From Camelus ferus (lineage: Eukaryota): 64,000 nt of DNA. The stretch lies in NCBI RefSeq assembly GCF_009834535.1, contig NC_045696.1, forward strand, positions 19,160,001 to 19,224,000, given 5' to 3'. Under the pieces are notes generated by a model, which did not search any database, had not been told where the DNA came from, and saw nothing but the letters and a program-made list of their open reading frames with translations. The position numbers and the translations under genes are program-made. Below are positions 1 to 64,000 of the stretch, piece after piece. The stretch's first letter is position 1. The number at the start of each line of letters is the position of its first letter.

Positions 1-508
1 CAGGTAAGCAGCTGCCCCCAAGTTTCTTTGGCAAGTTTGTTACATAGAGTATAAAAATAAATGGGTGATTCACTAGAGAGGGAAGGGTTTGGGGCCATAT
101 TCCCTGATTTCTATCCCAGCTCCACTTTCTTAAAGGGAGGAGGGATTATTGTCCTTATTTAGTTTTGATCAGGAGTGTCATGGTTGGTGCATGTTGGATA
201 CTTCTAATCTGCAAGGCTAATTTTTTGTAATGAGGGCATAATGTGCAAAAGGTTACATTTGGATGCTGGATATTCCTGCCTTCTCCCACCTTTCTTTGTC
301 AGCCTCTAGGACACTTATCACCCCAAAATGTGTGAACACTTATCAGCCCAGAGGTTCTTGCTTTTCTTTTTCTGCTCAAGGAATGTGTTGTTCGCAAGAC
401 GTATGGTTTCTTGCCATTTGGCCTGTACCCCTCCTTTTTCTGCCCATTCCTGCCATTGGCCTGTGTCCTTCTTTCTCTGCTCATATCTAGCTATCTACCT
501 GCTCTAAC
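1..508 (-). mobile_element. ERV1-type LTR, truncated by the window edge
   Basis: Minus strand starts at 508 with TGTTAGAGCAGGTAGATAGCTAGATATGAGC (TG terminus). The purine-rich U3-like sequence shows little decay and has an abrupt junction with the next LTR segment. Confidence 0.7.
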
Positions 509-741
509 AAGATCCCACCAGGATGACACTAAGATCCGGATTATGTACACTGTCAATAATATATCAGTTATTCTAAAACTCTCTATCTCAAAAAAACCTA
601 AATAACTGTGCCTTGATTTCTAACCAGAGGAACAGTTGTTAGAGCTTTCTGAGATGCTCTTCTTGGGTTATAATCCTCAAATTTGGCTCAAATAATATTT
701 TCCATTTCTTTCCTAGATCAACTGCTTAATTTTTTGTTAAC
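509..741 (+). mobile_element. 3' (R/U5) part of a second ERV1-type LTR
   Basis: agagctttctgagatgctct...ggttataatcctcaaatttggctcaaataatattttccatttct...ttgttaaCA resembles the poly(A)-signal/U5 end of ERV1 LTRs and ends in CA at 741. Confidence 0.6.
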
Positions 742-1036
742 ATAGTAGTGGAGAATTAGACTGGAAGGGGCGACTCTAAGAATTCATTACTCAGGATTGG
801 GTTGGAAGCTTCCTAAAAATTATGCCTTTTTAGGAAGTGGAGTAGAATTGGGCTAAAACTGAGTTAGGACAAAAAATGATTAGAACATTGTACAAAGACC
901 CAAGATTACCTGACGTTGCCCAATTAAATCAGTAGGCAAGGCAAAAGGAGAATATCACAGACAATTTTCCCTCCCAAGAGAAGGTTGAACCTTGGAAAAG
1001 AATAGACATTACTCATTATCAAGGCCAGGAACTGGG

Positions 1037-1078
1037 AAATTCTGACTCAAATTCTGACTCAAATTCTGACTCAAATTC
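1037..1078. repeat. 12-bp tandem repeat (AAATTCTGACTC) x3.5
   Basis: Read directly: units at 1037-1048, 1049-1060 and 1061-1072, plus partial AAATTC. Confidence 0.95.
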
Positions 1079-2584
1079 ATTTTTATGACTTTGAGGCTGA
1101 AATACAAATGCCAACATGAGATCCAGAAATCCAGAAATAGAGTCAGAGATTAAACTGGAACATATAAAATTATTTTCTAAAAATATATTTGCCCCTAGAA
1201 TATGAGAATAAATGCAGAAACATCATTGTTACCTCTTCCTACATATTACAGATAATTCAATTTTCTCAGCTACATGATGCCAATTAGGCTTTTATAATAA
1301 ATGCAGATGATTACAAATTCAGCATTTGGCTTTTCCTATGAATTATATTCAATTAACTTTGTTTATCCACATGTGACTTGCCTGTGGCAAAAGTTGGATC
1401 AGATACTATCCTTTCCCAATCTGTCAATTCAAGCCTCAGCCACTTACCTCTGCCACAAAAGTGGAGATTCAGGTAACATAAGGTAACTTACTAATATCCT
1501 AAGTGAAATATAATTAGGACCATATACCTGCCATAGTAAAACAAATTCACACTATGATTTTCAAATTCAAATAAAAATTATTTTTAAAATACTCATAAAA
1601 CATCTAAAAGAACATTTATGAGACAACATTGATTTAATCAAAAGTGGTGGAACGTAATCTGAGACTATTTCCTTATACTTATGACTTTGCCCACATTATT
1701 TTTATTTCTTTAACATTCTGAGGGGTTAAAAAAATGCATGTAACAATAATATCAAAGTCAATATTAACTTAAATTTTAATTAGCAAGTCTTTGTGTGTTG
1801 TGCATTTGTGTGCATACACACCATCTGAAAATCTAGTTGAAACAGGAAATGATGTAAGTGATTAGAAAGCGATGTCAAGAAGGAGTCATGTCAATCAGCA
1901 AACATAGGTTTTGGAGGCTAGAGTATGAATAAACTGCAACTAAGTATTCCTGTTTATAAATATGGAGTTCATTGTCTTCCTCATTGAGAGTCTTGGTCCT
2001 CTCTTCCTTCCACAATGACTGGTACAACAGCTGTGGTCCATTTATTTCAGTTGCATTGGGTTCTTCCTACTGATCGTATCCTGATTCTGTTGCCACCATA
2101 TTATAGAGTGAATTCAATACACCAGAAGACCTTTGCTAAAAGTAGTTTAAGGTTTTCTGTTTTAACCTTCTTTTATAATGACCGGACCCCCTCAATTCAA
2201 CTGTCTTTGTTGCAGAAGGGACTTCTTAAAATATTTGTACACAAACATTCCATATTGAGGTGGTGGCTGTAACATCCCCAAATGAAGCATTTAAGAATGT
2301 GACAGAGTAGATAAGCTGGCAGACCGTTAAGTTCTTAAGAGGTTATCCCAATGCCTTCTCAGTTTGAGAACATCTCAAGTCCCAGGAATATAGTTTTTCT
2401 TTCTTTCACAGAGTGCAGCTCTTTATTTTATATACAAGCTAAACATCAGGTATATAAAACTTAGTGAATAATTAAATTATATCCTTTCGTAACTATTTCT
2501 ATAATCTGCTCCCTTAAAAAGGTGTTTTATGGTGATCGAGCGAAATGTTTGAATGGCTCTTTTTTTTTCCCTCCAGTGTGGACA

Positions 2585-2900
2585 CACACTAATTTGAAAA
2601 GACGTATGAACCCCCATGTTCATTGCAGCAATATTTACATCAGCGACGATATCAAAACAGCCCAAGTGTCCATCAAAAGATGAATGAATAAATAGTGGAA
2701 TGTTATTCAGCCATTAAAGAAGAATTAGATCTCACCATTTGCAACCATGATGGGCCTCGAGGGCATTATACTAAGAGAAAAAAGTCAGAGTAAGACAAAT
2801 ACCATATGATCTCTTTTACAGGTGGAATCTAAAAATATGTAAGTTCACAGATACAGAGAATAGATTGTTGGTTGCTGGGGTGGGGTCAGGCAGAAAGGTA
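2585..2900 (+). mobile_element. L1 3' end fragment (ORF2 C-terminus/3' UTR)
   Basis: cccatgttcattgcagca...cccaagtgtccatcaa...ttcagccattaaagaag...gggcattatactaag...aaataccatatgatctc...acagatacagagaatagattg are hallmark L1 3' motifs. Confidence 0.85.
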
Positions 2901-3010
2901 TAATATACATTTATATTTTTTTAAAAAGGAAGGTGTGCAAGACAGCATACGTTGTATGCTACATTTTATAAGAAGGAAGTGAACCTAAGACAATAAACAC
3001 TTATATGTTA

Positions 3011-3288
3011 TGATATTGTGATTTATAATGAAAAATATTTATATTTGGCCTTTGTCCCCAGTCCCCTACACATCGCTCTTAAAACCCTTGTAAATTCCTA
3101 AGTGATAAGAGCACTAGGGATGTCTTTTGTTTTAATGAGGTGACTCTGGGTGGGCTGCTGGATGGCTTCCAGAAGGGGGCTGGTCACAACGAAGACCAAG
3201 CCGTAATTAGAAGCATGGAATTTTCAGTGCCCCCTTATCTTCTCTAGAGAGGGAAGAGGGGCTGGAAATGGAATTAATAACTGATCAT
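3011..3288 (+). mobile_element. MER21-like LTR, 5' part
   Basis: Starts TGATATTGTGATTTATAATGAAAAATATTTATATTTGGCCTTTGTCCCCAG, then taatgaggtgactctggg and gaagaccaagccgtaattagaag, matching my recall of the MER21B start. Confidence 0.75.
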
Positions 3289-5052
3289 AAAAAATAAGCA
3301 AATACGTATTGAGTGAATACATTCATGACTAATTAACTTATAAAGTCATGAATGTGGAAGGGGGCAGGCTCTGGGGAGCCAAGAAGACATCTTACACATC
3401 TGGACTGGGGAGGCTCAAAGAAAGAACAGCTGGATCCCCATTCACTAGTTTTTCTTTGCACTCTCAGAATTAATACTTAGGTTTTGTTCACCAGAGATTA
3501 TTTGATAATCTTCTCCATTAAAAATCATACCAATTTATAGATACTATTCTCTAAAGGTGAAAGAGACTGGGGCATACCTCTCAAGTGCATCTTCTTCAGG
3601 GTCTGTGGTAAAATTCTTGAACTAAAACTAACTCCCAATTGTAGTTTATTAAGAAAGGAAGTATTTGAAGACCAGCACGCTTTCTAAGTCTTAGAATGTT
3701 AAAGGTGGAGAAGCTTTTATCCTTCCACTTTTGTATCATTGAAAATCAGGGGTTATTTATTTATTTACTTATTTATTGCAGTTAAAAAATAAAGAATGAA
3801 TCCTCTTTGCCTTTAAAGTGCCTTTCACCTTAGAGTGAAAAAAATTTTCTTTCTTTAAGCCCATGTAGTATATGGATTGTTTTAAGTTTCTATCAGATAT
3901 AACTTGAATCTTATCTTTTACATATGTCAGCACGGTCAATTTATATATTTCTAGGTGATATTGAAGCTCTGTGATAATCTCATATGTTATTTATTTTGGC
4001 ATTGTCTGATTATTTATAATCATTAACCTGTTATTTCTAAAATAACTTTTATTAAAACTATCAACATTAAATAAACGTCTTAATGGAGACTTCTAGGCGG
4101 TTGTTATAAAACGGAAAAGGAGTAAACATGTAAACATGATTTTCGAGTCTCTAATTGTTTTCATTTGTCATGCATGTCTAAGGTAAACTGAACTCTCACT
4201 GATTTGTCAGATGTATTATGTAATTTAGGATGACATAATGCATATCCATCAGGGAAATGTATTTATCACACATTAAATTAGACTGTCTCCCATTGTCTTA
4301 ACAAAGCATTAACTAGAATCAATTAGTGAAAATATCTGTGGAAAATATGTAACAATGTACACAGGATTAACTCAGCCAAACTACTGTATTATGCTGTGTT
4401 ATATATATTTTAGCTAATTTTGTGGTTTTCTTCTTTTTGTAGCTTTCTAGATAGGGAAATCTCATATTGTGAAGATCTGTAAACACAGGGCAGATTTTCT
4501 GTGTTGTACAGTATAAATATCATTTGTCACATTTTTGTTGGTCCAAAAGGTTTAGAAATGCTTCCTAGGTTGGTGAAACTGACCAGGCGGAGAGTCTGTC
4601 CCTCCCCAAGGTAGAAACTCATCTAAGAAGACTTTCTATTGGATGTATTCAGCTATGTGACATGAGCCCCAACAATCAGAAATCCAGCTTGAGCCTTATA
4701 TTCTTTAAACTAGAGACACCAAGAAATGGCAGCCCCCCCTCCCTGCAACCGACCCCCATGCCTGCTCAGTGGCAGTGGAAGCAAAGCTTCCAAAGGTAAC
4801 ACACCATATCTAGTGTCTGTGACAAAAACTGAGCTGTTTCTGCCCAGCAGCAAAAGTGGTGGATTAAAAACAGTCCTGCCATATGGTTTGAGTGTAACCT
4901 CTGGTTGTATAAACTCCAAACATTACTCTCCAGCCCTTCTTGAGATATCAAGTATTATTTTATAATTTGTGTTTTCACTAAGCCCAGTTTTTTGTTTTTG
5001 TTTTTTTTTAATTAACAAAGAGTCGAATAACAGTATTTAAACAGATTTGAAA

Positions 5053-5371
5053 CAGTGTTGTTCAAACTGATGGCTCGTGAAATCAACTTAAGTATAGCTA
5101 GATATATTTTTTTGATCAAATAGAACAGAAATATCAGAGTCAAACATATGTAATAATATTATAGTTTCATGAAATATTTGTTTCATGCATGCCAGTATTT
5201 ATATAATATATACATAGGTGTGTATATATATGAATGTATGTGAATGCATACATATATTAATATATGCATGTATTTGTGTATACACACACACACACACATC
5301 CATTATATACATCCTAGATGTCAAGTAAAACATTTTTTTACTGAACTTGTGGAGAAAAAAAATGACCACTG
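5053..5371. mobile_element. Non-autonomous hAT/Charlie-type DNA transposon with internal TA/CA simple repeat
   Basis: Ends CAGTGTTGTTCAAACT ... AATGACCACTG form degenerate inverted termini; the internal gtgaaatcaactta...aaatatcagagt...gtttcatgaaatatttgtttca fits an old hAT MER. Exact family not assigned. Confidence 0.55.
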
Positions 5372-6369
5372 GTTTAAATGTATTTTAGATGGAGACTTTG
5401 GGTGGTATAGCACAATTTTAAAATAAATTTTGAGATACAGTAGTATGTAATTGGTTTATAATAATTAATCACCCGATGAGGCCTTTATACCTTCACTTCC
5501 ATCTCAACCAATATCTGGCTATACCTAAATTACAGAGCAAAAGAAAGCATTCTCAGCAAATTCCTGCAGATTTTAACTTTTAAAACAAAATAAAACACCA
5601 CCTCCAATATCCAAATATTTCAGTTCTGCTTCTTGTTCTAATGACTTTTCACCTTCCCAGTAGTAACCTAAAAATATGTAATTGTGCTCATTCTAAAAAC
5701 ATGGTTTCATCTGCTGGCAAGATCTTGGCTTTTACTCTGTCTCAGAGATAGGAAGCTTTTAGAATTCTCTCTTAGAATGATAAGAAACTATTGTACACCA
5801 TTATATAAAAATATCAAGAGATTCCTTCAGTGAAAAGGTCATATCCAACTTGTTTGAGCTATTTTCTTTTATCAAATTCAATAGTTTATTTCCTTTGTTG
5901 GGTTCTGTGGTTCTTTCTGTTTGTGAAAAATCTCTTGACAACTGTGAATATACAACAATAATTCTGGGCAGACTGAAGTGCCAAGGAGCTTCATATCTAG
6001 AAAAGATGCTGTCTGGTGGGATGTGGATACAAGTTAATAGCATCAAAATAACAGCAGCAACCACTGAAGGGAAAAAAAAAAAAAGAACAGATTAACCCTC
6101 TACCAACTCATTCAGTCTGAACAGAAAATGGATGATTGAAATGTAATTTGTTTTAACATGTTAATTTGGGTTTTAGACCAACAGTAATCATGAGATGGAA
6201 GTGCATTTGCAATGATGGAGATCAGTATTGTCAATTTTGACTTTTTGGGGTGATTTTATTTCTGGAAGGGAAGAAAAAACCTAGCTTAGAAAAAATATTT
6301 GAAAATGAAGCATGCCATTGGTTCACATTTATTTATTTCCTTCCTACTCTTGTCGTGCTTCTTTGCAGG

Positions 6370-6730
6370 AGTATTTTCTCGGGCCCATTGACTTTGGATT
6401 TGGTCAAATAAGTTGATTTGCCCAATGGAATGTTGATATGCATGACATAAGTCACATTCAAACGAGGGCTATAAACACCCTTGTGTGTTTCAGGTCTGTT
6501 CCTCCTCCCTTTCCCTTTCCAGCTTCTGCCTCAGTCAGAGTAGTTTGCTCAATATAGAAGCTGCTTCTTCCTCCTGGGTCCTAGAAAGAGACGACATAAA
6601 AACCTTGGCCCGGGCCCACTTAGCCCAGCTGCAGATTAAGCATTTCTCTCACTGAATATGAGGAGGCATATAACAAAATCTACTGACCTTCTGTGGCTGT
6701 TTATTGTCGAATCAAAAGCTTATTAATGCA
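6370..6730 (+). mobile_element. MaLR LTR (old MLT1 subfamily)
   Basis: cccattgactttggatttggtc...gcccaatggaatgttg...gctgcttcttcctcctgggtcc motifs typical of MLT1H/I/J. Confidence 0.6.
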
Positions 6731-6749
6731 GAATGTAAACACCTATCCA

Positions 6750-7668
6750 GCAAGCCTGCTCCTGCGATCAGTAACATCTCAACCACTGTTTACTCCATTA
6801 TTCTGTTTGCTGAAGCCACAGGCTTCAGTGTCATCCTTGATCCTTCTCTTTCTCACACATGTCTAGTTCTCAATGACTCACGTTGACTTTACCTTCAAAA
6901 CATACCCCAAACCTGACAACTGCTCATCTGTCTACTCAGTCATCACCATCTTGGTACAAGTCACGTTCTCTCTCACGAAGATTATTACAAGGGTCGGATA
7001 ACGGGCCTCCTTCCTGTTCGAGCCCTTGTGCTCTTTAGAGTAGTCTTAACACAGTGATCATAGTCACCATATTAAAGCATAAACAGAATCATTTCCATCT
7101 TTTGCTTAAGGCTTTTCAGTGGCCTCCTGTCTCACGCAGGGCAAAACTCCGAGTCCTTCTTAGAGCCTACAAGACCCACTAGTGGCATAGGGTGCACCTC
7201 CGCCCTCACCCTTTCACTGCTCTCCACCTTCCTAGCCCACCTCAGTCCACTCCATTGATGCTGGCTTCTGCCAGTATAGTCTCACCTCAAGGAACCTTGA
7301 ACATACTGATCATTCTATCTGGAAAGACCTTCTCCCATATCACCAAGGCTCATCGTCTCTCCCTGTTAGCTCAAAAACAGTCACAAGTAGTCAAAAGTAA
7401 TGCTCTCAGGGAGGAGGCCTGCCCAGGACACCCCTGTCTAAATCTTCAGCTCTACCCACTCACCTGCACAAATATGCTTTATATCATCTTTCCTGCTTAT
7501 TTCCCATCCTTAGCACACTGAATGTTTAATCTTTATTATGTTGTTTAATCTTTATTATGTTTCTAAGCTCAAAGAGGGCAGAATTTGATTTCTCTTTTGT
7601 TTCCTGATATATCCCCAGTGCCCACTGTTAACAGGCACTCAAGAAAATGTATTGTCGAAGAAATGAAC
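6750..7668 (+). mobile_element. L2 (L2a-like) 3' portion
   Basis: gtcatccttgatccttctctttctcacac...taccttcaaaacatacc...ggaggcctgcccaggacacccctg... and the terminal ggcactcaagaaaatgtattgtcgaagaaatgaa (L2 3' tail). Confidence 0.85.
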
Positions 7669-7669
7669 C

Positions 7670-8610
7670 TGTGTAGAGCTTGCCAAGAAATGTGAAAAAA
7701 TTAGTATTGGCACTCTTACCCCATCATGCCAGTAAAAATTAAAAAGGAACAGAGGGTTAAAGAGGGAGGGAGGGTGGTTTGTGGGGAGGGGCTCTATCTG
7801 TGTGTCGTATCAGAAAGAATCTTGCTAAAAGGGGGATTGTAAATACCCAGCCTTGGGAAAAACAGCTTCCTTATGGAGTGGTTATCAGTTGGAATTTTGG
7901 GGGATGAGGGATCTGAGAAAGCTGCCAAAGGGTCTATGAGAGAAAGAACCAGCTGTAATTACCCACCACGGCAACACCAGCTCCTACATTGCCTGCCATG
8001 TAAAAATGTATAATTTTTTCTAATGCTCCACCTATGAATACAATGGGAACACTGGTAAATTTCTGAGTGTGCGTGTGCGTGTGCATGTGTGTGTGTTGTT
8101 GTTGTTTTTTGGGGCAGAGCTAGTATATCTTGGATGGAGTTCAGAAGTTGACCGTGCCCACTGTTCCATTTCCCTATCCCTCGGCTGACGCAGTAGCAAA
8201 GGGTGTGAAATGATCTAAAATCTCTGACTCACAGCAGGTGTTTAGCTCTATTTCTGGGAGAATTGGTAATGCCAGCGAGATTGTAGATTCTCTGCCAAAA
8301 GGAGAGGTACAAACAATATGTACTATGGTTGAGAAAAAGACCTATCAGTACTAGCTACCTAGAGGGGAGAGAGGTTTAATGGAGAAAGAGATAATGTCAC
8401 TGATAACCTAGACAGGAAGAGAGGAGTTTGGGTTTCATGGGGGAGGAATGGGGATTAGGAGAAATGGACTGGTTTTCTTAAAGAATACAGGCACAGAAGG
8501 AAGAAAAATGTGTTTGTGGTGGACGGAAAAATCTTGATGCATTTACGCTGAATTTCTGGTGACTGTGTTCAACTGCCTCATAAATCGGAAACCCAGGTGT
8601 TTATAGTTGC
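7670..8610. mobile_element. Probable very old LTR element, family unassigned
   Basis: Purine/G-rich ~900-bp block starting TG directly after the L2 end, with composition like old LTR78/Gypsy-type LTRs. No firm consensus match. Confidence 0.3.
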
Positions 8611-8960
8611 CATATTTGAAATTAAAAAAAATAAGTAAATCAATGTTAAATTGACAACTCCAATAATGTTTGTGGTGTTGATAAAAAATAGACTATGTTG
8701 ATTTATAAAGTGATCTGTGTGCTGAGGCTGGCTAGCTGTTATATGCATCGTATGTTAATCAGGCTTTTGATGTGTAAAAAATATAATTTAGCACTAAAAT
8801 GTTTTTATTTTAAACAGGGTTTATCTTAATTTTTTTTTTCCTTGTGAAACTAGGGTCTGAACTGAAGCAATAAAAGGAATCTCTTAATATCATTAGCTCA
8901 TATTTAGGAACCAAAGTTAACTGTCACTTGTGATCATTCACAGAATCAGTTGATCAAATG

Positions 8961-9003
8961 ATGCTCCTATGCAGCAGTATATGCTCCTATGCAGCAGTAT
9001 ATG
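8961..9003. repeat. Perfect 20-bp tandem duplication (ATGCTCCTATGCAGCAGTAT) x2
   Basis: 8961-8980 is identical to 8981-9000, followed by ATG. Confidence 0.95.
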
Positions 9004-10637
9004 TCAAAGTGTAACTGATCTCTGTAAGTTTGCCCAGGAAACATGTACCACTTTCTACGAAGAGAAAGACTAACCTCTAGCTTAGTACATGAGAAAAGTA
9101 AGTATGCTAATTAGAAATAAATTAAATCTCCTAGTTTTATATTTCCACCAAAAAAAATCCTACAATACTATCCCATTTAGAATGTTAATAATTGGAAAAC
9201 CCATCTTACAGAACAACAGAAATAAGAGCTAGACTCCTAACTTTATGAAGATTGCTTTAAATAAATTATTAGTGCACCCTGCAATAGGTTGAACACCTTT
9301 ATATGTTTATGGTAAAATGCCTTTTTATATTTTTACTTGTCACTCTGGGTTGCTAAGCACATATTGTGCACAAATAACCTTGAGAAGAATTTTAAGAGAA
9401 ACTCATATTGTGTGATAGTGATTGAAGAGAAAAGTGGCAACTTAATCATGTCCCATAATAATAATTTTACCTACATCAGGGAAGAAGCCTTAAAATCCTA
9501 AGTTATTGTAGCTGCAGAAAATTGCTCTCACATCTATATGTTAATAAGAAAAAGTAGAAATGTAAAATTTGAATGCGCAAATGTAACTCTCCAAATTATA
9601 ATAGAATTAAACATGAAGACATTATGTTTCATGCATATTTAACATTAAGCACTAGGTATGTACTGTATCCTCAATTCTGCTGGCATATTTGCATATTCAG
9701 TTCTTCTTAGAAATGGTTCATGGGATGTGATGTATCACAACAAATCACATTACCATACATAGAACACCTTGACGGAGTGTATTAGGGACATTCTAAATTT
9801 CTGTTCATTTGCATCTTTGGGAAGGTCTTATTCTTCAGCAGCTAAACTGGTTTGGTCACCAGTACACACCATAGCACGCTGTGATGGCAATTGTTCAGGC
9901 CCTCTCTGCAGTTGTATCTCTGAGGAATGCACATAAATTCTCATGTTTACATCGAGGGCAGTGAGTTATTTTCTGTTACCGACTCTTGTCGGTTCTCATG
10001 ACAGCAGGTGGATGATGAAACTCAGTTGTGGGGCCCAACTCCCACGCAGAAAGCACATTTCTTTGATCATTGCTGAATCTGACAAGTATTTTCATTTTTT
10101 AAAAAAACACAGCAGGTTTCCTTCTACAGTTAGTTGGGGGAACCAGTAGAGGCAACAACACAGTTGTAATCATTCTACCTCTTCCATAAATTAACCATCC
10201 TTAAGTTGATCCATTCATGTTTATATGGCAGAGTCTGCATCCTTCAGGAATTGCATTATTAACCTCATTTCTAACAATCTAAATGCTGTCTTAAAATTTT
10301 GAATGCCATTTATCTATTATATGACAGTGCACCTTCAATTTGGGGGAAAATTTTTGAAGAGAACATGCTGAATGGATTAAGATGGTTACAAGTAAGTTTA
10401 ACAAATCCTTAGAAACTGCTGATGCTGATATGAGTTTTGTCTGTGTTCTAGTGTATGAGACACATATCTTTGGGAGTGAAGAGAACTAACTTTTGCAGAA
10501 TTACTTAGCTTTAAAACAAGATTTTAAAGTTTTTGAAATAGCCTTGATGACAATAGTAAGCCATGGATTTTTATTTAATGAAGAAGATGTAAAGGTGCCC
10601 AGATTTTGAAATACTAAAAAGTTTATTATGCATCTAT

Positions 10638-10810
10638 CATTGTTTCTCAAACAACTAAGTACAGCTGGAAGAGATTTTCTTTTAATTTAAAAATTTTGAT
10701 CATCACCTTTAAATATGCTGATATAGCATGTCTAGTGCAGTGCCCAGGAATCTGAATTTTTAACCTCAGTGAACTGGTATTCAGGTGATCAGTTTAAAAA
10801 CACCAATGGG
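10638..10810. mobile_element. MER5-like hAT MITE, degenerate
   Basis: cattgtttctcaaac start, gcccaggaatctgaatttttaac core, agtttaaaaacaccaatg end. Confidence 0.55.
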
Positions 10811-10984
10811 GACTATACTCCAAAACATTCTGTATCGCCCTTAAATTAATAGAAAATGGAAAATACATTTATTTTACATTAAAAATTAGAAAACCATGAA
10901 TAAGAAATTTTTCATCCTACTAGGCATACCCGGGTAGGCATCAAGTGGTATTTATTTGCTCATGTTTTTTTTTGCTCATAAGCA

Positions 10985-11530
10985 TACTTTGGGCTGCAAG
11001 TAAGAGAAAAACCCTACTTGTCTGGCTTAAAACTTAAAAAAATAAATTACAAGCTCCAGGATTTTAAGTTTAGCTGCTAAGTTACTTCATTAAGGACCAG
11101 TGGGCCTTTAAAATTTTGTTGGCTTAGAATGTTGGCTTGTTCACAGGCTAGCTCTTTATAAGGCCAAGGGAACCCTGCAGTGGTTCCAGCCAACATTTCC
11201 AGCCAGAAATGAAAAAGGCCAGCAAATGTGAAGGGAAGATTTTTTTCTTTAAAGATGATGGAAACATATTCTAGAGTTTCCTGAGAAACAGGATTAAAAA
11301 TAGATAAAATATCAAATTTGATAGAATTGCTTTACAAGCCAATGCCTAAATCCATCGTTGGAAATAAGAATGGAGTCTGAATAGCTGGTTCTAACTGATC
11401 AAGTATGAACCCTGGAGCTGGAGATGGTTGATTCTTTATTGAGTTGGTGAAGGATGAACACAAAAATTTGATTCTGCCAGAAAAGAAGTTAAGTTTCTAT
11501 TGGTCAGGTAACCACAAGTTTCTGCTAGTA
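10985..11530 (-). mobile_element. MaLR LTR (MLT1K/L-like)
   Basis: ttgggctgcaagtaagagaaaaccctacttgtctggcttaaaac...caagccaatgcctaaatccatc...ccctggagctggagatgg. Confidence 0.6.
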
Positions 11531-13189
11531 ATTATTAAGCTTTTCTTCACATATTTTCTAAAAATTGTTTTCTTTTATCACCTGGATCCTATGAAGCATT
11601 AATAAACCAGCTATCCATTGTGTTTTGCTTCGGTTTTTGAATGGATAAGGCAAATATACTTGCAGTGTGAGTAGAAGTCCTGTATTCAATTGGAAGATTT
11701 TTTGTAATCTCATCATTTACAAAGTTTAATTTGAGGAATTTTAAGATGCTCCTTAAAAGGAAAACTTGCATTTGTCCTAAGACTATGTAATTTAAGTTCA
11801 TCATGCACTTTTTTTTTTTTTTTTGCATCACTGTTTATTGTCCTGGGAGAAGGGAAAATAACTGATGAAGACAAGAATGATGAATCATAAAGAAAATAAT
11901 AAGGCTCTCTATTTTTAATATAATGTGTCTTAGTCCCACTAGATCCCCCATATGTCGGGATTTTCTTTATGCTGTCAATCTCGAAGGATATAAAACACTA
12001 GTTAATCACGTTGCTTTTTATCACCCCCTAATAGATCAGCATGCATTTCACACTGCACTAGGCCGGCATGATAAGAATATGGAATCAAGGAACTTTCTAA
12101 TGTTCTGCTGTCTCAGCTGGTACCTATGATTGATGCTGCAGTTGCTAACATGGAATCTGTGCTTGCTCCTATCAACGTAAGGCAACTGGAACAGAAAGCT
12201 GAAGTAATATTAAAGTGATAAATAAGCCTGTCACCTAAAAACCACACCTTTCTTTAAAATCTATTCCTAGTTTAACACACCTTGTTAAGCCACACTGGTT
12301 CGGAGACTCAGCATGGTTCACTAAGATTTCTTTCCCTTAAAATGTACACATTGCCCAAGATGATAATAAATCCACATATTCAGATTGATTAAGATTGGAT
12401 CAAGAACACATTGAATTAATTTTAGCAGTTAAGAACAGCATCTGGGCGAGAGAAGCAATGAGCTCTAAAATAATGGTTTAAACCAATGAATTTTTTTCCT
12501 TTTAAGAACTTAAAAAAAAGTCTGGGACTGATACTGTGGCTCCAACAAGTTTTGAAAGCAAACCAGTCCCATTCTGACGTCATTTGTCTCCATCCTTTTG
12601 GTATGATGCCCATGTTTACATTTGCAATGTGGCTGCCAGAGATCTAGCCATTAATTAAGCTGGTATTTCCTGAAGTTAGAAGTCCAAACACAAATGAGGT
12701 GCATATTGAATTAACCCTTTAAAGGGTTCCCAGTGACTTCTGCCTTTATCACATTGATAAAAATTGTATTGTGTGGTGACAAGAGCTGCAAAGGAAGTTA
12801 GAGAGATCTTTTCTGGGGGGAGGAAGGAGAAACTTATTAAAGCCACAGCTAAAGTAAGTTCTATACTTAGCAGAAAGGAGAAAATGGATACTGAGGAAAA
12901 CTAGCTGTTTTGTCACATTTATCAGAGTGAGAGAAGCCTGCTTTTAGCAACTTGTGTAACTGACTAAAAAGGGAAGAATTAAATAGAGAGATGTAAGAAA
13001 GGTCACAATCAAGCAGATTTTTGCCTGGGATGCCCATACCGTTAGACCCAGAAGAGGGCAAAAGAAAGTAAAACACATCCCAACCTGTTCCTTTCAGGCC
13101 CACTGGAATCTCATACACTTCCACATTTCCAGCTATTTTTTCTGTACTGATAACTCTCAAATATGCACAACAAATCTTTCTCTCCCTTC

Positions 13190-14590
13190 ATTCATTATCT
13201 CATGGACACAGACACTTAAATACCCGAATGTTGACTAATTCACATCGATGTGTCCAAAGCTGCATCTGATGCTTTTTCTGTTTCTTAATTTCTGTTAATG
13301 GCTTGATTATCCTCTCTCAACCAGGATTAAAACTCTCTAGTTAACATTTATTCTGTATTCCTTTTCACTTGCTTTACACAATCAGCTCCCAGTCCTATAG
13401 ATCATATCTCCGAAATGTCTTTAAATAACCCCTTTATCTATCCTTACTGCCTTCATCCTCATTCGTATCCTGGGTTTCTCAAGGACAAACTATTTTCCCA
13501 GCTTTTTCTCTTTCTCTTCTACAATCTTTTTTTTTTTTTAACAACAAATGGACTGATTTTTTCAAAAAGTTGTGCATTAGTCAGAGTTGTCCAGAAAAAC
13601 AGCTAATATTATATACATATACATATATATGTGTGTATATATATATATACACATATATATATATAATTGGTCTATGCAATGCCATATATGTGTATATATG
13701 CCACCTGTAAGCTGGAGATTCAGAAAAGACAGTGGTATGATTCCCTGAGTCTGAAGGCCTCAGAACCAGGAAAACAGATGATGTAAATTGCAGTCAAGGG
13801 CAGGAGAGGATCAATGTTCCAGCTCAAGTAGGCAGGCATGAAGAAGTAAAAGGGGCAAATTGCTTTTTCTTCCCCTCTCCACCTTCTTTTTTTTTTTTTT
13901 TTTAATATATATACATTTTTATTGAAGTTTTATTTAGGATTCAGCAGGTGGATAATGCACCCCCCCCCCCCCCACATTGGGAGGGCTAGCAACATTACTG
14001 AGCTCATCAATTCCAATGCTAATCTTATCTAGAAACTCGCTCACAGAGACACCCAAAAGTATTTACTCTGGGCACCCTTGGCTGACTCAAAATGATACAT
14101 AAGATTAACCATCACACCTTGATTCTATCACATTGGTCCCTTAAAGAAAGTCATTCAAACATCACAATACCTCATATAGTAAAAAAAAAAACCCTCAAGA
14201 TAGGTTCCTAACCTCTTAATAATATCACTCCAATTCACTTTGCCTGTCGTAATTTTTAACTCCTATCATGTAAGACATTTCAAGTAACAGACTAACTACT
14301 TACTCACTTAAAAACCCTTTCTCCTACATCTGGACTCACGTTCTAACCTTCCATCTCAGAAACAAGTTCCTAGCTACATTTATTGGAATTTTATTCTTCT
14401 TCAATTCAAATTTAAATGAAGCTTGCCCCATAATGATTTTTTTCCAAGTGGCTGTTACTTAAAAAAATTTTTGAGACTCTAGTAACATTTAATATTTTAC
14501 CTCTTTTAGTTATTTAACTTATAACCCCTTCTTATTCAAGAGATTCAATATTTTTATACTCTCTGTTGGATTGTATATTCCAGAATACAT
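13190..14590 (+). mobile_element. L2 remnant split by the MLT2 insertion
   Basis: atgtgtccaaagctg...tctgttaatggc...tcctatagatcatatctccgaaatgtct on the left; L2-like pyrimidine-rich sequence resumes after 14116. Confidence 0.55.
13573..14116 (-). mobile_element. MLT2 (ERVL) solo LTR with internal (TA)n and a tiny L1-tail insertion (~13887-13929)
   Basis: tgcattagtcagagttgtccagaaaaacag ... gagtctgaaggcctcagaaccagg ... aatgctaatcttatctagaaac ... acataagattaaccatcaca is the reverse complement of MLT2. The internal poly(T)+tttattgaagt is a reversed L1 terminus. Confidence 0.85.
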
Positions 14591-14817
14591 AATTATTAAT
14601 GATACTAATTAATAATATATCTTCTGATAAACATATCAGGAGTATATCACCATATAGAAATGACATATTTATGTGCTTATAAAAATATAGACAGATTTAT
14701 GGATTGTGAATCAGGTCTGTGATATGGTACATGGTGCATGGTTCACTATCAGAGATCAATGTTTGTCTTCAGCCCATACAAAGATTACCTCTGCTACAAC
14801 GTGAAGGTAGTCTACAT

Positions 14818-14981
14818 CAGTGCTATTCCAACTTTAATGTCCATATGAGTCATTTGGGAATTCTATTTAAAACGTAGATTCTAATTCAGTAAGTCTTTAT
14901 AAGGCCCAAGAGACCACATTTCATTCAAGCTTCCCAGTGACTTGATCCTGCAAACCCTCTAATCACACTTTGAATAGCAAG
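14818..14981. mobile_element. MER5 (MER5B-like) hAT MITE
   Basis: cagtgctattccaactttaatgtccatatgagtca...gtagattctaattcagtaagtct...cacactttgaatagcaag. Confidence 0.75.
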
Positions 14982-15020
14982 GGCAATAAAGAAACAATTC
15001 AGAAGAAGGACATTTGAAAG

Positions 15021-15022
<2 letters not shown>

Positions 15023-15057
<35 letters not shown>
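15023..15057. repeat. (TG)17 microsatellite
   Basis: Perfect dinucleotide run, read directly. Confidence 0.97.
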
Positions 15058-15058
<1 letters not shown>

Positions 15059-15304
15059 TAAGCCTACACACTACACACTATAAACGGGACACTAATAACA
15101 ACAGCGTTCACTTCACACTTTTGATGCAGGTTAGATTCAGGCTAAGAAAGTGTTTTAGGGATGCCATTGTGTTATTCCTTTGATCAAATATCAGTGTGAA
15201 AATAGGTACACAATTTTCTTTAGAGAATTGAAATTACATATGTCAAAAATGCAAACATGGCAGTTGTTAATAAATAAATCATATATGTCTTTAATTGTAA
15301 CCAG

Positions 15305-15805
15305 CATCAACTGAAATTAAGGTACAACTTAAAAGTTGAGAGTTATGTTTTGTTCGGTGGACAATTCTGAAGACTCGAGCTGGGATGACAGCCTCTCAGA
15401 TGGCTCTGAGGGACTGCTCCGAAGAGGTAGGGGAGGAGCTAGGATATATAGGAGCTTTACAACAAAGACCAGGTAGTTGGAACAATAAAAGATTACTTGT
15501 TATCTAAAGAAAACCAGACATCTCAAGTTAAAGAATGTAGTGCTTTTCTATGTAGGGAGGAAGCAAACATTTGGGCTCATTGAATTCATTCCTTTGACAA
15601 GCACCTAGCTCTCTAGGTCCAGTGTCCTGTCCTTTCTTATTCTGAGTCCCCTCAGGGTGCACCATTGTGAGTGGCTGCAGAGGCCGGGCTGCAGGCTTGT
15701 CTTCACTGGGGGTTGGGGCAGCAGCTGATGACTTGATGGCTTCAGCAGTCTGTTTACTGATATGGTTGCAGTATTTTCATTCACATTGCAGTATTTTCGT
15801 TCACA
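15305..15805 (-). mobile_element. Well-preserved ERV1 solo LTR (MER41-like), with a duplicated terminal 20 bp
   Basis: gacagcctctcagatggctctgagggactgctccgaagaggt...aaagaaaaccagacatctcaagttaa...tgggctcattgaattcattcctttgacaagcacct resemble MER41-class LTRs. The minus strand begins TGTGAA. Confidence 0.75.
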
Positions 15806-17447
15806 TAAGTAATAAGTTAATTTGCCTTGTTTTTCATCTCAAAGGCATTTTATGCTTAAAAAAAATCCCTCTAAGATGTTTTGTTTACATTTGTTTTAAA
15901 TAAATGAAGTCATATACAACACTGGCTTATTTATTGGTAACTTGATGAATAAAAAAAATTACAAACTAGCCCTAAGTTTATGCTGATAAGTTACGTTGAC
16001 GAAAAGTTCAAAGTAAAGGTTTACAAAATTATTGTATAGTGTTCTTTTTATATAATTTTGGTATTCTTAAGTATAATTCACTCATCTGAATTTTTCACAC
16101 AGACACACACACACACAGATAGATACACATACCTGCTCAGTCATTCTCTTCTGATTTTACTAGATGTTTCAAGTAAAATACTTGAAATACTTCCCCATAT
16201 AAATCCCAGAATGTATTAGAAAGTAACTGATCAAAAAATAGATTATTTTTGATCCTGAAAATTAAAGGTGATTATATACTTTAAAGCAGCCACGTTGATT
16301 CTGATTTAGCACTCTATGATCAGCAGATATGGGCCTAAAATATTTAACACTACATTTGTAAAATCTGTGTTTAATCCCAAATTCTATTATTATATCAGCT
16401 AAGGATAGTATGGCAGCTCAGATAAAATATATATTTTTAACCTAATTTTATCATTAGTATTCTGTCAGTTTTGCTGAAAAAAAAAAAGATTAGCTGTGAT
16501 TTGCTGTGATTATAAATCTTAAACTCAAAGATTACACATTTTGTGTGTGTTCGTTGTTATCTGAAAACAGCAGGAGGGGTGCTTAAACCTGTGAGGAACG
16601 TACCATTAGTCTCATTGGATCTATTATCTGAGGGCAACAGTGGCTGCTGGCTCAGTGAAGCAATAAATTTAGAAAGCATGCTTCAACTCTCTCAACAAGC
16701 CTTATTATTTTTAAAAAATTTTAGTAGGTCAGTGTTTTGAGGTCTCAGTGACAGTCAACATCATGTTACGAACCTATGTGTGAAAAAAATAGGAGGATTA
16801 TGAATCGTACAAAATATTGTGATAAAACACAGCATTCATCATTCTACTTGCTATTACTCTGGTTACTAAAAATTAGTTTAATAAACAGTATGTAATTTTT
16901 TGAACTCAGAAAAATCATGCTGAGCATTTGGACCCTTTGAGGTCAGCTTACTCCAGGAACAGTTGAAATTTTCTTAGGAAGCCTGCAGGAAAAAGTGAAT
17001 GATAATGGAGCAACTGTGACCCATGAGGAAAGTAATTATATCAGCCTGCTTTGAGGAGGGCATTCAACTCCCATAGTATCATTTGAAAGTTTCTTGACAT
17101 TGGAATTTATACCAATATAGAAGAGTTTCTATTAAACATGTTAATTCTTGATAGAGTGAAAATAGGAGACAGGAAATTCTATTCATCTGGCCATAGAATA
17201 ATTTGAGAATGAAATAGTGAGAAGAACTGCAAATTGCCAGAGGAAGAATCACATAAACAAATAACAATATTTACTGAACACCTATTATGTGCTAGGAATC
17301 TTCACGTGATTGGAACAGAAAAAGAAGAGGTTACCTTGTTGTGAGAAGAGCTAAGGCAAGTGGTACACTGAAAATGGAATAACAATGAAGGAGTTTTTGA
17401 AGGATGGGGAAGATGGAATCTGATAATCAAAAATTCTAATCAATTCC

Positions 17448-17794
17448 TGTCTTAGATTGGGTTCTTAAAACAAAATACAATCTAAAGTATCAGGTATTTA
17501 TTTCTGACAGTTCTAGATGCTGGGGAGTCCATGATGAAGGTACCAGCAGATCTGATTCCTGGCGAGAGCCCTATTCCTGTCTTTTGAATGGCCGCCTTGT
17601 TACTGTGTCCTCACAGAGAACAAATTCTTCCTGTTCTTATAAAGACACTAATACCATGGCAGGGGGTATACCCCTATGACCTCATCAAACCTAATTACCT
17701 CCCAAGAGTTCCCCTTCACATATCATCACAATGAGAGTTAGGGCTTCACATAGGAATTTGGTGTGGGAGGGTCACAAATGTTCAGTCCGTAACA
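17448..17794 (-). mobile_element. MaLR solo LTR (MLT1A-like)
   Basis: TGtcttag...cagttctagatgctggggagtccatgatgaaggtaccagcagat...acctaattacctcccaa...ttcagtccgtaaCA; flanks attcc/gttcc are a 4/5 match to a 5-bp TSD. Confidence 0.88.
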
Positions 17795-17959
17795 GTTCCC
17801 TTCATTGTGAAGAAAAGAAATTTAGTGTTGATTTCACATATATCCTAAATCATCAAACTTTGTTATCTGTCTTAATCCCAATTTTTTTGAGTAGCAGGAA
17901 TCTCTTCTATTGTCCTCAACCTCAGAGGCTCAATCAGACTAAGTCTAAGGGGATGATAA

Positions 17960-18190
17960 TGAGTATGTGTTTTCAAGTCAGAAAAACCCTGGTTAGAACC
18001 CTGGTTCTACCTCCTACTAGTTGGATAATATTTAGTACATTACTAACTGCTTTGAGACCTGCTTCTTTCTTTGGAAAATATATATAATGATACTTAGGAG
18101 AGATTTTTTTGAGGATTAAATGAGCTAATATATGCAAAGCATTTCAGAAGGTTCCTGGCCCACGTAGAGGTTCAAAATAAGTTTGTTGAC
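17960..18190 (+). mobile_element. MIR SINE
   Basis: agtcagaaaaaccctggttagaaccctggttctacctcctactag...gaggattaaatgagctaatatatgcaaagcatttcagaaggttcctggc. Confidence 0.8.
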
Positions 18191-18515
18191 AAACAAACGA
18201 AAGAAAATTGACAGCTCTTTTTCAAACTTAATAATAAGATAGAGAAAACAGGTGTTTCTATGGAGTGAAATGATGAAGATATATCTACATATACATATGT
18301 ATACATATATATACACACATATACAGCGAGTAATCCACTCCAGACCTCATTTCACAGTACTGGACCTTGAAGAATTTAATGGATTTTGTTTAAGTCCTGA
18401 AGAGTCCTCACATTGAAGAATGAGTTATTGAATGATTACTCTGTGATAGACATAATTCTATTGCTTTATATAGAGTTTAATTCCATTGTCTTCAAAGAAT
18501 CCCTTTGCAGATGCT

Positions 18516-18517
<2 letters not shown>

Positions 18518-18548
<31 letters not shown>

Positions 18549-18670
18549 CTGTTTTAAAGATGAGGAGATTAAGTCACAGAGGGGTTAATCTATTTGACCA
18601 AACTCACACAACCAGTAGGTAACAAAGTCAAACCGAAACCTTGGCAATTTGACTCTGGAGCTTGTATGCT
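18518..18670 (-). mobile_element. (T)31 tract followed by a MIR core fragment
   Basis: T run at 18518-18548, then ttttaaagatgaggagattaagtcacagaggggttaatctatttgaccaaactcacacaaccagtagg. Confidence 0.7.
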
Positions 18671-21242
18671 TATAGTTCTTTATACTTCTTCTCAAAATTC
18701 AGAGTGAATATTAACAGTAGCATCTCCTATTTTGTTAGTTTGTTAATATTTCTAGAATATTTGGATATCATATACTATAAATGTTAAAATATTTCCATAA
18801 ATGCAGTTTTATTTTTAAATTTAGTCAGTTGGTTCCTATTTGGAGAAATAGGCATATTTTCAATTTTAAGCTTTAAACATCACAATAAATATCTAGTGAC
18901 ATATAAAATTTAAAGTTGAAGAAATAGCAGCTCCTTTCACAACAAAACATACCCAAAGTTTATTGTTAAATTTTCAAATACTTGTAATAAAGGTGTAACT
19001 TAAAAATCAGTTTTATAATGATGATATACTAATTAAATATTGTGATATAAATTCTACTGTCTGTAATATCTGTAATCCCAACAGGCAAGTTATTCTTTAT
19101 ATATTTGGATTTATATTTAGTATTAGAAAATAAATTCAGAAGAATTTTTTTTTCTTGAAACCTTCCCTCTATCCTATCTTAAAGCTATCCAAAGACCTAA
19201 AATGCCACTAAAAATAGAAAAATAAGAATAAAGTCTGGGTAATCACTAGATTTTCTATAACCAGAAAGCCTTCAGATATCTATAGCTTCAGGAACTCTCT
19301 CTGTAATAAATCTTAAAGGTGGAGGATTTAAGAGTGATCTACTAGTTTTATCAGGATTCCTCACTCCATATATGTTCTCTACCTTGTTGGCATCCACCTC
19401 AAAGCAAGTGTTAATATCTACATCAAGATAATATCTGATTTTCTTCTTAGGCTTTATTAGAATGTGGAGCTAGGGCTTATATTGACAACATAGAAATTAA
19501 AATAGTATGATTCTATTAAGCCTTTTGTTTGTAAATAGAATTTTTATAAACATAATAGGCACCGGAAATATGATAGCATGCTATATATCGCTGTTCCTTA
19601 TTTTTATAAATTAACATTTGTTTTAAAAATACAAGGGCTGTCAAAAACTAAATATATGGCAATAATTTTGTTTCCTATTTGCACAGCATCCTATTACTAC
19701 CATGAATCTTAACATCCAAACTACTGATTTTTTCTTATCTTGGTTAATGTAATTTCTCCTTAAGAAAGATTATTCTAAGAAACATGCTTTTTTATTTATG
19801 TTTCAGAACAAATTTAACAAACTATTAATCACTTCCACAATCACGTAGTGTATGTGATTTAAAAATCATTTTTTAAAATAATGAAATAATGGAAATAGCA
19901 TGGGGTTTTGAGAGGTACAGTATTATCCTAAATGTGTGATAATGAACTGATTTTGTAACTTCTTTTAGTCTCGATTCCATCATTTGTAAGATGAGAATTA
20001 AGACATATATATATATAAAAATTCAAATGACTTTTTATCAAATAACTACTTCATATAAAGTATTTAGTATAGCTTTTAATACTAGCAGGCATCTGATTTA
20101 CATGTTAATGGATTCAGTCAACAAAAAATATTTATTGAGCATCTACCACATGCCAGACACTTTTTCTGGGTACTAGTAACATGCAATGGGAACAAAACAG
20201 ACAAAGCTTATACTTCATAGTTGTATTTCACACTTCATACATTATAGATTGGAATATCATAAAAATAGAATATCATCTTAGAGTTTTATTTGGAGTATAT
20301 CTCAATTTTCATTAGAATTTAGTGATGCCATGAATTAAAGTCATCCAAAATCCATGTCGTGATATCCAATATTTGTTTGAATTGAATGGCAATAGTTTCT
20401 CCACAGTTATTACAAAAATGAAACATTTTTTATTACTTAATTCACAGTATTTGTAAAATGAAAACCCATGCATTTCTGAGGACAAAATGTTGAGGACTAA
20501 GTTAAATTTTCCAAAGAGTGTATATTTATGTTATAAGCAATACTTTTTAGTTATTCCAACAATAACTACAATGGTAAATTTCACATATGAATTTGTATGA
20601 TGTCCCTGAATAGAATGTACATTTGAGTAAAAATGATACTAAAAGATTCTTAGAATGGTGAATGCATAGGGCTCTGTGGCTAAAAGTTTCTCTTCAAACA
20701 TTGTTTGGCCTATTTAAAAAGAAATTTAGAATTAAGCTGCAAAACTTGAATCTCTAGGGAAACTAACTTAATATCCAGATTTCAAACTTGTTTGAAAATA
20801 AAAAAAATGGAAGATATGATAACCTTCGTTTCACCTAGCAACCAGACACTCCTTCCTGGAGTACCTGCTATCTCTTTAAATAAGGTATAAATTCTCCAGT
20901 TAGAGCTACATACCATAGCCTTACATTCTGACTGCTTTCCTGTTGGAATATTCTAGAAACTGAAAGTAAATTGTCCTCACTTTGTCTATGGAAAAACTTC
21001 AGCATTGTAAGTGATGGGTTTGGTTTTGTATTTTTCAAAATTTCTCTTATACATTTTTTTAACTTTTGGGTAACATGAGGAAGCCCAGATTTGGAGCTTA
21101 TGCATTCAGTCAAATAATTTATCCATTTTATCAAATAATTGGATTAATGGTCAGATGACCTCCATTTTAGGTTGTTATTCTTTGAAATGGGAAGTCAGGT
21201 AGCTTAAGACAGACTGATTCATTTCATAAGGAAATATGACTA

Positions 21243-21617
21243 TGCTGTGATCTGAACATTTGTGTTACCCCAAAATTTATATATTAAAATCCTAAAATCA
21301 AAGATGAAGGTGTTAGGAGGTGACTCCTTTGGGAGGTGCCCAAGTCCTGATGGTGGGGGCTTCCTAAGTGGGATTAGTGCTCTCATAAAAGAGGCTCCAG
21401 AGGTGTTTTTAACCCCCTTTACCATATGAGGAGACGAACAGGAGGGAGAAGGTGACAGCTCTGCACTAAGAAGAGAGCTCTCACCAGAACACAGCCATGT
21501 TGGCGCCTTCATCTTGGGCTTCCCAGTCTCCAGAACTGTGAGAAATACATGTTTGTTATTTATATGTTACCCAGTCTGCGGTATTTTGTTATAGCAGCCT
21601 GAACTGTTTAAGAAACA
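21243..21617 (+). mobile_element. MaLR solo LTR (MLT1A/MLT1A0-like)
   Basis: TGctgtgatctgaacatttgtgttaccccaaaatttatatatt...gggattagtgctctcataaaagaggctccagag...cttcccagtctccagaactgtgagaaatacatg...ggtattttgttatagcagcctgaac. Confidence 0.9.
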
Positions 21618-24589
21618 CAATGTCAGAGCATTAGTTTAGACACAAAAGTAGAAGAGTTTATATCTTTGGGTGGTTTACATTTGGGTGGTGAGATCAAAAA
21701 TAAATCAGTAAAAAGATTTACTTCTAATTTAAGATAACAAATGCTATTTTAAAAAAAATTAAAGATAGGAACAAAAATGATAAGACATGGGGATATGTAT
21801 TGTAAAATTACAAATATAGAAAGTCCTCTCTGATGACAGGACACAGTGACATGGAAGAATGTGAGGGATAAAGCTTGTTGCAGGAGGAAAAGCATCCCAG
21901 GTGGAGTTCTCAGGGTAACTTAATATTACCCAGGTGAAGTCCCAATCATGCTACAAAGACCTGGGTTATTGCCTTCAGATCCTTCCCACAATGTGACAGA
22001 GCATATAACAAAAATCAGTGATAGAAGTGGCTGGCCTAAATCCTACCTACTTCACATCCAGAATATGTAGAGTTACTGTCATTTTTCAAGGAGAAAATGG
22101 ACGTTATTTTAGATGAACTATTCAGTACACGATTTGGAAGATGTCACTGTTTAAAACTGGTTACATCTCACTCTGGAATGGACAGTAATTGATATCAACC
22201 CAGAAGAATGCAAGATGGAAAACAGTAAACACTGAAGAGTATAACCCTGAACCCTTATTTCCCAGCATTGGGAAATGGAAAGTCTAGATATTAGGATCAT
22301 ATAGTGTGAAATCAGGACTATATTTATTCATTGTTTCAATGGATATTAACTGAGTGACCTTTGTGTATAATGACCCCAAATCTTGGAGGCAGTGCAGAAA
22401 GAAGTTATAGAGATAATGTCTAAGTTTCTGTCTTTGATCACTTGGAAGTGCTAGTCAGGAAATTCAGGAGAAGGAACAGCTTTGGGAAGGTGAGAAGAAA
22501 CAAGGGGAAAGATGTGTAAACAAACCATTACTGGGTTTTGCTGGATACACTTTTCTTATATTGACCTGGCAGAGGACAGAGTGATGGCATTCTAGTAAGA
22601 GTTTGCATGCACTGAAGATAATGTAACTAGTGTTTCCTTAATGGTAGATTAGGGGATGAGAATATGAACTTCCAAAATGTTTTCAGCAGCTATTTGATTT
22701 AATGTATCAATCAGGCAAGTGGGACTGGTCCTTGCAGTGGGATGTGAGGGACGCTACATGACTGCCCGATAACCTCGACAGTTTCTTGATGCTGAGATGA
22801 CTTCAAGGATTTCTTTAAATCACATGAGAGATTATGAGGATTAAAAAAATCGTATGCTTTTCCTCACATTATTTCAAGTCCACTTCAAAGCTCAAAGAAA
22901 ATAACATTAAATTATAATAACTTCTTTGGTGCCTTCAGCAGTCATGGCCTGAAACACAAAAGTTATATTAATAAAATACTATTCAATAATTTGTACTGTG
23001 TTTGTTACATGGTAAAAAAATCAGAATACAAAACTACAAAACATGCAGTGTGCCCCCTTATTTTTAAAACCAGGCCTTAGGAAATTGGTAGTAATTTATG
23101 AAATATAACATTTGTATCAGCTTCAGCCACATAATATAAGATTAGCACTAGAATCTTTGTGTAAAACTGCCTAGTGAAGGGGCCAACTGCAGAACTAGTT
23201 AATGTGTTAAAATAAAATAAAAGCTGATCTAACTATTCAAAATTTATTTGTTTCCCAAATATAATGTTAACAAAGAGGGACAGAGAGAGGGAAAAAAACC
23301 AAATATGATGTTCTGTCAACTGTAGCCTTATATGATTTTGGAAGATGTACATTTTTCTTCATACAATTGTGCTGTGCCTTTTATAAATCATATAACATAG
23401 AAAGACAAGTGTAATCCTTGACTGAATGCAAGAGGAAAGACTTTAGAGCTAGTTGGGCATAACTTCTTAATATTTAATAATTCCACAATTATAATAAATC
23501 ACTTCATTATATGAATTATAATGAATTATAATGAATCACAGTTTCCAGTCACTGACAACTTCAGGCAAAATAAAAAGTCAATTTCATAAAATCTTTATCA
23601 TAGTTTTGCAATTTTTATATTTAAAATAATGTGTGGTTTTGTTTTCTTTCTATGATCCATTATCATCAAAAATGTTATTTGTTGGATTTTATTTCACTAT
23701 TCTGACTTTAAATTAAATCCACTATGTATCTGAGAAAACAATATAGCATATAATAATCTGCTTTTCATACATTTTCTGAGAAACATATATGGCATAAAAT
23801 TAAAAGTTCACAGTTTACATACATCAGTTAACCATCTGTAAGTACCTGATTCACCTGATTGTATCTTTCTTCCAATTGCTTCTGTAGAACCTTAAATATA
23901 ATTGGCATTATATCTTATAGTAATAAATAACAGACCTACCTTAGTTCTAAATATATTTAAATTATCCTGAATATTATAGCTTGTGATATAAACTTTCTTA
24001 TGAGTGTTTTATAGGGCCTCAATATTTTCTATGTAAAATACATTATAATAATTTTTTTCAAAATTTATTTTTCTCTCTGACATTATAAACAGCCTATTAT
24101 TTTTGCAAACAATTGTTAAATTATAGTACTCTGCCTTTTTCAGCTTTTCCGAATCTCCTACCTGGGATAAAACCCTCAGTTAATGTATCTGTAAAAACAT
24201 AAATTAAAATATAATGAAAAATTTCTTGTACATGAATCTGGGTATAATGCAGTTTCAAATAAGACATGATTGTTGATTGGTACCAGTTCTCAGACCCTCC
24301 CCTTTAGATATTTATGCTCTTGTCTTCTCAAAGTACTGTGTACAAGTCTTGTCAATAAAGAAAAAAACAGACAAATTTATCTGACTTCAAAATGATCTAC
24401 CTCATCTTGGAAAGATACTCTGAACTTGAAACAATGTCAAATTCTTATTGCAAATCTTTCCTAAGTTGTCTCCTTATTTTTTTTTCTTTTCTTAAACATT
24501 AATTGGTACTAAGTGAGATGCATTCTTTTTTTTAAAAATGAAAATATAGTACATCCACATCTTATACAAATAATACTTTTTCAATTTTT

Positions 24590-25081
24590 AGTAATGTTTC
24601 ATTTTAGAATAGTAGTATATTTACAGAAAAGCTTCAAAGAGAGTATAAAGTCCCTGTATGATCTGCACTCCATTTATCTTATTGTTGACATCTTACCTTA
24701 ATAAGGTACCTTAGTCACAGCCAATAAACCAATATAAATATGTTTTATTAGCTAAAGCTAATACCTATTCTATTGTTTTATGTTTTACCTCATGTCCCTT
24801 TTCTGATCCATGACCCCATATAGGATACCACATTATATTTAGTTGTCATATGTCTTTAAAGTCCTCTTGACTATTTCTCTTTCTTGTTTTTTTATGACCT
24901 TGGCAGTTTTGAGGGGACCTATGTGGTATTTTGTAGACTGTCCATCAATTTTGCCTTGTGTGGTATTTTTCGTATAGTTAGACTGGAGTTACAGGTTTGG
25001 ACGAGAAGGTGAACTTCCATTTTCATCATATAATTTCAAATATTCATGGTACTAACATGCCTTACCACTGATACTGTTAAC
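24590..25081 (-). mobile_element. L1MC-type 3' UTR fragment
   Basis: atttacagaaaag...ggataccacattatatttagttgtcat...ttatgaccttggcagttttgagg...gtattttgtagactgtcc; same type as 39090-39750, in the opposite orientation. Confidence 0.75.
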
Positions 25082-25549
25082 AGACCCTGTTTTTATAATA
25101 TTTTATATTTACATGTTGTAAAAAAAATTGAAATATATTTTACCTGGCACATAGTGATTTAAAGGGTAATTTGGGCACACTAAGAGGGAATGCACCTCTC
25201 AAGGAAAACTAATTTTTCAAGTATCTGAGACCATAATAAAACAACAGTGTCATTTTACTTAAAATTAACAGGAAAAAGCTTTTATATATAAGCATATAGG
25301 TATATGTGTCATTAAACAGTTCACTTTTCTATACTGGTTATGTGAGTGATCAGATAACATTCAGTAAGTTATTGGTGACCATAAAACAAAGAAGAGTAAA
25401 CAAATTAAATATTAGAAGGAAATAATACACTATAGTTGCCTTCTCTGCATTAAGCAGATTCTTGCTATGAAGCTAGATCTTTTGCTATGAAACTAGAATA
25501 ATCGAAATCTCTTGTTTCAAGTCTTCTGGACAGTGTTTGGATGGGTTTC

Positions 25550-25952
25550 AACCTGACTTTGCTGTAATAATGCAACATTACAATCCAAGTTTCATTGGCT
25601 TACAACTGCTGTCATTCATTTCCCTCTCACATATATGTAGTTTGGCTGTGATGGTTCCGATCCAGATGTAAGTTGATTTGCCTCTGGTCCTCTTGTTCCC
25701 TCATTTCAAAACTCAGGATGTGGGAGCAGTACACTCGGACTATTGTCTTCTTATGGCAGAGGCAAGAGGCTCAAAAGACCAAGACAAACTGGGCACACCA
25801 CTTAAACGATTTACTTAGATGCGGAGTGTGTTATTCTTGTTCAGGGTAATTTACATTGTCAAGTTCAATGCCTATAGGTGGAAAAGTATACTCCTTCCCC
25901 AGAGGGCATGGGGGTAGTGAACGTTTGTTGAAAAAGTACACAATCTACACAC
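25550..25952 (-). mobile_element. MaLR LTR (old MLT1)
   Basis: gctgtaataatgcaacattacaatccaagtttcattggcttacaac...ttcttatggcagaggcaagag...ggtggaaaagtatactcc. Confidence 0.6.
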
Positions 25953-26449
25953 AGGAGTATTCACATTCTCCTTTGCTTCTTTTGTGTCTGTATTCAAAGG
26001 CTGCATAATCAAGTATATTATTTACAGAGTTTTATTTTGTATTACTCTATGTTAATGTATCCAACTCAGTCATATCTAATTTTATGCAGGTTTGGGAACC
26101 ATTTTATTTCTTTAAAAGCACGCTGAATTCATTATGTTCATTATGCATCATACAATCTTATTTTCCTCAGTTCAGGTTTTTGGGTTGAGTAGTGCCTAAT
26201 TTTATCTCTCAAGAAACAAAAACCTATGGTCATGCCGTGATACTTTTAGGATATATATTTTGCTCCCTTTGTCATATGAAAAGCAATTTCAAAGTCAAGA
26301 GATATATTCAAAACTTATAATGTGAATAAATAATATATGAAATGTATAGACCAAAATTTACATTGCATCACACATCTTAAATTATCTGTAACCAAAATAG
26401 CTGATCTCATTGTCCAAAGTCTGACTTGTACAATAATGTCATTCTAAAT

Positions 26450-29130
26450 TTATGATTATTATAAAGTTGTGCCTATTTTATGGAAAACAAGCAGAAAGAG
26501 CAATTCAAGAATAACATATAATTCATTGTGAATAAGCTAAGTCAGCGTAAAACAAGAATTTCTATGAAAATAGAGAATATGTGTACATATAATTTATGTG
26601 TATATGCTAATATATACATATATTTATATGTTCTATATTAAAAACTCACTGGGTTGGTTAAAGTGCTCATTAAATGAAGCTGAATTGAAAATTAATGACC
26701 TAGAAGACCAAGCTAAAATTGCTCAAAATACTGCATAGATACTTAAAGGCATGGGAAATTAAAATAGAAATTAAGAAATATATAATATTAAATGAGAATG
26801 TCTAACATACATAAAGTTGGAGTTCCAGGTGTATAACATATTCAACCTGGTTGGATACATGGCTATATCTGCTTCTTTCCACCTCATTAAATGTCCATTT
26901 TATCCAAGTCATAACACCAGCCAACAATCCATTGCTACTTTATTTGTGATCTCTGTTCAGAATCCCATCTCAGACCTTGATTTCAAAGAGTCAGTAAAGT
27001 CTCATATCCCAGGTACCCCTTTTCATTCCTATTACCCTGAGAAAAGTCTTTATTTTCTCCTTTCTCTGCTTGTTTCCTGATTCTGAAGCTGGCAGTACTG
27101 CATATTTAAACCCATGGGTTGCTTTGTGTTTATAATATATTTGTTTTCAGAAGATATTTTAGAATAAATTAGGTGACAGGTTTATGGTTTATTCCAAAAT
27201 AAAATTTCTTAAAAAATAAAGAAAAATAAAGTCATTTTTCTAGTACAGAAAAGCTGAAATAAGTTATCTTCAGTACACAGACTACAAGAAATGTTCAAGA
27301 AAATTTGTCAAGCAGAAGGAAGTTGATACTGGATGGAAATAAGGATTTATATCCAAGTAATACAAAGCACCAGAAATTGTAACTACATGGATAAATGTAT
27401 GAGATGTATTTCTTTTTATTTAAATCCCTTTAAAAGATAATTGGCTGTTTAAAATAATAATGTATCATGGGATTTATATCATTCAGACATACATACACAT
27501 ATATATGAATACATAAACATGTGTGTAATATAAAAATGCACCCACATATATACAAATATATGACAACACTTTTATAAAGAGTAGGAAGGAAAAAAATAAA
27601 GCATTCTAATTTATGGTTCTTATAAACTCTGTAGAGAGGTATAATATCTCTTGAAACTAGATTGTGATTAGTTAAAGCAACCAATTGCTAAAACAGCAAA
27701 ACAAAAAGATAAAGCTAAATAGGCTATTGAGGTGATAAAATGCATATATAACAATGCTCTATTAATCAAGAACAAAGCAGAGTAAGAGGAAAAAGTGAAT
27801 AAAGAAAAGATGAAGCAAATAGAACACAGTGTGTATAAAATATAAATCTTACTGTATCAATATCATATTACATTTAATTGTCTAAATATTTCAATTAAAA
27901 GGCAGAGATTTTCAGATTAAAAACAAACTCTATATACTGCTGATGAGAAAAAATACAACTATAAAACTGTAAGTATATTAAAAGCAAAATGGTTGAAAAT
28001 GATAAACCACACAAACACTATTCAAAAGAAAGGTGGAATTACCATATTAATATCAAACAACATTGAATTTAGATCAAAGACTATTACTAGATCAAAGACT
28101 TATACTATTACTAGGTATAAGGAAGGTCATCTTATAATAATAAAAGGATCAATTCATCAAAAACAGGTAATAATCCTAAATGTTTATGCTTCTAATAACA
28201 GACCTTTAAAATATGTGAAAGTAAAGCCAATATAGTTCAAGGCAAAATAGAAAAGTCCACAAATATAGTTAGAAATTTCAACCTCCCTCTTCCAACAACT
28301 GAGAGAACAAGTAGAGAAAATCAATGAGGACATAAAAGACTTGAACAGCATTGCCAACTAACTTGACCTAATTGACAATTATTGAACATTCCAACCAACA
28401 ACAGGAACACACACATTGTTTTTAAGTAAAAAACACTTAACCAAGTTGGACCATAAATCAGGTCTCAGTAAATTGAAGAGGGCTGTAATCACATGAAGTA
28501 TTATTTTCTACTACAGTGGAATTAAGTTAAAAGCAAATAACATAGATTTACGGAAAAATCCCCAAAATACATGGGAAGAAAAGAACACTTCTAAATAACC
28601 CAAGTGCAAAAAAACCCACAAAAGTGTTAGAAAGTATTTTTGACAGGATAAAAATAAAAGCACATGTGTCTAAATTAGTAGGATGCTGCTAAAGCAATTC
28701 TAAGCAGAAAATTCATGGCAATAAAGAAAAATCTTAAATCAGTGCTCTCAGCTTTGACTTCAAGCACTAGAATAAGAAGAATAAATGAAATCCAAAAACA
28801 AAGCAATGAGAATGAAATAATAATGATCAGAATAGAAGTCAATAAAATAGAAAACACATAAACAGTGGAGAAATATCTGTAACACAAAATTGGTTCTATG
28901 AGAAAACAAAGTCCATAAATCTCTAACCAGACTGCTAAGGAAAAAAGAAAGTCACAAATAATTGTAAAGAATCAGAAAGGTAACAAAATTCTAGATGCTA
29001 ACAAGTAATTAGGGAATGTTATAAACAACTTTATTCAAATAAATTCAAATTAAGTTCAACATTTAAAATTCCTGGAATGACAAATATGACCAAAGTTCAC
29101 TGAAATAGAAATAGACTTGAAAATAAATAT
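26450..29130 (+). mobile_element. Old L1 (L1M) fragment covering ORF1, the inter-ORF region and the 5' part of ORF2
   Basis: A-rich sense strand with ORF1-like ttggagttccag and aaaagctga, ORF2 endonuclease homology at ~27990-28240, and later motifs ttgacctaattgacaatt, ctaaataaccca and aaataaattcaa. Confidence 0.85.
27993..28235 (+). pseudogene. Decayed L1 ORF2 endonuclease segment
   Basis: The translation HTNTIQKKGGITILISNNIEF..KEGHLIIIKGSIHQKQVIILNVYASNNRPLKYVK matches the L1 APE endonuclease motifs HAN.NQKKAGVAILISDK.DF..KEGHYIMIKGSI.QE.I.I.NIYAPN. It contains a local duplication (RSKTITRSKT) and is bounded by stops. Confidence 0.9.
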
Positions 29131-29149
29131 ACCTGGAAAAAGGGGTTGG

Positions 29150-30753
29150 CTTCATATAGCCTGAATATTCTATATCATTTTATTTCCCAGAATATTGTAA
29201 AAGCAATAAGATCTGCTATTGCACTAATTTTGAGGAAGCAAAATGAATTGTCTGGTAAAATCAAATAAAAAGTCAGAGCATTATAATCTGAAATTAGTGA
29301 TATCTGAGGAATAAAATTTTTGAATGATTTGGACGTGTGTCCAAACTTTAACCAGAGAAAATACAGATATTATATCAATGTCTGAATTTTTAAAAATCAT
29401 AAAAGTATTTTAAAACCTATGAAAATTATACTACAAAAATGTAATTTTGAATGGGTCAAGCAAGAATGAAAATGGAAATGATTTCATGATATTAACATAA
29501 AATTTCAAAATTAACATATCTAAAGGGTGAGAAAAACAGAAAGACAGTTCATAACTAAGAAAAAATACAAATGTCAGGAGTCCAGAAATATAGTGTTAGG
29601 GGACTTAAAGTTGAAAATATAACTACTACTTGCAAAAAAAGCAGAGAACAGGCACAGAACGTCTTGGCTGTGTTGGGAGGGAAAAAACAGAGAAGCCGTA
29701 GATCTGATGTTTAGAAAAGATGGTCAAAAAAAGACTGAAACGTAACAAGATAAAGTCCTCAAATGTTATTCTGAATCCATTTTCTCTGTGTTTGGGGATG
29801 AAATTAAAACCAAGTTGGTAAGAAAAACATTGATTAACAAAGTAAATCCAAATAATAAGGAAAAATATGTAAGACCTCTAATTAACTAAATGACTTTAAG
29901 ATTCTTAGCTCAAATTACATCTCCAGGCACCGAAGGAACCTGATGATCAATTTATTAAATTAATGCCAAATACCTGTGAGAAGGAAAGAATGACAAGGAG
30001 TTGGTGAAGATGGGAAATGTAGACTCAATGTTTCAGAGAGGAAGAAGGTTAAGTCTAGACTCCAGACTAGACAGACAGCTTGATATTGATCATGTCCAAG
30101 ATAGCAGAACTCAGCATCAGCTGGTTAATTTGGGGGAACTTAGGGAAAAAATGACAAAAATCTAGAATGCTACAAAATAGGAAATGTTTGGAAAGGTCAT
30201 GGGTTGAATTTAATAAATTACAGTATGCATACTGTTTTCTGTGCTGGTTTTACTCATTTGGAATATTGTATTAAATTCTTCATGAAACACACTTAAGAAA
30301 AATACTGACATGCTAGAGCAGTTCATCTCTAGAAGTGTAAGAAGAGTGATGTAGATGAGTACAGCCATGATATTTATGAAGTTGTGGAGGTAATGAAAAT
30401 ATTTCATGAGAAGAGACACTTAAGAGTGACACCTACAGGCACATATTTGGAGGGATGGCGTTTGGTCAAGGACTTGGAGGTGTTCTATGTAGTTAGATGA
30501 AAACAAAACAAAACAAAACAAAAACAAAACAAAACAAAACAAAAAAACACAACAAAACACAGATGCCACAACAAAGCACTTTCTCATAATTATCCCGCAT
30601 TCCCTCATGGATCATTGTGGTATAATTTTACTAGAAAATGTGGACACTGAAGTTGGATGACCCCTTATTGGAGATGTTGTATAAAGGATGCTAGAAATAT
30701 GGAAACAATACAATTGCTGGCCTTAAGACTTTCTTCTAAATCTGAAGTTATGA
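29150..30753 (+). mobile_element. L3/CR1 LINE remnant with internal deletion and 3' end
   Basis: atttcccagaa..gcaataaga..ctgctattgcactaatttt; caaattacatctccaggcaccgaaggaac (LHPRVLKEL-like); cagcttgatattgatc (SLT-like); 3' end ccttaagactttcttctaaatctgaagttatga. Confidence 0.6.
30500..30558. repeat. (AAAAC)n microsatellite
   Basis: Read directly. Confidence 0.95.
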
Positions 30754-31449
30754 GTGATGGATTGTATGCTGATATCCACAAGTATTGTGCAAATCTATGC
30801 AATGGACAAAGAAAGTAAAATCTGCATATTTCTATACCATTACAAGATATACCATCATAAATATTTAAAATATGTATATATATACTATAGCTATGGAGAC
30901 ATTTATGAATATGGAGCTACTTACGAAGAACTATAGCTTATGTCATTTAAAACTGAGGGGAAAAAACCCTAAAAAATATACTGTAGATAAGACCCTGCAT
31001 GTCAAGATGAGGACCCAGATGACCCAATAGGTTTTATCTACCTAAGATTTCTTCATCACTGCAGAAGAATACCTGGCACAAATAAAATATGTAGTGCATC
31101 ACCCCAAAAAATCTATTACAGTCACTTCATTGCCAGAAGCAATACATTCTCTCCCATTAAATCTCTAAATCTCTATCATTAACATCTTATTCATTACAGA
31201 AGCTATGTCTCATACATCATCCAGTCCACAGGATTAAGTAGCAAAGGTCCCCAGGGTAATTGCTTCACCTATCTATAAAAGAAAACAGAGCTTTGCACAT
31301 CTTTATTCATGAAACATTTCCTCTTAATAAGTAGAATAACATTTAATTTCATTACATATGTATATATGAAGATTTTTAATAATCGTATTTCACTTTAAAA
31401 TATTAGCCAATAAACAATAAATCAAGGATTACAGTTTGATTTCTATAGC

Positions 31450-33460
31450 CCTCTGTCCCAGTCTAAGCACGTAATGATATTAGAAAAATTATAAAAAGAG
31501 AATATTTAAAGGAACAAAGCTCAAAACAAACATCTTTTAGGACCAAACAGAATATAAATATAAAACAAGTGGACTTAAATATGCAGGCCTGCTAGTTTGA
31601 GAGCCAGGAAACAAGCAGAGTTAAAAAAGAAGTGGTCTCTTACGGGGTAGTAGAAATTGAAAGGATTCCTTGCAAAGCAGGACCTGGTAACTCTTTGAAA
31701 TAAAAATTTTAGATTGATTTCCTACTGTGACTGGAGGTGGAAAAGAAAAGTTGTGAGGAATCTCCTGACCAGGACTGTGACAGATAAAGTCGGCACTTAA
31801 GGAGGTGGCGGAATGAACAAAGCGGATACAGCCATGCAGCCAACCATGTTTGACAAGCTATGTATGGATATCAGCATGGGGCAGGAACCCTGAAGCAACT
31901 GTGTAAAACTGTTCTGGTCCTGGTTGGGAGAAATAAAATTATGATACACAAAATCACATGATAAGGAAGGCTGAGTATGCACACAAAAGGGAAAAACAAA
32001 AACAGAAATAAATGCAACCCCTACTCAATATGAACTTACAAATCAAAATCTGGAAATTCAAAACGATGCTAAGAAAGATAATGAACTGAATCAATTGGAA
32101 GATAAATTTACACTAGATAAAGTGACAATAGAGGAAACTGAAAATGACACTAATCTAAAAATGGAAGAGCATCAGTAAAAAGAAAAATCATAAAATCTGG
32201 AAATCAAATATACGTGGTTGTCAAATTAAGTTATTAAATATCTTGAAAATGAGAAAATATGATCATTAAATTAAAAATGAATTAGTAGAATAAATTATCA
32301 GACACATATAATTTTAAAATAATTAATGTATCAAAAGGTGATTCTGAAACTAACTCAAAATTGTAAATCAACTGTACTTCAATTTTTAAAAAAAGACAGT
32401 TCTGAGGAATTTGCCCAGAAAGCAACACAATGAGAGAACCTGACCAAAAACTAAACAAATAAAGATAAGCAAGATTTAGAAACAACAATGTAGGATTTCC
32501 AGAGGATAAAAATAGAGGAAATGTCAGAGTATGCAAAGATAAAGCAAACCTAGAATTTTCTCTGATTTTTTTATTGATGTATCATCAATTTACAATGTTG
32601 TATTAATTTCTGGTTTACAGCGCAGTGATTCATTTATACATATATATGGTCTTTTTCATATTCTTTTTTCTTATAGGCTATTACAAGGTATTGAATATAG
32701 AATTTCCTCTGATTTTAAATGTTATGGAATCTCAGATTGAGAGTATATATTGAGTACTGGGAATGTTAAATACAAATAAAAACATACCAAGACCCTTTGC
32801 AGTAAAATTGAAAACCATCAACAGTAAAGGGAAAGGTCATAAGAATTGACAGAGAAAAAAGAAGACAAAATCCTGGGAAGGAAATGATAATTAGATTGAC
32901 AGCAAACTTCTCATCACTGATACATGCCAGAAGTCAGTGGAGAAAAATCTTTAAATTTATGACAAAAATTTAAAACTGCCAACAAAGCATTCTTCATCCA
33001 GGGACTATCACCCATAATTGAGGGCAAAATAAAGACTTTTTTCCAATGTATAACTATGAAGAATGCTCACATACAATGTACTCTCACTTTAATATACACC
33101 AGAGAACAGACTGTGTCAGATGTGAACGTATATGAACGGCGTGAGATGCTAAAAAAGGTAAACACATACACAAAAGAAACCCAAAATATATTAGTAATTT
33201 AACTATTATTATGTGCAAAAACAATAATTGTTACCAATGTTCATTAAAACATCAGAAGTTAATTTCTAGATAGAAACAGTAAGGGCAGTGTGGAAAAAAA
33301 AAATGCTTGTTTTTCTCTTAGGAAACTTGCTAAGGTTTTTCCCTTTCATAGCCAAAAGTTAGAGACACTGATTATAAAAATACTTACTTAAATTTATACC
33401 TTACAGGTAACCACTAAGAGAGTGCAATAGCAATGTTTAAATTCCAAGCCATCAGAGGAA
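31450..33460 (+). mobile_element. Old L1M/HAL1-type element: 5' region, ORF1 remnant and downstream segment
   Basis: gtaggatttccagagga (GIPE-like), gaatctcagattga, aattagattgacagcaaacttctcatca (IRLTADFSS-like), gccagaagtcagtggag, gagggcaaaataaagactttt, and aggtaaccactaagaga. Confidence 0.7.
32551..32716 (-). mobile_element. 5'-truncated cetartiodactyl-type L1 3' end with TSD, inserted in the old L1
   Basis: tttattgatgtatcatcaatttacaatgttgtattaatttctggtttacagcgcagtgattca...attacaaggtattgaatatag, flanked by tagaattttctctgatttt (32551) and tagaatttcctctgatttt (32698). Confidence 0.85.
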
Positions 33461-33929
33461 AAACTTTTTTCTGAGTTTGGTATAGTGTGATGTGGTGGTA
33501 GAGAAACACACCACAGAATAAGAAGATAATGAAGAATTTTAAAATGATCAAGACTAATCCCATCAAAATTACACTGGGGTTTGGAGAAATTAATGACACT
33601 GGCAAAGGAATATGGGCGTGAATCAAGCCTTGCCTTGTTTGATATTTATCAAATACTTAGCAATCTTCCCAACAATATTTACATAATTTTATATATATGT
33701 AATTTTGTACATATATGGAATTCTGTGCTCTTAATCTAGGCTTGGAGGCTCATTTTCTTCTTAGAAACTTTTGCCATTTTAAAACGAAATTCTGTAGGTA
33801 GTTTATCGTCTTAGTATTTACATGTCAGAAGACAAAACATGGTTCGCTATCTCTAGAGCTGTAAACTGGCACACCAGGCATGGGGGCAGAACAGAGGCAT
33901 CTTCCCTTGAATTCCTTGCCATGTGGATG

Positions 33930-34396
33930 TTTTACTTGCTGTGCAGTGGATCTTCCCTTTGCTACTTTCAATTCACTGGCCACCTGTCACCTACCCCATG
34001 GGGCTGACCTCTGTTATCCACATCCCTGGGCTTCCCCGTGCACTGGGGTTCTCGTTGGGCTCAGTCAGTGAGGTGCTCTGACAGGAAGTAGAGAGGTCAG
34101 GAGATTCGGGCCTCTGGTTCCCTCCCTCTGAGGTTACTTGGAACTGTCTGTGTGTCTTAATTGAATGTCCCTGCTCCTCTCAAGGGAGACTCTATTGTAC
34201 GATTCTCTCCATCAAGTTATTGTCAAGGCCTTCTCTCCTTCTCCGCTTTGGGGTTGTGACTTGAGGATTGTTCCATTCCAGCCCAGGTCACTGGACAGTC
34301 ACTTACACTTCACCTACATCTGGGTGAATAAACAACTCAAATTATCCTGACTTAACAGTGCCATCTGGTTCTTAACAGAAACCCTGGTAGGTACAC
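33930..34396 (+). mobile_element. LTR33-like ERVL solo LTR
   Basis: cacatccctgggcttccccgtgcactggggttctcgttgggctcagtcagtgagg...aataaacaactcaaattatcc...gtgccatctggttctt...ccctggtaggtaCA. Confidence 0.7.
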
Positions 34397-34607
34397 AATT
34401 CAATGAATACATTATATGTATATATATTTTAATTGCCACAGTCTTCATATACGAAATGGAAATATTTTTGGCCTTTGCATGTAGGGAGATGGAAGCTTCA
34501 GGGGATTGTAGACGAGTCGTCATCATCCTTATTAAAATCTCTTTCTCCCTACCTCTTTGCAAATCTTAACAATAAAGGACTACTAACAACTTAGTATATT
34601 ATCATAC

Positions 34608-35130
34608 AGTGGCAGATATCTGTCTCCCTAGCAGCCAATTTTCTCCTTATTCTTTCTTCTTAACAAAAAAAAAAAAAAACAACCTTCCATTGCAGAGGCT
34701 GAAGATTGTTCAAGTTTGTCTTCCCAAACCTCCTGCAGATAGTAGTGGTCATGTAGCTCACATCTCACCGGTGAGCTGTGAAAGATGACTATATGGGATG
34801 AGAAGGATTTGGAGAAAGATTTTCACTTCAATAAAAGTGAGTGTTAAGAGAAGAAAACTTCAGCTCTCCCATTCTTCTCCCACCTGCTTAGAATGCTGCC
34901 ATGTTTTGATCTGATCCTTACAGTCACAGCCCTTGACTTTCAAGGATGAGAGAAGATATTGCTATCACACAGGAGGATGGAAGAGTGGTGGGCAGAGGGG
35001 AGGGGACAAGAACAAGGGTGATTTAAGACTCAGGCTCTGTGTCAATTTTGGAACAGCTATTGTCTGGCCTTCTTATATATTGTTGAATGCTGTTATTTTT
35101 TAAACCACTATGAGTTGTTCATTTTGTTAC
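34608..35130 (+). mobile_element. MaLR LTR (old MLT1)
   Basis: gtggcagatatctg...tcttcccaaacctcctgcagatagtagtggtcatgtagc...ttaaaccactatgagttgttcattttgttaca. Confidence 0.55.
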
Positions 35131-36389
35131 AACTAAAAAAAATGTTTTGTTGTTTATAAATGATGACTTGAAAATGGCACAAATTCCAAATTAAAATAGA
35201 TAAATCAAAAACAAGGATTTTGAATGTGGATTTTGGGGACTTCCTGGGAACTCAATGAGATACAAATGTTTCGGTCTCAGGAAAAGCTGGAAGAAGTTCC
35301 CTCAGCCTGCCTCTCTCCTGTTCACTGTTGCTTTGTTGCTGAAGAGACTCTTTTCTCACGTGACCGAAAGCTTGGTTTCCAGCATCATCCGCCACCTGCC
35401 CCTGCCAGAGCGTTTGTATTATAGTATGAGCCATTCAAAAGATATTCTCAGTCCTAGTTCGAAATTCCACGGAAAGAGTATGTTGTATCAACATACATCA
35501 ATTTTTCAGCCTGGAAGAACCAATGTGAATTATGGAAGGGTTGTGGAGTGAAAAGAAGGGGGGGGGGAGTGGCAACATTTTGCTCTGAGGGCAAGCAATA
35601 GGGCTTTGCATTATAGAGAATTCATAAATAACAGTAAAGCAGATAAAAAATTATTCTGCTTTATTTCATCACTACGTGCCAACAATTCTGAACAATGTTA
35701 ATGATAAAATAATCCTCTCTGTGGAGGCAACTATCACCATCCACTTTCGGTGGGCCACTGAGTGGTTCTAGAAAAGCTATAGCAAGCATACAATCCCAGA
35801 AGTAACCTCAGTGTTTAGCTAAACCATAAGCATCACCTGCTGTCTTCTGTATATAGGCATTGTTTTAGTCACTAGGAATAGAGTAGCATTTAAATTAAGC
35901 TATGACCTGCTCTTATGGAGTTTACAATCTGGTGGCAGACAGACATTAACCACCTAAACACATGTTTTACATTATATTATAATTATAGATTATATTACAT
36001 TATACAAATACAATATATAATACTGTATATTATAGTTTATAATTGTACTCAATACACAAGAAATAATTACTAACACACAAATTATCACATTTATATTCTA
36101 TTCTTCTATAATGTGTAATCATTATCAGAAGTGCTATGAGAGAAAAATTTTAAAACTAAAGCAACTTGACATACATTGAGGTCTCAGGAAAAAAATATTG
36201 AATTAAAAATTTTTAAAGTGAAAACTGAATTCTAAACCAGGTGAAGAAGGGTAAAAATGTTATAGATAGTTAGGGAAGAACCTGAAGGAACAGAAAACTC
36301 GTTTCTGCTCGGTAACACATAATAGTCTTCAGAAAAGTGGGAGAAAATTAAAAACAGCAACAACAACAAAAACTCTCACGGATTTCCTC

Positions 36390-36525
36390 AGGGAGCTGCC
36401 ATCAATTATCTGCATTATGTTTCTCATTTGAAAAATGGGCATCATAACAGTATTGAATATGTTGGTATTTGCAAAGCTCTTAGGGCAATGCTTGCATATG
36501 AGTGTTCTGTGAATATTTATTAAAA
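36390..36525 (+). mobile_element. MIR 3' fragment
   Basis: gtttctcatttgaaaaatgggcatcataacagta...gtatttgcaaagctcttagggcaatgcttgcatatg. Confidence 0.65.
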
Positions 36526-36624
36526 AATAAATTAAAATGATGGGATAGATGAAAGAAAGAAGGGAGGAGAGGAAAGAGGGGACAAAGGGAGGCAGGGAGG
36601 AAGGAAGAAGAAAGAGAGGGAAAG

Positions 36625-37450
36625 CCTTCTTGTGTATTTGTTCAAGAGTTTCTAGTCTATGATAAACACCTAGAAGCAGAATTGATGGGTCTTAGACTAC
36701 GTAGATGTTTAACTCTTCAGATTATTGCCAAACTGTCTTCTAAAGGTTTTCTTTCATTATCTTCTTTTCTTCTCCAACTTGAACAGATAGTTTTGAGGGT
36801 TTGCAGTGCACCATATCTTTATCAACATTTGTTATTATAGGGCTTTTAAAGGTTTTGTTAGATATAAAATGATTTCCCCTTGTGGTTTGTATTTGCACTT
36901 TTCTGCTTACTAAGCATATTTGCATTGCTTTTTTATCCTGTGAAAGGTCTTTTGTTGTCTCTCTATCTGTTTGAGGGGGTTATCTGTGTGGAGATCCTTC
37001 ATATATTTTATATTCTAGGATTTTTGCAGTTTTCAACAAATGTATAACAGTTTGTGACCTTATTTTCAATCTTTTAATGCTGTCCCTTAATTAACAATTT
37101 TTTATATTTATATATATTTTTATATTCAATATATATAAAAATATATATAAAGTATACATAATTATACAGATAATTATATATATTTATAAATATATATATT
37201 TTATATATAATATTATTATATATTCAAAATTATCAATTCTGTTTATGGTTTTTCTTGGCCTTATTTTAAAGTATTTTCCTAGAAGGTCATGTCATTAATC
37301 ACCTATATTTTATTTATAGGCTTTGAGGTTTTGTCTTTCATATTTATGTTATTTTCATCTGATGTACATGGGAACTCAATATTTTTTTTCGTGTTATAAT
37401 CAGTTCCACTGCCATTGACAGAAGTGTTTATTCCTTTCCCACTCATATAT
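36625..37450 (-). mobile_element. Old L1 (L1ME-like) fragment with an AT-rich low-complexity insert (~37095-37225)
   Basis: cctagaagcagaattgatgggtc...attgccaaactg...ttgtggtttgtatttgcacttttctg is reverse-strand L1 ORF2 end/3' UTR. Confidence 0.7.
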
Positions 37451-37501
37451 TTCTGAAATAACCTATTCCATTACCTTAATTATTTACATATAACTTACTG
37501 A

Positions 37502-38003
37502 TGTCTAAATACAGTTTAGACTAAATAAATCCATTATGTACCCATCAGCCTCAAAATTAAAATAGCCATTTACTCTACCAGCAAAATGGGCTTGTTGGGG
37601 AAGAGCAGAGAATTGCAATTTGGGACAAACAAGCTATGAGTGATCATAGGGAAGTCCAAAGAGACAAAGCAAAGTTCAGTTTTTACTAGGTTTTAGGGGA
37701 AACCTGGGGAGGCTTGTTCTCAATGAAAGGTCGTTGGAGAAGAACAACCAATCAAAGCCATGGCAGTTTTTCATTGGCTGTACTTGGTGGTTAGCACACT
37801 GTTGCTGGGGCAAAGAGGAATCTTCCTTTCTTAAAAGCAGGAGATGAAACTCCCATGTGAAAAATGTTCTCCCTCATTAAAATAATTCTTATCTTTCTTC
37901 TTCCTCCTGGTTATGCAGGCTGCAACAAGTGGTACACTTGTGAGAGAGCTCCTTTCAGGGCTTCCTGACTCCATCCTAGGTGAGGTTTTCCATTTATTTT
38001 CAC
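37502..38003 (-). mobile_element. ERV1-type solo LTR
   Basis: The minus strand begins TGTGAAAATAAATGGAAAACCTCACCTAGGATGGAGTCAGGAAGCC, a typical ERV1 U3 start with gatggagtc. It contains CCAAT boxes and is ~500 bp long. Confidence 0.65.
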
Positions 38004-39089
38004 ACGCTCTGTTCCAAAGAGTACCTTGTTCTTTTTTGACTTGTGAACATCCCTATAAATTTTTGAAACATTTTTCATTTGTATTCATGAATGGAAAGTG
38101 TGGCTGTATGAGACAGTGTTCCAAAAATCTATAGATTATAAAAGATAAAGGTTTATTTTTCTCTTACTTAAAATCTTCACCCGGAGGTGGCCTTAGTCCA
38201 TAGTATAATCAAGGATTCTGAATTCTATACATTTTTTTTTTTTGGTTCACCATGAAATAGATCCACGTACCCCAAATGACTCAACAACACATCCTTATTC
38301 CAGATGAAAATAAGGCAGGGAAGTCAAAGTGAGGGGTCAAATCCCATCACTTTGGTGAGATAACCCTTCAATTGCACACTTATTCATTTGCTGGTTTATT
38401 TACTTACTTATTTGGAACTTCCATCTCATTGGAGAAAATTTTGTCCTATGAATACACCTACTTGCTTGGGATTATAAGAAATGTCTTTTTTTTTTTCTGG
38501 TTAGTGAAATACTCAAACTAATTAAATATCAACTTCTGTTACTATAAGAGATCAGAAAAGGGCAGTGGCTTTTTTTTCTTTTTCTAATTTCTTTCTGTGG
38601 TTATCCAAAGATCTATATACTCACTTCTCATTCTTGATACAGATTCTTCCCCTCTCTAGCAAGAAAATTCTAAATCAAAACAGTAACTGAAAAATTGATA
38701 ATGTTCAGCAAGTTCCAATATGGGCACTTAGTTTAAACAAGTAATATGTTTACACACCCCATCTTTAAATAAAATGTTGGATTAGGAATAGGATAATTGT
38801 AGTAAAAACTCATTTGGAAGGAGGCAGAAGAAGAAACACAGCAGTCCTTTTCCAAACCATCTATCAAATGTCCTGGACAGGAGTTAGCACTTTTGAAGCA
38901 ATTCCTTTGTGCATTATCCTAAATGCATTCTGGCTCTGCTTTGGGGAAATTTTTCCTTGTATGGTAATTTTGCAGGTTTTGTTTGAGAGGAAATTGGAGA
39001 ACATTTTCCTGGAGATTAGTGCAGATTGGCCTCCTGACAATGGTCAGTGCTTCCACCTACCATTGATTGACTGTCTTCTATGCCAATAC

Positions 39090-39750
39090 AACTATGTGGA
39101 CAACTTCAAGTCCCTACTCCTTAAGTGTGTGATGTACATAGTGACTTAACTGACAAGGGGTACAGTGGGAGAAATTGTGAATAAAAGAGTAATTCTACAG
39201 TGAAGAAACCTGACAAATTCTCCTCAGCCAGGTGATCAAAGATCACACCAACAATGAAAAATTATATTGATAGTACATACTCTTAAAATGATGTGAAGAA
39301 AATAGCATTTTAGTGATATTTATCTCAAAAACCCATAACTCCCGTCTAACCATGAGAAAAACATCAGACCAAACTTTTAAATTGATGGAGAGTTTAACAA
39401 ATATCTGACCAATAGGCCTCAAAACTGTCAAGGTCAACCGAAAACAAGGGAAGTCTGATAAACTATTCACCATCTAGAGGAACCTAAGAGGACATGCTGA
39501 CTACATGTAAGATGGTCTCCTAAATAGGATACTAGATCGGGAAGAAGACTGTGAGATTAACAAGTACAAAAATCAAGTCTTGACTATAGTTCATAAAAAA
39601 TATCAGTAATATTTCATTAATTGTGACAAATGCACCCCATTAAGATGCTAACTACAGAGAAAACTGGATACAGGCCATAGGGGAATTGTCTCTACTGTCT
39701 TTGCAGCTTTCTCTAAATCCAAAATGATGCTTAAATAGAATTTATTAAAA
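39090..39750 (+). mobile_element. L1MC-type 3' UTR fragment
   Basis: ctacagtgaagaaacctgacaaa..cctcagccaggtgatcaa..aaaacccataactcccgtctaaccatgagaaaaacatcagac..ctcaaaactgtcaaggtca..ctctactgtctttgcagcttt. Confidence 0.85.
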
Positions 39751-40376
39751 GAGTCTGAGCAGGTCTCTTGTCTAGCTGCTTCCAGTCAGTTCCATTTGTG
39801 AATAGTAATATCCAAATATTTCCTCCAGACATAATTTGAATTTGGAGCATATGGTTTTCAATATATTGCTCTCTGCTCTGTCTCTTATCCCTTGCCCCTC
39901 CTGCCCTACAACAAAATGATGGACGGCATCTTGTTTTTCTTCAGATGGGTTTGAATGTCTTCTACTGGGCATCTATGGACACTACCCACAGGGGATCATT
40001 GTAAATTAAATTCTAGGCTTAGGGTTTTGGATCACACAAATATGGGACATTGTAGTCTCAGAAATCTGTGAAGGCAGGCTTGTCTGTGTTTTCTCCTTTA
40101 CCCTAAAGTATTTTTCCAATTTTTAATTGGCAATCATGATTGTTACTTGTCTTCTTTAATGTAAATTATATTGGGAAGACCCGAAGATCTATATCTACAT
40201 ATTTCCACAGTGCGTGGGCTCTGTCTCTATCAGGAAGTAGGCTCCCTTTGTCAGAATACAGGATCCCTACTAGAATGTAATTGCATAGCTATGTTTTTAA
40301 TTTGAGGAAATGCTTTTTTATAATTCTTCTTGGAGAACACCTACCACACGTTTTTAAAAATACTAGAATCAGCTAA

Positions 40377-40713
40377 GATTGGTCTCATCCTCCCAAAATT
40401 ATCCCTTCCCACTTCCTTTCCCTGGTAACCATAAGATTGTTTACTGTCTAGGAGTATGTTTCTGTTTTGTAGATAATTTGGAAGTTTGAGATTTGCAAAT
40501 GTTAGCTACTATATATAAAAATAGATTTTTTAAAAAGTTTCTTCTGTATAACACAGAGAACCATATTTAATATCTCATAATAACCTTTAATGAAAAAGAA
40601 TATGAAAACAAATGTATATGCATGACTGACATTGTGCTGTACACCAGAAATTGACACATTGAAACTGACTGTACTTCAATTAAAAAAAAGAAAAAAAAAA
40701 GGATTGGTCTCAT
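40377..40713 (+). mobile_element. Young, 5'-inverted (twin-primed) L1 3' end with poly(A) and 12-bp TSD
   Basis: TSD GATTGGTCTCAT at 40377-40388 and 40702-40713; inverted segment 40389-~40474; sense segment ~40473-40700 ending cttcaattaaaaaaaagaaaaaaaaaa. Confidence 0.92.
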
Positions 40714-41049
40714 GGCCACTTATACATCTAAGCATCTTGCTGATAAAGCAGAAAATGCCCTAGCTCCAAAATTCCGTATGGCTGTTTAATTCCTTTTAAT
40801 GAAAGCCAGGAAAATGTGGCCTAAATGTAATGATTCTATTTACTTTTCCTCTTGGACACCATTAGCAAGGGCTCATTTATAGTGGGTAAGGGGCCATAAC
40901 AAGGACCAGTAGTTAGGATGCTGATGTCAAAGCAGAGGTTTAGACAGGGTATATTAATGAGGGAGGGATGGTAAGGGAAGAGATTCATTCTGGGTTGAAT
41001 CTCATGGATACATGATTTTGACTACTACACACCTTTTATATATAGGGTG

Positions 41050-41682
41050 ATCAATTCATTTGGGGCTGAAGCAAAACCTACAAAAATGGTTACCCTTTGT
41101 TAAATTTGTTTCCAATTTTTATTAGGATGGCATATGTTCCACTGCTGCTTGCCTTCAAAGCAACCCTATTTTTAGCTTCCTATACTCACAGTCTCAGTGA
41201 ATTCCAGTGTTCACAACTACCTTCTGTGAATTTGGTGAATCTCATTGGAATGACAAACCATAGTCATCTCACAGTGATCCCAGAGTGGTACTGACATGAT
41301 TAGCACATGAATGAATGAATGAATGAATGGCATGTGACTAAATGATGGACAGTGAGATATGAGAGCAAGTCTGCAGTGGTGAGAAGTCTTCTTGGAATAG
41401 TCTTTAGTTCCCAATACAATAAATTCAAGGAAGTGATGTTTCCTTGATTGGCATAGATATTGATGTGTAATGTGATGCCTGGACCTGCTGCAATCATCCT
41501 GTGACCATGAGAGAAGCTAATTAATATTCCCAGGATGTTAGCATAAAAAGATAAAAATAAGCTAGGAGCTACTGAACTACCAACCTCTGAACTGTTGTTA
41601 CTTAATATAATAAATTTCTTTAATATTGAAGTCATTTTTATTTAGATATTTGTTTCTTACAAATGAAAGCCTCTTACTAATA
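41050..41682 (+). mobile_element. MaLR LTR (MLT1J-like) containing a (GAAT)n stretch
   Basis: gtgatgcctggacctgctgcaatcatcctgtgaccatgag...cctctgaactgttgtta...ttgtttcttacaaatgaaagcctcttactaata. Confidence 0.65.
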
Positions 41683-43937
41683 TGGACATCCTATTATTAC
41701 AAAAATTTTGATACACTGTGGAGTAAATAAAATTCAACAAAATATAACTATACATAATTAAAATCTGCTCTAATGCCATTAGTTTAAAAGAAAATTAGTT
41801 TTTTTAAGACTACAGCATAGAAAATGACTTCTTAGTATTTACTTCTTTGATAAATTTAAAATATTGCTTACCTAGATTTAAGTATTTATATGTTTTGTTA
41901 AATTTAAAGCTAACATAAGGAAATTGAAATTCATATAATGATTTAATACATTGTAAATTTAATATGTGAGCAAAAGAAAATCCCTTTCTTCCCCAAGGTA
42001 ATTTTTTTTGCACTTTATAAAGGGGGCTATCCAAAAGATATTGTATTCCAAATATCTCAATACTACTTTTAAAACTAGTTTATTTTTTCTCAAATTATAC
42101 TGACACATTTTCTCTTGTTCATTTAATAAGTTTTAAAATTGACTCACTTCTAACTCTATGTAGCTTAGCTGTATAATAAGACTGATAAAATAGAAGACGG
42201 CAGCGAAGTTTTTACATAACAGTCAGTATTGAATATTAAGAATAGAGAATGATGCTATTTTAATAATATGTGACACCAGCATAAATTGTATCCCCAATTA
42301 TGTGATAAGTATAAGATGATTATATTATTTTCTCTAACTCATATAGGGAAATTTTTTAAAAGTCCCACCAGGAAAGGTAAGGTTGACACAAGCAATAAAA
42401 TTTATATATATTTTTTCTAGTCATTGAAACTCTTTCCTCTGACTTATGAGAAACACACTGAAATATTTTTGGCAGTGTAATGATAGTAAAGTCTGTTGTC
42501 TGATATTTTTATCAATGTAAATTACTTCCTTCATATGTTACTTCGAACATTTTGATTTTGATCATCATCCATTTTGGATCTCAAATCATTTTATATTTCA
42601 AAATCCTTAGGAATTTTTATATCAAATCCTAATTCACAGATAGTATATTAATTATTTTGATTGCATATCCAGATAACATCCTTTGTAAATTCAACTTTGT
42701 GCATAAGTACTTCTTAATAGCTATATTAATGATGATATTTAATCTGTTTATAAACATCTTCTTGTTAGTCTAGAATAAGAATTTATTTCCAAATGAATGC
42801 ATTTGCTAATAATTGAAATGGTTCTTGTATCAAAAAGCTTTAGCCTAAAAAATTCTGCAAAATCTGAGAAGGTCTTTTTTTGGAAACACAGTCTAGCTCA
42901 TTTTACAAATTGATGCAAGACCAGGTTTGCATATTCATGTTGAAGAAACCATCCCAGAGATGGTAATGAATAAAATGAGAAACACTTTATTTTCCCAAAT
43001 CAAGAGACAATTCGGCTGATTAAAAGTTAGGAGTATACCAAGTCTGATCCATGATCTTCTAGTGCAATGTTCCATACAATATTTTTTTCTGTAATTTTAT
43101 TTGACACAAACTGTAACTGCCTGGGATGCCTCTCAAATATAAAACAGAGTTAAAAATCTTATGAGTTTTCTCTGAGTCAAAAAGCTCATCTGCTTACAAA
43201 AAAAAGTATATGAAATAGTTTCCATTAACTCTGATTTTGGAAATTTGATTAGACAAAGATCTGCTTTACAAATTTTTATCTTTTGCGGTTTTATATATTA
43301 ATTCTATCTATCCATTGTAAATGGTGTTTACTTTTCCCCCTCAAATTCTTTAGGCATTACTCTCACCCTTGAGTCAATTTTGTCTTCTTAACACAATGAG
43401 TCTTTCGAGTACCTTTTTTGAGGATGAAAATTATAAATTGAGAGATACAGATTGATGCAAATTTATGAATAAATGAAAATAATGTGTGTTTTTACTTGTG
43501 GGGTTATGGTGGTTATTTATTAGATAAATTTTATTTATAGTCTCTCCTACTCTTCTATATGTTCACTAAATTTGTCTAAATTTTATGTCAATCAAAGCGA
43601 GAATTGTGATTACTCAATAGAATGTGTATTTGGCAATATATCTCTTTATATTTTTATCATTGCTTTACATATTTTGAAAATATGAAATTAGATGTATAAA
43701 AGCTTGGAGTGTTTTTAACATCTGTTATATTGAATCTTTAATATACTTCAAAATCTTTATTACTAGTTTTTTATTTTAGTTATGATTGCTATAACAAATT
43801 TATTTTTGCTAGTATATTTCCCATGTTTCATTTTTAAATTTGTGCAGTATTATCTTCTGAGTTTGCTGTTTGCCTGTATTACCTATAGCATATAATAACA
43901 GGTCCCCCTCCCCCTCACACACATACAATGTAGCTAA

Positions 43938-44337
43938 TGTATCAGATTCAGCATCAGAAAACTTTGATCTACCCATATTACATCTCAAAGAAAACTGAAA
44001 TTGGTTTCCTGGATATGAGGAATGAAACACGCCCTCTCCAAATCCAGTTTCAAAGAGTGCTCTGTGCCACTTTCCAGAATAAGTATGTATATATATATAT
44101 ATATATACACCTAGTTCCCTCAGCACTCCAGTAATTCTGATATATACGTTTTATACAGGTTCCCCAGAGTTTTCCTATAGGATTACTTGAGCATTGTATT
44201 AGCAACTTCTGCATACTCTTTGTTGACTTCTTCCCCAGTCCCTACTTCTCTGAGTATGTTCATGCAAACATCAAAATAATTACATTTACTTAAACCCTTG
44301 CCTCCAGGTCTGCTTCTGGGAGAACCAATAGAGATAA
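43938..44337 (+). mobile_element. LTR16-like ERVL solo LTR inserted in old L1 sequence
   Basis: ttccccagagttttcctataggatta...tacatttacttaaacccttgcctccaggtctgcttctgggagaacc matches the LTR16 3' end as I recall it. Confidence 0.65.
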
Positions 44338-44448
44338 CCAATTTCCCAATATTCATTTGTTAATTAGATAATTTATTGTAAATTTTGATATATTAGAGTT
44401 TATTTTCACCATCTTATATGGTCTTTTTTATTTACCCCATTTGATATA

Positions 44449-44469
44449 CACACACACACACACACACAT

Positions 44470-44520
<51 letters not shown>
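44449..44520. repeat. Compound (CA)n/(TACA)n/(TA)n microsatellite
   Basis: Read directly. Confidence 0.95.
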
Positions 44521-44874
44521 GACATTTTTATCACTTGGAATTCAGAAAGTGACAAGATACTTTATTTTGGAACTTACTTTTATCTTTATTTTAAAATAAA
44601 GTAAGAGAAAGGGAAATTCAGAAGCTTGAAGTTAATTCCAATAGAAAAATGTATTTTTAACACATAGAGGAAAAATTCATCCATATATGTTAAAGTAGAA
44701 CAAGTATTTAACAAAAAAAAACCTAAATCTAGGATATGATTTCAAATTACCTGACCCAAAGACATGGGAATAATTGTAAGTTGCTAAGAAATAGTTTATG
44801 CTTGGGCGTGGGCTTTAATCATTACAAAGCAGTTAATGTATCAAAATATTATTTATTTTGCAATTTGAAGGCAG

Positions 44875-45172
44875 GAATAAATTTGCAGAACAGAAACAGA
44901 CTCACAGACATAAAAAACAAACTTATTAAAGGGGAAAGGTAGAGGGGGAAGATAAATTAGGAGTTTGGGATTAGCAGATAAAAACTACTACATTTAAAAT
45001 AAATAAATAACAAAGCCCTACTGCATAGCACAGGGAACTATATTCGATATCTTGTAATAACCTATAATGAAAAAGAATATATATATACATATGTATAACT
45101 GAATCACTATTCTGTACACCAGAAACTAACACAGCATTGTAAATCAACTATACTTCAATAAAAATTTAAAAA
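44875..45172 (+). mobile_element. Cetartiodactyl-type L1 3' end
   Basis: acagaaacagactcacagacata...gataaattaggagtttgggattagcaga...gcatagcacagggaactatattcgatatcttgtaataacctataatg...gtaaatcaactatacttcaataaaaa. Confidence 0.9.
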
Positions 45173-45179
45173 TCAAATA

Positions 45180-45390
45180 ATTATTACTATAACAGCAACC
45201 ATTTCTGAAGTCCTTGCTAGAACAAAGACACAGTGGTCAGAACGTTACATCCATCCCCTCCTTTACTCTTCATCATGACCCTGGGAATATACACCATTAT
45301 CTCTATTTTACAGAAAAGAAATCTGAAGTCTTGAAACATTCAATACGTTGACTGCATAACAGATAGAAAGTATTCAAATTATTCTGAAGC
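45180..45390 (-). mobile_element. MIR
   Basis: ataacagcaaccatttctga...attatctctattttacagaaaagaaatctgaag. Confidence 0.6.
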
Positions 45391-45789
45391 TTATGGTTCA
45401 AATAGCAGGAAAATTGCAACGCTCTGGAAGAGAATGAAGTTGAAACTATTTTCCTGAGGCCAAAAAATAAAATGTTTTCAAGTACTTAATGCTAACCTGC
45501 AGCATAATGCTCTATATCATATAGTACAGTAATAAAGATACAATAATTTTAAAAAGCATCTATACTTTTTAAATTATATAGAAAATTTCAAAAGAGATGA
45601 TCTTCATTGACTCATAAATATCCCCTTTGATCTAGAGTCTATCTGCCAAAATGTACTTTGCTTCACCATGGAATCTTCAAGAGCGAATACACTGAATTGT
45701 ATAATTGTGTTGGAATGTGATAAATGCTTCTACGTATCTTGAGGTCAACGTACTATAAAATATAAACAAATATCGACAAAAAATGAAAT

Positions 45790-46045
45790 AGGCATAGTGC
45801 TTCAGAGCAAAGAACATTGCATTTACTCGGAAAACTTTTGAGCGTTCCATTTATTTAGGAGTCATAAGCTTTGGAGCTAAACTTTTAACATCTCAAAGCC
45901 TCATTTTTTTCCCTCTATGAGCACAGCACTGTCTCCACATTCTTCACAGAGTTGTCGTAAAGGTCACATGAAATCAGGATAAAATGCTGTAGAAACTGTC
46001 AAGTGCCATACAGGGGAAAAAGAATTAAGGTATTATTGTTAATAA
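45790..46045 (+). mobile_element. MIR
   Basis: ggcatagtgcttcagagcaaagaacattg...ttaacatctcaaagcctcattttttt...cttcacagagttgtcgtaaagg. Confidence 0.6.
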
Positions 46046-46049
46046 AGTT

Positions 46050-49000
46050 ACCATTTACAGGAATTTCCCATTTATATCCTCCTCTAATGTCTCTCTGATG
46101 GAATGTTTTGCCTTAGCCACTTCAACATGTCCACCATAGCCTCTACCATCTTGACTTTTTCTGATGCCAAAATGATAAAATTCCCAGTTCTCCATCTGTC
46201 TAAATGACAGGAAATAACTCAATTCACTGATCCTGACTTTATTTCCCAGATGGTTTCTGTATGAAGACATAGCACCTGCCCATTGTCTCCCCAAAAGAAT
46301 TCTTGCTAAAAGTTTTTGGTGATTTCAGTGCTAATATTAAAGATTCTTTCCGTTCTATAAACCCAAAAGTTCTTTCGCTGTTTCCCCTCCAATGAATTTA
46401 CCCTTCAGTTACTCGTTCTGTGTTAATGCCCAAGCCTTGTTATTTCTAGCACCCACACCCCCCACCAATATCAGCTTCAACTATTCCATTCACCAATCAC
46501 CACCTCTATCTTTTAAGTCCTACTTTTTATTACTACAGTTCTAACAACACCTTTTTTCTACCTGAGCCTCCTTCAGTCCGTTGCTATAGGACCCTTTTTC
46601 ACCCCAGCGTGTCTATATTTTCCTCATCACCTGCTTTGGTTTCATAGTCACTCTTTTGCATGAACTACAGTTCACTTCTTGCTCTCCCTTTTCTTCTGCA
46701 TTTTACTACCTTGGAGACATCCCAAACTTAATTAAGTCTACGTGTTCTATGCCTGCATCTGAGCAACTCTAAGTGGCTGGAGAAAAGCACACATGCATAG
46801 TGACTGATCACACTTCTAACTCCTGGCCAGTAACCTCAACTTCCTTCCTGCTCAGAGATGCTCCTCAGTGTTTCTTGTCCATTAACAGCCCCCTCCCCGT
46901 TCTAATCTCAAGGACCATATCACACCTTCCTCCTTCTTCTCAAACACCATTTTTTTTTCACCTGGGAAGGTATAATGAATCAAAAATAAAATATAACAAA
47001 TTTTTATGATCTATCTACCCATCTACCTGCATTCATACTTACATTCTGATTTTCCTCCTGATTTACGGTTCTTATCTAACCAGGCCAAAAAGCAAACCTT
47101 ACACTTATGAAATGAAATTATCCCCTCACAAACTACTTTGTTGCATGATTTCTCTGTATTTTTTAATCATGTAAATTGATTACTAGTTTAAAAACTTAAA
47201 TGCAGAATACATTTAGAAATGTTTTTGATCACACACTCTCTGTGCTATCACCAACCACCCTTTTACAGAACTTCCCAAGAGTTGTCTATATTTTGTGTCT
47301 CCAATTTATCTCCTCATTCTCTTTTAAACTCAGTCATGTCAGGTAACTCAATAATTACAGGTAAAGTCCCCAATGAAGTTTAGTTGTTAAATTAACTGGA
47401 CAATCATTTGCCCTCGTCTCACTTAACAACAGAAGCAATCTGCACAGCTGATCACTCCCTTTACAGATTCTTTACTTACGATCCAAGACCCATGCCCTCC
47501 TGATTCTCCTCTCACCTCTTCTTTCAGTCACTTTTGCTGATTCCTTTTATCCATTTAGTAATGCATACATCTGTCCTCTTTTCCCCAACGATAACACTCT
47601 CCCAGTGACTGCACCCAGCTTCGTAGCTTTAAAAATCATATAAATGTTGAAAATTTCATTTTTTTCCCATATGTTACCACAGAGAGGGAAAAAGGCCTCA
47701 GTTCTTTTAGCTTACCTGAGAGAAAAGAATTCAAACGGGCAACTGAAAACATTGTGTAAACAGAGAGTTTTATTAGTAAAGCAAAAATTTGCAAAGCAAA
47801 GTATACCTTTGAGAATTGCAGGTGGGCCAACTCAAGAATGAAAACAGTGCCCCTCCTTTATTTCTCCTGTCTTATATCCTTATGGGCATGCTTGTGATTG
47901 ATTGACAGCTCGTGTCCCTTGAGTGCTCGGGCACGCCCATCTCCGTTGCATGCTCTTACCCATGATGCACGCAGAAAAACCTACAGGAGGGGGCCCAAAC
48001 CGCAATGCTAATTATATTAAAATGAGCATTGGATCATTTAAGTTGGGCCCTTCTTTCTACTGTGCAACCCAACACCGAGTTCTAACATGCTTCTTTGTCA
48101 GCCCTCATATAGAGAAAATAAAACTCTTTGAAGCCCCTTAGCCTGAGTGCAGGAGTATTGTTATCTTCTTATCTGCTTACTGTCCCCCCACCTTTCCTCA
48201 CCCCTTGCCTGCTGCTCATTTCTATCTACCTGCCTATCACTTAGTCTGGATCTCTCATCTCAAATATACTTACTCAGAGCATTCACTTTTGTGCTTCTGG
48301 GTCATCACAAACATAGCATATCTAAATCTACATTTTTTATTTGCACTTTCCCTGGAACCTCTCTTTAGTTGCCCCCATTTCAGTAAACCACAACTCCATT
48401 TCTCTTGTTGCTCATACCAAAACCTTAGACTCATCATGAACTTATCTTTTCCTCTTCCACCTTTCATTAATAGCAAAACCCAATAATTACGATGTGATTA
48501 CCCTCTTAGCTGGTATAGACATACGCACACATGTAAACAGTGAGTTTTTACATAACTAAGGTAGGTAATACTCTCATTCATTTTTGCACCGATAAGGTAT
48601 CATAGTAAGTTTAAGTGGTATCTAGCTATATATCATAAAACAGGCCATTCTGGGATTTAAATCAAAATAGTCTGACTCCAGTGTACATGTCCTTAACTAG
48701 TCTGTTATGCTTTCAAAACATAGCGTGACTCCAAGTCAGTCAGTTCTCAAGGTCTTCACAGGTACTGACTTGCTCTGAGCCACAGTGCCTCTTAACTCTG
48801 GTACGGCAATGTCCCGCTAACTAACTCATCTCCAGACTACTGCTCCTGCCCTTTATAGTTCAAATTCAAAATGCTTTGTTTTTTTAACATCCATATACTA
48901 TCATACGTTTCTTTTCAAATCTTCTAAGTTTCTCCTCGTATTTCTCTCTCTCTCTCAAAATAAAACCAAACAAAATCCACAGTCCTTACCTACAGGCCTT

Positions 49001-49410
49001 GCTAGACCTGTGCCCCAAGACCCTGTCTTTCCTTCTGGCTTCACACCCTCTCTAGCCTCCAGGCTTTCTTTCAAAGTTCACGTGGGCCTTGCTGTATTTG
49101 CATTTGCTATTCTTTCAGGTTGGAATGCCTTTCTTCTGGATACCTGCCTGTCTTGCTCCTTCTCCTCCATCAGTTCTGTTCAAATACCACCTAATCTGAG
49201 AAGTTGTCCCTGAGCACCTTGTAAAAAATAACACCAGTCTCTTTCCTTATTATTCGACCCTGTTTTCTTCATAGCTGAGTGCTCTGTAAGGTCAGGGTGG
49301 GTTTTAATCTGGGTTTGTTTGTTTTTTTTCCCTTTTTACAAGAGGAAAAAATACTTTTTTTTAATTCCTAGAAGGATAATAGACATTAGTAGATACTCAA
49401 TGAATTAATT
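46050..49410 (+). mobile_element. Long L2 remnant interrupted by an LTR (47672-48200) and a MIR (~48490-48705)
   Basis: gtggctggagaaaagcacaca, gcaatctgcacagctgatcactccct, tccagtgactgcacccagcttcgtagctttaa, caaaaccttagactcatc, ggaatgcctttctt, and terminal tagtagatactcaatgaatt. Confidence 0.75.
47672..48200 (-). mobile_element. ERV1-type solo LTR, relatively young
   Basis: TG...CA termini (tgttaccac ... ctttcctca), reverse poly(A) signal ttttatt, and gcaatgctaattatattaaaatgag as in MER51/MER41-like LTRs. It retains several CpGs and splits the L2. Confidence 0.75.
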
Positions 49411-49913
49411 GCTTCTCTGAGTGATAAAATACTGTCATCTATTATTGAATACTTTGATGTGAAGTCTTCCAGACCTCATTTGCCATATTTTATCCAAAGA
49501 TAAAGGTAGAACAGAATAACTAGTCCACATCCATAATAAGTACTAGTATTTAATATATAGATGAATACTGAACTTCTCACCCCATCCTAACAACAGATGG
49601 AGGATTGTTCCACATGGTATAAGACGGTCCTTGAGGGAAGGATGGGAGTTCAACCAGGAGAATGGATTTACAGTGACAGACTTTGTTTTTATCTCTAACA
49701 GGATGTCAGATGTTGTGACATATCTATTTCAGGGTCAGTAAACATCTGGATAGTGTTATCTGGTTTAAACAAAAGTAAGTCATAAAATGGACAAGCGGCT
49801 GACAAATATCCTGACAGCAAACCATGGACTGAAGACATTGCTAGTAGTACAAGCGCAAGCAAACTAAAAGTAGCACAGTGTACACTTTTCTTACGGAGCA
49901 AAGGACTTACATT

Positions 49914-50053
49914 AGCACTGGAGCGGAGGCGGCAGTAGCAGTGGCGGCGAAAGACGGAAGCGAAGCCGGGAGCGCGGGGGCGAGCGCGGGGGCGGGCAGC
50001 GCGGGGGCGGGCGATGCGGGACCGAAGCTGAGGCCCACAGCGGCAACTACAGG
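49914..50053 (+). pseudogene. SART1: Isolated fragment of the SART1 5' coding region (Gly/Arg-rich N-terminus), non-functional insertion
   Basis: The frame starting at 49916 reads HWSGGGSSSGGERRKRSRERGGERGGG[QRGGG]RCGTEAEAHSGNYR, versus the mammalian SART1 N-terminus as I recall it: HRSGGSGGSGGERRKRSRERGGERGSGRRGAEAEARSSTHGR. It is preceded by an in-frame TAG (49913-49915), has no start codon, and has a sharp GC boundary on both sides. Confidence 0.85.
49983..50012. repeat. Perfect 15-bp tandem duplication (AGCGCGGGGGCGGGC) x2
   Basis: 49983-49997 is identical to 49998-50012; a 12-bp copy AGCGCGGGGGCG precedes it at 49971-49982. Confidence 0.95.
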
Positions 50054-50299
50054 ATAGAAACAATGCCAGGATAAGAAGATTTAAAGGGAAGATGACAAAA
50101 ATTGAAAGAGTCAGAAAACAATTGGCAAAGAGCATTTAATTCTCATCTAAGTATGTGTTATAACTGGAGATATTGGTTAATGATAGTGTTAAGCCATCAT
50201 GGCTAGATAAACCATTAAGAACTAAATGCTGACAAAAGTGTGAATTTTTATTGAGCAATAAATATCCATAAGTATTTTACTGAGAGTTTCCTGTGTCAA

Positions 50300-50537
50300 T
50301 AACAAATGATATAAAATAAGATATCAGAAACATGCAGAATTGTTGCATATTTATCATTATTCCACCTTCTAAATTTTTTCTATTTTTAAATTTCTATTAT
50401 GTGGATATTTTATAACATACATATCAGCATGACAATATAAATATATAAACTATAAACAAATAATATCTATATATTGGGAGTAAACTCAAAATTTTTAATA
50501 ATAGAGGTGCATGATTGAAATGGTTTAGTAATAACTG
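50300..50537. mobile_element. hAT/Charlie DNA transposon end fragment (Charlie4-like)
   Basis: tattgggagtaaactcaaaatttttaataatagaggtgcatgattgaaatggtttagtaataactg resembles a Charlie4 terminus. Confidence 0.45.
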
Positions 50538-53500
50538 TCTTAAGATATGAATGGCCTGTTGTCTACACATTGAGTTCATACAAATCTAAAACCACTAATG
50601 GAATTTGTTTATTCAAGCAATTGGTTAATTTGATAAATATTTAAAATCCATTAAACAGACTGGCACCATGCAGAAAAAGAAAATGTTGCATTAATGCACA
50701 AAAGCCTGTATTCAAAAATGAGGATTTTGATAAAATTTTAGCTAGGTTTTCTTACAACAAAATTAGGCTAGTTCATCATATTACATGAACATGAGCATAG
50801 AGCTCTAAATACGATGTGAAGAAAAGGCTTCCAAAAATACAAATAAATAAAAACAAACAATAAAAATTAAAAAGTATAGTAGCAGTTAGACAAATTTAAA
50901 TGAAAATAACAGCTGTGCACACTTAAATGAACTTCTATGGACCTGCAACACAAAAAGCTTGTTTCCTGTATAATACATTGGTACCTTTAACATAGCACAC
51001 TATGTAATTGATACTATCCACCTTTAAATATTAAATATTTTAAATAAAACTGCTTACATCAATGTGAGTTATAATTGTTTCTGATTAATAGAAAATAACA
51101 AACATTTTTTACAGAAATGCAATTGTTTATCTAAGTTATTAACAATATTGTTCTTTGAATGTACAATATCTTAAATTTGTAATAAAATAGTAGCACATAT
51201 TTTAAAATTTCTGCACATGCTCATTATTCATATGTTTTTTAAATATAAAATCAATCATCTTATAAAGAAGAGAAAATCAGCTAAGTTTTGTATTCCACTT
51301 GAAGTTAAATATTTGAAATTCATTCAAAATGTGTTTTTGAGAAATAATTTGTTCTTATATGCTTATTTAAAAATTAATGAAATGTTAGAGAGAACTGAAG
51401 AAATAGCTACAGGAATAGTAAAGCATACTGCCACACATTTTAAATTGTATTTGCCTAAAAAATTCCTTAAATTATCCATTAGAATTAATGTATCTATTGT
51501 TTTTTTCTTATATCTTTCAAATGAAAGAATAAAATGGAGCTATTGTACTTTAGAAATACCAAACTTTTTCAAAAGTCTTTGAAAAACTCTTATACCATAC
51601 TAACACATATAAAATTTAAATTATGATTTTAATTCTTTACTTGGAAAACAATGATTTACATTTTATTTGCAAACTGTCATTTTTATTTTGATGTTTGGGA
51701 ATGTTGGGAAAGAAAACTTCAGGGGAAAAAAGAATCCCCTGAGCATTAGTGGAACTTTATTAAGTCCACTTTATTTTTTCTCCTCTAATATAGAAAGTAA
51801 AAGAAAAAAAAAAAAGGAAAGAAGAGAAAGAAACTGCCAATCTCAAAGAAAAATACTTTGAACAGAGAGAAATACACAATAGTTCTACTTCCAACTCCCC
51901 GGCTCAATTGGTATTTCAATTAAATATGAGGTAGTCAAGTAGAGTAGTCAAATATGTAAGATAATGAAACGATGAAGTGCTCTTAATATAATCATCTTCA
52001 ATTTAGTGTGCGGATAATAAAGTGAGCTAACTGATGACAAACCGAAATGCAAAGCAGTCCAGGCTTTGAATATTTATCATGTTCAAGGGAAGTTCAACGA
52101 TCGAACTAACACATAAGTAGAGTGAAATTTTTTAATACCTTAGAGACACAAATTGCATTTCTGCAAAAATGTTTGCATTATCTAATGATCAGGAGCAATT
52201 GTATTTCACATGGTTGTAAGCATTTGACCCTAGGAGGAAACTTAGCGAAAAGGGCATGCTGTGCTTTGGGTATTAAGAGATGCACTTCCAACATCTGATA
52301 TGCCAGCTTAAGGGGTCCATTTTACCTTCAGAACATCTCTCTTCGTATCTCACTTTTCTTTCCCATCTGCAGTATATGGTAGTTCCATTTAGGTGAGATG
52401 ATGAGATTTCTCACCTTTTCTATTAAAATATCCCCCTTATTCTTTATCTTGGATTCACATCAGCCACCGAGACAAACTATATTTTATTCCTTAAAAAAAA
52501 ATTGCTACTGACATCCTCCACTTAAAATAAGAAAAATTACCAAATAATAAGCAAATAAGTATACCCAAACAACCTCTGTCAGATACTTTTTGCCTGTCAG
52601 GTATGTTTATGATCTCAGCTTCTTAACTTCTTTTAAAAGGTACCACCCAATTTCCTGTAGACTAATTGTTCAAGGCGCATCACACTCAAAGCTTAACCTC
52701 CTCCCAGAGCAGCCTATGATCCTGCCACTGTAAACTCTTTGATTGTCACTCCTGGACACACTTGACCTGTTCAATGCACTGGACCTTTACAGATTTAAAG
52801 GTTAAAGAAGTCCCTGAAAAAGAGGGTTTTTTATATAATCTAAAAGTGTCTTCATCAAAATACATATTTCTATTACTGTTGTGGATTTTACTTGTGTTCT
52901 TGTATTTGTTGATACTGATCCTTTTGGGAGCTAGAACTTAATTATCTTCCCAGTGACATTTGATTATGTACCTAGTTTGTGCACAGACAACTTTAGAAGC
53001 TTATGGACGTTGACAGAAAGTTTAGGTGTATTTGTGAAGAGGCAGACTTAATCAGATCTGAATTTCCTTCATGTTCTAAAAATGCCTACTTTGATTTGAA
53101 AAAGTTCATATTTTCCTATGTATTTTATAAAAGGCAAAATCATAAAGTGAGCTTGTAAGATTACTAGAAAATTTATTGAAAATTCTCTTGTTTAATAATA
53201 TATTTTTAAGAACTGAATTTTGAATTTTTACAGTAGTAAGATAAAAAAGTAAAGCAATTAATAAACTATTTTTGCTTTTCTCCCAGATTTAAGTCATACT
53301 TTATAGGAAGGTTATTGACTTTAAAAAAGCATAGTGGGGGAAATAGTTATATTATTTTACATTAATTTTCAGAGCAAATCTATGAAATAAAGTTGAGTCT
53401 TGCAAATTTTTAAATTCACAGACCCATGAGCACAGCTAGTTCACCCCACCCTAAACTCATAAGTGACCAGTCAGCGCAGACAGATGCTCATGGATTCAAA

Positions 53501-53679
53501 AGACAGTCCCATGGAAACCTATACAGATTAGTACACTATATAGTAAGCTATATAATAGTTTATTTACAGTAGATTTTAGAGTATTCTTTTCATTTACATC
53601 TGAAAATAAACACGCTGTTGTATGAAAGTCCATTTCCTATTGTTGGTTATCTGGAGACACAGAAAATTGCATCTCCCCC

Positions 53680-53970
53680 CTAATTACTCTATGTATGACT
53701 CATTTCTATAATCAGATCAACTTTGTCCTTCTTTTCTCTAAGCTAAACAAATCTAGTTCACTTAATTTCTATTTGCCAAAGGTTAATTATATCTTTGCTT
53801 CTCTTCTCTGACCATCTCCTGCTCTTCCACTTTTTTTTTTTATTTTTTAAAGTTCATTATTGAAAACTGGACATGATTATACAGACCTGACTGATGTAGA
53901 ACAGTGAAAGATTACTTTCTACTTTTTCCATAATTATTTTATTTAATATTTCTCAGTATCTTATTGGATT
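53680..53970 (-). mobile_element. L3/CR1 fragment
   Basis: ccttcttttctctaagctaaacaaatctagttcacttaa...aactggacatgattatacagacctgactgatgtagaacagtg is reverse-strand L3. Confidence 0.6.
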
Positions 53971-54039
53971 ATATCTTATCATGTCATTTCACTGTAAATT
54001 TCACCAAGGCTATAGGTGCCTTTTTTCCCCCTTAATCTT

Positions 54040-54535
54040 ATGACATTTCCCCCTAGAAGTTCTCTTCCCAATCATTCATACATCAATAATTCTGAGCCTC
54101 TGACAGTGCCATCTGCCTCTGTGTCTATCCTCTCCAATCTATCTACCTTAAACCATCAGATTAACCATCCTAAAGTAGCATTACATCACTACATCCTAGG
54201 GGAAGTCACTCCCTCGTAATTGTCACATTAAGCCATAGCCCTTCTGTCTACTTTCAAAATATTCCTTACTACATCCCTGGACATAGAAGTGAGCTGGCTA
54301 CCCTAGGTTATACATTCCTGAAATTTTTTTATAATGCCTTCTTCCTCCTCTACCATAGTATTTATAATATTCTTCTGTAATTATCTATTTAATTCTTTGT
54401 CTTCCCTGCCCTACTCTAAACTCATTGAGAACATTGACTATGTGATGCGCTATTTGTCTTGACAGCCTGGTTTTGTGTACTGGCACCAGGATTCTCCATA
54501 CATTCTTGTGATCAAAATAAGTATGTAAATGAATT
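54040..54535 (+). mobile_element. L2 3' fragment
   Basis: tctcctctccaatcta-like segment, then tctttgtcttccctgccctactctaaactcattgagaacattgactatgt and a gtaaatgaat tail. Confidence 0.55.
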
Positions 54536-54664
54536 AATACTCAAATAATTTTGTGAAAATATTAAATCAATGTATTTAAATACTTCCATAAATAAAATTT
54601 CTCTGTAACTCATTAGACATGTCTGAATCTAAACTTTCATCTATCCTAAAAAAGAGGCAAGGGT

Positions 54665-55607
54665 GAATGTTGTCTTGGAAGGAGGAGACTGTGACAAAGC
54701 GGCAGCTCCTGGGTAAAAAAATTCTTGGACTAGAGAGAGAGAAAGAGGGAAGGGGCAAGCAGTCAGAGTTGAGGTTCCTGAAGACTCCCCTGGGTTACAA
54801 CTTCATAGAGAAAACTACAAAATGCCCCAAATAGAGGAGAAAGTTGAGTCCCACAGGGCTTTTGTTTATCTTCTTATTAGGGAATCTGGACCACCTTGAG
54901 GAAGGTCCTGGTACCTACAGAATTGTAGAGGAAGAGAAACGATGCTTGATTTATTTAGAGCCAGAGAGGGTTTAAGAGTACTCCTCTTGCACTTAAATCG
55001 GTTCTTGGGCACCAAGGAAAGATAGTTGAGAGCCAGTAGTTCTGTTGTATTGAGAGCGGAGCATGACCCCATGGCAAAGGCTACACTTAAAGCACCTGGG
55101 ACAAGTACTGAACGGAGGACATGTTGGAAGCCCCAGATTCAACAGAACCAGTAAGAGCAGTGGTGGGGATGGGTCCACAAGGAGGGCTCAAGAGGCTGAC
55201 TGGGGCCAGGACAGAGATGAACTTACCCAGCTACAGTTTGCACCGTGACCGGCAAGTGGACCCCCAATGTTACAGAGTATCAGTGCATGAGCCAGTGAGG
55301 ATCCAGATGACAGCTGAAGGACCTCATGCAGAGCTCAGGCTTATGGCCTTGTCACGATGAGGACAACAGCAGTCTTCTACACACCAGCCATATAGAGGAG
55401 CAGAAGAGTCCCTGGACGATGGGGCATTTCCCTAAAGGAGACTATTGAAAAAAAAAAAAAAAAGGCTTCTTTACTTTTAACTGTAATTTTTCAAAGCTCC
55501 CCTGTCCTGAGCAGAAAGGGAAACTTTTGAAAAGTCTCCTAGAAAATAACACTAATGTGTTTTCTAAAATACCTAGGGGGTGCTATGAAAAAATTCTACC
55601 CAGCAAC
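54665..55607. mobile_element. Probable very old LTR (LTR78/LTR85/Gypsy-like, unassigned)
   Basis: GC/purine-richer ~940-bp block between AT-rich flanks, from TG... to ...ctacccagcaaCA. Family not certain. Confidence 0.4.
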
Positions 55608-55798
55608 AGATAAAGGAAAGGACCATTTACCCCACTGTCACTGGGGTCGTTGCATGACAATTTTTTGCCCCTCAAAAACTCTAAATAACCATTCTAAAGC
55701 TGCACGCAGAGTCAGAGTATAAAACCTTCCCACAAAATCCAGCTCTGACATATTGGTGTAAGCCAATCATCTGCTTGGCCTTAGTATCTATACCCCCT

Positions 55799-56190
55799 TG
55801 CTATAGGCTGAATTGTATCCTTCCAAAATTTCCATGTTGAAACCATACTCCCAATGTGACTGTGTTTGGAGACTGGGTTCTTAAGGAGATAATCAAGGAT
55901 AAATAAGATCATAAGGGTCAGTTCCTAATCCAATAGGATTGATGACATTATAAAAAGATCAATAGGTACCAAAGCTCTCTCTCTCCTTGCACACAGAAAA
56001 AAGGCTATGTGAGAACACAGGGACAAGGTGGCAGTCTATAAATCAGCAGGAGAGGTCTCACCAGGAAACAAATGTTCCAGCATCTTAATCTTGGACTTCA
56101 TGTCTCCAGAGCTATGAGAAAATTAAGTTCTGTTATTTAAGCCATCTGATCTGTGGTATTTCGTTACGGCAACCTGGACAGACTAATATA
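55799..56190 (+). mobile_element. MaLR solo LTR (MLT1A/B-like)
   Basis: TGctataggctgaattgtatcc...cccaatgtgactgtgtttggaga...ctaatccaataggattg...cttaatcttggacttc...gtggtatttcgttacggcaacctggacagactaata; flanks cccct/ccact give a 4/5 TSD match. Confidence 0.9.
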
Positions 56191-56859
56191 CCACTCTAAA
56201 TAAATTTTCTGTAGTCTTGTAAATTTCTTCACTGTGTTCCGTAGTTTCCCATTTTTGTGCATTTATTCATAGCTCACCTCACCTTTCTCTTCGTTTTTTT
56301 TCTATTCCTTCTACTACTGATCTTGAAGAAGTAGGGCAGCTTCTACCTTCTAGGTATGAGCATACTTTCTTCTCTCTCTCTCTCTCTGCTAAGATCTCAG
56401 AGCTGCACAATTTAGCTCTTCATTGAATCTATATCACTCATGTTTGTTTATTAGACTTTGTTCAGCAACTGGACTTTGAATTTCTTGGGAAAGGATGAAC
56501 ATTTATGCTTCTTGAATAAATCTGACTATATCTAGCAGGCTGTTCCATTATTGAGCTTTATGGTCAGCATGGACCTCCTAGGTCTATTTCATTTGTAGTT
56601 TCATGAGGTTATTTTATTACCATACATTTTAATCCCCTACTAATAGTTAATTTCATTTTAATGAATGTGCTTTTCTTATCAATTGTATATTTTGTATAGT
56701 CAGTTAGACAGATTTATGTTTTTAGTTTGCTTAATTTGTTGCTTGTTTTTTTTTTTGTTTGTTTTTACGTTTTATTTTGTGGCCCCTTATTCAAAATAAC
56801 TGTATAGCTTTTATCTGAACATCACCACAACATGTCTAAAATATTGTAAAAAAAGCAAA

Positions 56860-57010
56860 AGGCATGGAGTCAGAAGACCATTAAATAATGATCTCTTTTC
56901 CCCTGAGCCTCTTAGCACCTTCTTAAAAATATGGGAAATCTAGTCTCTACTTGACTGTAAAGAACAACTAGAAAGTGTATGAAAGGGTTTTTAAACCATG
57001 AAGAGCAATA
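56860..57010 (+). mobile_element. MIR fragment
   Basis: ggcatggagtcagaagacc...ccctgagcctc...aaaatatggga...gtgtatgaaagggttttt. Confidence 0.5.
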
Positions 57011-59469
57011 AAATTGTTACTCTTTGGAGAAGATCAGAAACTTTAAAATTGTTTAAGTTCCAACTAATTGAAATACTTTTCAAATAAGTTTTTTAAAATG
57101 CTACATCATACTTTGCATACTATTACGAATGCCAAAAGTTTGTCAAATTCACTTAGTATTTTATTGTTTGGTTAAAATATAATTAAACTTTTAAATGCCT
57201 AAATTAACATGGCAACTATACTGATAGTTTGGGTACAATTATTCTCAGATAAATTTCCTATATAGGCTATAACCGACTTATGGCACTTTCATAGGTCAAA
57301 GTATTCATCATGGTCACATCTTTACTGGCACTATATCTGTAAATTTAATTTTACTGCTTCTTTATGTCTTCTTTTGAAATAAAAGGACCGCAAGGAGTTT
57401 AAAAAAAAAAAGATGTTAGATATTTGATAATGGCCTTGAGAGTAAAATCAAATTTACATGATAATGTTGCCTGTGTTCCAAGGGAGCCACTTTGAATGGT
57501 GCAAAAAGAGGTGGTGAGGATCCAAGAAAACCACCACTCCTTCTAGTTGGGATATGAAAAATGTGTGTACACAGATACACATGAACATGCACAAGCACAC
57601 ACACACATATTTAATAGTTTCTTTTTTTCTCTATATACAATATGTACTCAATGGTGCTCAAAGTGAGGGCCCTGGGAGATCATTTACTCTGCCATGTTAC
57701 CAATCACCAGCCCATCCCAGCTTACAACTGCTATCAAAAAAATTCTTCCCCTAAAATCATCTGGTATCTCAAGCTGAATTTACATATTTCCATTTTATAA
57801 ACATCCTCAGATAATTATGTCTAAACAACAGAAACTTTTACTGTATGAGTCATTGTATTATATTGCCTTTTTCTTTTGGTGTTCTATCATCTCTAGAATG
57901 TCTACTTTTCCTTGCATAGCATATTTTTAATCAAAATAAGAAACTGCTATGTTGTTCATAGAATACACACAAAAAATTCATTATTAAAAGCAATTACAAA
58001 GTACAAGTATCATTTCTATCTGGCTATTAATTCTCTGATCAATATGAAAGTAGCCAGGAAGCATAGGAGGTAATCTAGTCTCTAATAAACTGTAAATGAA
58101 ACTCTGTGATTTATTATATTTTTAGAATTTAATGTGCCCATAAATATTTCAATTCACTCATTTCAAATATATTCAGAAACATACTAATAGGTATTTGGAT
58201 AACATCAAAGTTATGAATTCTGAGGTTTTAAAATTGAATTATTTATATTGAATGGAAATAACCAGTGATGAAGGGTCATTATTCTTATAAAGTATCATAT
58301 TCTCTAGTTTTAATCATCTACTCATATACATTTTTCCTACTGCCTCCGCTGTCCTGAATCCTACAAATATAGAATAAAGAATGCTTTTGAACCTTAAATT
58401 TCCATTGTACTTTACCTGTATCTCTTTTGTGGCACACCACTTTCTATCTGAATTATACTCATGTACCTATATACCCACATTCTATAATAGATTCTATAAA
58501 AGGTATTTGAGGGTATAATATGTTTATTACCATCTCTTTATTTTTTACAGAATATGGTACAGTATCTTTCACAAAGTAAATATTCAATAATATCTCCTGA
58601 CCCAGTGAATCTGTAACAGGTTATTAAAGTTTAACTCATTTTTGTCTGAGACATAAAATGAATAGATGTTACACTCCGAAGTAGCTTGTAAGACATAACT
58701 TCAAGCAGACATTTTATAGCAGGTGATTGAGAAGCAGTTAGAGGATTCACTCATATCTAACACATAAAACGGTCAGATTTGTCTGCAGAATTTTCTGAGG
58801 AGCATGTAATTGAAAAGACCTGTATTAAAATTTCAATCTCCAACAAGGTGGAGAATGCAGGCCACTATCCCAAGTCGCTGGGCTTCAGTGCCAAAAGCTT
58901 ACTGTTTGTCTTCTGCCACTGGGGAGATCCAGACAGCTGGTGTTTGAACCATATCGACAAAGCTAAGGGTAAGGACCTGACTAGGGCGGGAATGCGTCAG
59001 GGAATAAACTACATTCTTCTCTCCAGCCAGTCAAAGGTGCATGAATTCCAATGGCTTCTTTAAAAGGTTTCCAGTTTCTGATGAATTCTGCCGAAGAGTG
59101 AGATGTCCTCAGAAGAAAGAGATGGAGTCTATCTTCAGGTGCCAAAGTAGCAAGGGCTTTTTGGGTGAGTGCAGACGAAAGCTGGGTGTGGTCTAAACTG
59201 AGACAGTTGAAGTTGAAGGAGCCCAACACAGGACATGGGACCACCGATCACAAAAACTCACAGACACTTTAAGATGATACCTGTTCAGTAAAAATTTGGG
59301 CTTTTTCTTCGCTCCCTCTCTTGTCTCAGACCAGCTCTGCAAAGGCCAAAAATTTTGTATTAAAAGGGAAACAGATACAAGAGAGCAGAAAAACCCCCTA
59401 CTCTACTTCTAAAAATAGGATCTCGCCTGCCACAGGTCTCAGCTGGAGGTGAAGGAGACAACGTGATTG

Positions 59470-60250
59470 TTTTGTTTTTAAAAGCGTTCTTGAGCTATAA
59501 TTGACATACAATATGCTACATAAACTGAAAGTATAAAATCTAATGATTGACAGATACATGCATCTGTGAGACCTCAGCACAATCAAGAGAGTGAATATAT
59601 CCTTACTCCCCGAAATTTTCTTCTTCCTACTTTGCAATCCCTCCTTCTTATCCTCATCCCACCTTGCCATCCCAAAACAAGAATGAATCTACTATTATTA
59701 GAAATTAGTTTGCATTTCCTTGAGTTTTATGTAAATGGAATTATATAGGGTCTATTCTTTTGGGGAGGAGCAGGGGCCTGGTCTTTTTGTCAACAAAATT
59801 ATTTTGAGGTTCATCCATGGTGTTGCTTGTATCAATAGTTCACTCATTTTTATTGCTAATATTTCATTTTTTAGGCATAGCACAATTTATCCACCTGGTA
59901 GTGGACATTTATATTATTTTGTCTATTACAAATATCTCTGCTATGAATAAATATACAATGTTTTGTATGGATATATCTTTTTTTTTCCCCTTGGGTAAAT
60001 AACTAGGAGCAGAATGGCCAGGTCATATGGTTGGTGTATAATTAACTTTTAAAAAAGAACAATCTGGCAAAATTTTCCCAAAGTTGTTGTGTTATTTAAT
60101 ATTCACACCAGCAGTGAATTAAAGAGTTCAAGTTCCCTGCCATCCTCTTCAATACTTGACATGATCAGTCTTTTTTAATAGGCATGTCATGGTATCTCAC
60201 AGTGATTTTAATTTTCATTTCATAAAAAACTAATGATGCATATTTTAATG
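59470..60250 (-). mobile_element. L1MB-type 3' end
   Basis: ttgagctataattgacatacaata...gtaaatggaattata...ttttgaggttcatccatgg...cttgggtaaataactaggagcagaatggccaggtcatatgg...ggtatctcacagtgattttaatttt. Confidence 0.88.
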
Positions 60251-62099
60251 TGTACATTTATAATTTACCCAAAACTGAATATTTCAAATTACAGAAATTA
60301 GGCAGTTTTTATGACTTTAAGTGACTCCAGTTCTGTCTATTCCTTGCATAAACAACATACCAGTCTTGACTAAATAAACTTTTTTCAGCTTTTAGTTTTT
60401 TAGTTCAAGAAATGTCTCCTGATTTAGTAACTCAGGAAACCTATAATAGTTGTTTAATTAGTTAAAAGTTGTGTAGTCATTAATGTGGCATAATCTTAAT
60501 TAATGAAAGCTGTTTTTGGAAATAGCAGGGCAATTTTTGATAGTTATAGCACTAAGCACAGCATCTGTAAGAAATTAAGCATATTACCAGAAATAAATGG
60601 GGAAACTGAAGGGTGATATGAGGTCCACTGGATGTCTTTTAAATGTTTCAGAACAGGTTTCAGACAACTGCTTCAGACTGGAAACACCATGCCAAATATC
60701 ACCTAACTAACAAATGAAAATTAAATGTAAAATCAATAAAATATGACCACAAGGTTGATTTCAAATTATTCACAAAATATATACACAGAAATGTGAACTA
60801 AACACCAATATTATATCTAGTAAACTATGATTCAGTAGAGGCTTCAAATCCATCATATATGTGTTTTAAACAATCTTATATATATTCAATTTTTAAGGGA
60901 CAGGAAGGCACTTGTGTCATGTAATCTTATATTTATTATATTTTATTCTATTAACCAATTATCCATACATATCCTCCAAACTGTTTGCTAACTTCGCTCA
61001 TAAAATCTCCTACAGTTACTCATTGATTCAATATAATTTTTCCAGTAGTTATTTTTTAAAAAATGGGGTGGGAGTGGTGATCCTGACAAGCAGCCACAAG
61101 GTATTTTCACTTTGATAAATGCAAGTCCTTGACATCACATTAGACCTTTTGCATTACCGATCTAATGAGGAAGAGGAATATAAGAACAGTGATTTAATAT
61201 TAACCCCCAAAAGTAAAGGTTGCTATCAGTCTGTCAGGATGATTGTAATAGATTGGGAAGAAATGTTACTCTAATAGCTGTCCTCATACTAAAAAACAGA
61301 ACAATCACAAACTCAAAGAGGTTTCTTTTTCCAATGTTCACATATTCTGAGAAAACGTAATTCATTTTTATAGAATTTTCAATCAATTTTGACTTTGAGA
61401 AATGGAAATACTAAGGGAAAAAAACATCCTCAGAATTGTTCAAAACATTTTATCAGTGAAACATTCAAAATTGAGGATAAAATGAACTACTCTTGTTGGG
61501 TAGGAATCTAAGAAACAGTGTCCTCTAATTAACTACAATGAACTGATACTTCCTGTTTCAATTTCACATGAGAAGATCTATTCTGTTATCCCCACCCCTT
61601 TCTGTACAGTTACTCTCTTTCCCAACAGTGAAATATCTTACCAAAATTGTCCACAAAATATAATCTCATTTGTCAGCCTTGAAATACATAGTTTCAAATT
61701 TGCTAATCCATGCCAATACAGAAATCTTGCTTAGATCTCAGAATCTTTAAAAAATGTTTTTGTCTTCATACTGAAGGCATTTAGACAAAATACTGTGATA
61801 ACATGTTTAAAACTTACTTGGGTTATTTCTTTGTCCCACTCTTCACCTGGTTGTGCTATTCATTTGAAATTCAGTTAAGTTAACTTGTTTTCCTTTTTAA
61901 AGATTTTTTGTCCAACCTCATTTATTTTATTTTATTGACTGTATAAAACTTTACTGTGTATCCAAATGTCAAAAATGAAAATGTGTATTTTCATATAATT
62001 TGAGGTCATCTTCATTTTTTTTTATTTGACCTTTACAGTAATTTCAAAGACTTGACCTTATCCAGAACTAGTTAAGCAGAATTTATAAATCTGTTTTCT

Positions 62100-62570
62100 T
62101 GTGTCTGATGCTGGATCTTGAGGGACACAGGGACAGGCCACAGAGAAGAGAGGACAGATGTCGGGGAAGAGCAAGAACCAATTGGAACCCAAAGCACAAG
62201 CCATAGCCCAGGAGGAGAAGTGAAAATCTCTGTCACTTGTCCTTATCTCTGCCCTGAGTGGCATGCGTGTTCTACAGAAGCTGGGCTCCATCACAGGGCG
62301 AGCACGCACTGACTTAGGAACTGATGAATCCAAAAAAGAAACAAGGGCAAGGTAGGCAGTGGCAGGCCTGGCCTCGCCCTTCATGAGAGAAAGGAGTTAA
62401 GAGATCAGCAACAAGATGTGAGGGCTACAAAATGGCTGCCACTCCACTGTCATCCTCCGAATCTTCCACAAGGGTCTCCTCTGTAACCCACCCTAACTGG
62501 AAACATACAGAAAAGGGAACCATAGGAAAGGTATTTAAACTTAACCAAGTTGACACGTCACAAAGCCACA
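62100..62570 (-). mobile_element. LTR41-like ERVL LTR
   Basis: Ends ccaccctaactggaaacatacagaaaagggaa...taaccaagttgacacgtcacaaagccaCA, the reverse complement of an LTR41-type 5' end (tgtggctttgtgacgtgtcaacttgg). Confidence 0.6.
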
Positions 62571-64000
62571 TAAGGATTCAATACCAGCATTTTCTGTTTT
62601 CAAACTTAGTTCTCAAGTTCTGTGCTAAATGATTATCATCAGAAGAAGATGAGAGACTTCTTCCCCTGATTTCTGAGTGTAAGGATGTTAGAAGCTGCCA
62701 ATATATAGGCAATTGAGGGAAATGCATTTTCAATGAAATTACATCTAACCAGAATTAGTAATATCTAGCATGGCACTTAGCACAATTGCCTGGCAAAAAG
62801 TAGGCACTCAATAAGCTCATATGAAATGAATGTCCAGATTGGGGAAGGTGGGGAAAGGAAGAGAAACATGGTCATAGTGGATATGAAGGAAGGACGAATG
62901 GGGCCAGAAACTTGATGGTCCTGGGGAACCAAAAGAATGTCTGGAAACCAAATATTCTGAAGTCATAGCTAAAAGCCTGGTGAATCAAACTCTGGATTTT
63001 CACAGGGTTACTTGTAATCTGGTAAATAGGTGGTCTTTTTGTTTATTCATTTAAAACTTTCTTTTACATCTTTAACAGAAATATTTACAAAGTTTTGTGG
63101 TCTTAGTGTTTTCTGAAATTCACACTGAAAAATTCTTGTCTGTGTTTCCTACACCATTCATTTGCATACATTTGTAAAATACTCAGATTAGTCAAGAAAT
63201 TAAATGTCTTCTATTTGGTAGACATTATGAAGTGAGCAACTGCCCTTTTAGATATATCGCTTCAATAGCAAAGAAAACAAACTCATGAAGGATTTTGACT
63301 GAATTCTTAAATCTATAGTTTTCTTTGTCCTGTATTTTCTTGGAAAGCATTTTTAGAAATGGTGCAAACATCATAGTTTATCTAGGGAAATTTTGGGTAC
63401 AAATAAAAGCTAGTAATTCTTAAAATTTCATTGTCATTATTAGATCAGCATAAAAGACTAGTAGATATGATCAGAAGCCCTTAATTGTTCTAACAGAAAA
63501 GAATATGAGATATCACTCTGACCTGGATTCCTGTTTTGATGAAGTGTAAAATCAACCTGTATTAGAGCAAAGTTATTTTAAAAATCAATAGTGATAAGTG
63601 ATGGATGAAAAGTGCAAATCTATCTTTGTGAGCAATAGAGTTTTTAATGGAACTAACCTGTATGGTCCAAAGACTATTATGTGTCCCAGTAAGAGTTCAT
63701 GCAGGGTGGAAGGTGGGAATTAGTTTTGCAAAAGACATAAAGAAAAAAAAATGAAAAGCTAGTCATTTTTATCTTAAATACCATAGAGTATTCTATTCAT
63801 TTGCCTTTGAAGTTTCCTGTTTTTCCATTGATTATTCAGTGTAATTATAACCATGCATTAAACAAGGTCACCTAGGACATAACTAAATATTTCAGCTTGA
63901 ATTTTAGTTTTGGAGACTCACTCCAAAGTGGAAATGGATGTGGTTATTTAGAAAAATAATTTTCAAACCAATTAACATATTCCCATTCTTTCTTTTATGA

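What the first reader, a model, noticed from the sequence alone, without database searches (positions are those of the whole stretch)
49914..50053. Orphan ~140-bp piece of the spliceosomal gene SART1 in AT-rich DNA, without poly(A) or TSD
Seen: an abrupt GC/CpG-rich island in AT-rich sequence whose + frame from 49916 reads HWSGGGSSSGGERRKRSRERGGERGGGQRGGGRCGTEAEAHSGNYR. Known, from my recall of the protein: SART1 (U4/U6.U5 tri-snRNP protein, Snu66 homologue) has HKHRSGG...SGGERRKRSRERGGERGSGRRGAEAEARS near its N-terminus. Several differences are what methyl-CpG deamination of Arg codons gives (TGG, TGC and CAC at Arg positions), which suggests a real, neutrally decaying germline copy rather than a misassembly. 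L1-made processed pseudogenes normally keep the 3' end and poly(A) and lose the 5' end; here only an internal 5'-CDS fragment is present, with no tail, no convincing TSD and no other SART1 sequence visible in the window. Inference: a templated insertion at a DNA break (RNA- or DNA-templated patch repair) or an internally primed, tail-less retrocopy.
Basis: partly seen in the sequence, partly recalled or inferred. Interest (0 to 1): 0.75.

Follow-up and report, generated by a model that had tools for sequence, protein, structure and literature searches.

The report
SART1 scrap patched into camel DNA
A roughly 130-base scrap copied from the start of the camel's own splicing gene SART1 sits alone in unrelated AT-rich DNA; it is most likely the scar of an old DNA-break repair in the germline, a known and ordinary kind of event.

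Summary
49914-~50045 is a copy of SART1 exon 1 (codons 39/40-77). It carries residues found only in the Camelus protein among 99 SART1 sequences that cover the region, so the donor was the lineage's own gene. Twenty CpGs survive, so the copy is a few to about 20 million years old. There is no poly(A), no TSD and no L1 cut site above chance. It is not an assembly artefact: 13 runs from 7 studies other than the possible source, under two organism labels, hold at least 94% of the words, and two runs bridge the left junction. The right junction and the empty site were not seen. Best reading (0.68): a class-2-type templated patch at a germline double-strand break; RNA or DNA template cannot be told apart because the piece lies inside one exon. 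Main rival (0.17): the stump of a longer retrocopy after a deletion. The kind is published (TSIs/TSIPs, zygote cDNA capture), and this scan noted similar patches in other genomes. Low interest.

The parts
49914..50045 (+). SART1 exon-1-derived core: last 2 nt of codon 39 to first nt of codon 78 (117 nt of donor plus a 15-nt duplication)
   Evidence: Codon-by-codon match to Camelus SART1 P0098: 35 of 38 codons (H40-G77) give the same residue, second duplicate copy left out; PDB and protein searches
49983..50012 (+). Exact 15-nt tandem duplication, absent from the parent protein; adds 5 codons in frame
   Evidence: Two identical units with no matching base beyond them; 0 of 143 held proteins match a pattern for the 5-aa duplication; no laid locus record covers the second copy
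49910..49915 (+). Left junction: 2 nt (49914-15) that fit either side, within 6 nt that are at best 1 change from H38-K39
   Evidence: chance 0.025; bridged by a 1846-bp contig in X5 and in X14 that runs to 49954
50045..50059 (+). Ambiguous right junction: imperfect likeness to SART1 codons 78-82 (at best 11 of 15 nt); either flank with priming/annealing homology or an error-rich end of the insert
   Evidence: chance 0.005 for codons 78-82 but 0.07 for 78-80 and 0.09 for 81-86, endpoint chosen afterwards; changes cluster here compared with the core, Fisher p 0.009; no laid record covers it
49919..49921 (+). Arg41 to Trp, one C-to-T step at a CpG
   Evidence: a one-step A-to-T from the other Arg codon is formally possible
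50015..50017 (+). Arg68 to Cys, one C-to-T step at a CpG
50036..50038 (+). Arg75 to His, one G-to-A step at a CpG

Best explanation
A double-strand break in a camelid germ cell or early embryo was closed with a 117-131-nt patch copied from SART1 exon 1. SHOWN: the donor is camelid SART1 exon 1; the piece is cut off at both ends; no tail, TSD or L1 cut site; three CpG transitions; present under two organism labels. INFERRED: the right-hand broken end annealed to SART1 sense sequence through a short imperfect match (50045-50059), synthesis ran leftward for about 120 nt, and the product was joined to the left end over about 2 nt by end joining. The template was either SART1 RNA/cDNA (about 55%; the longer match lies at the end where an RNA-templated copy would be primed) or SART1 DNA (about 45%). 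The 15-nt duplication arose by re-priming during copying or later. The patch then became methylated and began to lose CpGs. It has no function: it is a neutral scar in a stretch with no recognisable gene.
For: Donor identity and lineage: the motif spanning S42-A74 occurs only in Camelus SART1 among 143 held proteins, 99 of which cover the region. Truncated at both ends and alone in the window. No TSD (longest common word 4 nt, p 0.84); best TT/AAAA match has 2 mismatches, chance 0.76; no run of 6 or more A within 650 nt to the right, nearest AATAAA about 210 nt away. Size lies within the 73-414 bp (median 191) of experimental TSIs, and the absence of TSD, signal and tail is the class-2 definition (PMC5110952). 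Partial mRNA pieces without poly(A) and with short, sometimes mismatched microhomology are captured at breaks in mouse zygotes (PMC4516963). All 3 amino-acid changes in the core are CpG transitions (chance about 0.001 under uniform rates), with 0 of about 62 non-CpG replacement sites changed. Real germline DNA.
Against: No empty site was seen, so target deletion, true microhomology and untemplated bases are unknown. The parent's DNA was not obtained (empty), so junction matches are best-case values from back-translation. The right-junction likeness is modest after the choice of endpoint, and a later deletion would leave a similar trace. The right junction was not bridged by any laid record. 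The piece has no splice junction, so nothing proves reverse transcription. It does not look polymorphic among the listed holders, so it would be a fixed TSI rather than a TSIP.
Confidence: 0.68

Rival explanations
1. Stump of a classical processed pseudogene: L1 inserted a nearly full-length SART1 cDNA, 5'-truncated at codon 39, and one later deletion removed the 3' 2.3 kb, the poly(A), the right TSD and some flank. The imperfect match at 50045-50059 would then be the deletion's microhomology.
For: It needs only one extra event. SART1 has duplicate, diverged copies in other mammals (two Sigmodon hispidus entries, P0061 and P0062; that they are retrocopies is my inference). L1 has been active in this lineage: an L1 ORF2 endonuclease remnant lies at 27921-28232.
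Against: No L1 cut site 5-25 nt left of the insert above chance, although one should survive there. The copy is young (20 CpGs left), which leaves little time for a deletion that spares only about 120 nt. No other SART1 trace in 64 kb.
Confidence: 0.17
2. Tailless L1 retropseudogene: L1 ORF2p nicked the target, primed internally on SART1 mRNA near codon 78-82 and stopped early; the TSD is missing because the insertion came with a target deletion.
For: The imperfect match lies at the end where target priming would occur. Tailless copies of mRNAs, including 5'-truncated histone ones, exist (PMC5322556).
Against: The class is defined by TSDs and an A-rich cut site with adenosine-rich complementarity. 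Neither is present, and the copy is too young for a TSD to have eroded.
Confidence: 0.08
3. Assembly chimera or contamination: SART1 exon-1 reads were wrongly placed in AT-rich DNA.
For: No listed run reaches a share of 1.00 (best 0.98, about 2 of 83 words missing). No laid record covers the locus from 49998 to the right end of the stretch, apart from short repeat-like matches from elsewhere.
Against: 17 of 24 listed runs hold 0.94 or more; without the insert the share could not exceed about 0.78. 13 of these, from 7 studies, are not flagged as a possible source. One contig bridges the left junction by 40 nt in both X5 and X14. The three CpG changes are not in the parent protein, and the residues are camel, not human or cattle. 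About 41% of the words lie right of the insert, so that DNA is in these runs although the lay did not return it.
Confidence: 0.03
4. The piece is part of a working gene, for example the 146-codon minus-strand ORF 49698-50135 that runs through the insert, or a transcript from the left flank.
For: That ORF is the longest stop-free stretch in the window. An RNA run has a 248-nt contig at 49540-49787, and three RNA-type runs hold 0.22-0.24 of the words.
Against: No homologue for the ORF (0 hits among 1402 candidates; not in the collection; no Atlas hit and low recognition). The RNA contig is unspliced, has depth 2.9, stops about 125 nt before the insert and may be DNA. The raw-read RNA run gave only 14 low-identity partial matches. 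The changes in the core follow CpG decay.
Confidence: 0.02

Closest known systems
Class 2 templated sequence insertions / polymorphisms (TSI, TSIP; Onozawa and Aplan, PMC5110952, parts 1-3 of 4 read)
   Same: Short piece from a distant, transcribed locus; no TSD, poly(A) signal or tail; donor intact; size within the experimental range; must have arisen in a germ cell or embryo.
   Different: Appears shared by two organism labels rather than polymorphic; junction deletion and microhomology not shown against an empty site; carries an internal 15-nt duplication.
Capture of mRNA-derived and genomic pieces at breaks in mouse zygotes (RMDR and non-RMDR; PMC4516963, passages read)
   Same: Partial gene pieces cut off at both ends, no poly(A), short microhomology that may contain mismatches.
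   Different: There the breaks were made by Cas9 and reverse transcription was proven by intron loss in two cases; here the break was natural and the piece lies inside one exon.
Non-classical, endonuclease-independent L1 insertions (NCLI; PMC1920257, abstract and sections 11-12 read)
   Same: Natural germline insertions with no endonuclease signature, microhomology at both ends, read as break repair.
   Different: The cargo there is L1 sequence, at times with an mRNA scrap; here it is host exon only, with no L1 recognised at either junction (by eye; no repeat library available).
Tailless retropseudogenes (Noll et al., PMC5322556, passages read)
   Same: 3'-truncated copy with no tail; possible internal priming by target-RNA complementarity.
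   Different: They have TSDs and an A-rich L1 cut site; this locus has neither.
Classical L1-made processed pseudogenes (established knowledge; class 1 features as listed)
   Same: Dead copy of a housekeeping gene's coding sequence, decaying at CpGs.
   Different: No 3' end, no poly(A), no TSD; intron loss cannot be tested.

Membership tests
Class 2 TSI/TSIP | Insert templated from a distant locus | tested here: met
   SART1 exon 1; no other SART1 sequence in the 64-kb window. The donor's own position was not mapped (no genome held).
Class 2 TSI/TSIP | Donor locus intact | tested here: met
   Camelus SART1 (P0098) is full length and contains residues 39-82; protein level only
Class 2 TSI/TSIP | No target-site duplication | tested here: met
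   Longest common word 4 nt, p 0.84; best anchored candidate 5 of 6 nt and not adjacent to the junctions. Judged without an empty site.
Class 2 TSI/TSIP | No poly(A) tract or poly(A) signal at the insert's end | tested here: met
Class 2 TSI/TSIP | End-joining marks at the junctions (microhomology, microdeletion, untemplated bases) | tested here: inconclusive
   2 nt at left; imperfect 9-15 nt at right, chance 0.005-0.09 by endpoint; needs parent DNA and the empty site
Class 2 TSI/TSIP | Empty (pre-insertion) allele or orthologue exists | not testable with these tools
   No genome held; metagenome scans empty; no look-alike stretch in the scan's index
Class 2 TSIP (polymorphism) | Segregates within the species | tested here: inconclusive
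   17 listed holders all have 0.94 or more, but the list ranks the best holders first, so runs without the insert would not show
Tailless retropseudogene | Flanking TSDs | tested here: not met
Tailless retropseudogene | A-rich L1 endonuclease-type site at the insertion point | tested here: not met
   (chance 0.76)
Tailless retropseudogene | Target-RNA complementarity at the 3' endpoint | tested here: inconclusive
Classical processed pseudogene | 3' end of the mRNA and poly(A) tail retained | tested here: not met
Classical processed pseudogene | Introns removed | not testable with these tools
   The piece (aa 39-78) lies before the point near aa 104 where read-through gene models leave the SART1 sequence (rows P0035-P0048), taken as the end of exon 1

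The most novel reading that the evidence does not exclude
The patch was reverse-transcribed directly at the break from a short nascent or R-loop-held SART1 RNA of the CpG-island 5' end (G-skew +0.35, one G4-type motif), primed by an imperfect 9-15-nt match and re-primed once to give the 15-nt duplication. If so, promoter-proximal RNAs of housekeeping genes would be a distinct, L1-endonuclease-independent donor pool that seeds small orphan CpG-rich spots through mammalian germlines, and a genome-wide census of exon-1-only scraps would show a 5' bias opposite to that of processed pseudogenes.
Probability: 0.1. Interest if true: 0.5.

Novelty: new member of a known kind. Interest (0 to 1): 0.2.

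Why it matters
On the best reading it matters little: one neutral repair scar of a published kind. It is a clean, datable example (donor known, CpG clock readable) and could serve as a presence/absence marker in camelid phylogeny. It would matter more only if a census showed that 5'-end CpG-island scraps without L1 marks are a common, biased class, which would point to nascent RNA or R-loops as germline repair templates.

Tried and rejected
(1) Flanks as an interrupted coding exon: the + frame 49786-49914 looked SAP-domain-like by eye (recalled motif). No Pfam hit, no real PDB hit (E 0.53), and the single hit among 1.84 billion representatives is an unrelated repetitive protein matching 21 residues at 41% through 9 repeats. 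Rejected. (2) Left-flank frame 49565-49738: best PDB E 0.75. Rejected. (3) Minus-strand 146-aa ORF: no homologue. (4) Host gene: 332 of the 333 stop-free stretches of 50 aa or more were scanned against Pfam; 4 weak hits at E under 0.01, all below the curated cut-offs. The scan is not sensitive: it missed the L1 piece that one search found. A crude splice-site scan gave 5 candidates, none near the insert, not followed up. No tRNA or Rfam match. (5) RNA structure as a cause of the endpoints: folding z-score +0.57, no better than shuffles. (6) Parent DNA and empty site: not found in metagenome contigs. (8) Contig breaks at 49925/49954 in both DNA-size runs fit a merge with the parent gene's path but also fit a shared variant; left unresolved. 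(9) microDNA or nucleosome-sized DNA as donor: size and CpG-island origin would fit by recall, but I saw only a search listing and have no test. (10) Literature: SART1 + pseudogene + camel gave 0 papers; SART1 + processed pseudogene gave 14, of which the 8 listed are general retrotransposon papers, seen as titles and abstract starts only. The primary TSIP paper (PMC4419790) is not held, so class proportions and any supplement were not seen.

Full report
Observation. The stretch is present as described. Of all 140-bp windows in the 64 kb, the one at 49915 has the highest GC (0.75) and the most CpGs (20; next best 6). The whole window has 339 CpGs against 1878 expected, while the insert has 20 against 17.5 expected. 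The translated piece has one PDB match up to E 10, SART1 residues 40-76 (E 0.004), and all 3 hits among 148 candidates in the large protein collection are SART1. So the match is specific and not generic Gly/Arg sequence.

Donor. I collected 143 proteins, nearly all SART1; 99 contain the motif that covers this region. Only the Camelus protein P0098 has the insert's run from S42 to A74, including S46 and T70. I saw no New World camelid SART1 among the names listed, so the donor is 'camelid', not shown to be Camelus only. Run sizes of about 2.0 Gb and earlier unchecked scan notes calling this a camel genome agree. Codon by codon, with the second duplicate copy left out, 35 of 38 codons from H40 to G77 give the camel residue. 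The three exceptions, R41W, R68C and R75H, are each one CpG transition away. About 10% of possible replacement changes are CpG transitions, so three of three has a chance near 0.001 under uniform rates; 0 of about 62 non-CpG replacement sites have changed. The piece ends well before the point near residue 104 where read-through gene models leave the SART1 sequence, which I take as the end of exon 1. It therefore contains no splice junction. Camel SART1 finds nothing else in the window, and a 32-nt probe has one match at up to 3 mismatches.

49983-49997 is repeated exactly at 49998-50012, with no matching base beyond the units; this adds five codons that no held protein has. Outside the insert the window has 3 exact non-microsatellite duplications of 12-40 nt, so one falling in about 125 nt by background alone is unlikely (under 1%). 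It may come from re-priming during copying or from the parent's own 12-nt repeats. No laid locus record covers the second copy, and the X14 contig that ends at 49997 has two unlisted differences, so the duplication may vary between animals. The right end is fuzzy. After G77 the next three codons each differ from the parent, two by non-CpG changes, a cluster unlike the core (Fisher p 0.009). 50045-50059 is at best 11 of 15 nt like codons 78-82 (chance 0.005), but neighbouring endpoints give 0.03-0.09 and I tried four. I read this as flank with an imperfect match to the donor, or as an error-rich end. At the left, 2 nt fit either side.

L1 marks. The 25 nt on either side share a longest word of 4 nt (p 0.84 against 5000 random pairs). 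The best TT/AAAA-like site 5-25 nt to the left has 2 mismatches, which random DNA matches 76% of the time. There is no A-run of 6 or more within 650 nt to the right, and the nearest AATAAA is at 50257.

Is it real? Of 24 listed runs, 17 hold 0.94-0.98 of the 83 sampled words of 49600-50400. Four may be the source; the other 13 come from 7 studies and two organism labels. A run without the insert could hold at most about 0.78. In X5 (label A) and X14 (label B) one 1846-bp contig runs from the left flank to 49954, 40 nt into the insert; X14 differs at two flank positions. Against this: no locus record was returned from 49998 to the end of the laid stretch in either run. The tool warns that it leaves records out, and about 41% of the words lie right of the insert, so that DNA is in the runs, but the right junction itself was not seen. 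The best runs miss about 2 words, which could be a private variant or a local error. The list ranks the best holders, so it cannot show polymorphism.

Age. Three of 26 CpG bases where a transition would be visible have changed (12%; 95% interval 2-30%). With about 2.2e-9 per year (1.1e-8 per generation, 5 years; PMC7305198, passages) and a CpG rate 8-15 times higher (my assumption, recalled), the rows for 2.0-2.5e-9 give midpoints of 3-8 million years and a range of about 0.7-22; the lack of non-CpG changes caps it near 19-24. The three Old World camels split 4.4-7.3 Mya, and Old from New World camelids 11-25 Mya (PMC4884201, passages). An origin in the camelid lineage, shared by two labels, fits.

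Surroundings. I found no host gene: 332 of 333 stop-free stretches of 50 aa or more gave no Pfam hit above a curated cut-off, though this scan missed an L1 endonuclease remnant at 27921-28232 that the PDB search found. No tRNA or Rfam family. The flanking frames and the 146-aa minus-strand ORF have no homologues. One RNA run has an unspliced 248-nt contig at 49540-49787, depth 2.9, which does not reach the insert.

Mechanism. The simplest account is a patch at a germline break (0.68). One broken end annealed loosely to SART1 sense sequence near codons 78-82, about 120 nt were copied, and the product was joined to the other end over about 2 nt. These steps are inferred. The longer match lies at the end where an RNA template would have to be primed, which a DNA template would produce only half the time, so I lean slightly to RNA or cDNA (55:45). 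The main rival is the stump of a long retrocopy after one deletion (0.17); the missing L1 cut site at the left and the young age argue against it, but only the empty site can decide. A tailless L1 copy (0.08) fails two defining tests. Artefact (0.03) and functional gene (0.02) are unlikely.

Comparison. It works like a class 2 templated sequence insertion: distant template, no TSD, signal or tail, end-joining marks, experimental sizes of 73-414 bp (PMC5110952, parts 1-3 of 4 read). Four defining features are met, two are inconclusive and the empty site is untestable here, so I file it as a probable, apparently fixed member. Mouse zygotes capture partial mRNA and genomic pieces in the same way (PMC4516963, passages), and natural endonuclease-independent L1 insertions show the same junction logic (PMC1920257, abstract and two sections). 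I found no paper on this locus. Earlier notes of this scan describe similar patches in other genomes, one in a New World camelid; they are unchecked AI notes, were seen after my first reading was recorded, and are not counted as evidence.

Verdict. Real, SART1-derived and correctly spotted; a new member of a known kind; interest 0.2. The bolder reading, that promoter-proximal RNA is a distinct donor pool for germline patches, is not excluded (0.1) but cannot be tested on one locus.

Noticed in passing
By eye the stretch contains a possible 3' splice site near 49702 and a consensus-like 5' splice site near 49775 (recalled motifs); my splice scan did not pick it. Could be a non-coding exon, pre-mRNA or DNA carry-over.
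   Followed up: partly
window 49698-50135 (-): The longest stop-free stretch of the window (146 codons, starting with Met) runs antisense through the insert and both flanks; no homologue found.
   Followed up: yes
window 49786-49914 and 50047-50136 (+): The two flanks are open in the same frame and look SAP-domain-like by eye (recalled motif); Pfam, PDB and the representatives search give no support.
   Followed up: yes
window 27921-28232 (+): Decayed L1 ORF2 endonuclease remnant (PDB E about 1e-11 to 1e-9) inside an A-skewed stretch of about 27-33 kb, probably an old L1.
   Followed up: partly
window about 44880-45165 (+): Looks like the 3' end of an artiodactyl-type L1 (recalled, no repeat library available).
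   Followed up: no
window 1037-1078, 7523-7561, 8961-9003, 15766-15806: Short tandem duplications of 12-20-nt units (three exact, one 95%), used as the local background for the insert's duplication.
   Followed up: partly
window 49925-49997: Contigs of both DNA-size runs break at the same place (49925/49954), next to CpG cytosines at 49924 and 49955; may mark a merge with the parent gene's path or a shared variant.
   Followed up: partly
window 50376-50412: A 37-nt AT-rich piece matches, at about 81%, a contig from elsewhere with the same loose ends in X5, X14 and X18; probably an old repeat or chance.
   Followed up: no
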